In this document: positions 1 through 64,000 of the stretch, piece after piece
Layout of the letters: the number at the start of each line of letters is the position of its first letter
Numbering within the stretch: the stretch's first letter is position 1
Assembly (NCBI RefSeq): GCF_964355755.1
Contig: NC_092670.1
Span: 15,486,795-15,550,794 of the forward strand
DNA from: Antedon mediterranea
Taxonomy: Eukaryota > Animalia > Echinodermata
Length of the DNA: 64,000 bases
Direction of reading: 5' to 3'
The notes under the pieces: model-generated
What the model saw: only the letters and a program-made list of their open reading frames with translations
Told to the model about the DNA's origin: nothing
The model's database searches: none
Made by a program: the position numbers and the translations under genes

Positions 1-347
1 TAGTTAAACCTTTATAATTATTATATTATTATATCTCCACAAACGGAATAATTTTCAGGACATTTCTGGTATTTTTTGCTTAATAAACAATATAATGAAT
101 TGGAAAAATACAGTACCACAGATTCCAATATTTCACATTCAAAAAATGAGTGACTTTTTCTACAAATTGACTCTGAATTTGGTTTTAAAACCTTGTATGT
201 ACCATTCAAAAGCGTTATGAGTTTCTAAGACATACATGTTCACAATTTATTAAAATGGTCAGATACTGAATAAAGTTTAAAACTATAGTGGGCAGATCAT
301 ATTTGATCTATAATATCATTTATTCCATTGTTTATTATACATTTTAG

Positions 348-1359
348 TGAGCAGAAAGAAAAAGAAAAAAAGGCAATAAAGAAAAAAGAAAAACAAAGAA
401 AAAGAGCAGAGAAGGAAGCTATGCTTGAAAAAGAAAGAAGGGACAAAGAAGAAATTGTTACAGCAATGGGATCATTACAGACTGATGATGACAATGATAG
501 CGGTGTAAAGGAAAATGGTAATATGAATGAAAAAGAATGTCAGAAGAATACAAACATTGATAAATCTATCGAAAGATCTGTCAAAAGAGGAAAAAGAAGA
601 AAGGAAAACAAAAATGAAGGAAAATCATCAGACGAAATTAAAAGTAAGTGTACTGAAGAGGAAAAAATTTATGAGAAACAGGAAAGAAATGAAAAGCAGC
701 AAACACCTGATGAAAAGAATGATAGAAATAATAATGATTTAAAGACAATAAACAACTCTGGACAAAATGATATTTCAATCAATGATGACGATGTCAATAG
801 CACAGCAGAACAAAATATAAAGGTATCAAGACGTTTTTCTGATAAAACTGATAGTGAAAATGATACAAATACCCAAAAGTCGAGCAGCATAGTTGGAACA
901 AAAAGTAGAGACAGTAAAACAGAAAGGAGTGACAATGAACCAGAAAGGAGAGAAAGTAAAACAAAAAAGAATGACAGTGAATCAGAAAGAAAAGACCGTA
1001 AAACAGAAAGGAGAGACAGTAAAACAGAAAAAAGTGACAATGAACCAGAAAGGAGAGAAAGTAAAACAAAAAGGAGAGACAGTAAAATAGAAAGAAGAGA
1101 CAGTAAAACAGAAAAGAGTGATAGTGAACTAGAAAGGAGAGAAAGTAAAACAAAAAAGAACGACAGTGAACCAGAAAGAAAAGGCCGTAAAACAGAATGG
1201 AGAGACAGTAAAACAAAAAAGAGAGGCAATGAACCAGAAAGGAGAGAAAGTGAACCAGAAAGAATTGACAGAGAACTGGAAAGGAGAGAAAGTAAAACAA
1301 GTGTTAGAACAGTTGAGTATGTGAGAACAGAAAGTCTGGTATCTTTGCCAAGATCATAA
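348..1359 (+). CDS. Terminal coding exon of an unidentified gene starting left of the window; charged, low-complexity C-terminus with 7-aa repeats
   Basis: ORF 328..1359 entered at acceptor ATTTTAG|348; K/E-rich coil then ERRESKT/ERRDSKT/EKSDNEP repeats; TAA 1357-1359. A phase-compatible upstream exon may be 59-149 (HFWYFLLNKQY..., weak donor GTGACT). Confidence 0.65.
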
Positions 1360-3729
1360 ACTAAGTTCCTTTGGCAAATCTTTTAGCAGACAGCAATTCT
1401 AAACTTTGGTTCTAATTTGTAATACTTTTAGTATCATGTTTAGTTTTTTTCAAAAAGGGTATTTGTTAGATACTTATTTTTTAAAGGTAAGCTGGTAAAG
1501 ACAAGTAGTATTATTTTACTGAAGAAAAAGTAATTCTCAAAATGTCTATCATTACCATGAGGTATTTAAATATAGATAAAATTTTTTTTAAATCTTGTAA
1601 AATATAGACTTTTATAGAATTATGAGAATTAATTTTAAAATGTATTCATCTCACTTTAAAATTATGGTAAAATTTGGTTCAAGTTAAGAAGACTAAATAG
1701 CCGCACTTATTCTTGGTTCTCACTAGAGATACAGTTGACCAATTACAAGTGATAAATTATTTAAACTGTCACTTGTGATTGGTCAGCTCACTTGCGTTGC
1801 ATCTATGTCCTTGTATTGCTTTTACATCCTTGCATTCCATCTCTTGTTATATGCACAGTGTAAATTGTTAACATTGTATCAAAGTTTATTTTGTATCTAA
1901 CTTATGTATATTAAAACATGATTAAATAATGTTGAAGATTTGTGAAAATATTCTATGTGTTTCAATTAAAAATACTATTTTTAGTAATTCTCCAAGAATA
2001 TATGAAGTCATTTTGATAACCTGATATTTGACTTACTACTTTTGCAAATTGTAAAACGTTCAAAGTTCATCCAAAAGTAATAAATATGTAAATAATGCCT
2101 TAAAATATTGATGATGAACTTTATGATGTTTACTCTTTATAAAGTGTATGCCAAATAAAAACAAAGTATATAATTGGAACAAATGATGGCTGATGAAGTA
2201 GATGCATGCTGTATTTATCTTATGACACTTCAGAATTATGCGTTTAAATAATGATACCACTAGTTATTAATTAGTTCAACTATTTATATTCTGTTTGTTC
2301 AAATGCAATACAAATTAGACTTTCTTTAAGAGACATGTTCAGAATTTAAAGTTAGTCACGTACTGTAGAATATACAACCATCACAGAAGATATTATTTAT
2401 AGCAACTTGAGCAGCCTTCCAAGTTTTACCAATTTAGTGTGCAAGTCCATGATGCATTTTTAATTTATTTTATCAATTTTTGTTTTCTTTTTATAGTAAC
2501 TAGGATACCTGGTGCATCAGTCCGGGATGACCAAGGATTCAAAAGGATAATAATTAATTAGAAATTAATATTAGAAAAGTGTGCACGCATCAATTTGGTT
2601 TATATAAACATTCAAGCAAATTAAAATAATAGGTTGCCAGGGAAATATCTATTTTTAGTGCTTTACACAACAAAACATGGTTTAGATCAATTTATTGATA
2701 AACCTCACAGAGTGCAATAACAATCATTTATATGATGATGTATTCATTTGTAGTATTTTTATGGAGTATTTATTTTTATATTTTGTGTACAATATCTGAT
2801 ATTATGTTTTAATATTAATCCTATCTTCTGCTATAGAAACAAATATCATTAATTATCATTGATCTATCTACACTAATAAGGTAGACTAGTTAAATGGATT
2901 TAAACAGAGATGGTTAAAAAGGTGGGAAATATGTGAAAATATAACTGGACCTTTTTTCGCTTGAGGTCCTTGCTCACTTACGCCAGCAGTCACTTTATCA
3001 TTGTTATCAGAACACAAGCAAAAAAGGACTAAAACCACTACAAATAGATTTCAATTACATTCGACACAGTTTTATTTAAAATGACTGTATACAATTTACA
3101 ATGTATATTCTGAGCAAACTCTATCTACACAAATGTACAGTAAGGATCTGGCGGTTCGAAGGGATAAAATACCTTAACCCCTCCCATCCCAACTCCCTCC
3201 TCCGCAAAGCATGAATGTTTCAAAACCTCTAAAAAGAGATTACTGAAATAATTAAATTAAAACAGTGCAAATAAATTAACAATAACATAGCGCACATTTC
3301 TATGATAAGCTCATATTAAGTTGCACTTCACATGCCGTCATAACATTGGTTAAAATAAATGTTTAATTGTTTTTTAAATTAAGAAAATATTCTCGAGAAA
3401 CATAATATAACAGACTCTCAGGGACAGTCAAAAAAGAAGAACAAGACCATTTTTTTGTGCGGTCAACAAAAATTATGCAAAAAATACTGCAGATTTGGAT
3501 CATGGTGGCAAATTGTTATAATTCTTATAACACTATTTCACATTTAATATACAGTATAAATACATAATTTTATATAAAATTTGTATTTTAATAAATCAAG
3601 GTATCTTATCAAGGTAATCAGTACTTATATCTATGGTCAATCGTGAGACAGTATATTTTATATATATATAATAAATACTCTCAAAACTTTCTTAATCACA
3701 GAATTTTTTTCTTTAACATACTTGACTAA

Positions 3730-6700
3730 TTACTTGTGTTCTACTACTTCCCACAAGTTTGACAGTGTAAATCCATCTTTAAGTTTTTCAATTGCTAGGC
3801 CTAGCTCTTCTGAGAACACAGGTGGACGGTCCTTCTGCTTGTTGCCATCTGCAAAGTAGGCCTGTAATGAAAAATAAGCTATGCCTTGAATTTAAAATCT
3901 TATTAAACACTATCGACTAATTCTGGTGGAAACTGGTGCTGATCTGATGCCCAACAGTCACAATGGAAGTTGGTAAGCCCATATTGATGATAAATGAGAC
4001 TTGTAGTGTGAACTGGTCCTTACAATAAGCCCATTGTCCAAAAGGAAGATAGTTGGTTTTTTCTATATAGTTTATTCTGAGCTAAATTACTAAACGACCA
4101 AGTCTTTTACAAAAAACTCACTGCAAATGCATCTGACGGCTCATCATCTTCCACAATATCAACATCATCTGGTAGATTCTCAATCACAAGTTCTTCTATG
4201 TTGCCTGGATTGTCCCCGTGTTCGAATTCAACCCCAAATATTGGGCTGGTGCTGTACACCCTGTGAAGGCTCTGTATTTCTTTCACTACCTCATGAAGCT
4301 TTTCAACCGGGTCCACTCGGAAGCCTAGCACGAAGCCACCACTCTGTAGAGAAACATGTCAAATGTATATATTTATTTTACTATATAATACAAAAATAGA
4401 TGCAGCAGCCGAGTAGTTAGGACACTTATCACATACTGTAGAAGGCCAGGGTTGAATTCCTGATAAGAAAAAAAAATGAGTACCTGGTTAAAAAATACTA
4501 GGGAGGATAAGGCAGTGTGGAAACTACCACATAATGTTGACAACAGCACATTCCCCTAAGTTCAGAAAGAATACTTGGCTTTTTTATATAAGAAACTTTA
4601 TAGTAATAATATATAGATTGCTAACCTGAAGAGAGCTTTCAAGAACCAGTGCCATGCCAAATTTTGAATCTCGAACCTTAATCGATCGCTATAAAACAAC
4701 AATTCAATACGATTAATATAGAATTATATCATAACAAAGTCCATCTCAGCTTAAATGTTATTTGCATTTACATATGGTATTTATACAGTTGTAAATTGCA
4801 TTGTCATAAACATATGTAAATCTACAAGAACAGAAAAAATTCTATCCATTATATTATTATACAGTACAATGAATATGTTGACAAGAATAAGAATCACTTA
4901 CTATTTGTAGATAAGGCACACTGATATTAAAGTTTTCATTCATGTTGGCAAACCAAACCAGTCTGACATTTGTGATAAAGAACGTCCCTAAGTTACCCTG
5001 AAATAAAAGAATTTAAAAGCATTAGTGAATTTTGTAAAGACATCATAGATTCACATTGTAGGTGCTGACATTACATGCTGACATAAGAGCATTTTTGTAG
5101 GGAGGATGTTCTTTCAAACCCTATGAACCCACCTAGCTATGGGCTTTCTTAAATTATCAACAACCTAGATCTCTGGCTTTAAATTTCATGTGTACCTGAT
5201 CACTAGACAGATTCCAAGCTCCATCTACTTTATTATAAACTTGCTCCAAGGGTAAAAGCCGTAAACTTTTGTTCTGAACAATAGCAGCACGTAGCTTCAG
5301 ATCTCGGTACATCTTTGTGGTTTCATAGGCCCTGTTAAAATAAATATGTTTGTTTTTATATATTGGGAAAAATTTCCAAGGATAACCATAAGCAATTCAT
5401 TCACTATCCTTCTTAAAGGTGGCAATCATGTTCACAAGAGAAACATATATGCACAAGATGCACATATATGCACAAGATGCTCTACAAAAACAAAGTATTA
5501 ATAAGTCTCTTAGGGAGAAAAAAAAACCATGGCATCTGACAGGATTAGAACTCAGTGCCCTGGGATCGGTAGTCTAGAAACTTCACAGTATATTTAATGA
5601 CAATGACAGATCTAAAAGACAACACTAGTATACAGTATTTATATATAGCCTCCATGAGATTCTCCTGTCCTTTCATCATTAACAAACAGAGAATACTAGA
5701 AAGAACCATACAAAATTGTACTTTAATGTAAGGGACTAAAAACTTACTTTTGTACGGCCATGACAGTGGTGAAGAGTCTTGGACTTCCAGGAACAAGATT
5801 TGTAAAAATGAATTCAAATCGGGTGTTATTGCACTTGGTAAGAATGTACAGGGCATCAGTTGGGCCACGCAATTTCTGTAAAATCAAAAACAACAAATAT
5901 TTATTGAACTTGTGGGCTTGTATATATCATAAATGTGACCAATTTTCAGGTTATTATTTATGCAAACAATTATTTGTCAACAAAAATACAATAATGACTA
6001 TACAATACACACTTACAGAACTTCCTGTCCTGACTTGGATGTTAAGAACACAAGTAAAACCGATAGCTATAAATAAGATAAGAAAGAAGTTGAATTACTT
6101 AAATTATTTTCAAAATTTTACAATATCTTTTACAGCAATCTGGCCATGAGAAACATGCCAGCATGCTTACTAAACCGACACATAAAACTTTTTCTGTCTG
6201 TCTCTGTGTATTTATTTCTTCCTTCTGTACTTATTTCACTAAGGAGCATGACATATCTAAACTCAACTCTATTGTGTGGAATTTAACACTGTATTGCAGT
6301 AAACATAGGAAGTGACTATTGGTACGGTCGATTATGCTTATACTAGCTTCATCCATAAACTTACATAAATTTACTCTTGGCATCGAGGTGGAATGCCACA
6401 CGATTCTTAGATTTGTAACAAACAATCTTCCTAAAAACCAGACAAAAAAATTGACATTAATTGTTTTATAGTTACATAATAATGTTCAGCAATACACACT
6501 TGTTGTACGTATATAAAATTGGATTTAAAATCATAAAACTGGATTGCCAAATTTTGTTCTCACCCCTTTCCCCATTGTTTCCCTTTGTATCTTCAATGGA
6601 GTCCAACAAATCAATCACCTTCTCCCCTCGCCTCATACACATATCCCTGCATGAGAAAGAAATCATTAGATTATAAGTAATCTCTGTCTACACTATCAAA

Positions 6701-6984
6701 CTTTATGTGACAAAAAAATGTGATGTCATCACATCACACCTTTTTGTCAAACTAGTTTGATAGTGTATACAGAGATTAAAAGTGACACATTTTTTTTTTA
6801 ATTGAAAAAATTGAAACAGACAAACTACTGTTTAAATAATGTTACATTTACAGTATGCTTAGAGATGAAAAAATACTCACTGAACATTAATATCAAAGCG
6901 AACATCTCGGTCTTCCCACAACACATCAAATACGTTTGGTTGTGCTTGCTGTTGTGGTTGTGACTGCGGCTGTGACGACGACAT
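3730..6984 (-). CDS. BBS5: Bardet-Biedl syndrome 5 protein (BBSome subunit), 10 coding exons, 359 aa
   Basis: Exons 6881-6984, 6564-6646, 6365-6430, 6017-6066, 5748-5875, 5196-5331, 4902-4997, 4626-4688, 4122-4343, 3730-3861; all GT-AG, 1080 nt in frame. [57 protein letters not shown] and [33 protein letters not shown] match human BBS5 as recalled. Confidence 0.97.
4402..4530 (+). mobile_element. Degenerate tRNA-derived SINE-like fragment in a BBS5 intron
   Basis: A-box-like GCCGAGTAGTTAGG and B-box-like GGTTGAATTCC, followed by AATGAGTACCTGG...CTAGGGAGGATAAGGCAG, which resembles invertebrate SINE cores. Confidence 0.4.
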
Positions 6985-8402
6985 GTTTATTATTATAAAC
7001 TCTTCATCAATAAACTTTTTATAAAAAACAAAGAAAATAATTTGGAATGCATTGTATTTCACTTATGTTGTGTGGCAAGTTATTTTTATTAATACAATTT
7101 TAAAATGGACCTCTAGCAGAACATTCTATGTTTCCATGTGAAAATGGTTTTGCAGTGATTGTGTTTTCTTTATTTTGATCGCAATAAAATCAACTTCCGG
7201 TATTTTGTGTAGGAGCTCCATATAGCACTAGCCGAAGATACACTTTTCATCATATCGCAGATCATCTTTAATGACCATAGTTTTATCGACTTTTTAGCAG
7301 TTTTGTATGACCACGACACTGCGTACAAATATTTATTTTCTCGCGACTAAAAAATGAGATGTGACAAATTTAAAAAGTGACCAATAATCATAACTTTTCT
7401 TTTTTGTATTGAAAATTTCATAAAGTATACTAGGCCTACTATGGTACAGTAGAGTAAGCCTAGACACTAAAAATGGCAATAAAGTACCACTGGAAAGGCC
7501 AGTGGGTCTGTCTGTCAGTGTCTCCAACCCAGAGCCACAATATGAATGCCACTGAGTCTAGCGAGTCGCCGTAGCCTAGTCAATTCACTCAGATTATATC
7601 TATAAAACAATTACACTACATTCACTATCTATAATAACGGATTTATTCGTAACTGTTGTTTAAGCTACTTATATTATATTAACTGATTATTACCAAGTTT
7701 TTCTGGAATATCACAAATAGAACGAGCAGCAGCTAAGCCTAGCAGGAACAAACAACAAAATACAGAAAAATGTTATTCTTTACACTCAGACTACTGAGGG
7801 CGCTTGTCCATTAAAAATTGTCGCTTAGCAAAATGACGCTAAAAAAAGTAAGTGAAAGTTATACTTTAATTTAATTGAAATACCCTTTTATAACAGGCAA
7901 ATGTCAGCGTAAATTATTACATGTTTTAATGTGTAGATGGCTAAACCAGGCCTCTATCTAGGCCTGTTTATAATTCATTTATATTAATATAATTGATACT
8001 TCCTAGGCTAGGCCTAGGCTTGCCCTAGGCCCTAGCAGGGAGTTGTAAAAACTCCCTGGCCCTAGGCCTAGTAGGCCCTAGCCCTAATTTTAGTAGTGGC
8101 AGTAGAGTGTAGGCTAGCCGGGGGGCGAGAGGCTATGGCAGCCATACCCTCTGATCTACTAGGCCTAAGGCCATCCTGTTTCCCAAGTGTCTAGGCTAGG
8201 TAGGTGGAGAGACAGATATACTGCAACAACATCTGTTTATGAATCGGTCTTGTTTTACTTTTGCCGGTCGCAGCATTTTTTCTGGTGTTTTGTATATTAT
8301 TTTAAATATTAATTATTAATTATGCACACCGCTAATAAATATAATTTTGATAATCATCATGATTGCTTCAATTTCAGCTGATCTAAAAAAGTAAGGAGAG
8401 GA
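6985..8402. promoter_or_regulatory. Divergent promoter region BBS5/ZSWIM2
   Basis: Head-to-head ATGs at 6984 (-) and 8403 (+); X-box-like GTTTCCATGTGAAA (7130) and GTCGCTTAGCAAA (7820); ETS-like ACTTCCGG (~7193); GAGGGCGC (7796); probable ZSWIM2 5'UTR intron GTAAGT 7848 to CAG 8377. Confidence 0.6.
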
Positions 8403-11400
8403 ATGTCACGAAGTGTTCCATGGCGGAGAACTGTCAGTGATGCTGTATCATGGCGTCAAGACCAAGCACAGAATGCCACCATATACATCTTACGGGAAAT
8501 GGGACCGACAGGATTCCTGTTGAAAGAGGAGGGTGAAGTTAAGAAGTTTAAAGTAAGGAATGTTAAGATTTCGTAGTGTAGTGCCTAGCATAATCAAGCA
8601 TAGATTTATATTACTTTTAATATTCATTTTCAGGTTTTTCTTGGAGATCCGAATAAATGTACATGTCCTGTGTTCAGCAAAGAAAGGGACTTATGCAAGC
8701 ACATTTGCTGGTAAGTCTGTTTGGAAGATTTGACATATATTGTTGTACAGTGTGTACTGTATTATGATAATTAAATTATTTAATGGGTGACCAGAGACCT
8801 TTATAAAGTATTATAAGTTTAGTTGTGGGGTCTCTGTTTTTTAGAAATCTTTAAAATAAAGACCCCTGAAAAAACAAAACAATTATTGACAAATTTTAGT
8901 TTGAGATTTTGCAATAATAACAATATTATGGCTTTCAATATGTTCAAATGTTTAATTTCTAATTTTATTTTTCTAGGGTATTACTTAAAAAGTTCAGAAT
9001 TCCAAGACAGAATCCATGTGAGTTTTATTCTCTTTCATTTATTTTATTTTTATTTTTCTTTACTAGAGTTTGTTTTCAGATTAATAAAACAATTATAAAA
9101 TAAAATGATAATACATGGTGAGATTTAATTGCATTTTGATTCTGTTTTGAAGTAACTTTTCAAATTGGACTCGTTGAACGTGAGATAAATGAGATACTAC
9201 GAGGTCAGACACAACATGAAGAGGTCAAAAGGCACATTACACGTAAACCTGTGTCTGGACCTAAGGACCCTTATGCAGTCGGAAAAGACCAACTGGAACA
9301 GCGACCAATCACAGAAGATGATGTGTGTCCAATTTGTCAGGATGAGTTGCTTGGGAAACATGAACCAGTGACGTATTGCCGGTACATAATGCTTTTCTAT
9401 TTATAGTTCCTACTTTCTTAAAACAGAATTTAAGAACTAACAACAGCATTGCAATATACCTGGCTATCTTAGGGAACTAAGCCTAGTCCACACACTAGAG
9501 AGTTTTTACAGTTTACTAATTTAAACCAATGTTGACAACATTGGACAAACTGAAGAAAACAAGTTTGCAGAAGTCTACACTAGAGCAAACAAACTAAGCC
9601 TTTGGATAGTTCTCCACCATGTTTAAAAGAAATATAGTATGAAATTTAGAGCATGTCTATTATCTAATTACCACCTTTCTTTACCTTATTTTTTAATTTT
9701 TTCCCCACAGGTTTGGGTGTGCAAAGAGTGTACATATCAAGTGTATGAAGGTTTGGGCTGAGCATCAAAGGTCAACTGGTGAGGAGGTCATCAAATGCCC
9801 TCTTTGTCGTGAACACTTTGGTCCGATTGATGCGATTCAAACAGAATATCGGAATTCTTCCATCAGAAAAACAAGAGCAGAGCGGCTTGACTTACATCTT
9901 GGTTCTACCTGTAAAAAGTGCGGCGTAGCACCAATTGCTGGAAAGTGTTACAAGTAAGTAAACAGGCAACGAGTTGTCTCACGGGAGAAAATTTCTGTAT
10001 AAACATGAATCCTTAAGCCTTGTCTACACTATCAAACTTTATGTGACAAAAAAATGTGACGTGCCCATATATGGACATGATGATGTCATATCACTACCAT
10101 ATTTAAGCATATCACTACTATATTTGGGCACATAGTGTAGACAGAGCATTAGTTTTGTATAGACTGTAACTGTGACATTGTTTTTACAGGTGTTCTGTAT
10201 GTGCTGAATATTATCTTTGCCATGCATGTTTCTTAACTCCAACACACAAAGATCATTCATTTCAATTCAGACAAGTGAGTGAATTCAATTATTCAAATGG
10301 TCTATGAAGTCCATTAAGATTTAAATAATACATATTAAGATTGAAATAGCCCATATTATATTGGGATTGAAATAGTCCATATTAAGATTAAAACAATCAT
10401 TTTTAGAGTTTGTCAACATTTCTTTCATTTAGAAACCCAGTCAAAGATGGCGGCCTGCTCCAAGATGTTCAGACACAGTATTACCTAATGCCGTCATTGG
10501 TGACATGGAGGGTAGAGAGCTAACTGACAACGATTATGAGACATTACTACAACTAGACAGGTAAAGATACATGCATCCATTCAAGTTTTCAATTAAGTTG
10601 TTTCGTCAGATCTGTTTTACTGTTTTCATCCAGCATCAGTTTTGATAGTTACACTCTAAAAAGCTAGTAAACGTTAAACCACTTTTTAAACTAGTTAAAC
10701 TTTAATTGAGTTAAGCTATTTATCTTGATACTAGTTAAGCCAGTTACACTTTAAACTAGTTCTAGTTTAACTTTATTCACTGTTAAACTGTTTTACTAGT
10801 TAAAAATTCAGTGTTATTTTTTTATAGTGAGGCTTCACAGGCTCCAAGCTCAGTGCCAGAATCGTTCATTAAGTCCCTACCTTCAGAGAAAGTTCGTCAA
10901 GGAAGTAGCCTACTGGTTCCAGGCTCTCAATGCAGGGTCTGTCTGAGAGCGTATGCTGTTGGAGAAAAAGTTCGCAGGTTACCATGTCAGCATAAGGTTA
11001 GATAAATTTCATCTAAGAGAGGAAAGCACATACCTGAATTATTGAATTGTTCTTGTAATAGTAATATTTCGTTCCACAGTTTCATGCATTGTGCATCGAC
11101 CCTTGGCTACTACACCAGCGAGCCACTTGCCCGATTGATGGGGCGACTGTTTACAATCCCCTTATGGAAGCATTGGCAAGAGATGAACGAAGAAAGAAAA
11201 ATATAAAACAGAAAAAGATTGATTCTAAAAATAGTCAAACGGCGCTAGGCTGGGGAAGGAGAGATGAACAGGTTGACGGCCTAGAGGGTCTGGTCTCCAC
11301 GTTTGCTCTGACAGGCAGTGGTATTGTGTCTTCTAACAGGTATGAAGTTCTAATAATACAATATACTGGTATTTTTTTTATGCCAGTTTCAAATGTATTT

Positions 11401-12601
11401 GCGTCATTTTTATTATGGACAATAAAGAACATCAGTATCAGTACTGTTCTAATTTACTTCATATTTTAATATAGAACATTACCTGTATCAAACGGCATGA
11501 CACAAAGGAATATCAGAACAAAGAAAACATCACCAGCAAGGTGGAGATCTAATGACCAGAGAGGTGACACATTGTCTTCAGCAATTAGTAGTAGTCCTCT
11601 AGGAATTTCTACATTACAAGTGTCCCACCATGATAGCAATCTGAAAAGACTAAACAGAGATCCACAGCATGATGCTGGTGCGATTGATATGGTACAATTA
11701 GTCAATGGACACGCTGAGGAAGATGACACAGATTATGGAAATGGTGCTTTACATAGAAATAGTAGAAACCTTCCAGTACATGGTTCTAATTCCACAACAG
11801 ATAGGGAGCTCTTCCATACTACAGTAGAGACTTTTCAATTTGACACCACCATTTCGCATAATTGTCAAAGGGTTTCAAATTGGCAGCAAAGACCTCCACG
11901 GCCTCCTGGCTCAAGAAATACAGTAAAGCCACAGGCTCCGTCCATTCCTCTTCTCAGGCAGGCTGCCATGACTCCAGTCGGTAACCGGTTGAGCAGTGGT
12001 GCCATGTCAGCACCTCATCACAGACAGGTACATTCTGATGATAACAGTCCCAGTAATAGTGATACAGAACGAGGAAGGGGAAGAATGAAAGGGAGGTTGA
12101 TGCAGAGAAGAACCAGAAGTTCAAGCTTAGGGAGGAGAAGAGGGTCTATTGAGCATTTACATCCTGCAGCTGTTGATAAACAAGAGGTACAGTATATGTT
12201 CTGTTTTTTCTGTCTTAAAATATATGGTAAAATAAACAATTTGTGGGCTGTAATAAGTCTGCTCCTTGTGGAGTTCCTCATTATGGCTAGCTAACTTAAC
12301 ATCAAATGTAGACCCAAAGACTGTTACCCTACACACAATTCTGAACATCTAATCTCAAATTGTACAATATTATTTACCTTTTCTTTTGTAGATGTTTGAA
12401 AATATGTTTCTTGGATCAGCAACAGGAAGGACTTTAGTAGGAAGGCGAGACTCTAGGACTAGGCCAACAAAACCGACAGGCCATAGGTTACGTGATGGAG
12501 AACCTGCAGGAGTAAACAGTGCAATTACTGGCTTTATTGATATGGATATTGCTTTAACAGGTCAAGGAGTTGGGAGCCTACAATTACAAGATAAAGATTA
12601 G
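8403..12601 (+). CDS. ZSWIM2: ZSWIM2/MEX E3 ubiquitin ligase (SWIM, RING, ZZ, RING-H2), 11 coding exons, 767 aa
   Basis: Exons 8403-8552, 8634-8710, 8977-9017, 9153-9381, 9711-9953, 10190-10274, 10433-10560, 10828-10996, 11080-11339, 11475-12186, 12392-12601; 2304 nt in frame. SWRQDQA..IYILREMGPTGFLL, CTC..LCKHICWVLLKKF (SWIM), CPICQDE..HIKCMKVWA..CPLCR (RING), CKKC..CSVC..LCHAC (ZZ), CRVCL..LPCQHKFHALCIDPWL..CPID. Confidence 0.93.
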
Positions 12602-12887
12602 ATTTGCGTTATGGTAGATCAGATAAATAAATGTTCAACAGAAATGCTTGTCTGATTGATTGCTGCCTACAAAATAAAAAGATAATTTTAATGGAACTAT
12701 TGCACCAAAGAGGATAGTGTGTCAAAGAATTGAAAAGGCAGAAATAATGGTCTTACTGTGTGATGGAGAAACAGCAGGATCACACATTTGAGTATCTATA
12801 CAATGTGAATTGAAGAACAATTGTCAGGGTATCCTGTACCTAAACCAATCTTTATTAACTCCAGTTCTAGAGGGACCACCTTACCAA

Positions 12888-12989
12888 ATAATGAGTGGAT
12901 TTATTTATAGGTATATCAGCATCACATATGCTCATTGCAGGGCACACCAACATCAAGAAAGGTCATAACCAGGGAGTCTGTATAATTAC
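12888..12989 (-). pseudogene. Decayed duplicate of the 5' half of PSME3 exon 6 plus its splice acceptor
   Basis: 12926-12989 aligns with few mismatches to 16236-16299; weaker similarity extends to 12888/16200; frameshift and TGA after ...VPCNEHM. Confidence 0.85.
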
Positions 12990-14777
12990 GAATAATAATA
13001 ATAATAATAATAATAGTTTTTAACGTATGCAATCATTGCTCTGTTTTATTTTAAATTTATATTGAAATATATTTTTTATTATTTCCAAATAAATTCTTCC
13101 GTCCATGGTAAACTTTTACATTTGTAAAAAAAATGTAATGATACTGTATTTAATAATTTTAAATTATGCACCGCTATCTTATTGGGCAATGTGTGTGAGA
13201 AACAAATAAAAGTGTTACCGTTAGAAAACTGTAGTCCAGTGTAAAGATATGGTCTATATTGCAATGTCTAGTATGAATACATTTTATGTTGAAAACTGGA
13301 AATCGTCAAACAAGGCCAGACGAAAGGTTTTGTCAGATCAGGACTTGTCGGGTTTTGAGTTGAGCAGTCATCCGGTGTAATGTTCATACATTTTAAATAG
13401 ATGACTACCAGCAAGAAGTGTCTTCATATGATGCTATCTGAGTTTAATAGTGGTTTATATAACTCTTGAACATTCAGTTAATGAGCTGTCCCATATTGAT
13501 GGTATAAATTTTTAGTGTTTTCAGGTCAAGATCATTTCATACACAACTCAAACAATCTGGTAACACTGCCCAATGCACACAATTAAAAAAGGATAACATT
13601 CAGTCACTGAAGCTGTACATGTTTATTCAAACAAAATGTAAAATGAGAGAAAATAAGTGTACAACCCTTTTCCTATCATTTTATCCAGAAGGATGGGAAA
13701 AATAGCAAGTTTTAGTTATTGTTTAAGTAATTTCAATCTTATCCTAGTTTACAGTTTAGAAAAAACGTTTGTTAGATACAGTACTAAGAATTTAGTCTTT
13801 TTATGATTGTTGAAATCTGATTTCCCAAATTACAACTCTCAAGATATTCTTCCAAATTCCTTAAGTTTATTGTTAAGGTTGTGGCAAGCACTGGTCCTAC
13901 TACTAGACCAAACCTGTTAAAATTCTTCTTTATATCTTACTTTAGCCCGATTAATAAACACCTTACAACAGTATCCCTTCTTCGTGGATTACTTTTTTAG
14001 TGTCCAGAAAAGGAATCCATCCATTAATACTGTTCTTTAAATTGGAATGTACTCCTATAAAAAATATTACATTTGATTTCAATAAAAAAAGGTATTTTAA
14101 TTAAAAGATATGTATTATCCATACCACTTTACAACCATATGACGAACAGAGATGAAGGTGTGTCGACTAGTAGTCTCCTAGAGACCTAGACTACAGTATA
14201 CAGGACCATGCAGTGGCTGTAAAGGAGTCCAAACTTAGCAACATAACTGACCAAGTCTAAGCTGTTTGCTATACGAAACTGTCTTCATATCAACATTTCC
14301 TATTATATATGTTTTTATCTTAATGCAATATTGGATCAGGATGAAAAACAAATACTCTATACTTGTTTATAATGGAGCACACAAGGCAATTCTCTAAAAT
14401 TGTACTTTAAAGAAAAGTAAAGACTGAATCACTTGACAAAACATGGTATATGATAAAACTTCTCGCGTAAAACAATCAAACTTGTTTCCTCTAGCTAGCA
14501 CGATGCCACATCTTATTTTCCTCTTCATCTTCCAAAGAAGTTTACCATTATAGATTTCATATTTTGTTTGTTTGCTTCTTTCCTTTTTCTCTTGTACATC
14601 TTGTTAAGTAGAACTTTTTATATAAATTATTGAACCCAAAATGTTATGTTATACTTATTTTCCTGGTTACTGATAATAAATACCATACTGCTACATACAG
14701 TATTTGCTTGGTAATTATACAGGCAGATTTCTTCACTATTTTTTAGTTTTCAGTCCTGGATGACAGATTGTGAAGGG

Positions 14778-17700
14778 TTAATAAAGCGCCTGTGAGTTAC
14801 TGGTTCTAGGACGTATAATCTTCTCCTTATTTTTTGATATGAGATCTAATATTCCAAGCTGAAAGATAAATGAAACCAATAACAGATGAAATAAAATTAT
14901 ATAATGTTTACATTATCCATAGGAAATTCAAGTACAGCCAATCAAATCATAGCAAATTCAAGTGCATACAATCAAATCATAACAAATCCAAGTACATCCA
15001 ATCAAATCATAGCAAATTCAAGTGCAGTCAATCAAATCATAACAAATTCAAGTACAGCCAATCAAATCATAACAAATCCAAGTACATCCAATCAAATCAT
15101 AACAAATTCAAGTGCAGTCAATCAAATCATAACAAATTCAAGTACAGCCAATCAAATCATAACAAATCCAAGTACATCCAATCAAATCATAACAAATTCA
15201 AGTGCAGTCAATCAAATTATAACAAATCCAAGTACATCCAATCAAATCATAGCAAATTCAAGTACAGTCAATCAAATCATAGCAAATTCAAGTACATCCA
15301 ATCAAATCATAGCAAATTCAAGTGCAGTCAATCAAATCATAACAAATTCAAGTGCAACCAATCAAATCATAGCAAATTCAAGTTCAGCTAAACCCATCCT
15401 AAAACTAAGTACAGCTTTTAGTGTGCTCTTAATGATACATTTTTGCCCTTTAAATGTATTATATTCAAGAGTTATCAAATTCAATAGCCTTAAGTGTGTT
15501 ACTACATTGTATTATATAGAGTTTATTCTGTTTGAGAATTAACTTACATAACTATTTCTTAGTTCTGCACAAATAAGTCTGAGATTAACAAATTCCTTCT
15601 CGTCTATCTCCTTAACACTTTGCCTGTAGTCGCCCTGAAATTATAAAGTTTAGTAAACTGTGAAAAAGAGTGATTTTGGGTTTAGTCGATTGTGGACTGT
15701 GCTGTATCTGATTGGTCAATTCAGTTATCATTTTTTTATATTACTGGCGAGTACACAAAAAACCTTCACTTTATTCTAGCTAAAATCATAAACCATACAT
15801 ACCACATGAGGATATTTCGCAACTTTTGAAACCAACTTCGCTCGTGTAATAAAGTACCGTGAAATTTGATCTAAGTACGCCCCAGCTTCTCCCTCAACCT
15901 GACGCACTTCCGACAACGTATCCTCCTAAAGAAAAACAATTTCACAGTCGGGTTACTGACTGAAATAATTTCACTCTGCTGTTCTTTAACACCCGAGGTA
16001 GGTTTCCGGCCTGAATAGATACAGTTATAGATTGACACACCTTCCATTAAATCTTCTCTACTGCAGTAACTGCAATGAAAACATTATAAATGAGTTCTTT
16101 CCTACCTGGATAGATACACCAAAGTTATTTCCATCTTCTATCCTTGGAATTAAGAGCTGTATCCACATTTTTATTTGGTTACACCTCTCAATCAAGTCCA
16201 TAATGTGTGGCTTCATTAGGTTTATCAACTTCATAATATGCTCATTGCAGGGCACACCACCTTCTGGAAAGGTCATAACCAGGGAACCTGTATAATTACA
16301 AAAGTAAACATTTAAGTTTTTGAAATATATTTCTTTATTCAACAGTATTTTTTTATTACAAAAATATTTATTTTTCTTACCAGAATTTTCTTCCTCAATG
16401 CGTTTCCTTTTACTGAGCTGTTGGTAAAAAAGAAAAACATTTAAACTTCCCTTATACATGAATTTTAATTAATTTAGACATTTATTATAAAAAATAATAC
16501 ATGGATTTGCTATAATATGCTTTTATTTTTAAATTACAAAGGAATAGACAGCTCTAAAACTTGTCCTTGTCCTCCCTCCCCTTCTTGTTTCCCTCCTACT
16601 TTAAACTAAAACCAGACAATGTTTAAACCAAGTGCTTTAGGATAGAAAAGTATAATATCTTTGGTAATATTTTTCACAATACACATCTATAATATAAATA
16701 TCATTAATAATCACTTCCCATGACAAAATTTAAATGTGGTATTGTACATATTTTAGGTTAAATATTAATAGTGTTCTACAATGACCTATTGTAAACTAAT
16801 ATACATTAATTAATACTAGTCTATATATGATAAACTGTTGATGGTTTACAGATTCCTATCACAAGGAAGGCTTAAGCTCTGTCTAGACTATCAAACTACT
16901 GTAGTTTGACAAAAAAATGTGATGTGCCCATATATGGACATGATGATGTCATATCACTACCTTATTTAGGAATATCACTACCATATTATATCACTATAAT
17001 ATTACTACATACATTTTTGTCAAAAACTAGTTTGATGGTGTAGACAGAGCTTTAGAAAACTTACCGATTCATGACTGTTTAGAACGACTGGATCTGGCAC
17101 CGGTAAGTTTAATTTCACTGTCATGTTGGGCATGTTTTTTAAGTCAAACAATTCAGACTATAAACAAAAAAATGTTTAGAAATGATTATTATTTTGTTTT
17201 TAAATGTTTAATTTGAGCAATGACTATATATGTATATCCTCTTTATTGAGAAATAAATTTATTAAAAATCTAATTGCAATATAAATTACTTATAAAAATG
17301 TATTTAAATTTATAGTTTTTAACATTGGGGTGTGCGTCATAGGGCCCTGCAATACGTTCTAACAATTTGAATGATTTCAGAATTATTATTACACTTTATA
17401 TCTATTTTCACCACTTCATTTTGATCTTTTAATGTATTTTGTATGTATGTATAATTGCCAAAGAAAAGTCAAATTTCGAGTTATGGATGAATAAAGAATA
17501 TTGGTATTAGCTTAGAAACAGAGTGCCAGACATTCTAATCTTACCTTCAATAGGTCATTTAACTCAATAACAGTTCTGGGAAAATCAGTTTTAATTATCT
17601 TCTTTGCCTTAAAAAAAAAAATTTAAAGCAATATCGTATAAATGTATTATTTTGAATATTACGCTTCATGAATACACTGAAAGATGGGGCCGTATCAATT

Positions 17701-20700
17701 TTATTTCAGTTGCGCGTACATACACTAAAATTGAGAGTTAGTCCCCTATACCACACCAAAGGGTGATAAAGAGTTAAATTTAAGCAATACCATGAAATCC
17801 CCAGTGGTCTAATGGTTAAGATATCTGAATATGAGGCTCCAGGTTCTAATCTTGGTTTGGCAGCCTTTTTTTTTTATCCTCACACTTAAATTCCTCATCT
17901 TCTTCATTTTAAAATTAATTAATTTTCAGTATATCACTGGCAGGAAATTGATAACTTTTCCTATGACTACTATGCATGTAAAATTTGTATACGTATATTT
18001 AAATTACATTAACAATACAGTACTTTCAAAATATATTTATTACAGCATGTTTTACAATACATTAAGTAGGTACCTAACATAAAAATTCAAACCTATTGAA
18101 ACAGATCGAGTCATACATCAAAAAATGAAGGAAAAAAATAGAAATTTAATAACACAAAAATAATTAAAATTCGTCAACATGGTAATTTTTTATAATTTTT
18201 TTAATGTTTTTTTTTCATAAAAAATCAGTATAGGCATTTCAATGCATAAGAAAAAAAAAGTGTGGCAATGAAGTGCAATATTCTTTAAAATAAGTTTTAA
18301 AATTATTATTTAAATGTATTATTTTTCCAAACATGAATCTACCTCTTCTCAACAACAACCAAACCCATTTACGTTATAACAACTTTTTCCCTACCTTCTG
18401 ACAACCCCCCCCCCCCCCCGCAATTATTACAAATTGTCTTTCAGTCGAATTGATATTCACAAACATACTATACTTGCACACCCAAATCCAATTACTTTAT
18501 AACAACTTTTTCCCTACCCTCTGACAACACCAACCATGATATGCTTTTAGGAGAATTTAATCTACCTGAGATAAAAGGGCTGTTAAATAGTTAAATGTGA
18601 AGCTCCCGACAACTCAAATGGCAAGGGGACCAATTTTGGGGCCTCTTTTTTTGTTATGTTTATCAACGATTTTTCCATTGTTCCTCATTATTCTAATGTT
18701 TTGTAATGTTTGTTCTTATGTTTGCTGAAGATACAAACCTTAAATAATATGTTGTTGTTGAAGGTTGAAGGTTCTGTTGATATTTTCCTTGATTCGCTTG
18801 CATGTTTCCGTCAAAAGGTTTTGTATAATTAATATCTAAGTTTGTCTAATTTATTATCTATTATATTATATTGTCTTTCAGCCCTGTTAATGGTGACGTG
18901 TGGTCACTGTAGTATGATTCAACTTCAAGATTCAAGAAATTTTATTTGTCCATAAAAATGGAAATTCACTTTGCTTGGTAGATTAAAACAACAATAAAAA
19001 ACAGACATAAAAAAGTTGCAACCATTTAAAACGATGATGAAATCAAGTATTTTTACAAAATAGTTTTCTTTAAATTTATTTTCTCTACATTGTCATTCAA
19101 TATACATATTTACAAAGTACCTCATTACATCAATATACCTAATCCCTGCATATACCTAATCCCTGCATATACCTAATCCCTGCATATACCTAATCCCTGC
19201 ATATCCCCTCACAATTTACCAAATTTTAGAAATATATTTGGTCTGTAATGGTTTCTGTTGATGATTATTGTGGTTCTGAGATGGTGGATCCAGTTTGACA
19301 CACTTTGAGAAATTCTTGACTTTAAAAACATCAAATTTAGCTACTTTCTTTTTAACAGAATTCTTTACCAAATTAAATACAGTAGATTTTGGATTTACAG
19401 CAATATTGTATAATAAAAAATATTTTAGATATCTTCTTATGTCTTTTTTTAACTTAGGTAAAATATATATATAATGTGTCCGTTTTGTATCGAATCGAAC
19501 CTGCATCGCTTGGTATCTCAAGATAGTGCGGTCTGATAAATTGCAGCAGAGTCAATCCCAGTGGTTCCTCCATACTATGGATCGTCACAACAACTGTACA
19601 TTAAAATAATATATATTTAGCATATTTAACTATATATATTTTTTTAAACAAATAAATTTATTTTTTTTCAATTAAAGAATGTGTTGTTATAAATAAGTGA
19701 AAGATAACGAAATACAAGCATTTCAACCAGATGAAAAAACAAAAAATTAAGGGTCAAAGTTTAAATGGACAATAGACAATACAAAATCATAATCTACACC
19801 AGCTTGGGTAAAAACACGCACTCTGATTGGCCACATTGTAAACTGACAACCTAGCGTACTAATATTCATACGGGTTATTGTTATTAATGAAAAATATTTA
19901 TTTGCAATCTTTTAAAATCGCTGTATTCTAACAACTTTAGTACCAAAACATAATTGAATGTTATAAATCAAACATTGTTTTATTTTATTTCCTACTTTTT
20001 AAAACATATTTAGAGTGATTTAGAGTGAAATATATTATGTATACCAGGGCATCACGTATGCAAAACCCAGGAGAGCAACAAATCGCTCTCCTCAAATCAC
20101 CGAGGAGAGCAATTCGCTCTCCTTGCAAAAATTTTAAATCGCTCTCCTCAAATGTTTATGTAAATATGTAAAAAAATTACAATGTTTGAATTTGACCACA
20201 AAAGTTAAATTCTATTGGTTTTGCTACCCAAAAAAAATTATTAGCGCACACTGCCGCTATAATCTATTATATTATAATCTATAAATCTTTTATTAATAAA
20301 TACAGGGCTGAAAATTAACCTTTAAACCATAGTGGCCAGCAGGGCCAGTTGAAGTTGAAGGATGGTCGCCCTTATTAAAAATGGCTGGCCCTTATTAATT
20401 TTGTGTACATTTTTTTTTTTGCCCAAGGGAATTTATCCCTACCCCTCCCAATTATATCATTTATTACTTTTGATAATTAAATTACTCTCCCCAAAATTCC
20501 CCACTCCCCTCCCACACCCACATTCACACACAATATTTTCCGTGGGGATCGTCATTGAAAAAAATCAATCCAATTTTTTGTATGGCCTGAGTAGGCCTAG
20601 ATTGGGTTTCAGGAGCTTTTAGGCCTCTTGACAGAAAAATCAACACTGTCAAAAGCTAGGCTCTATTTTGAAAATTAAGGAGCGCGATAAATTGCTCTCC

Positions 20701-21787
20701 TCGAAGCCTGTTGAGGAGCGCGGAGGAGCGCGGTCGCGCAGGCGCTCCTTATAAATGATGCCCTGGTATACAAAGTAGTCGACATAGACCTATTCTTTAA
20801 CCAGGGAGATACATCCCTGCGTTAACACTACATCCTATGCTATGCTAGGTAAACATGTGGAAAAAATACAAAATTTCAACATCTAAAAATTCCATTGTAA
20901 CATCTATCAATATACACAAAACTTATGTCAAAATAATCGTAATAGCATGTAGTATATGGACTGAAACATGAAAATAATGGACTAACTCACTTTTTATGAA
21001 AAAAAGACGTGTTTTGATGAGGCATATTTTCGAATCGTTGTAACTCATGAAATAAACATCAGAAAAGAAAAGAAAAAATTTCCCAGCAGTAGAACAACTT
21101 CCTGTTGACATTTTGGTACCAATAATGTCATCATTAGCCAACCAGAAGTAATTTTAAAGATTTTTTTTAAAAAGGACCTTCAGCGCGAACTGAATATCAG
21201 GTCACACTTTTTTGGCGACATCAAAAAGGGGCGTGTCACCATAAGTTGCAGGTACCTACATTAAGATTTGAGTACTTATATATATCACAGTCAAATCAAC
21301 CTGCCCTTAAAGTCGTCTGTCAGACACTTACACTTTCTTCTATGTCTTTACGATACTGTTCAATCTAGAAACAAAGAATATTTCATGTTAAATATTATAT
21401 TAATTATTATTTTATTTGTAATGAATTGAAAGAATGACCTTTATTATTTTATATTACTTTAAAAACACTGTTTGTATGCATGGTACCGGCTTGCTTAAAA
21501 ATAGAGATAAAGTTCTCAAGCCGATCCCTATAATTATAAGGATGTGATGTAAAAAATATCACAAGCACAACATAAAACCACTGTGTACTGAGAATCCGCC
21601 AGTCTATCCATCCATATCGTAACCCACAAAACACACTGTTTGTACCGTCCGGGTCCATCCACATACCGTTTGACACGGTCGCGTCACGGTCGGTTATTAT
21701 TATGTCCCGACAATGGGCCTAGCCTAGGGTGAAGTTAACTATACTTAACACAATTTAGGGGCCTACCTTCTCTGCATATTCTGCCAT
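14778..21787 (-). CDS. PSME3: Proteasome activator 11S PA28-gamma/REG-gamma, 9 coding exons, 239 aa
   Basis: Exons 21767-21787, 21332-21364, 17545-17607, 17065-17157, 16381-16417, 16106-16287, 15803-15925, 15548-15634, 14778-14858; 720 nt in frame. LNLPVPDP, NLS KRKR, KMWIQLLIPRIEDGNNFGVSIQE (activation loop), YLDQISRYFITRAKLVSKVAKYPHV, EKIIRPRTSNSQALY. Confidence 0.96.
14925..15390. repeat. 30-bp minisatellite (about 15 units) in the last PSME3 intron
   Basis: Unit ATCAAATCATARCAAATYCAAGTRCAKYCA repeated in register. Confidence 0.95.
16875..17051. mobile_element. PIF/Harbinger (Tourist-like) MITE family A; other copies ~6680-6776, 10016-10148, 32405-32549 (partial), 32749-32873, 33658-33790, 44804-44920, 46545-46648 (partial), 55111-55220, 57056-57193
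   Basis: TIR AGCTCTGTCTACACTATCAAAC / GTTTGATAGTGTAGACAGAGCT; 3-bp TTA or TAA TSD at 16872/17052, 55108/55221, 32746/32874, 33655/33791, 10013/10149; shared interior TGATGTGCCCATATATGGACATGATGATGTCATATCACTACC. Confidence 0.9.
17797..17876 (+). pseudogene. Degenerate tRNA-like/SINE head with T-run
   Basis: AGTGGTCTAATGGTTAAG (A-box/D-arm-like) and GGTTCTAATCT (decayed B-box) followed by a T-run; no complete cloverleaf. Confidence 0.4.
19134..19204. repeat. 17-bp tandem repeat x4
   Basis: TATACCTAATCCCTGCA repeated four times. Confidence 0.9.
20045..20765. mobile_element. Non-autonomous TIR element, hAT-like ends, in PSME3 intron 2
   Basis: CAGGGCATCA...TGATGCCCTG termini, GTATAC on both flanks, subterminal GGAGAGC/GCTCTCC and GGAGCG repeats. 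Confidence 0.7.
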
Positions 21788-22041
21788 ATTTTATGAAATA
21801 AGAAACAAAAGAAAAACACAGATTATACGATATTTTGCAAATCACAGCCAAAAAACTGAGCAGATGATATGAACACGAGTGTTGTAATTTTTGTCATCCA
21901 GAGCAACCCCCTCAACGTCGTCGTTCATATTTTTGTAATTGCGCCCTCTACATTTTTCACAAGTAGGTGAGAAAAAAGATGGCGTCGTTTGTGCTGCAAT
22001 AAAGTATCGATGTTAAAAATTTGAATAATTCAGGCCATAAA
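21788..22041. promoter_or_regulatory. Compact bidirectional promoter PSME3/MINDY3
   Basis: 254 bp between the two ATGs; YY1-type AAGATGGCG (~21976) and GCGCCCTCTA (21941). Confidence 0.8.
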
Positions 22042-25000
22042 ATGGCTTCTACAAGCAGCCAAGATGAAGCAGAAGTACCCATCGATGAACTGGGAGAATT
22101 GAAAATGTTGGTTTGGGGAAATGCACTTACCGATGAAGTATTTAAACGCTGGTGTCAAGGTAAAGTCGACTTTATTTTTCCCGTAAAAATTGCCAGGCCA
22201 AATGCCTTCTTGTTTTCGTTTCAGATCACACATCTCAGCCGGGTTGAAAATACATAGCATAGCCTAGCACCTGTCATAGGCCTAGCATGCAAATGGGTAA
22301 TTCCATTAATAGTTTATATAGGCTAATGTAATTTTTCTAGGAAATTTTTAAATTTTAATAATATAGACATCAAAATGTTTCATACATATGTTTTCATAAT
22401 TAATTTAATTTTTTTCACAGATTTTCAATAAATAAAACAATTTCCACAAGCTGCAAGCAAGATTTTAATTAATTTATGTACATAGTAGCCTAAACAGTAA
22501 CACGACGACAGTACACTGTCTGTTTTCTATATATATAGTGCAAGTTGCAGCCTAAAAGCTTATTTAAGATTGTATATAAACCTACGCTTAGTGCATGTAA
22601 TGTAAATATTCAGAATGTTATAATATTACGCAAGGACAAAGTGAATATGCTTATCGTATAGCATATTCACAACTGTGCTTATGACGATCATGATACATTG
22701 AGGAAGGTATATAGCTACAGTCAACTCTTTCAATACCGGACACCTTTGGGCTGGGCAAATAAATATGTCTAGGCCTAGGCCTAGTTTTCTGGAAAGTGGT
22801 ATTTGGATTGTGTTTTTAATGGTACAAAGGAATTTGGGACCTTTTGATCCCCAAGAAAAGTCTGGTATTGGGAAAGTTTCCGGTTTTCAGAGTGTCCGGT
22901 ATTGGGAGACTTGACTGTACTACTAATAGGCCTACAGGTAGATTGTAAAATCTCATTGATTGTTGTAAGCGAGCTGGATGGTGTAGTTTTAGGACTGTCG
23001 CAATGCTATATTAATGCCTGCCGCTACTGCTTTTTTTCCATTCACCTTTTTTCCATTCTACATTATTGATTATGGCTTTACTCATCATCGTTTTTTCTCA
23101 CCATTTTCCTAGAGGATTTTTTTATTTAGGTTTCCAGAGGCCTGAGACCCTGGACCTCATTAATATGCCGTAGATTATCATAAGCATTGTCTGTAAACTA
23201 TTCTTACATCAACATAGCGTGTATTTATTAACTTCATATACACCGTTTATTATTATGTATAGTCCATGAATTATCACAGATGCATATTTTTTACAATTAT
23301 TTCTTCAGGAATCACTTTAATTTACAAGGTATCCAATTTATGCAATTGTTTAATTGTCAATTCTTTATTAACTTATAACAAACTACTAATATTGATATTA
23401 TTGTTTTGCAGGGTTTGTCTTCAGTCCCTATGAACCATCAGCTTTGCTTCAGCATGAAGGTGGACCCTGTGCTGTACTTGCACCTTTACAAGCCTACATC
23501 TTAAAGAACTTGATTTGCACTGGTGATATTTGGAGACAACTTGAAGGTAATTCAGTAAAAACTGTACTGACTAATTATGATTTGATGATACATTCAAACT
23601 TGGAAGATGACTCTGTATTGTTATTGGAAAATCATAATACAACAACATAAAAATAATTTTTCTTTAAATATCACAGTCTCTCCCTTTCTCTTTTTTCACT
23701 CAAGAATTTCCCTGGCGACAATCTCATGGCAATCCCCACAAAATCAGGTCATCATTTTTATTTCTAAACATTGTACATTATTGTTATTTTCACATTATGA
23801 TTTGATGAATAAACGTAAATAGTTTGACGACCCTAAGAAAAAACTGTATATTTAGTAGTTATACACATCAAAATAAAATCTCCTTAAATTATTTGTATTC
23901 CTAATGTAGGTAACCAAGCCAAGGAGGTGTTGTTGACATCAATGGAAGAGGTTTTTCACTGTGTTTCTAAGCCTCCATTCAGACTGGTCCTTGAATCTGA
24001 TAAGCAGCCTGTCATAGCTGACATGGTAGAGCAGCAAGAAGGAGATCAGTCTGACCATGCCAGATTTCACAAAACTTTAAGGTAATTTTTGATCTCTTAA
24101 ACATTCTTGTGGGTTTTTTTTAAAGCATTTTTATTACACTGATCCTTTCTTACAACATCCTGTCAGAGATGCTTGTCCTTAGGTAATAATGATAATAATA
24201 TTTATTTTGAAATGAAAAAGTACACAATTTAATACTAAGATAAGGTAATAGGCATAGCCTTACTACACCAACATAGGCTGTGCAGTAGTAGTACTACAGT
24301 ATCTTTAGTAAGAATTGGATGACCAGTAGACCAAATCTGTATGCAGTTTTATGAAGAGTTTGAAGTATTGTTCTTAGGATCCATAATGATCAACATCAAA
24401 ATAAATTGAGTTGCAATACTTTAATCCAATCATTTCTAGTGTCACATGACATGTAACCTATTCTTTTCTTTTTATGTGTATATTAAAATATTTCTGATTA
24501 TTAATCTCTGAAAAGAACGTATGTGCTTTTATTCTACATTCTAAATTGAGTATCTTGCTCGTAGCATTGTTATGTTTAATCAATTTTATTGTAGGGTTAC
24601 AGGTATGTCATGCACTACAGCATATATCTTGGTAGCATTGTTAATATAATGTTTAATAAATCTGTCTGTTTTTATTGTAGGGTTATGTCATGCACTACAG
24701 CAGAGGAACTTCACCAAGCCCTACAAGCGTCATATGATTCTTTTACAGACCAATATGGTGTTGTTCTCTTTCTCTATTCACTTCTGATGACAAAGGTTAG
24801 TTTACAATAGGTTTCTAAGGTGATAAAAACTAATAGTTTCCCGTACACTGTGTGATTCCTAAAATGTAAAGTTTAATCTTACTTTCTTCCTTTAGAAATT
24901 GCATGATGTACTGTTCTTCCTTTATTTACTAAATATTCATGTAAAAATTACTCTACTGCAGTTATTGCAGTAACTATATTTTGTTTACTTTTTAGCCGAT

Positions 25001-28000
25001 TCATGCAATTTATAGAAAAAGTTTTGGTAAATCACACATTATTTATTGAAATTCTACCTTTTAACTAAAATAATGTTATTGCAGTAGAAAATATAGTTAC
25101 TGCAGTAACTGCGATAATTTTTATAAACCTAGGGATCTAGTTTTACTTCGCTTCAGTGAGATTAATCAATAGAGATTCCAAATATGATCAGAGAAATCCA
25201 AAATAATGTATCAGTAATATGGAGTGCCAAATGTGTCATAACATCTAGTAGACATTGATTAATAATAATTGTATAACCTTACTTTGTATAGGGACTTGCT
25301 AATGTTAAGAATGAGATGGAAGATGCAAGTGAACCATTGGTAGATGGTACTTATGGCCATGGTAGTCAGAGTCTTGTAAACCTCATGCTGACTGGCAACG
25401 CTGTGTCACATGTCTTTGATAACGAAAAGGAAGTAGATGGATTGAGTAAGTTATATGGCTTTTTTTCTGTACCATATTCACACCAGATTAAATACATTGG
25501 TTATTGTCTGGTTGCAACAGAGTAAAGTATTTAATTTATGCAATGTAAAGACTCAATTTATTCCCTCCTAAGTTAAGATTAAATTTTGTTAAGCGCATTG
25601 AGGCTTTGCATAATGCTCTATATTTCCAATTTTATTATTATTATTAAATGGAGTGAGTGGTGGTCCCAAGAACATTTAGGTTTCTTCAAACATAACTTTT
25701 TAATAATATCTCAAGTCACATATCAACAATATGACATAAATAATAAAATAGGTGGAAAATAATAGTTTTTCTTCTTATTTTTTTTTTAGAAATGCGAGGA
25801 ATCACCGTGCAGCCTAGCTCAGGATTTCTTACAATGTTGGAACATTTTCGTTATTGTGAAGTTGGTTGGTGTCTCAAGAATCCCACTCATCCTATATGGG
25901 TTCTGGGAAGTGAAACACACCTCACTGTGTTCTTTACAAAGGTATGTTAGTGATGGCAAGATGCTAGCCTGTCAAACTGGTTATACATAAGTGAGATGAC
26001 CTGTTTTTAATTTATGAAGTTCTGATGGGTGGGTAACAAATATAATGAAAGCACTTAGAAACTGAGTAAAGTACACAGAGGGCGCATATTGATATTTCGG
26101 CCCATGTTAGAAGAATACAAATTTTATTTTTTTTTATTTGTGAAGTTATTAATAAACCGATTTTCTTGAATTTCAATAGGCATAATCTGTAAGTATTTAT
26201 CTATTTACATCGAACAATTCAGAATGATAACTTTAGAATTGTAGATGCAAACAAAGCAAGTACCATACTTGGCAAAATTGGTGTATCTACTTGCAGTGGT
26301 GTAATAACTATGAGCGCTCACTGGCTGAACCTTGGAGCTCAAGGAGCCCTGAACTGTACCGAGAGGAAAAAATAGGTTAAAAAGCTAAAAACAGGGCTCC
26401 TAAACCAGGGGTCTCAGGCCTCTGCATTACGCCACTGTCTAATTGATAAAAAATGTTTAATCTTTTAGGAGATGTCATTAGTAGCACCAGAATCCAAGTG
26501 GGAACGCGCTAGACGTGTGTTTTGTCAATACGATACGCAAGATAGTGGTTTCATACAGAAGATCCTCTTGCAAGACGTCCTTCAGGTCTTACAACTTGTG
26601 GCTATTCCTGAATAGTATGTACACTCAAGCAGTGACCATGTCAAGATATTCTACTGCAGTTACTGCAGTAACTACTCTTTAATCATAATCATACACACAA
26701 TATACTGCAGTGACTGCTTCATACACTCGTCGTTATTTCAGTTTATAAATAATTACTGCAGTATAATATTTTTGTCTGGCATTTTGCATACTTTACTAAA
26801 CTATTGGTTTAGTATAGATTAAAGTGAATGGTTCTTGCCTATTATTATCGAGCTTTTGTTTTCAGATAGTTGTCGGTAATCTAACCAACAATGATGAGTT
26901 GAATGTTTATTTCGTCCATGTTACACAACCGTTGAGGCCAATTTACACAGACGAAAACCGCATAGTTTGTCCCACGTAGAATCTGTATCTGGAAACCACC
27001 TGTCCGATCCGTGTTGTGTGTAAATGGCCATAAGAAATAACAGAGATTGTATATTTGTATTGCTGTTACTGCTTGTCTGTGTAAATTGGCATTTAGGGTT
27101 TGTTAAATTACTGCCTCCTTCATCTAATGTTGCGAAAAGAAGGTTCACTAATTCAAAACTGCTTTGAGTCCTGTCAGGTGCTGAAATCTATTCACAAGAC
27201 AACTTCATACTGACACTAATTGTAACCTATAAGTAGAAAACCTAAGACAATTAATTGCTTTTCTACTTTGATTCTTCTTGTAGTGTTGATATCATCAAAC
27301 AGAAGTTAGATCCAGATGATTTTGGTATAATTCTTCTTAGTAGTTTCATGAATGAATTCTTTCCAGATGAAGTAAGTTGATGCTTAATTATACTGTATTA
27401 TATAACACCTAAATAAATTCCTGTCATTTGATTGTACGATTTTGGGTCACATGGCATGCAATAGTATACAAATAATGAATGTTTATGAGTGAATGTACAC
27501 CTCGTTGATATACAACCTTTCATCATTCACCAAATGCCATTATTTGTACCATTACACGAATATAAAAACATTTTCATTATTTGTTTTATATAACATCTAA
27601 ATAAATTTGAATCAAATAAAAAGCAGGCTTAGCCAAGACCTCGAACAGATTTTTTTTTTTCGTACACTAAAAAAAGTACTATTAAACTATCGTTTAATAG
27701 TACATATTATTGCACGGCATGTGACCCACAATCGTTTATTCAAATGACAGGAATTTATTTAGGTGTTATATAATATGCACTAGTGAATGGTCGTTCGATA
27801 GTACTTTTTTTCGTGGTTGGAAATAATAATTTTTCGTGTTTGGAAAATATTTGTTTTAATATTATTGCTTTTGAAATACAACAGTGCCACTTATTTTGTA
27901 CTTCTGCCGCGAACATTGAATGTTATAATTTACGACAATTGTGTCGTTTCTGCAATTGTGTTGCTGCTTATAATTGGTTGATACACCTGATCTGTTGAAC

Positions 28001-29598
28001 TTTAGTCTGGAACCTGTCTACTTGGTGTGGTACCTAAAAATATATACAAATCAAAAACTATTTGTTTTTATCTTCCAGCCTGATAGAGTAATTCCATTAA
28101 ACTTTCCTGTTTTCCATTATAATGGCCTTATACGATCATGTCCTGATTCTAAGGTAAGAATCTGTTCAGGCTAACTCTATGTTTTGTACTGTATACAACT
28201 CACAAAAACAAAATACAAAAACATAAAAATACATTCATACATAAACATAATAAATACAACAACATATAAATACTGTACCTATAAGGCTATATACATAATA
28301 AATACAACAACATATAAATACTGTACCTATATACATAATAAATACAAAAACATATAAATACATTCATACATAAACATAATAAATACAACAACATATAAAT
28401 ACTGTACCTATATACATAATAAATACAAAAACATATAAATACTGTACCTATATACATAATAAATACAAAAACATATAAATACATTCATACATAAACATAA
28501 TAAATACAACAACATATAAATACTGTACCTATATACATAATAAATACAAAGACATATAAATACTGTACCTATATACATAATAAATACAAAAACATATAAA
28601 TACTGTACCTATATACATAATAAATACAACAACATATAAATACTGTACCTATATACATAATAAATACAAAGACATATAAATACATTCATACATAAACATA
28701 ATAAATACAACAACATATAAATACTGTACCTATATACATAATAAATACAAAAACATATAAATACTGTACCTATATACATAATAAATACAACAACATATAA
28801 ATACTGTACCTATATACATAATAAATACAACAACATATAAATACTGTACCTATATACATAATAAATACAAAAACATATAAATACTGTACCTATATACATA
28901 ATAAATACAAAGACATATAAATACATTCATACATAAACATAATAAATACAACAACATATAAATACTGTACCTATATACATAATAAATACAAAGACATATA
29001 AATACTGTACCTATATACATAATAAATACAACAACATATAAATACTGTACCTATATACATAATAAATACAAAGACATATAAATACTGTACCTATATACAT
29101 AATAAATACAAAGACATATAAATACTGTACCTATATACATAATAAATACAAAGACATATAAATACTGTACCTATATACATAATAAATACAAAGACATATA
29201 AATACTGTACCTATATACATAATAAATACAAAAACATATAAATACTGTACCTATATACATAATAAATACATATAAATAAATGCATTCATAATAAATACAA
29301 AGACATATAAATACATATATATATACCATATAATGTATACAAAAACACCTAACTATATAAATAGCACCCCACCTACAAACCCAGCAAACCAGACACCTAT
29401 CTACTGTCAACATTCCAAATCTTATTCTCTCTGAATATTTGTAATTAGGTGAAATATATAGAAGGTGTAGCAGAAGTGCCTGATCCTCAAGATATACAAG
29501 GCCTTACTGATGCATCACCAGTAGAATCTTGTCTGAGAACCAAATGGCCTACGTTTATGGTCAACTGGGAAAATAACTATCAGCCTTCAGTTAACTGA
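22042..29598 (+). CDS. MINDY3: MINDY3/FAM188A K48 deubiquitinase with EF-hand insert, 10 coding exons, 434 aa
   Basis: Exons 22042-22159, 23412-23546, 23910-24081, 24681-24795, 25292-25445, 25790-25941, 26469-26614, 27284-27371, 28079-28153, 29449-29598; 1305 nt in frame. FKRWCQGFVFS, LQHEGGPCAVLAPLQA (catalytic Cys), YGHGSQSLVNLMLTG, PIWVLGSETHLTVFF (catalytic His), FHYNGL, CLRTKWP..PSVN. Confidence 0.96.
22718..22917. mobile_element. Tc1/mariner (pogo/Tigger-like) MITE
   Basis: TA|CAGTCAACTCTTTCAATACCGGACAC ... GTGTCCGGTATTGGGAGACTTGACTG|TA. Confidence 0.85.
24958..25112. mobile_element. Small inverted-repeat element; related ends at ~26652 and ~47600
   Basis: GCAGTTATTGCAGTAACTATATTT versus AAATATAGTTACTGCAGTAACTGC; motif CTACTGCAGTTACTGCAGTAAC recurs elsewhere in the window. 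Confidence 0.6.
27396..27775. mobile_element. MITE with ~65-bp imperfect TIRs in MINDY3 intron 8
   Basis: TATTATATAACACCTAAATAAATTCCTGTCATTTGA...GGGTCACATG versus CATGTGACCC...TCAAATGACAGGAATTTATTTAGGTGTTATATAATA. Confidence 0.8.
28205..29310. repeat. ~39-bp AT-rich minisatellite in MINDY3 intron 9
   Basis: Units AATACTGTACCTATATACATAATAAATACAAAVACATATA with interspersed AATACATTCATACATAAACAT variants. Confidence 0.95.
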
Positions 29599-32500
29599 AC
29601 ACGTGTGTACCCCAGCTGGATGATTGTAAGCAAAAACAAGTGTGGCTTCTTGGAGGTGTATTCAGGAGGTATGGTGAAAAAAGGGTGTATATTGGGTAAG
29701 GGAGGGGGAATATGGGAGGAAGAATGGGTATATGTGAGGGAGGTGTATATGGGGTATAGATGGGGGTGAGGGAGGGTGTAAATGGGAGTCGGGGAGGGTG
29801 TATATGGGGGTTGGGGAAGATGTATATGGGGGTCATGGATGGTATACATACGAGGTGAAGGAAGGTATATTAGAGAAAGACTATGTCACTAGTCATGTGG
29901 TGGATTATTTGAAAATAAGCTTTGAATATCCACCACTCTCCTTTATCTCATTATTCTCTAAAATCTTCACCATACCTTCTGACGGATTCAATCGTGTAAA
30001 TGTATATATAAAGAATTGTCTAAAGATTTCATAGCAATGCACATCAATATTAACTATTTAAATTGTATTTATGCCATTTCAAGTGTTTGTTGCACCAAAT
30101 ACACCCAAACTAAACATGTCCTGTTTATTTGTCATCACATTACATGCCACTCAAATGTATCGTCGTGACCAGTCAACCACATTCTGTTTTATATCCTGTA
30201 ATGAGAGCAGATTCTCCACTCAAACAAGTTAACTGTACTTTACTGCAAAAACACCACTTCCCTGGAAATTGAAACCACAACATACTAGTTAATACATTAG
30301 TAATTTAATAATCTAAGTACAAACCGCATTATTACTGCCTGGTAATTTTATTCATTTGTTTTTATAAAAGCTTGCATACAAAACCATATTATGTGGTCAC
30401 GATGTCATATTACATAATCTGAGTGCACTTATTACTTATTATTATGACCAATGTGTGTATAGGTAACACAACTTAATGTCCTTGGTTAACTGGCAACCCC
30501 CAAATTTGGACTCAATTTTATGTAGAATTATCGATGTGGATGGACTTATTTCACATCAAAATTTCCGTCATTTACAAATACAGTAGTAAAATACACATTG
30601 AAAATTGTGTTTTACAGATGCAAATACTGTACATATGCCAAAAAAAACTGCTAGAAATGCAATTTATCTCTACCAAAAAATAATCTTGATCATAAAAAAT
30701 ATTTAAATGCACATTAAGCTAGTATTCTGTCTGCGCACAATTTTAAATCAACTTCAACAATTAATGTTTTATTTTTCGGTCGGGTCATACATTATTTTGT
30801 AAGATTCACTGCGGTTCCTAACACTTTTGGAATGGTGTATTTGTGTGTAGCATTGTGTTTTTGCTTGAGTAGTACACTTATTTAATAATAATAATTTAAT
30901 TCAAGAGTGTCACTAGTTTGTGAATTTACACTAAATTAATATCTGGACTTATTGTTTGTGAGTTTCAGTCATAATATAAAACCAGTCGCTTATTTGATAA
31001 CATACTACAGTAAGATTGTATTTAGTAAATTCATTTTTGTAACATATATAATGTAAAATATTATATTATAGAATATTGGATGATGTAGCTAATTCCCACT
31101 TTGACGCAATGCAACGTAGGTGAATTGACCAATCACACGATTACAGTTTGGATGATCCAAACTACTTCTGATTCGCTTTGCGTTGCGTACCAGTGGGAAA
31201 CAATCTTGGAACAAAAACATGGATTGTTTTAACTTTGATGTTCCAACGAATTCAAATAGAATTTGTGTTAGCACTTCAGTGATATTGTTTGAGTGTTCAG
31301 CATGTAATACAGTATTTACAGAATTCCCTTTTTTAGAATAATATTTAAATTTCCTGTGTTCAAATTTCAGGACATTTTTGTACTTTATAGGTAAAATAAT
31401 AAATAAAACCGCAGGTTTTATAGTGAAATTGAAAGATTTTCCAAAGGACGATGTAAAGGATTAAAGTACAAGGAAACTCAGTTTTAATTTCATATTTTAA
31501 ATGTAAACAAAGGTGGTGTATTCTGTAAATTAATATTAATACTAAAATAGTGCAAAAAATAATGTGTGTCATCCATTCCATCATGGACCTTTCCATATAA
31601 AGTGATTGTATTGGAGAATTTGAGAATAAAATAATGTGTATGTTTAATATTTAATAATACATACACCAAGCACATGGAATCTAATTCGTGCATAGCTTAC
31701 CTGGATAAACCAACTATTACATGTGCTCTTCTGAGGGAGAGCTATGATACAAAACAGTTTCGTTATCATCCCTATGCAATAATGGATTCATTTCCTAAAC
31801 ACGGTGGTACGTTAAGTGTGGTCACATGATGGTGTGGTTGGTAGATTAGTCCACTATAACAGAGGGGTGTTAAAGGAACTTTGTAACTTGTTAAATCATA
31901 GCTCTCACTCTGCAGAGCACAGGCTATTGTTGGTTTGACCAGCTAAGCAGCACACATAGCCTACAAACAGTTGGTTTGTGTTATGCCATCGTGGTACTGA
32001 TGGCAGTCAACATCTAATTGTATAATTTCTTTTTACCTTTTTATTTTAAAACCATAACAAACAAGAAAACAATAATAATAATACTGTTACTGTTGTTAAT
32101 ATTCAATTAAAACAGAAAACAACAAAAGGACGGGAATTCTAAAATTTCTGACAAATTTAAAAGTCCCTATCGATACAACGTTTCTTATTATAACGGCATT
32201 AATTTTATTGCTTGAAAAAAAAAATATAAGTACGGTACTTTATTAATAGTACCAACTGATTAGTATACCGTTTGTTTTGTATATAGTGTAGCCACGAATA
32301 TACTAGTATCAACAATGGACCTTTATAGATCTATGGAATTATTAGCAATGGACCTTATAATATGTCTGGTGTTAATGGCAAGATACTACAGCACTATTAC
32401 ATTAAAAGTGTGATGTGCCCGAATATGGTAATGATACGCTTAAATATGGTAGTGATATGACATCATCATCTCCATATGTCCACATCATCATCTCCATATG

Positions 32501-33391
32501 TCCACATCACATTTGTTGTCACATAAAGTTTGATAGTGTAGACAGAGCTTAATAATATTGCATTGTGCTTTTGATATATGTTTAAAGCTTAACATTTAAG
32601 ACTTGTTTAATTATTTTGCATTATTTTTTCACCAGAACAACTGGTTCAAGTTAAAAAAATAATAAATTTTAAATTGAATTTAGGACTGTGAAACTACTGA
32701 ATCATGTAAGGTTATGCTGTATGTACTGTATATTAATAAACAGTGTAAAGCTCTGTTTAGACTATCAATCTTTATGTTCCAAAAATGTGTTTGACACGAT
32801 GACGTCATATCACTACCATATTTGAGCACATCACATTTTTTGTCACATAAAGTTTGATAGTGTAGATAGAGCTTAAGGCGGCATTGTGATGGTTTGTAAG
32901 GTAATTTGTATATTGCCGACTTGAGATAGCGTGTGTGATTATTATTTGAATAACTGTGAATTTGTACATAAAGCCAAGGAAGGAGGGTATATTAAAATAC
33001 CTCCATTATTGAGGCAGGTGCTATGTTTACTTTACTCGTATTGTTGTTGAAAATGTTTTTAGTTGAGTTTGTTTAGTTGATTACATTGTAAAGCACCTTG
33101 TTATAGATACCAATTGAAGCTTGTTTCCCCCACTATAGGACGCAACGCACCGACGTAAGCATAATGACCAATGAAAAGTGACAGTTCGAATAATCCATCG
33201 CTTGTGATTGGTCAAATGTGTTACCCTTACGTCCTTGCGTTGAATCAAGCTTAATTGTTAGTACATTTTATGACTCGCTCACTAGGTAATGTCTTGTGTT
33301 ATGATAGCAGGTAAATTACACGAATATGGGTAATATTGAAACCACAACCGCTTCATGAATGAAACGAATTTTGCGGGTTGTTCAAAAGTAA

Positions 33392-33570
33392 AGCTTGGTT
33401 CCCACTAGAACGTAACGCAAGGACGTAAACGCAACGCAAGCCTTTTAACCAATGACAAGGGAAGTTATATACAGTTAGCAATCACAAGCGAATAAGCCAT
33501 CGCTTGTGATTGGTCAATTCACTTGCGTTGCGTTACGTCCTTGTGTTGCGTCGCTAGTGGGAACCACGCT
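33392..33570. mobile_element. PIF/Harbinger-like MITE family B; decayed copies ~1710-1815, 31090-31200, 33118-33252, 40438-40575, 41890-42140, 60202-60360
   Basis: TAA|AGCTTGGTTCCCACTAG ... CTAGTGGGAACCACGCT|TAA; interior ACGCAACGCAAG, CAATCACAAGCGA and their complements. Confidence 0.85.
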
Positions 33571-35019
33571 TAATGTGTAATTTATGTCACCGTTACTTCA
33601 TAGAAACGAGACTATTGCGTCATTGTACTTTTTATTGTGACACAAACAATGATGTAAAGCTTAGTCTACAGTATCTGTTTGATCTATTTGATGTGCCCTA
33701 ATATGGTAGTGATATGACATCATCATGTCCATATATATATGGACACATCACATTTTTTGTCACATAAACTTTGATAGTGTAGAGTGAGCTTAAGGATGCG
33801 CAACGCGCGCACAACGTCACATAAGGGCAATTCAGACTTGATTAAATTGGCCGTACCGTTAGCGGTAGTTATTTTTCCACTCTCATATTAATAAGTTTAA
33901 TGTAATTGACACTGTACAATTTAGGTGATACCTTCTAAGTGGCTATATCTCTTTAAAATTAGTTTTTGAACATCTTGTGTATGCCTATAAAGAAGTAGAA
34001 TAAAGAATATGTATCTACCATTTCCTCAATAAAAGGTGTGTGCGACTATAAAATTGTAGTTTGTGTGTAAACAATTTGCTTGTTTATACTTTAATAATAC
34101 CACTTTATTTTTAACAAACATGTTTCCTTGAAAATGGTTTTTCAGGTAATTTTCAGTATTTAAACTATTTATAACTTCCGTTGACATTTACACGGTAGTT
34201 TCGGAATAAAGCTAGGTATTATGCCACTTTATAACACACCTGAGTAGACTCTTGTCATTTGGTTGGAAAAGTGTGGGTCATCTGATAATCAACACGTAAT
34301 ACTCCATTGAACTCTTACGTCATCGAGAGTGCAATTTTGGTAAATGCGGTTCATTCTTGACGTGCAACATGAGACTAGGCTGTTGACTGATCGCGTAGTC
34401 AAATCAACCTATAGTTATAGTGGCCGTCTATAATTGTTCTAGGCTCTGCGTCTAAAGTGGGATTTGAGTGATATTTAAAGGAAACATGGCAAGACCTACT
34501 ACTCTTTTGTCGGAAAATTAATTTTCAAACAGGACGCATTTGAGATATAAAGAATAACATTATAAGTATTAAAGGGTGATTTGTACGTTATAGTAAACGT
34601 TAATTCGATTCGTATTTCTAGTACTCTATGATATTTAAAATCTTAAAAATACTTAAGTCAGCCGGAAAACAATGAGATATGACCCTTGACGACGACCGAT
34701 ACAATTGTTATTGTTATCCTACCAAGAAAAAACACATTTGAAGTAGAGAATTTAAGAGCAGTTAAACGCATGTTTTGAGAAATTATTTTAAAGGAAATAA
34801 GCCTGATCATTCTCAGATTTCAATTTTCTGTACTGCTTTTTAACTGACTCCTGCTGTTGGGCTAAATCATACACCTTACGCAATTAGGCCTATTTGCTTT
34901 CGAATTAATAGCAGCGCACCTGACATTTTATATTTCGTTCATACATCGCACAATTAAAGTGGTAAACGTTAGTTTTTACAAGGAGTTTTATGTATAGCCG
35001 TTATTCCTAGTTTCCACGT

Positions 35020-35430
35020 CTAGTTTATGAACATCTATACATAAATTTACGTAAGGGCATCTAGACTAATTTATAACCATTGTAAACCTTGTAGTTTATA
35101 ACCTAACCGTTTAATTAGTTTATACGTTATGAATAGACTAGTTTATAACCGTTTAACCAAGTATAGTTTATACGTATATGTCTAGATTAGTTCATGCGTT
35201 ATATTATGCCTAGTCTAGTTTTTACCATGGGGAATAGATCCATGTTTAGGCCCTATACGTTACATACCTAGACTAGTTAATAAACGTCTAACCTATAGTC
35301 TAGTTTATACGTATATGCATAGACTAGTTTATAACCGTTTAACCTAGTCTAGTTTATACGTTACATGCCTAGAATAGCTTATAACCGTTTAACATAGTCT
35401 AGTTTATGTGTTATGCATAGATTAGTTTAT
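35020..35430. repeat. Degenerate tandem repeat
   Basis: Recurring AGACTAGTTTATAACCGTTTAACC and TAGTTTATACGTTAC units. Confidence 0.75.
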
Positions 35431-35639
35431 ATTTACCATAGCATTCAAGCGTTGCAACTAATATTTTAGATATAATAATAATTCAAGATACGTTTAATTG
35501 TCTGTTTTTATTTTTATTCTTGCCAGTACCAAAGGAATAAATAAATTGTACAATATTATACTGCTAAAATATTGAAACACCATTTTTAAATGTCTAAATT
35601 GTTATGAAACACAGTTTGTCATTGTGGAATATCAAATAT

Positions 35640-38600
35640 TTATGATTTACCGTCGTGAGTCTTCTTATTATATTTTCGAATATATTTTGTTTTTCTGAAA
35701 CTTTCTCCAGGTTTTTTCCTAATATTTGAGTAATTGTCTTCTGGCGAGAACATATACATATAGTCCTCCTGGTCTTTCACAGGCTGCACTGTTAAAGTGT
35801 TCTCTAATGATGACTGACTCGAAAAAGGACGATCATAGTGGTTGTTTTTAACAAAATGACCGCCGTCCATACTCATATATAAGTCCTGTTGTGTTGTAAC
35901 TGGCAACGTTTTCATAGATCGAGTAGTAGTAATGTTATTATTTCCTCGCGATTGCCCGAGAAATTCAGCGTTATCGAGCGCAGACATACTGTAGTGTCTC
36001 GACTGTCGATACGTACTCCTGTTACCGTCGTCCGTGTTGTCGTCAAATGAATGGAATGAGCATATAGATGGACGGCTGACGTATATATCGGGTATGGCGT
36101 ACGTATCAGACATGCGTAATTCCGCGTAGTCGTTGCTTGAGAGTGTATTTCTCACTATACTCGGGTATTTTACATCTGCAGGCTGTGCGTTTACCGTAAT
36201 TGTGTGAGTTGGTGTGATCGTTTCGTGATTTACCGGTGCCCTTCGAGTTCGTCTGACGACGCCGTCTGAAATAAATAGAAACCCGCATAAAGTATTACGT
36301 AGTAAGCATAACATAATTATGACTACAGAATAGAAGATTCTGTTCTACACTACGACAGCTATGAATATTTAAGCGCGTTCCTCACAAACTATAGTTGTGA
36401 TAGGTTCAACAACAACGCCAATGGCATCTTATTTATTACCAGGGTGTTGGCTTTTATTTAAATTTTTCAAGTACACAAATTCATAATATTCTGTCATGGA
36501 TTACGTGATAATACAGATAATACCTGTCTGTTACGAGATTATTTAGAAGCCGGGGTCAAGTACTTGTAAGTACGAGTAGGCGGCTAAGGAAGAATAGACG
36601 TACGCATACGGAGGAATAGGAAAAGAAACTGTAACCACTGAACAGGATTTATACAATACAACTAGACTTTACTAGATTACTATGATATAAAATATAACAA
36701 ATAAAAATAATGTATAAAGTTTTTAATAATAAGTCTCAGACCTGAGACTGAATGATAGACAAACACCTCAAACGAGAGTCAGACTAGCTGATGGAGACTG
36801 CATGATAGCCTAACACCCTAAAAGACTCGGACCTCTTATGAAAATGAAAGAAAAGTCACCAAGAATCGAGGCCTACATTCTATTGAAAGAGCCGAATGAA
36901 AGCAATTGTGTTTATTGTCTAGAGTTATAATACAGTAAAACCATGAAGCCCAACCACAAATCCCATATCCCAATAGTGGTTTTACATTGGAGGAAATCCG
37001 TGTCGTCATGCTTCACTAATACATGAATAATTCATCATTGTGTGAATATGATTATGAAATAATGTTTAAAAAAAAGCTGAGATCTGTGTCAAGGACAATT
37101 TATGTCAATGCGTCTTTAAAAAGGCGTGGTACGATTCCTGTAATTACATTAATAATATTGTATTATACTAACCGTAGTTGTTTAATATGTCTCTGTACTT
37201 TGTCAATATCCTGAGGAAAAATAAAATATTGTATTTTTAAAAAAACTTTAAGAGCTCTGTAAAATCATTATGGCGCCAATTACCTAAAATAGGCCTATTA
37301 ATACGTTCTTACGTTTGATGTAAATAATGGGTGTTTTGGTTGAATATTTATTTTTAGAATTCATATACACCATAACCTCTTGTATAGGCCTACTTAATTG
37401 TAGCCTTTGTATAAAGTAAGGCCTACCCGATTCTCGGTGCTATCTCACAGGCCTACTACATATTATTTTCCCAGTATCATATGAATATTTGGTGATACAG
37501 CATATCACATGTGGTGCCATGTAAGGCCGGTTATGGTTAATAGGTTAGATACCGTACTAGAAGATACATGATTGTAGGCGTACGTGTGTTGTAATTGTAT
37601 GACCAAGTATTTCTATAATACTGGAGAAATGTAGAACCGAGAATCGAATGTACAATGTAGATCTATAGTTAACTAAGGCACGAATGGAAAATAAAAGGAA
37701 AAAAGACTGTTTACTTACTGGTTGTGATACTTTATAGACACGAGAAGCGCCAAAATAAACCCCAGTAAAAGAATTAACATAAACATATGATTTCTGTTCC
37801 CTAAATAGGAAAAAAATGGTTAAATGTTAACAAGTAAACCTAGCTACTCGAGGTAGTAATAGTAAATACAAACGCGATAATATCATTTACGTAAATCAAT
37901 ATTTCGTTTTTTTTATCCACTTTATTGTCGTCTTCATCATCGTGATCAGTTCGTCACCGTTATTATCATTAATCATGATTTCATAATTAATATGGTGCAT
38001 TGTAAATCATTATCTCCACCGACCACCATTAGCATCATTATTAACATATTTTATTAACCGGCGAGTATTAGAACCCGTCGGGACACCTCGATTTCATGGT
38101 CACCAAGCTTTTGAAGGAGCGAGAGTGGAGGAGGAGATATAGTTTTAACACATATCCATCCCATGGGATGGGGACACTTGTGAGTGTGTGTTAAATTGTT
38201 GATTCAACCAAGGCAATCTAACAACAAGATGTTGAGCTTCGTTAGATCAGTGGTTTTATGTGTGGCTGCGACACGATCAGTTCCACGCACCGTAAACAGA
38301 AACCGAGAAATAATGTACTGTAACCGCAAGTCGCAGCCAATCCTAAATCAAAGGACAAGTTCCTATCTTGGCAAGGCAACCTCAGCATCCTGTTTCTAGA
38401 TTGCCTTGATTCACCCCCTTAGTAGCCTAGACCACACTGCTTTCCCCATCACAAAACAATACCGAAATAATAATACAGTATTTCAACAATCTCTTCATTC
38501 TGGCAACAAAATGTATTTGATGATCACTGTTCTTTATGTTGTGCATACCGTAATATAATGTACCGGTATGGTAATACCACTGTAACTGCAGTAGGCCTAC

Positions 38601-41600
38601 AATAAGCTAAAATTTTTCAATTCTCAATTGCATGAGTTCAGTTGGCTTTAACATCTCATTATTATTTTTTTTTTTGTCTTTTGTGAGATTCACTCACTTT
38701 TATTTCATTCTTTACATTTGTTACAATAATCTATATCAATTTTGTTTCAGTATAAAACTATCTCTGCAGCTTAAAGTTTTTTTTGTTTTTCTTATTTTTA
38801 GTATTTTACATATATAAAAAGTTAAAGCATTTAAAAAATAGACAAAAGTTATATAAAAATATACATCACAATAGGTTCACAATTGCCATTACAACATCAC
38901 AAAATAAAATATCATTATTACTTATTAAATTAAATTATTCTTTTAAAACTTATGTATATACAGAAGTTTGTTTATAACATAGAATTGATGTTTGTCATTG
39001 TCTCTCCGTATCATTATTTGTGCACTTGTCATCATCATCATCATTATTATTTACCATCATCATACATCCTCACCACAACCCACATCATTAATCAATTAGG
39101 CCTACCTTTAACAACATCAACTGCAGCAGGAGCTTTCGACGTTTCTAAACACATTGATATATTGAATTGTAATCGTACTACTGCTTGCTTTCCATAAACG
39201 GTAAGTTTAATCTAAAAAGTAAAAGATAAAATTATTAATATTATTCAAATAGGCCTATATTATATGCGCATCAGTATGCTTTTTTCCGAGCTTCATTGGT
39301 TATTTGACAACCGGGCCCTTAATTTATGTGCGTGGTGGTGTTGAGGCCCGGCAGTCTATCCGTACTGTAACTCTACATTGGCATTAATTATCTTTATATT
39401 AATATTTTGGTATAATTTATAATAAAAGCGAAATATTTGGTAACATTTAATTGTCGTTCAAATAAATGAGATTAAAACTGCTCAAACGAGTTTTTTTTTG
39501 TTTATTATGTTTTTTTTTGTTTAAAAATTGAAATACACTTAGTGTATTTCAATTTTTTTATTCTTTTTCGGAGACACATATAACTCAAAAATGTGAACAA
39601 GCTTTTGTGACGTCACCAATAACGGGGTAATTTTCTTCTGAAACTCAATAGGCATGGTGACCGACTATACATTCCGCCAGACATTGGTACCGTATAGCCA
39701 TTGACATAAAGTTGGCACTGTGGATGAATGCTACTTTAGTAGGTCTACACATTTGAGGAGGATGGAGAGAGTGACTTAGGTCTACCACAGACATTGCAAT
39801 AATAAAGTATAGGCTAATCCATAATAAATAAAATCGGAACTTCGAATGTAGAAAGGCCCTGCTGAAGTTTCTTCAGCAAGTTCACTTGTTTGCACAACTC
39901 TCAACTATCTGACCTCGTTGTTATTCGGTGTTGTTTAGAAAGTAAGTATTTTTCGTGTTGTGTCTCTTTTATCGGTAGGTACAGGCCATAAAACATGAAT
40001 TATTCACTTGTCAATGATCTCATAATATTAGTCTGGGTTCCAGGCGGTGTTTTGTCTTAATATTAGTAAAAAGATAAATATTTTGGCACATATGGCGTTT
40101 CATACGTATACTACTTGATTTTATTTTCAGACAAAAATCGAAATAAAAACAAAAAAATAAAAAAACAGACAATGAATACAGACTTGGGGCAAGGACTATC
40201 GTAAGAACTCACCAATGTTCCGTTGTGTACCTTCACGGTGCCGTCATTAAAAGTGAAGTCATGATCTTCTTTCAGAGTGTATGAATTAGTTTCGTATAAA
40301 TCTATTTGTTCTCCGTCTGAAATCAGTTCAATCTACATAAATTAAGTAAAATACATTATATTATATACATTTATTAATTCCATTAAAGCATTACTATTAT
40401 TAAAACTGACCAGAGGAAAGAATATCATGACAGTTTAAAGCTTGGTTCCCACTAGCACGCAACACAAGAACGTATGTTCAACACATGCGAGTTGTCCAAT
40501 CACAACGCGATGGATCATCAAACTGTCGCTTGCCATTGGTCATCTCGCTTGCGTTGCGTCTATGTTCTTACGTTACACCATACATCACGACCCCTGTAAC
40601 TAAAGTTTCAATGCAGATTGTTTTACCACCAATTATAGGCATAGGCCTACATTAGGACCTACTATTTTTACTCGGGGTACCCGAGTCTAGTACTTACTCA
40701 TTTTCTCTTTCTCTTCCTCCATCTGGACACTATTGAGTAAAAAGTGCGATTTTTAAAGTACTACTCCTCCCTTATTCGTTATAGTATTGAGCTGGGATTT
40801 GGCATGAACATACTACAGGGACATGTCCTCAAAGCTATAGAGCCGGATTTTTAATTTGTTGTTAATTAATTTGTTTAATTAAGAAGCCACAATGTGTGAC
40901 ACACACCACAGCGTTATGTAGTTATATGGTTATATGCGGATTCTTGGCGTAGTGGTTATCACGTTTGCTTAACACGCAGAAGGTACCTGGTTCAAGCCCG
41001 GACGAAACCTTTTTTTTTTAATTTATGGTGAAAAGTACTGTATACGCAATATGATAATTATACAGAGTATATCTTATTTTTATTATTTTTTAAAATACTT
41101 ATTTTGTGTAATCGGTAATTATCACTTGTACACATGTTTATTTTGCTTTGTGCTTATTACCATTTATTTGTAATTTAAATGGATTAAAAAACTTTCTGTA
41201 ACCCACATTTTTAATGTAAGAGGTTTCGTAGTGTAGTGGTTGTCAAGTCTGCTTAACACGCAGAAGGTCCCGGTTCGAGCCCTGGCGAAACCTATTTTCT
41301 TTACTTTCTAACTGTATACGTCTGTATACAGCTTCTTTCGCTGTACCCCGAGTATTGCACATTCGTGCTTGTTTATGTAATCTAGGAATGCCTTGGCCTA
41401 AATGAGGCTCAAATAAACACATAAACTACATTATTTTTGTGTAGCCACAAGAAATAATGTGGTTTGATTACATTTTCTCAGATCATAATCTGAGTAAAAC
41501 ATCTGGAGCAGTCTCTTGTTGACCATCTAACTTTTAACATTATATGTTAAAAGGAGAATATGGAAAATTAGTGTCTATAGACACTCAATGATGACAATAT

Positions 41601-44423
41601 ATGTCACGATTGATTATTATTGATTGATCATTATTTTCTAATTGTTAATAATAAACATGATAAGATTGTCTTTGCTTACCTTTAAATTAAATGTGGTGTT
41701 GTCAGTCGGCATTTCCTTAACCCTAAAGTTTAGAATACTAAAACACCCATCCATATCTATAGTATCTTCATTTGTTGTATTGTGTTTCCCTTTATTCACT
41801 CGAACCTTGATATTAGCTACGAAAATATAATCACAAAATAATATTAATGCCTACATTTTCGTCTTACAAAAATCAATATATCAAACCTAAGCTTTCTTGT
41901 CTCTACAGACTTAACGCAAAGACATAGACGCAACGCAAGCGAGTTGACCAATGCCAAGCGATAGAATAATCCGTCGCCTTTGATTGGTTAAATTACATGG
42001 ACGCAAGGACGTTTCCACAAAAATAATTTGACCAATCATTACACAATGATCATCCGAACTGTCGCTTGTGATTGGTCAACTCACTTTGCGTTGTGCCTAC
42101 GTTGCTCTTCATTGCGGTGTGTGTCCATGGGCCCCAAGCTGCTCGCAGACTCTCGCTTTGACCTCTTGAGCACTGAGCACTAATTAAACATTGCATATTT
42201 AATCAGTATTTTAATTCAACTTGTACTTTTGTATTTCATTATTCTTTTTCTCGATATTATTAAAAGTCAGTGTTATTATTTTAAATAATCACTATTCTAT
42301 ATTATTATTATCATTATTGTAAATTGTAGGCCTAAATAATCATATATCTTATAATTAATATTTTTTTGTAAAAATCACTGTACTGCACGTTATTATGGTT
42401 ATCATTATTATGACTAGAACAAAATGTTATGGCTGATTGAATAAAGTTCATAAGAAATAGGGAGAACTAAGCTACTGGAGCTGTAACCCATCAAGCTACT
42501 GGAGCTGTAACCCATCAAGCCACTGGAGCTACCCATCAAGCTACTGGAGCTGTAACCCATCAAGCCACTGGAGCTACCCATTAAGCTACTGGAGCTGTAA
42601 TTCTTCTAACAAAAGATAGTTGTCTCTTATAAAGTCATTGAAACAAAATAAAGAACAGGGAATAAAAAAAAACGGTTTTTCTTGGAATGACATCTTCCAA
42701 GAAATATGTAATCACAACACATGAAATAATAATTACGGATAAACTCGTGCTTTATTACACCCCGTAAAACCATACATTGCATGCGAATAAACAACGCGTG
42801 TTTTGTCGCTTAAATACGATATCCTAAATCATCTTTCTAACAGATCATTACTCATCAATAACTGTGTACTGTCTTTGTGTATAGTTTTTAACGTTGCCCA
42901 CAAATATGAATAAAACAATATGCACATCCTGAGTAAACCATGGTCCCGGATAAGAATCACTTCCAGTGTTAGGCTAATACACCGTGATTGGGCTTCCTTG
43001 CTTAATAATATTCTGGGTGACTAAAATAAAATTGCGTAATGTTTGGCTCTCTCTTTATGATTTATATCAGATATTATATAGTGCCTAAAACAAACTATTC
43101 CTCAATTTCTGACAGGGCATTTTGCCAGTGAATACACACCATATTATCATGCGTTTATTATTTATTAAATTAAAATATTAAATTAAATTTTATTTCACAC
43201 TCAACACACAGACCATACTAAATAATGTTTAGCGTCATTGCATCCTAGTGTGTCTGTAACTTGTATTTAATTAATCAAAAGATTTTGACCAAATAAATAA
43301 AAGATATCTTATTTTAAAATTCAGTTTATATTTTGCGTATGCCTATTTTCCCTCAAACAAATTCAACATTTCAGTTTTTAAATGAACTGCTTTAAAGGAT
43401 CTACCGCCCATCCACACACTGATGTTACGTCATGATGGACGGGACCTATTCCATGAGATCATGGAACCAAAACGAACAACAAGAACAGATTCCTCTAATG
43501 CCAAAGTTTTAAATCTGAACTTCATAATCGATGGAAACAAATTCAAACTGTTCATGTTTCTGCTGGCGAACCAAATACTGTAATAACCGATTATTAAGTA
43601 AAATAATCGATTATTAATCAATTTCTTAGCAAAAACAGGCCCTTTTAGTAAAAAAAAACCTTGTTTGTTCGTTATCGGACTCACCTGTCCGGCAGCCCCA
43701 GACGTTGTTATGGTGCTTAAGTCTCATGCATGCATTACACATTATTTTATTCTAAATAAAAATTACAAGCTCAAGGACTGTCAACTAATACCATATTAAT
43801 CCCGAATCATCAGATTATTAATTCCAATTGGGTAGAACCTCGACCGTTGTCTAAGAAGAATTTATCAATACAAATGACTTAATTAAAACCATATAGTTTT
43901 TCTACGTTATACTTTTGCATTTTAATAATAATTGGTCCAACTTAACATAAGACCTAGTTCAAGCCGTTATAATGGAACGATTGTTCAGAGAGACGACGAC
44001 CACAACCAATGTCATAAGCATAAGCCCTTAAAACAACTTGTGTTTTTGTTTATCGACTTAAACTATCAACTTAACACGCATCCTATAGTTTTTAATGTTA
44101 TCGTACCAGTACTGTTGCAGACTAAGTGGGTGGAGATCACGACTGAAATTCGCAATGGTAAAAATGTATAGGCCTACTACTAAAGTATAGGGTTTACACA
44201 GGTGAATAGAGGTACTTTTATCGGGAAAAAAGACGTCATAAAAAGGGACATAGAAGGCCTACTTAAGATAGCAAATATAATAATAATATATTAGATTGAA
44301 ATTAATGCAATGGCATCATGCCTCATACTTACTGGCTTTCGTGGTACCTATCATAGCAAATAGGCCTAAGAAGCACAATATAAAATTGAGTCGTATTGAT
44401 AGATGACAAAGACCCATCTTCAT
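35640..44423 (-). CDS. Unrecognised single-pass type I membrane protein, 7 exons, 399 aa (signal peptide, ~125-aa ectodomain, TM, Tyr-motif-rich tail)
   Basis: Exons 44333-44423, 41680-41816, 40213-40332, 39106-39211, 37719-37800, 37173-37210, 35640-36265; every junction GT-AG with matching phases (1,0,0,1,2,1), 1200 nt with no internal stop. Signal MKMGLCHLSIRLNFILCFLGLFAMIGTTKA; TM MFMLILLLGFILALLVSI. Confidence 0.8.
38209..38408. mobile_element. P-superfamily-like MITE
   Basis: CAAGGCAATCTAACAACAAGATGTTGAG versus CTCAGCATCCTGTTTCTAGATTGCCTTG; inner TGGCTGCGAC/GTCGCAGCCA; flanks ATTCAAC/ATTCACC (7 bp, one mismatch); CANRG terminus. Confidence 0.65.
40938..41010 (+). pseudogene. tRNA-Val(AAC)-derived pseudogene
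   Basis: GGCGTAGTGGTTATCACGTTTGC-TTAACAC-GCAGAAGGTACCTGGTTCAAGCCCGGACGAAACC then a T-run; acceptor stem and B-box mutated. Confidence 0.75.
41222..41293 (+). tRNA. tRNA-Val(AAC)-like gene, probably a pseudogene
   Basis: Acceptor GGTTTCG/CGAAACC, anticodon stem TCTGC/GCAGA, loop TTAACAC, B-box GGTTCGAGCC; mismatches in D- and T-stems. Confidence 0.6.
42469..42600. repeat. 21/24-bp tandem repeat
   Basis: AAGCYACTGGAGCT(GTA)ACCCATC, about six units. Confidence 0.9.
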
Positions 44424-45487
44424 TGTAAAGCATTTAAGCACACTGATGTTCTTGTAAGTACAGTACAGTACAGTATTAATTCGTTGAATGCGTGGTCTGG
44501 TAGTAGTTTGATTAAAAAAACAAAAACAAGCAATACGGAAGTGTACGTCAACGATTGTTGTGGTATTAGAGTTCACTCAGAATGACGGAATTAATACCGG
44601 TAGGTCACGTGATATATGAACTTGATCGATCACTTTTAATTAATATTAATCTATAAACAATCGGTCAATTATACCTGATTGTACCCGGCCTTAAATGAAT
44701 GCATGTTTGGCCGTCTGCGTTTAAAAAAGTCATCTTGGAGAAAGAGAGAAGTTTTGACGATATGTATAATATTTAAAATATATATTAACTGATATCAACC
44801 TAAAGCTGTCTACACTATCAAACAAGTTTGACAAAAAAGTGTGATGTGCTCAAATAGGGTAGTGCTATGCCCATATATGGGAACATCACATTTGTCACAT
44901 GTGATAGTGTAGACAGAGCTTAGGCCTCACGCTAGATGACTTTGCACAAGCTTTGTACTTTCAACACAATGTCATTGAAAAATATCGAAACTCTGGATTT
45001 TGATGGAATCAACATGTCTAGCCTAAACTCTTCACGAAACAAAACATTGTTTAGAAATGAATGTCCAGTTCGTTTAAAGCATATCCTATACTGTATTATA
45101 TAACCTACTACCTACCTAATTTAGTCCGGGTTGACTAACGCTATCAAATAAAGACGTGTAAATGAGGGGTTCTTGTTTAGATTATAATTATATAATAATA
45201 TAGGCCTATTTAGTTTTGTTTTTCTTTCTGGGGCTGCAGTGACACACATCATGCACAGTCCATAGCTATAAGCAATGTTTTAATAATCAATCATTTTAAG
45301 ACCATTTGTATGTTTACCTCCTCCAGATGGCATATATCACTTTTCTGTTATTGAATAATAAAGTGTATGGATTACGTAATAGTGGTGGCGCCATACCGTA
45401 TTACAATATCTGACGTGTTCGTTTGGTGTTCGTCCACTTGTTGTATCGCGTATGGTTGTACTGTTTGTCGCGCTATCTATGTCAAAC

Positions 45488-48400
45488 ATGGCTTCTCGGT
45501 GTGGTGTTGGGTGGTTTTTAACATCAATTTTTTCAACCTTTTCTATATTATTTATATTTATTGTTCCATTTGTTCAAACAGGTAAGTCATTGTAAATATG
45601 TAGATATTATTTTATGTAATTTCCTAAGCCTAGGCTTACTTTTAGCTACGTCCAAAGTTCAGGAAAGTGGACGGTTGTTGCACAGCAATTATATTTCCCT
45701 TTCGACACGAACCGGTTTGAGCCAGCCAGTTACCGCCTCATTGACCGGTTAGTTGATAGAGAAGGGCGGCTAGGCCCATTCATTCTCTAGAGCCTAGAAA
45801 TAAAATCTAGGGTTAGGCCTGTTGTATTGCTTATTTTGGTTTTCACTCTGATTTAATTTCACCATAAAATAATAAGAAAATAAGAAGCAATCTGACAGTG
45901 TTTTCTAAAATTTGATTTGAAATAGAAACAATAAAAATGATTTGATATTTTTATTTTATTGCTGAGAAATTATGTTTCTTCGATCAAAAAGTGGCAAAAA
46001 AGTGCCTGCTGTTGTAAAAGTTCACATTTATTATTCCTATTCAAGAGTATGTTTAATCTTATCTTAAGTGTTTATGTAAATACCGTTTAGATTTAATCAG
46101 GGAGTAAACTCCATGGATTTAATACTAAAAAATATAATATTTTGATAAGGACAAACATTTAATATTATAATGTATGATTTCTATTTTTCAGACTCAAGTA
46201 TTACTTATGAATATGTAACCTGTGGCTCCGTTATTAAATTAATGAATACCAGACACAATGTACGACTACACTCACATGATATTAAATATGGTTCTGGTAG
46301 TGGACAGCAGGTAATAATATTCATATTCCCAGTCATTCCTTCCCCACATGTTCTTTGTGTTGAATATATTCAAATTCACCCCATCATCATTAAATGTACT
46401 GTATACAGTACATTGTCACATTTTATATCATGGTTTTGTTGTCAATAAATAATCAGTGTGCAAGAACTCACCTTACAGCATTTTTTTATAGAAATGATTC
46501 CATCCATTCAAATTGAATAAATTTCTTGATTATAAGCTACATATTTGACAAAAAAAGTTTGATATGCCCAAATATGGTAGTGATATGATGTCCATATATT
46601 ATATGGACAGGCACATCACATTTCATCACATAAAGAGTAAACAGAGCTTAAACGTTGGAAGTTAACTATGTAAAATGTTTTAACTTTTCTTTGTAGTCTG
46701 TAACAGCAGTAGAAGCAACTGATGATAAAAATAGTTATTGGCAAGTGAAAGCAAAACAAGGGAAGACATGCACTAGAGGGTGAGTATGCAGCTTGCCTAC
46801 TCTTGTGTTTAAGCACTGTTCACATTCTGGGGTAAAAGTACTGCCCACTCTTGTGTTTAAGCACTCACATCCTGGGGTAAAAGTACTGCTCCATGACATG
46901 TGTGTATATTTAAGTACTGTTCCCTTGGGCATCTGGGTAAAAGCACTGCTGTTCTTGTGTATCTAAGCACTATTTGCCCTTGACTATTTAACACTGCCTT
47001 TCCATGGATAAAGGCCCTGCCATCTGGGTGTTCAGATACTGCCAATCTTAGGCGATAATTTTATTGACTAGCAACTCATGATGTTGGCCCAAGCTTAGCT
47101 TATACATTTTCAAAGATGTGATGGGGTTATACTAGAATCAATCAATCAACAATTATGTTAATAAATAATATGACTGATTTTTTTATTTACAAATTATTAG
47201 CATTGTTTTTAATTTATTCATAGAACTCCAATTAAATGTGGTCAAACAATTCGACTATTACATGCGGACACACGCAGAAATCTACATAGTCACTTGTTTA
47301 AATCGCCACTGTCAGGGAATCAAGAAGTTAGCTGTTTTGGAGAAAATGGAGATGGAGATGACGGTACTTGTTCTATTCTTATTATTAATATAAGACAGTT
47401 GTTGTTTGTTGTTGTTTTTGTTAGTTTCCAAAAATAATACATATAATTTTCTTAATAAATCATTAAATATTTATAAATACAGTAGTATGATTTACATTCT
47501 CTTCTGTTAACACTTTCTGCTGGTGCCGAAATAAGGAGAAATTCTATGATTATATTAAACACTACATTTTAAAGTTGTTCATATGTTGAAATTATCTACT
47601 ACTGCAGTTACTGCAGTAACTACATTTATCTACAGTAATGTTATAGTGCATGTGGTTATAAGGCAGTCACTTCCAGAAACAGTGATTTTACCCCAAAAAT
47701 GTATTATTGATTTTTAAAAAAATTACAGTATTGCTTAAACAGTTTCAAAATAAACAACGTGTAGTTAGGAAAGTAATGACAATGTTGACATGATCCCTAT
47801 TTATTTAGAGTTCTTAGTTCCAAATTATGCCCCCTTCTACACTGTAATAAAACACATTCATAAGGCCTAAGGTTTTAACATGTTTATTGCAGGGCATGTG
47901 GAAAAAATGAGCCCCTTAACTGAACAGGCTACCCAGCATTTTTTAAACATAATTGTTTGTGTACCAGCAACATATCAATGAATGCCATGCAAAGAGGAAA
48001 TAATATCATTATCTATATGATTACCAGCAGTTTATTATCTTTTAGGAGATTTGTGGGCAGTTACATGTTCAGGATCAAATTGGAAAAGAAATGAACAAGT
48101 TCGTTTAAAACATGTTCTGACTGAAAAGTAAGTATTTTTTTCTGAATATTAATATATATATTTATATTATATTTACTGCTGTTCTGACTGAAAATTAAGC
48201 ATTTTTTCTGCATATTACAGTAATATGTACTTATATTTACTGCTGAAAATGGTACCAAAATAACATAATTTTTGTGTAATATTTTATGCAAACCAAGCCT
48301 CTTAGAAATATTCAACCAATATTAAGCTGTCTATTTGAATAGAATATTTGAAACTCTGAATGGATCAGAAACAAAAGAGTTTGGGACACATCTTAGAATT

Positions 48401-48827
48401 TAGGTGATGACCCTATTGTTCCAAGATAGCACATATCAATAACAAAGTCTGAGTAGCACTTGGCTTGGAATCAATCAAACTTCCCCCTCCTCTTCTTCTC
48501 TCTACCCCTGTCCTCCAATCTCTACCATATCAGTAATTCTAGACCTATGGTTTTGGTAATTTTCATATGGCAAATCATCATGATAGTAATAGCTTGGATC
48601 CAACAATATCAACATCATTATGACATTTATTTTTTCCATTATGTTTCTTTGACACAATGTAAATATTGCTTGTACTTTAAAGGTATTTAACAATAACTGG
48701 TGAGGTATACGGTAGACCAATCCACGGCCAACGAGAGGTCAGCGCACAAGGGTCACCGAACTCAAACACGTATTGGAAAGCAATGGAAGGAGTATATATA
48801 AAACCAAATGAAGATGAAAAATTGTGA
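45488..48827 (+). CDS. SDF2: Stromal cell-derived factor 2 / SDF2L1 orthologue (three MIR domains), 6 exons, 220 aa to the first stop; 239 aa if TGA is read through to TAA 48884
   Basis: Exons 45488-45581, 46192-46310, 46697-46779, 47224-47363, 48046-48127, 48683-48827; 663 nt in frame. Signal peptide, VTCGSVIKLMN..VRLHSHDIKYGSGSGQQSVT, CGQTIRLLH..NLHSH..SPLSGNQEVSCFG, YGRPIHGQREV, WKAMEGVYIKP. Confidence 0.95.
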
Positions 48828-49734
48828 AAGACGGCTGGACAAGCAGACCAAGGAGATTCATCATCGAAGCACGATGAGTTGTAACACCATGTCAATTATT
48901 TATACCAATTTTTGCTATTTATGTTTGTAATACAGTTATCTCTCCTAAAATCATCACAAAAACCTAAAACTGGATTGATCAGTTTTTTGTTAAATGACCG
49001 TCTATTGTCGTGGAACAAAAGCTCACTACTTTCTATCATTCTATTAATCACAAATTACAATGTAAATAATAGGCCTGTTATCAAACATAAATTAGTCAAA
49101 ATTGTCATTTTTAATGGTAGCTTGTCCAAAAGTTTAATTTTGTCTATTTTATTTAAATCTTTATTAATATTATTTTTTGTTCTCATTATTAGAGGAACAG
49201 TAATTGTATTATTTATTTTATTCAAATATTATTTTATTATGTAACATTGAATACAAATAGAGTATAATTAAATAAATTACAATACAGTATAAGCATAAAC
49301 TGGGTAAAACGAATCTATATACTGTACTACTATAAAGGCTTAATGCATATAAATCTATAGGTTAACATATGTCATTTTGCCTATTATTTTATTATTTTTA
49401 CACAATAGACTATTGTTTTTACATAAACATGTTCTTTTTAGAATTAGCTAAAGATTACTAAATGTTTGTGTTAAATATTAAAGGATCATCTAAAAAATGT
49501 TGACATGGTCCCTAATTTCTTTTAAATCTCTAAAATATTAAACTGTGGTACTATATTGTAATAATTGTGTTTAATAATTTCTTTTTATATTTTGATATTT
49601 TATCTTATTTTTTAACATTCCTATTGGTATCAAACCTTTAATTGTATAATGCTTTAATGTTTTGTTTACTATGTATCACATAGTTTAGCAAGTATAGAAA
49701 TGCTGTAGTTAGCTGTCCTTAAAGCAGGTACCCA

Positions 49735-49960
49735 TACATCATTACTACCCAAAATACATCATTACTACCCAAAATACATCATTACTACCCAGAATACATC
49801 ATTACTACCCAGAATACATCATTTCACTACACAGAATGCATAATTTCTACCCAGAATACATAATTTTACTACACAGAATACATCAGTTTACTACACAAAA
49901 TACATAATTTCTACCAAGAATACATCATTTTTACCAAGAATACATCATTACTACCCAAAA
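49735..49960. repeat. ~20-bp minisatellite
   Basis: AATACATCATTACTACCCAR units. Confidence 0.9.
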
Positions 49961-51255
49961 TTCTGCAAGTCTGCAAATTATGGGTATCTGATTTTCTAAG
50001 AATTGACAATCTGTTATTTATAGATAGAGTAATAATATTGTGATGTTTAGGTGTTACTTTACTGTCTGGCATATCAGAACGAATTATTATTTTGAGAAAT
50101 CTTTATATTTAACTTGCATTTTTTAATGTTGACTGTTGAAGATTTTATATTTCAATTCATATATTTATGGTATCATTTTCTACTTTGCATAATGTCGTCA
50201 TCTGAGGGGACATTCAAATCAATTGAGAACTTTAATTGTATGGATCAGCAACGAGACTATGTTTTTTTAATGAGTGCTCGATATGATCACGTTTTCTAAT
50301 TTAGGAGAATAATGTATACTACAAACTTTCTGCAATATTTGTCCTCAAGAAACTATTCCGGTCAAAATGCACAAAACTTTCCAATAGATCCACACAATGA
50401 TAAGGTTTAATGATTTTGGATAATTATAGATAATATATTAAATATTTCTTAACTTATGGGCCATTGTTTTTTGTGTTACTCTTGTAAGTTCAGAGCATAG
50501 AGGTAAAATTCAATTTATACCTCCCTGTTCAGAGTACTATGTTGTGTTTGACCACATTTTGTTGGAACGGTGTTCTTTTAAACTTGTCTAAAGAAGTGCC
50601 TAAATAATAACAATGAAATAATAGTACAGTATTAAAATGTTCAAATTCAGTAATTGTTTTATTGCGATTTATTTTTGTGTTTTTGTATAAATTGATATTG
50701 AGGAATATAAAAATACTGTAGTTTCTATTTTACAACGGGACACAATATTATTAATATTAATCAGCAGTCATATTAAAGAAATTGAGGGCGCTCTTTAAAA
50801 CGTGTGGAAAAAAAAGAAAAACAAACAGGAGCAGGGCTAACAACCAACAAACATTGACTTCCTACTCTTTTGCTCCTCCCCACTAGTCCAACTATAGCCT
50901 AAGCCTAGAATTTTAAAAGGTGAGATGAAGTATATATTATTAGATAGTGAATAATAGAAATAATCGCCCGTAGTTTTAAGATAGGCATACGAGCGTCCTA
51001 GGTCTATATCCCTCTCGATTTATGTATTGCTAGGCCTACTTCTACTACTACTAGCCTAGGCTAGTATACAGTAATACTACTACTACTAGGCTAGCCTAGG
51101 GCCTAGGCACAGGCCTAGTTAGGCATAGGCCCTAGCTAGGACTAGGTCTAATAATGTTTCTTTCAAATTAGGCCTCTGCTTCTAGCACGCACTACTACTA
51201 GACTGGCCTAGGAGGCGGTAATGTCAGAAGTTTCCTTTTTTGAGTAGAGAGACTA

Positions 51256-52039
51256 TGTTATGCGCGATTTGAACGATTTGCGCAATTTGAAATTGCGCAA
51301 AAAAAATCCTTGCGCAATTTGAATGGAAACATGTGTTTCAAATTGCGCAAGCAACGTATTAAATTGCGCAAGTAATCTGCAAATTGCGCAAGGTTTTTCG
51401 ACAGATTGTGAAATCATGCACACCCATATTTTTATAGTAATTTCTAAGAATGATTCAAAATTAAAGATAAATATCGCATTTCCTTATTTTAGTAGTGCAA
51501 ATATTGTTATAAGTTAGCATACCGTCGAAGAACCGACGAAGGAAAACGAAGCGGTGGTGTTCCACCAGGCGGGCGCGGCGCGGGCGGCCGGCTATACTAC
51601 TCTAGCCTAGCTAGGGTCTGGACTACTGATACTGACTAGGTTACATATTAAAAACTTAAAAAGTGAGTATTAAACATTATCTTCATTGAAATGGTCTTAT
51701 TTATATAATAAAATACTAAATTTTAAACTCCTCTGCCTAGTAGGCATGGCCTAGCCATGTATGGGAAAATTTACAGTTCGTTTTCAAATTGCGCAAAGGT
51801 GTCATATTGCGCAAGAACTATCTTGCGCAATTTACAAATTGTGCAGCGCAATTTAAAATTGCGCAAAGATTTTCTTGCGCAATTTAAAATTGCGCAAGTT
51901 GATTGCGCAATTTGAAATTGCGCAAAAAAATCCTTGCGCAATTTTAAATTGCGCAAGAATTCTTTGCGCAATTTCAAATTGCGCAAGGATTTTTTTGCGC
52001 AATTTCAAATTGCGCAAATCGTTCAAATCGCGCATAACA
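51256..52039. mobile_element. Ginger-like non-autonomous DNA transposon upstream of the first PGAP3 coding exon
   Basis: TGT...ACA termini, ~67-bp near-perfect TIR (TGTTATGCGCGATTTGAACGATTTGCGCAATTTGAAATTGCGCAA...), 4-bp TSD ACTA at 51252 and 52040, subterminal TTGCGCAA arrays. Confidence 0.8.
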
Positions 52040-52336
52040 ACTACACTGTATGGAGTAGACTGTAGTACTATTATTACTAATCTAAGCTATCCCTATGATG
52101 ACTGGGCCTAGATTTAGAATGTAGGATTTGTTATGTTAGTACATAGCCTCTTCTATATAAGTTTTGATAACTACTTTTTTATTGGTTGACATTTATACTT
52201 TATTTTGTTATACTTTGTGTATTTTATGTAGCAAAAAATAATAAAAGAAGAAGGAAAAAAATATAAGGTAACGCCCACATTGTATTACTTTGCCTTCAAT
52301 GTTTAATCTCCATTCTTTCCAATTGATTACATATAG

Positions 52337-55300
52337 ATGATGTACTGTGCTGCAACTGGACTAATTACAATTTTCCTATTTTCTGCAATAAAATCTGGTG
52401 GTTGTTCTAAGGGTGACCATCATCCAGTGTATCGTACATGCTTACATTATTGTATTAAGGAGAACTGCAGCATGCAGGTAGATGTAGAAAAGTTTGAAGC
52501 AAGCAGGGCCTGGTACCTGAATGCGCTACAGTGGCACTGCCAGGATGAATGCAGATATGATTGTATGTGGGTAACAGTTGAATATTATGATCACAACAAA
52601 ATTCCATGTCCTCAGTTTCACGGCAAGGTATTCTTTTATCTGTATTGTTCTATTATAAAGTAATATTATGTTGTGTGTTTTTACTTTATCATTTTTTATC
52701 AATTTTCAATTTCAGCTTCATTCTATTTCGTTATCACATCATTCATCGGTTTTGCAAGGGATTTTTTTTCTCAAAATTTTGGGATTTGCAAAGAGCATTT
52801 GGGATGCACATAGAAGTGCTATGGGGGATTTGTAAAAAAGGGTGGGTGTGAGGTAAAATTCAATTCAAATTTTAAACATTTATTAACAGAAAATATGTAT
52901 TATTTGTGGAAACTAATAAACAAGTAAACAAACAACAAAGTAAAACAAAATACAAAATGGGAATGATGAACAACCTTTGGTTTGTCTTTACAGGCATTTA
53001 AGACATAAAAATACTATTAGAAAAAAAAATCAACTGTGTATCTTTCTAGTCAAGTATTACGGTATAGGAAATAGCACTGTTTCTTAAAAGACTTTGATTT
53101 TTCTTTTAGTGGCCTTTTCAGCGAATATTCGGAATCCAAGAACTAGCGTCCGTTGTCTTCTCAATATGCCATGCTGTATTGCATCTCTATTTCTGGTGGC
53201 AATTCAGATTAAAAGTTCCATCTGCAGCACCAATGTATAGTACATGGCAGATATATTCTATGGTGAGTACAGTAAAACCCCTATTAAGGGGACACCTTTG
53301 AGACCAACAAAAGTGTGTCCTTGTAATGGTGACTTAGGAATTGGGGTTTGCCATAGTGATACTTCCTCATGGTCGTTTCATAGGAAAATGTCCCTTTAAT
53401 GAGGGTGTCCTATGAATAGGGGTGTCCCCTGATTAAGGGTATCTTTTGAATAGAGATGTCCCCTGAACAAGGGGCATCCTCTGAATAGGGGTATCACTAA
53501 ATAAGGGGCATCCTCTGAATAGGGGTATCCCTGAATAAGGGGCCTCCCCTGAATAGGGGTATCCCTGAATAAGGGGCATCCCCTGAATAGGGGTATCCCT
53601 GAATAAGGGGCATCCTCTGAATAGGGGTATCCCTGAATAAGGGGCATCCCTGAATAAGGGGCATCCCCTGAATAGGGGTATCCCTGAATAAGGGGCATCC
53701 CCTGAATAGGGGTATCCCTGAATAAGGGGCATCCTCTGAATAGGGGTATCCCTGAATAGGGGTATCCCTGAATAAGGGTTTCCACTGTATGTATACATTG
53801 CTCTGGTTCACTTACACAGCCTGGGCCTAGTTCAGACCAATGTATGTACTATCAAGAAACTTGATAGTTTGTTTGAATAACCTTTGTCGTATTCGATTTA
53901 GACTTTCACCGTTGAGTACAGTTTTTCCGTTGAGTACTTCTTTAACGGAGTATTTTGAGCGTTGAGATTGTTCTTAACGAAACAGCTTTCGTTGTCAACG
54001 TTTTCTATTCGAATGACTTTCTGTTGAGCACAAATTTACAATTCGAATACAAAAAGTACTCAACGAATCTTTACGTTGACAACGAAAGTTCCCAATCGAA
54101 TACGGCAATTCACAACTAGAAAGCCACTCAGAGAGTGCATACCTCCGCCTACTGTAAAATTCTCCTACAAAAGATTTCTCCGGTAAAAATATATATATAT
54201 ATTTGTGTGTGTCTTCTTTTGAGTAATCCGGCTAACAAACAAACGCTACCGATTACATATACCTCCTTGGCGGAGGTAAATAAGTCTATTTTTGCAATAG
54301 CTATACCAGCAGACTATACGTTTTCATGAAAATCGATAGATAGTGTCGCAAAATGTTGGTTTATCTTATCTTCAATATGCTGAATTATTAGATAGCATTC
54401 TCTCTGTAGCTCTTAATTTTGCCCCAAGTGTTTGCTCATTTTCTGAGTTTTTATTATTTTATCGTTATTATTTGTGTTTTGTCTATAGATTAGTATGAAT
54501 GCTTGGCTTTGGTCTACAGTTTTTCACACTAGAGATTTAATTTGGACAGAGGTGAGAGTTCTATTCAAAAAATTTCAAGTTTATTGGTAGGAAAGTTATT
54601 TGACAGTTTCAACTAACTACATCATTTATTTTCACTTTCAATCAAATTTGTCCATCTTGTGATAAAAAAAAATTGAATGCCATACACTTCTTTATAGACT
54701 TGACAATAACTAGATACTTACAAGTAAATGTAGGTTTTTTTATGTAGTAAAACTATAAAACCAGACTGTTTATCCCAGAGTGGTTTAAGAGTTGAACCCA
54801 CACCTTTGGTATTCTGCAGGTCACCAAGCCTCAGTGCCACTTATTGACCTCTCCCTCATCTTGTCCATGAACTTCTTATTTTCAGAGAATGGATTATTTC
54901 TGTGCAACATCATTAGTGCTAGCTAGTCTATTAGCCCACTGTATACGGTAAGTATATAGTTTTTAATTATTTTAAAACTCCGTGTCATTGAAGAATATGG
55001 CCACTGAAATTGTCCCATTACCACAATTTTCCTAAATTCTAAAAATTATTTAGAAAATGAGTGTCCAGTTTGTTGTAGAAGAGTTACTGTAGTTTATTTT
55101 TTGATTTTTAAGCTCTGTCCACACTATCAAACTAGTTGATGTGTGTGATGTGCACAAATATGGTACTCAGTAGTGATATGCCCACTTTTTTTCATAAAGT
55201 TTGATAGTGTAGACAGAGCTTTATGTTGATTTGATCACATTTACTTGGTCACTTTACTATTTTTTTTTATAATTATAGTGTTCTTGGTTGGTATGGTGGT

Positions 55301-57306
55301 ATTCTTCACTCTAAAATCACATGTTTGTGTATCGTTGTCATGATTACATTGTTTTCTGCACATGTGTACTATCTCTCGTTTGTAAAGTTTGATTATGGCT
55401 ACAATATGAAAGTAAATGTTGCTGTGGGTAAGTTAAATGTTTCATGTCATTTTTTCATTTTAAAGATGTATTGTCCCCCTGAAACAAATAATTCTTAACA
55501 AATTTTTTGTTGAATATTCCATTTTAATGTAACATAATAGTTATCTACTTTGACCAAAAATTGGATCGGAAACAAAAATATACTTACCTGAAAAAATGTA
55601 ATTTAAAGCAAAAAATGGTCAAATTGGCTGCCAGCCAATATATTTTTGGTTGAATTTTAACATTTATTTTGTCATTTTATAAGTAAAAACATTATTTTTT
55701 GGGTTTTTTTTTCTATTGAAGTGATTGATTTTATTAAAACTACAAAATAACCTATTCAAAGTCTGATTTAATTAATCTTCATTTTTTATGTTTTTGAGGG
55801 ACAATACATCTTTAACATTACCATAGATTGTTATAAAGTTTCATTTCAAATTATTCTTATGTCACGTTTTCGAGGTCTAATTTTTACAAGTTCAGTCAGA
55901 ACAATAAACAATAAAACCATGTACATGTATCCCTGCTGCATACATCCAAACATGCGCGTTTTCCATCCACAATTTTTTTAGGGCAAGTTAGATTTGGTTT
56001 ATAAGGGCAATAAGTAAAATATCTGACAAACTGGCCCTGCTGATCACTAAAACAAAACCCAATATTGGTCCATATGTTCATTAACAAAACAATTTGTATT
56101 TGCTGCAATGTTAAAATGGAAATATTTGATTTAAAGTAGATTGGTTAAGATTTTGTACACACTTCAGAATGAGAGTGTTGCTGGAACTAAGATAAAAATA
56201 TATATGTATTATTTTAAAGGTGCTATAAATACTATATGGATTGTGCTGTGGAGTGTAAAAAACATGTCACACCAGCCTTATGTATGGAAGGCCATGGTGA
56301 CCGTAATTGGCACCAGTTTATTATTACTTCTTGAACTTGGTGACTTTGCTCCAATTGGTTGGATTTTCGATGCGCATTCCATATGGCATGGTGCCACAAT
56401 ACCGTTAGTGGTCTTTTGGTATAGGTAAGCATTTTCAGTATTATAGATGGTCTGTGCATAATATATAGATAGACAGTACAAATAGACAGGACAAATAGAC
56501 AGTAAAGACAGACAAATAGATAGAGCACATTCTGTACAGTACATACAGACAGTACATAATAGACAGTATAGACAGGCAGTAAAAATAGACAGTACAAATA
56601 GACAGGACGAATAGACAGGACAAATAGACAGTAAAGACAGACAAATAGATAGAGCACATTCTGTACAGTACATACAGACAGTACATAATAGACAGTATAG
56701 ACAGGCAGTAAAAATAGACAGTACAAATAGACAGGACAAATAGACAGGACTAATAGACAGGATAAATAGACAGTAAAGACAGACAAATAGATAGAGCACA
56801 TTCTGTACAGTACATACAGACAGTACATAATAGACAGTATAGACAGGCAGTAAAAATAGACAGTATATAGACAAACAGTACATATAGACAGACAGTATAA
56901 TTATGCAGACAGTGCATAGACATCCAGAAAAATTTTTTCAGGACAGTAGACGAAGAAGACGGTAATTTAACAGACCATCAGTTGTTTTTGTCCCGTTTTT
57001 TAGAGAGTTGACTGAAAAAAATTAGAAAATCCTGATTCGTTTCAGCGTCTTCCAAAGCTCTGCTATACTATCAAACTCTATGTTACAAAAAATGTGATGT
57101 CATGCTTATATATGGACATGATGTCATATCACTACCATATTTGGGCATATCGCACTATTTTTGTCAAGCTAGTTTGATAGTGTAGACAGAGTTTAAAGAT
57201 CTTCAAATATTCCTAATTTTTTTGTTCTTTTCTTTTTTTTAGTTACATTATAGATGACTGCCTTTACATGTATGAGTGTATGATGAAGTTCAAGAAAACT
57301 GTGTAA
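52337..57306 (+). CDS. PGAP3: Post-GPI attachment to proteins factor 3 (Per1 family), 7 coding exons, 328 aa
   Basis: Exons 52337-52627, 53110-53262, 54489-54551, 54886-54947, 55279-55427, 56220-56424, 57243-57306; 987 nt in frame. SKGD..C..C..C, WHCQDECRYDCM, QFHGKWPFQRIFGIQE, NAWLWSTVFHTRD..TERMDYF, FDYGYNMKVNV, LELGDFAP..FDAHSIWH. Probable 5'UTR exon ends at 50919. Confidence 0.96.
53270..53787. mobile_element. Tc1/mariner-type MITE with an internally amplified 16/17-bp minisatellite
   Basis: TA|CAGTAAAACCCCTATTAAGGGGA ... TCCCTGAATAAGGGTTTCCACTG|TA; 53400-53780 consists of CCCTGAATAGGGGTAT / CCCTGAATAAGGGGCAT units. Confidence 0.85.
53884..54108. mobile_element. Small TIR element
   Basis: TTGTCGTATTCGATT...AATCGAATACGGCAA; interior CGTTGAGTAC/GTACTCAACG repeats. 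Confidence 0.65.
54114..54280 (-). mobile_element. Short Helentron/HINE-like element
   Basis: Minus strand begins TTTACCTCCGCCAAGGAGGT and ends GGCGGAGGTATGCACTCTCTGAGTGGCTTTCTAGT (subTIRs plus 3' hairpin). Confidence 0.75.
55464..55811. mobile_element. TTAA-target MITE, Kolobok-like ends
   Basis: TTAA|AGATGTATTGTCCC ... GGGACAATACATCT|TTAA; the AG start fits Kolobok rather than piggyBac (CCY). Confidence 0.75.
56465..56900. repeat. Compound tandem repeat (~125-150-bp units built from ATAGACAG) in the last PGAP3 intron
   Basis: Three copies of AGACAGACAAATAGATAGAGCACATTCTGTACAGTACATACAGACAGTACATAATAGACAG... Confidence 0.9.
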
Positions 57307-57831
57307 TACTGTACTTAATCAAAATGTTAACTGAAATTGTTTTAATTATTATGGATATTAAGAGTGTGCAATTGAAGATTATAAATATTGACAGTTCGGG
57401 AACGTTTACAGATATGGGCTCAGTTGATTAAGTTAGCAGTCAGTGGAACGTATAGAGGGGCTCTGTGAACACTCAGATGTCCATGTCGTCATGAAACTTG
57501 TATTTGATATAGAAGACCACAGCGGGACGGGTTCATCATTTCTCTTTAGCATCAGCATTATACTACAAAAACACTTACGAATATTCATTTTAATAAGAAA
57601 ACTTTTAAGATCAAATATAATTTTTTTTATATTTATTTATAACGATTTTTAAATATGTACAGTTTTTTATGTTAATAATAACAGATGATTATATTACAAT
57701 AAAAGACATTAAAATGGCTTTAATTGCCATTTGGAAGAATTACCAACTGGATAAGTTTTGTGGTTTGAAGATAAAATATACAATAATCGATAAACAACAA
57801 TAATATAAATCAATGTTTTTAGAATTATCTA

Positions 57832-60800
57832 TTACCAGACGAATCCTAATCGTTTCCGCGTGTTGGATGGATTACCAACATGGAGTGATTTCATTTCCTC
57901 TGTGCTTCCTCTCTGGTAATGAGGCAGCTCAACAGCACTCTTATCTTGGACAAGGTAGCTAGGCCTAATTCCCCCTTTGCCTTCAAAGACAGGGCCTAGA
58001 CCTCCACCATGGCCTTCACGAGCTGCTTTAACCAATGGGTAAACATTTCGGCCTCCATTCTTGCAATGATCAATAACCTTTGTGGCATATTCTTGAAACT
58101 GTTCCTCTTCCACACCCAATAGTTCTATATTCTTCTGATCCATAGCAAGCTGTTCCATTTTAATGTCCTTCTCTTTAGTTTGACGCTCTTCTACCTGTTG
58201 CACATGCGCCTTCTGTAATTCCGTCATTCCTTCCTTTCGTTTTTCTTCCTTCTCAACTTGCTTAGCAAAGAACAGCGCATCTGCCTCTTCTTTAAGTCTC
58301 AGCGCCTCTAACTCTTTCTTGCGTTCAGCACGCTGTTCATCTTGCCTACGTTTCATATGCTCAGTTCGATGTTTTGACGTTTCTGCGAGCATTTCTGTAA
58401 ATGCTTTCTCCTTCTCTTGCGTTTCGTTCTTAATCTTGTCTTCTCTTTCTGAAACAGCACGTGCAATGCGGTCATCTTCATCGTCCTTAGCCTGTTTTAG
58501 CTGGGTGTCTAACTTGGTCACCATCGAAGATAAATGATCCTGTTTTTTCCTAAAAGATAATAGTTTTTTATAATTAGTCGGATTCAAACTACCACCTCTT
58601 TTGCAATTCCATTATCATGTATAATACACATATAATTAAAAAAGCGCAGCCGAAGAGAAATCTGATATTTTAATTACTTTTTTTGTTCTTATTAAAGTAA
58701 GTTAACATTATCTTCATACAATGTTACCACCCTCCACTTTTTGATATCCATGTTTGACAACCTATTAATATTATATGTTAGTATTTCCCAGTTTAAAAAA
58801 TCCTTGATACGCCAATGCCCACCTAAAACATTGTGATTTCGAGATACTTACTGCCAGAGCTCCTGCTCTCTTTCTTTTCTGAGGCTTGTCATCTTTTTCT
58901 TCGCTTTTGCAAAGATTCTTATTTCTTCCTCCTCTTCTTCTTCCTTCTGCTTTTCAGCCGCTCTTATCAAATCTCTGTCGCTCACTGTCTGCATGTGAGA
59001 ACGCATCAGATCTAATTTCTCTGCACGTTGTATGTCCTCGATCCTTGCTTTCTCCGCATTATAAACTTCCAGTTGATGTTTCAGTTGCATGCCTTCGTGC
59101 ATGTCTTGATTTTTAGCAATTTGGAGTGCTTTAAGATGTTCTTGAATCCTTAAAATAAACAAATTTTAAATATAAACAATCAAAACCTGTTGTTATTTTC
59201 TAAAATCAGTGACAACATGCTCTAATAGTGGCAACATGCCCTCATAAATGTGCATCAATTGCATTAGATTTCAATCTTGGTACAGTAGTACCCACTAAAA
59301 TACAACACAATGGCAGGGTTGGTGACCTACCCACCAAACGTAAACTTACTGTCTCTTTTGGAAGTCTGAAATGTCTTTACGTTCTTTGAGCGCTTTCATT
59401 GCCTTTTTGTGATCTTCCAGGATGCCTGACTCCAAGTCTTTCTGATATTTTTGCAGCAGATTTTTGTCTTTTCCTTTAAACTGTTCATCCCTTCTTTTCT
59501 TCAGCTCTATCTGGGCTTCTCGTTCCTTCAATACTTCCGTCAGTAATAATGCTCCCTGAAAGAAGAAATTCCTAATTAATTTTCTGAAGATTCATTACAG
59601 TATTCAGTAAACAGATTAAAATTGATAGAAGCAAGTTAACAGGAAAGCTTCTGATTTTCAACATTTGAGCAGTTAGCTTTATTTTTATTTAATTCTAAAT
59701 CACATGTTTAGAATTAAATAAAGATAAAGATAACTGCTCAAATGTTGAAAATCATCATGATCATCCTTTAGTGGTATTTGTATGGCTTTCTTCCCATTTT
59801 GGGATGCACATCAAACCTACATGAAATCCTTTCACTCTGTCAGTTTGGTAGTATTGTAATGTTTTGGCTTTTTCTATTGCTTCCTTTCTTTTCTCTGCCT
59901 GGAACTTTCCTTCTTCTATGTCTATTTGTACTCGTTCTTCCTCCTCTTTCTCTTCTCGAATCTTCCTGGCTTCAAGTTTTTTCAATCTTTGCCCCTATTA
60001 CAAAATATATTAATTATTATTCACTATGAAGTAAAAAAGAGTACTGGGCCTAGTACATAAAAAACTTGTTATTTGTTATAATAATGCATGCTCTAAGATT
60101 AAGAAGGCAAAAGTATGGAGCTCATAAATGATGATAAATGATGTAAATATAATGTTATGATTCCCCATTAAAGAATATTAACACATTTTTCTTTTTTTGC
60201 AAGCTTGGTTCTCACGTCAAGGACTCAACTTAGGGAAGTAAGCACAACACAAGAGTTCACCAATCACAAGCGATAGTTCGGAAGGTAACTGTCCATCGCA
60301 TCATGATTGGTCAAATTACTTGTGTGGCGCGGTTAACGTTCTTTATATAAGCGAGACCCCAAAATCGAAAATGTTCACAATGTTTATTTATTGGTATGAC
60401 GGTAACAGCTTACAGCAATGGTATTGCTCCAGTTCTTCACCATTTCGGTGGATCTTTCATGGAGGTCTTCTCTTTCCAACTTTAGATTCTTGCGCTTCTC
60501 GGCTTCTTTCGATGTTCTTGACAACTGTGTTTGGATTCTTCCCCACTCATCTTTTGACAACACTGTAATATTATTGCGTCTGCTTACACCCTGGTCCTCC
60601 TCATCATCTTGAACGGGAGATCCTGAAAAATAAGTACAATAAAAAATAAGTTTACCTATCCTAGGCATGGACCTAGCACCCATATTGTGGGTTTTAAGTA
60701 ATAATTTACAGCGCGGCCGACACATTCATAAATGATTAAATCTTATTTGTTTGTGATTGATTAAATTTCATGACTTTTTCAGTACTTTATACTTACTTCT

Positions 60801-60851
60801 TGATTTCCCAGATCGTCTTCCAAATTTAACTTTATCACCTGAAACTTCCAT
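57832..60851 (-). CDS. CFAP210: Cilia- and flagella-associated protein 210 (CCDC173), trichohyalin-plectin-homology coiled coil, 6 exons, 552 aa
   Basis: Exons 60797-60851, 60414-60622, 59821-59994, 59350-59555, 58852-59148, 57832-58549; 1659 nt in frame. FGRRSG, VKNWSNTIAGQRLKKLEA, AKTLQYYQTDRVKGFHGALLLTEVLKEREAQI, GGIRPSYL, C-terminal RLGFVW. Confidence 0.9.
59652..59754. repeat. Near-perfect fold-back palindrome in CFAP210 intron 3
   Basis: 48-bp arms with two mismatches around a 7-nt loop TCACATG. Confidence 0.9.
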
Positions 60852-61695
60852 ATCTTCTCATAGAAAAGCTATAATATTTAATAAGCTGTGTATAATTTCC
60901 TTCAATAATATGAGCGTCCTATATCTCGCTAGGCCTCTCTCATTGATTTCCTACCCTCTCTCTGTTCTGATCCAACCCGCCTTCGATATGGATGGATCTT
61001 CGTGTGCGTTAATTGCACACATTGATCTTTTTTGTTATGTTGTTGGCAACCAAGTGCTTAGCAACAATGTCTATGACGTTAATGAGCGTGCACCGCGTCA
61101 CCAGGATTTCTCCTGAAGGAAGAGGGCGCTAAACTCAAAACAGAGAGTGTGAGAGTTAATTGGTCATGTTTTGCACGCATGAATGCACATACCACATGTC
61201 GGTGGTCGGTAGAAAATTTATAAAATTATTAAATTATTTTACAAAGAAGACCGATCCCTACCTGTAATATACGTTTTAACCAGGTCAATAATTAGTAGGT
61301 AGTCTGCACTAAAAGAATAAGGTTAGCCACCACTAGACATTAATAATTGTAGTATAGTTTTTGCCATCGTCGGGTCGGCCTACCTAATAAAGTAGTAGCC
61401 GGGCGTTGGGTCGTGACCGACGTGCCGAGCGAGAGGGTGTTCTACTCTCTAGCTAGCTAGGGCTTGGCTATTGTTGATAGGCCTAGCTAGCTGGATGGAG
61501 TCAAAATCTTTCGGTAGCGAAAATAACCTTTCCCCACCCTATTAGTATTAATGTTATTTATTTTCTAAAATTAGTATTGACTAGGCCTATATTCGTATAC
61601 TTACAAAAACATCACTTTATTTAATAAAATAATGGTAAATTTATACTTAGTTTAGTTTAGTTTAGTTTAACTAATTTTTCAGTACTTTTTTACAG
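60852..61695. promoter_or_regulatory. Divergent promoter region CFAP210/NSUN6 with RFX X-box-like sites
   Basis: GTTGTTGGCAAC (61039), GTGCTTAGCAAC (61054), AGAGGGCGC (61121). Confidence 0.65.
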
Positions 61696-61756
61696 ACGTA
61701 ATGTTGTGTGTGGAACCAAACAATTTTCACCCATCATTTTTAACGAGAATCAAAAG

Positions 61757-63624
61757 ATGCTTTTCACACCAGAAGTGATGCAAAATCTTGAGAACGATTT
61801 CTGCAATGAAGAGGTGAAAATAATCTCTAGATATTTTTTTCATAATTTAAACCCTGATTTACACGTACAAAGAAATGGAACAAATTGTTATGTATAGTTT
61901 GTCACAGTGTAATGTAATAACACTGAAAAAAAAACTTACCAATGTAAACATTACATTTTTGTATAAATCAGTATAAGTTTACAAATTCATTAGTTTTATT
62001 ATTAATATTTATTAGTTTTAATTGTTATTTTCAAAAATAAAAAATGTTATTTTTCTATGATTGTAGGTTAAAAAGCATTATAAAGAAACGGGTTGCCAGA
62101 AAAGATTTGAAAAGTTGCTCTCAAATTTAAAGATCCCGCCTTCTGTTACTGTAGTTCGTGTAAATACCCTTAAGTACTCAATTGTAGAAGTTAAAGAATT
62201 ATTACAAGATGTCTTGAAGAAGGTAAGTCTTTTATAAGATGCTTAGTCTATTATATAAATGAGATGCTTTTGTTCACTAAATTGATTTGCAACAAAACCT
62301 CAAAACTGCCGCCTGAGAGATTTCTTAAAAGTTCAAATGGTTCCATTCAATTGAATTTTAATTTAGTTTCAACTTGGGGATTATGATTAATATTGTAGGA
62401 CATTTTTGATTATTGTTGATTTTATTGTTTTTAGCAATATGAGCAAAAGAGCTACCCAGCACCTGACATCTTAGAACATCCTCTTATACCAGATGTTCTT
62501 CTTATACCAAGTAGCTGTGGACTTACAGACTTGACACCAGCTAAGAAAGAAGTTGTTGTAGACTTGATATGTGCCACGGCCATTATGCGAGGAGCGGACA
62601 TCTTTGCTGCTGGTGTCATGGGTGCTGATTCAAGTAAGGGGAAGCATCTTGTAAAAGGCAATGAAGTGTGTATGACACTAGGTTGTGTTTATACACAAGG
62701 AAGAAGTGTGCACATGTGTTTAGGCTGGCACAGTAGGGAGTATGTAAGGACTCTTTTCAAAATTGTGTGCATATTCAGGGGTGCTGTAGGTGTGCTGTTT
62801 GTATATTGGTGTCTAGAAATTTAAGTACTCTGTGTAAATGTCACCTTGAGTATGTGTTAGGTGAGTGATTGCACACCTCAAATGATATGGCCTGCTGTGC
62901 TATTTCTGCCACTAGCATTGTGTATAAGAGCGGGTGCATTTCACATGGCCAAGGTTCACAGAATGTTTTGTGTAGATTGCATCTCCTCTAAACCACAGGA
63001 GCAATAATCACACTGTCAGTTTTCCATTCAGCTACATCAGGATAGCAAATTTTTTGGAACAATGTTTTATTTATTCAATTTCTTTTTTAATTCAATTCAC
63101 TAACTAGATGGTTCCCCATCCATTGGACAGGTGACCACTAACTAGTACTACTTTTTATATGTAGGCATCCAAAGAGGTGATTTAGTTTCAGTCCACGCAG
63201 ACCTGGATGACAAATGTCGACGTGGAGCAACAAAGCCATACCAAGGAGCAAAGGTTTTTATCGGTAACGGAATGGCAGTCATGAGTCGTGCTGACGTGTT
63301 TGTTGAGGCCAAAAGGTCTGTATGAGAGGAATGTGTTTACAATTGTTCACAAATTTTACTTATTGTTCAATCTTACAAATTTAAATCCCAGAACTAAAAA
63401 AAAATTTTTGCAATATTAACTAGTTTAGTTTTTAAACATTTAATTGAAAAATCTTATTTATAGTGGTGTTGCGGTGCAGATGTCAGAGGGTATTTATGAC
63501 TCACCTTCACTGAACAATGTTTTACCAAATCACATGTTTCTTCAAAACCTACCATCAGTAGTAGTAGGCCATGTTTTAAATCCTCAACCGGGGGACACAG
63601 TCCTTGACATGTGTGCAGCTCCAG
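61757..63624 (+). CDS. NSUN6: NSUN6 RNA m5C methyltransferase, 5' part (continues beyond the window; the true start may be further upstream)
   Basis: Exons 61757-61813, 62067-62222, 62435-62633, 63165-63315, 63464-63624. RFEKLL..PPSVTVVRVNT, HPLIPDVLLIP, PUA domain AIMRGADIFAAGV..KVFIGNG, FLQNLPSVVVGHVLNPQPGDTVLDMCAAPG. Confidence 0.94.
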
Positions 63625-63674
63625 GTGAGAGTGTATTTTTGATTATTTTGTTTTGATGGATAAAAGGAATATAA

Positions 63675-64000
63675 ATTCATGCAGCTGCTACATATTTTTG
63701 GGACACCTAGCTTAGCTCACTTTAGAGGCTACCCTGAGAGTATATATAAGCTGTTTATTGGCTCCCTGGATGTTTTAAATAGAACACCAAAATTCATGCA
63801 GTCCATCAGCAGCTACATGCTTTTAAGACACCTAGCTAGCTTAGCTCCTTTTAGAAGCTACCCTGGGAGTATATACAAGCTGTTTATTGGCTCCTTGGAT
63901 GTTTAACAAAGAACACCAAAATTCTTGTAGTCCATCAGCAGCTCCATATTTTTAGGACACCTAGCTTTGCTCACTTTAGAGGCTACCCTGGGAGTATATA
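63675..64000. repeat. ~130-bp tandem repeat in an NSUN6 intron, running off the window
   Basis: GACACCTAGCTTAGCTCACTTTAGAGGCTACCCTGRGAGTATATAYAAGCTGTTTATTGGCTCC repeated. Confidence 0.9.

Follow-up and report, generated by a model that had tools for sequence, protein, structure and literature searches.

Why would an SDF2 gene keep an ER-retention signal, HDEL, in frame behind its own stop codon? The question is raised by the crinoid Antedon mediterranea, whose SDF2 gene lies on the forward strand of a 64,000-nt stretch of contig NC_092670.1 (the window, the whole of the DNA analyzed here). The answer that we consider likely is that the UGA is read through, with stimulation by RNA structure, to yield a minor HDEL-tagged SDF2; the structure is a predicted stem, and translation of the tail is inferred.

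The gene is a crinoid SDF2: its product shows 100% identity with the A. mediterranea RefSeq model XP_071960001.1, 87% identity with SDF2 of another crinoid, Anneissia japonica, and about 55-70% identity with the proteins of other animals. Six exons (Table 1) encode 220 aa up to the TGA, or 239 aa if UGA is read, and all five introns are confirmed by spliced contigs from two runs, X3 (study P1) and X5 (study P2). The RefSeq model begins 12 codons upstream of the likely ATG, with which the Anneissia start aligns; a hydrophobic stretch, signal-peptide-like by appearance, precedes the MIR domain (PF02815, above cut-off). In this pairing of a signal-like N terminus with a MIR β-trefoil, the protein resembles SDF2/SDF2L1. 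Residues 50-231 match the structures 1T9F (C. elegans, E 2.6e-59) and 3MAL (Arabidopsis, E 2.3e-49), and because these solved chains stop where the 220-aa form stops, without a tag, the 220-aa form is a whole fold. Both spliced contigs end inside a short tandem repeat at 49733-49960; these are contig ends and not a mapped mRNA 3' end.

Table 1. Features of the Antedon SDF2 locus, numbered from the first nucleotide of the window.
Feature	Position	Strand	Remarks
SDF2 exon 1, from likely ATG	45488..45581	+	spliced contigs X3, X5; hydrophobic signal-peptide-like segment
SDF2 exon 2, start of MIR domain	46192..46310	+	spliced contigs
SDF2 exon 3	46697..46779	+	spliced contigs
SDF2 exon 4	47224..47363	+	spliced contigs
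SDF2 exon 5	48046..48127	+	spliced contigs
SDF2 last exon, coding to first stop (...KPNEDEKL); completes MIR β-trefoil	48683..48824	+	
SDF2 last exon to second stop	48683-48884	+	
First stop UGA, candidate readthrough codon, context UUG-UGA-AAG	48825..48827	+	
In-frame extension, 18 codons ending in HDEL, then TAA (48882-48884)	48828..48884	+	
Spacer between UGA and predicted stem, 8 nt	48828..48835	+	
Predicted basal stem, 5' arm (9 bp, 2x1 internal loop, 4 bp)	48836..48850	+	
Predicted nested inner helix inside 264-nt loop, about 48911-48935 with 49075-49099	48911..49099	+	
Predicted basal stem, 3' arm, GC-richer island in AU-rich 3'UTR	49115..49128	+	
SDF2 3'UTR in both spliced contigs	48885..49700	+	each contig about 63 nt longer

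Is the stop genuine, and what lies behind it? The initial annotation had placed HDEL in frame behind the UGA, and the six-exon reading frame bears this out: the 18 sense codons between TGA and TAA encode KTAGQADQGDSSSKHDEL, and the spliced contig X3 contains this open frame from the TGA to the second stop, which thus exists in mature mRNA. Between 48683 and 49700, the X3 contig differs from the window only at 49029 and 49321, both in the 3'UTR; X3 therefore carries the TGA, and since it is spliced RNA the stop is not an assembly error. X5 has 7 differences over the same span, the 6 listed all falling in the 3'UTR and none at the stop, and very likely carries the TGA as well.

The extension stands out from its surroundings. 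When all six frames of the 64-kb window are cut into segments running from stop to stop, 8,433 in total, only the SDF2 extension ends in HDEL or a PROSITE-type ER motif. Calculated analytically, a given stop would be followed by such an end with a chance of 1-3e-6 for HDEL and of 4-7e-5 for any of the motifs used by the SDF2 family. With a GC content of 0.50 and a purine content of 0.65, the 54 nt resemble the exons, and the extension had rightly been described as GC-richer than the UTR: across 823 UTR windows of 54 nt, GC averages 0.23 and never exceeds 0.43, so the compositional break sits at the second stop. By single-sequence composition, the extension looks coding. Two further remarks of the annotation agree with what was found, namely that small introns starting from the GT at 48824 leave the HDEL frame unrestored (the intron scan finds none from this GT that would restore it) and that the context is UGA-A; the UGA-AAG seen here departs from the readthrough consensus UGA-CUA(G), as given in the text available for PMC4359377.

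How old is this stop? Anneissia SDF2 ends in KPNEEESL, at the same residue as the KPNEDEKL of Antedon, and in 13 of 13 named echinoderm species the protein ends 8-11 residues past the last conserved motif. Aligning SDF2 ends puts the other echinoderms within -1 to +2 residues of the Antedon position (protein ends only). In a tree of 42 chosen rows, Antedon and Anneissia pair at 99/98 and 11 echinoderms group at 85/81 (not starred); this tree does not resolve the deep branches, and we therefore propose no sequence in which the tag was gained or lost. Counted from the Anneissia split, the Antedon branch measures 0.046 amino-acid changes per site, and 19 of 184 sites differ between the two mature proteins. 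A much shorter distance is provided by a close relative, for which some 750 compared bases, intronic for the most part, contain 40 differences and 40 gap letters (roughly 5% intron divergence) and whose two listed exon-2 differences are third-position and synonymous only. Because a relative at about 5% intron divergence shows only synonymous listed exon changes, we infer that the neutral distance between Antedon and Anneissia is far above 5% and put it well above 0.2; the literature searched gave no date for the divergence of these two genera.

Could an HDEL codon string last that long by drift? In simulated neutral decay, HDEL is kept in 38-49% of cases at 0.05 substitutions per site, in 3-7% at 0.2, in 0.3-1.3% at 0.35 and in 0.06-0.3% at 0.5, which makes a neutral relic of such persistence unlikely. 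From the comparison of protein ends, the stop looks old rather than a private nonsense allele, and an old stop with an intact tail would therefore imply selection on the tail, hence some translation.

How do other SDF2 proteins end? Among the homologues collected, no end is more frequent than HDEL (101 proteins), and an ER-type motif closes 228 of the 346 that have a recognizable end (many of them near-duplicates) and 99 of the 121 homologues in the first search; spiralian and vertebrate SDF2 mostly end in HDEL-type motifs. Of the 22 exceptions among the 121, 16 are proteins with short tails from echinoderms, hemichordates, amphioxus or anthozoans; the remaining 6 consist of variant motifs, an incomplete sequence, an end that was wrongly modelled and an entry translated beyond its stop. 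Untagged ends are found in all 13 named echinoderm species (five classes), in 3 hemichordates and 3 Branchiostoma species, and also in Ciona savignyi, Priapulus, C. elegans, Oscarella, anthozoans, Capsaspora and Arabidopsis. The tag is patchy in animals: sponges, anthozoans, Priapulus and C. elegans lack it, as does every non-vertebrate deuterostome in the set. That SDF2 is able to function untagged follows from the ends of the sponge, cnidarian, C. elegans and Arabidopsis proteins. Antedon differs from both groups: vertebrate and spiralian SDF2 carry a constitutive tag and sponge, cnidarian, nematode and plant SDF2 carry none, whereas the Antedon tag sits behind a stop. With UGA read, the Antedon tail would be 28 residues, long for the SDF2 family (9 of 228 are as long).

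A tag behind the stop was also sought elsewhere. Of 4 coral loci (3 of them distinct) in which a short tail is followed by UGA, none has one, nor does a further short-tailed locus (UAA), and 3 more loci came without the last exon. In coral SDF2 (loci L048-L051), an additional intron lies just ahead of the last conserved motif and leaves a final coding exon of only about 9 codons. From the close relative of Antedon, 3 runs gave no contig across the last exon, and the contigs of another organism end ahead of the UGA, both in listings from which a filter removes records. Six database SDF2 proteins (P0029, P0151, P0237, P0248, P0250 and P0318) continue past HDEL-type ends via Trp; these are apparently annotation artefacts of gene callers that took TGA as Trp. 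No form with a short tail, W and HDEL occurs among all stored homologues, which include few echinoderm entries from callers of this kind, and no second echinoderm paralogue with HDEL appears in the best 120 of either search (in one of them, the best 120 of 1,718). A metagenome scan for SDF2 gave 65 loci, none recognizably echinoderm-like; one viral scan gave 5 weak matches and the other none, and prokaryote genomes gave 2 weak matches.

What might help a ribosome past a UGA in so weak a context? The initial annotation had pointed to a hairpin at the end of the extension: it does form, but no better than in shuffled sequences (z -1.22, 21/200), and no local hairpin in the first 100-150 nt after the stop rises above shuffles. 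Folding predicts instead a long-range stem, whose basal part comprises 13 bp with an extra 5' base and closes the loop of 264 nt; the inner helix predicted within this loop has 11 perfect bp (48917-48927/49082-49092). Pair probabilities of the basal stem are 0.72-1.0 across three contexts of up to 1,078 nt, with 0.72-0.99 for the nine perfect basal pairs in the 1,078-nt context, and the predicted stem fits the extended 3' stem-loop class (10-14 bp, 7-12 nt after the stop, long loop allowed).

Would random sequence do as well? A 311-nt piece folds at z -3.32, with 0 of 100 shuffles as good, for a fold window whose end was picked once the stem had been seen (2 of 7 windows were scored). When the extension is kept fixed and the UTR is shuffled, equal folding is reached in 1/500 (to 49135) and 5/205 (to 49300), and a helix of at least 9 bp at a 5-12-nt spacer in 17/500 and 15/205, respectively. 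As controls, the 65 metagenome loci supplied 45 distinct SDF2 stops, after 12 loci had been skipped and 8 set aside as duplicates (several of the 45 are close kin); a helix of at least 9 bp is present in 2 of the 45, and one at a probability of at least 0.9 in 0 of 45. Statistical support for the predicted stem is thus moderate (3-7% of shuffles; 0 of 45 control stops); taken alone, the stem would be only suggestive, because the window was chosen post hoc and the duplex of the stem arm against the whole UTR is matched by 22 of 300 shuffles.

The combination of an old stop and a predicted long-range stem 8 nt behind it strengthens the readthrough reading. In the mechanism that we propose, a near-cognate tRNA would decode UGA in a minority of rounds, probably aided by this stem, and the products would be an ER-retrievable 239-aa form ending in HDEL next to the untagged 220-aa form. 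The tagged form would be recycled by the KDEL receptor and could keep part of the DNAJB11/ERdj3 co-chaperone pool in the ER, as mammalian SDF2/SDF2L1 do; the untagged form may depend on partners or leave the ER or be secreted with them. This division of roles is speculative, as is the retention/secretion switch raised in the annotation. Why should the tag matter at all? According to the available text of PMC12661433, DNAJB11, which lacks a retention motif, is almost wholly secreted from mouse kidney cells without SDF2 and SDF2L1, and both of these mouse proteins bear C-terminal retention signals; the secretion of DNAJB11 in their absence indicates that the tag matters in the SDF2 family.

Which known systems does this arrangement recall? 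Readthrough appends the peroxisomal signal PTS1 to LDHBx (Schueren et al., 2014; PMC4359377, available text) and to fungal GAPDH and PGK (as cited in the accessible part of PMC3840789). The Antedon gene has in common with those cases a brief extension that follows a UGA and closes with a C-terminal targeting signal, and it would likewise produce a minor relocated isoform. Unlike the PTS1 cases, the Antedon tag is an HDEL on a protein already in the secretory pathway, calling for retrieval and not import; and unlike LDHB, the stop has the context UGA-AAG and a predicted stem, not UGA-CUAG. On the structural side, the prediction for Drosophila kelch is a stem of 14 bp that carries a 5' bulge, is set off from UGA-AUG by an 8-nt spacer and encloses a 268-nt loop; in VEEV, a stem of this kind stimulated readthrough 10- to 14-fold (Firth et al., 2011; PMC3159437, available sections). 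Antedon shares with kelch the UGA-A context, the 8-nt spacer and the size of the loop (264 vs 268 nt), both stems being predicted, and shares with kelch and the alphaviruses (VEEV, SINV) a UGA with a 13-14-bp stem and an extra 5' base, the Antedon stem coming from single-sequence prediction. Unlike in kelch and the alphaviruses, the Antedon 3' arm lies in the UTR past a second stop and the extension is only 18 codons long. Several points count against the readthrough reading: the weak UGA-A context, the untagged lineages, the tagless corals and the 28-residue tail. Moreover, the genome-wide readthrough estimate is 0 for amphioxus and Nematostella in the available text of PMC5100048, so readthrough is not common in such animals.

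Might the tail be an untranslated remnant? A former HDEL tail, constitutive or read through, could have been cut off, or its readthrough could have lapsed, with decay still pending; this would account for motif, frame and composition without recoding, would sit easily with the weak UGA-A context and with the tolerance of tag loss in many lineages, and would be unexceptional for a recent event, given the 38-49% of simulated relics that retain HDEL at 0.05 substitutions per site. Such a relic, however, presupposes that the stop arose very recently, which fits poorly with the identical end point in Anneissia and with the short proteins of all 13 echinoderm species; it further requires that a tail was gained and then truncated again at the ancestral codon, and by 0.35 substitutions per site no more than about 1% of simulated relics survive. 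We consider it unlikely. Chance is a harder case to make: an ordinary 3'UTR may spell HDEL in frame by coincidence, and this case was picked out of a very large scan, with stem statistics only at the 3-7% level, but a probability of 1e-6 to 7e-5 per stop in a family that mostly ends in such a motif, together with a composition that differs from all 823 UTR windows, renders coincidence very improbable. The annotation itself had named a base error or a recent nonsense allele as alternatives. X3 possibly comes from the same specimen as the genome, and the X5 listing shows 6 of 7 differences, which leaves some room for an assembly error or a private allele; against this stand the TGA in spliced X3, the lack of any listed stop change in X5, which belongs to another study, and the shared end point of Anneissia. 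With these and the decay simulation, both alternatives have become unlikely, and we regard an error or private allele as extremely improbable.

A different possibility is that the tail is translated, by a route other than readthrough: a minor splice form, A-to-I editing (UGA to Trp) or selenocysteine insertion. On paper, 14 GT..AG pairs rejoin the HDEL frame, contigs drop rare variants, and a double-stranded region adjoins the stop in the predicted fold. All of these introns would, however, delete VYIKP, the conserved sequence with which the fold ends; none has an acceptor with the T-rich tract found in the five real introns, and no such joint is among those listed for X3 and X5. As to editing, the A of the stop is unpaired in the predicted fold and has a 5' neighbor G, and ADARs disfavor a 5' G beside the edited A. 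For selenocysteine, a SECIS was sought in the 3'UTR, where Rfam gave 2 unrelated sub-threshold matches and a pattern scan for canonical forms gave 0. Taken together, these routes appear quite unlikely.

Would readthrough of SDF2 be novel? Proteins are known to acquire peroxisomal, nuclear, membrane and prenylation signals by readthrough; if true, the SDF2 case would extend this route, described until now for targeting signals of other kinds, to an ER-retention tag. In the accessible sections of Dunn et al. (PMC3840789), a Drosophila screen sought [KH]DEL in readthrough extensions and reported none, and an Arabidopsis screen, in the available text of PMC9293766, reports no conserved ER-retention signal in extensions. 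Schueren et al. (PMC4359377, available text) deposited, in an external data set, predictions of ER retention for human readthrough extensions, which may bear on novelty. The open literature, with subscription journals mostly uncovered, yielded no precedent for SDF2 readthrough or for a readthrough-added ER-retention signal.

If the readthrough reading is true, it would tie translational recoding to the balance between ER retention and secretion of a chaperone complex, would allow the long-loop stem model to be tested on a cellular gene from a non-insect, and could account for a whole group of untagged SDF2 models in invertebrate deuterostomes whose vertebrate and mollusc relatives are tagged. 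Does the hidden tag go further back? A tentative extension, which we hold to be somewhat doubtful, is that a hidden HDEL is ancient in echinoderms, and perhaps in hemichordates, amphioxus and tunicates, and that vertebrates and spiralians gained constitutive tags via stop loss. If ancient, SDF2 would be the first gene in which ER retention, and with it the retained and secreted shares of ERdj3, is set by stop-codon readthrough, and would represent an intermediate stage, preserved in living animals, on the way to acquiring a C-terminal targeting signal.

The surroundings of the gene offer a few further observations. Its neighbors in the window encode a PA28 C-terminal domain (16061-16468, minus strand) and a Per1-like, PGAP3-type domain (52337-56425, plus strand); human SDF2, PGAP3 and PSME3 are all on chromosome 17, which would mean an old linkage. 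Intron 2 contains a very high-copy short repeat (46544-46640, with a similar stretch near 44800-44900), on which thousands of contigs stack up, from two organisms and with fold-back joints; it looks like a small inverted-repeat element. Finally, run X11, guessed to be DNA of another organism, contains a spliced piece near-identical to SDF2 over 48679-48764, in which exon 5 letters precede the last exon.
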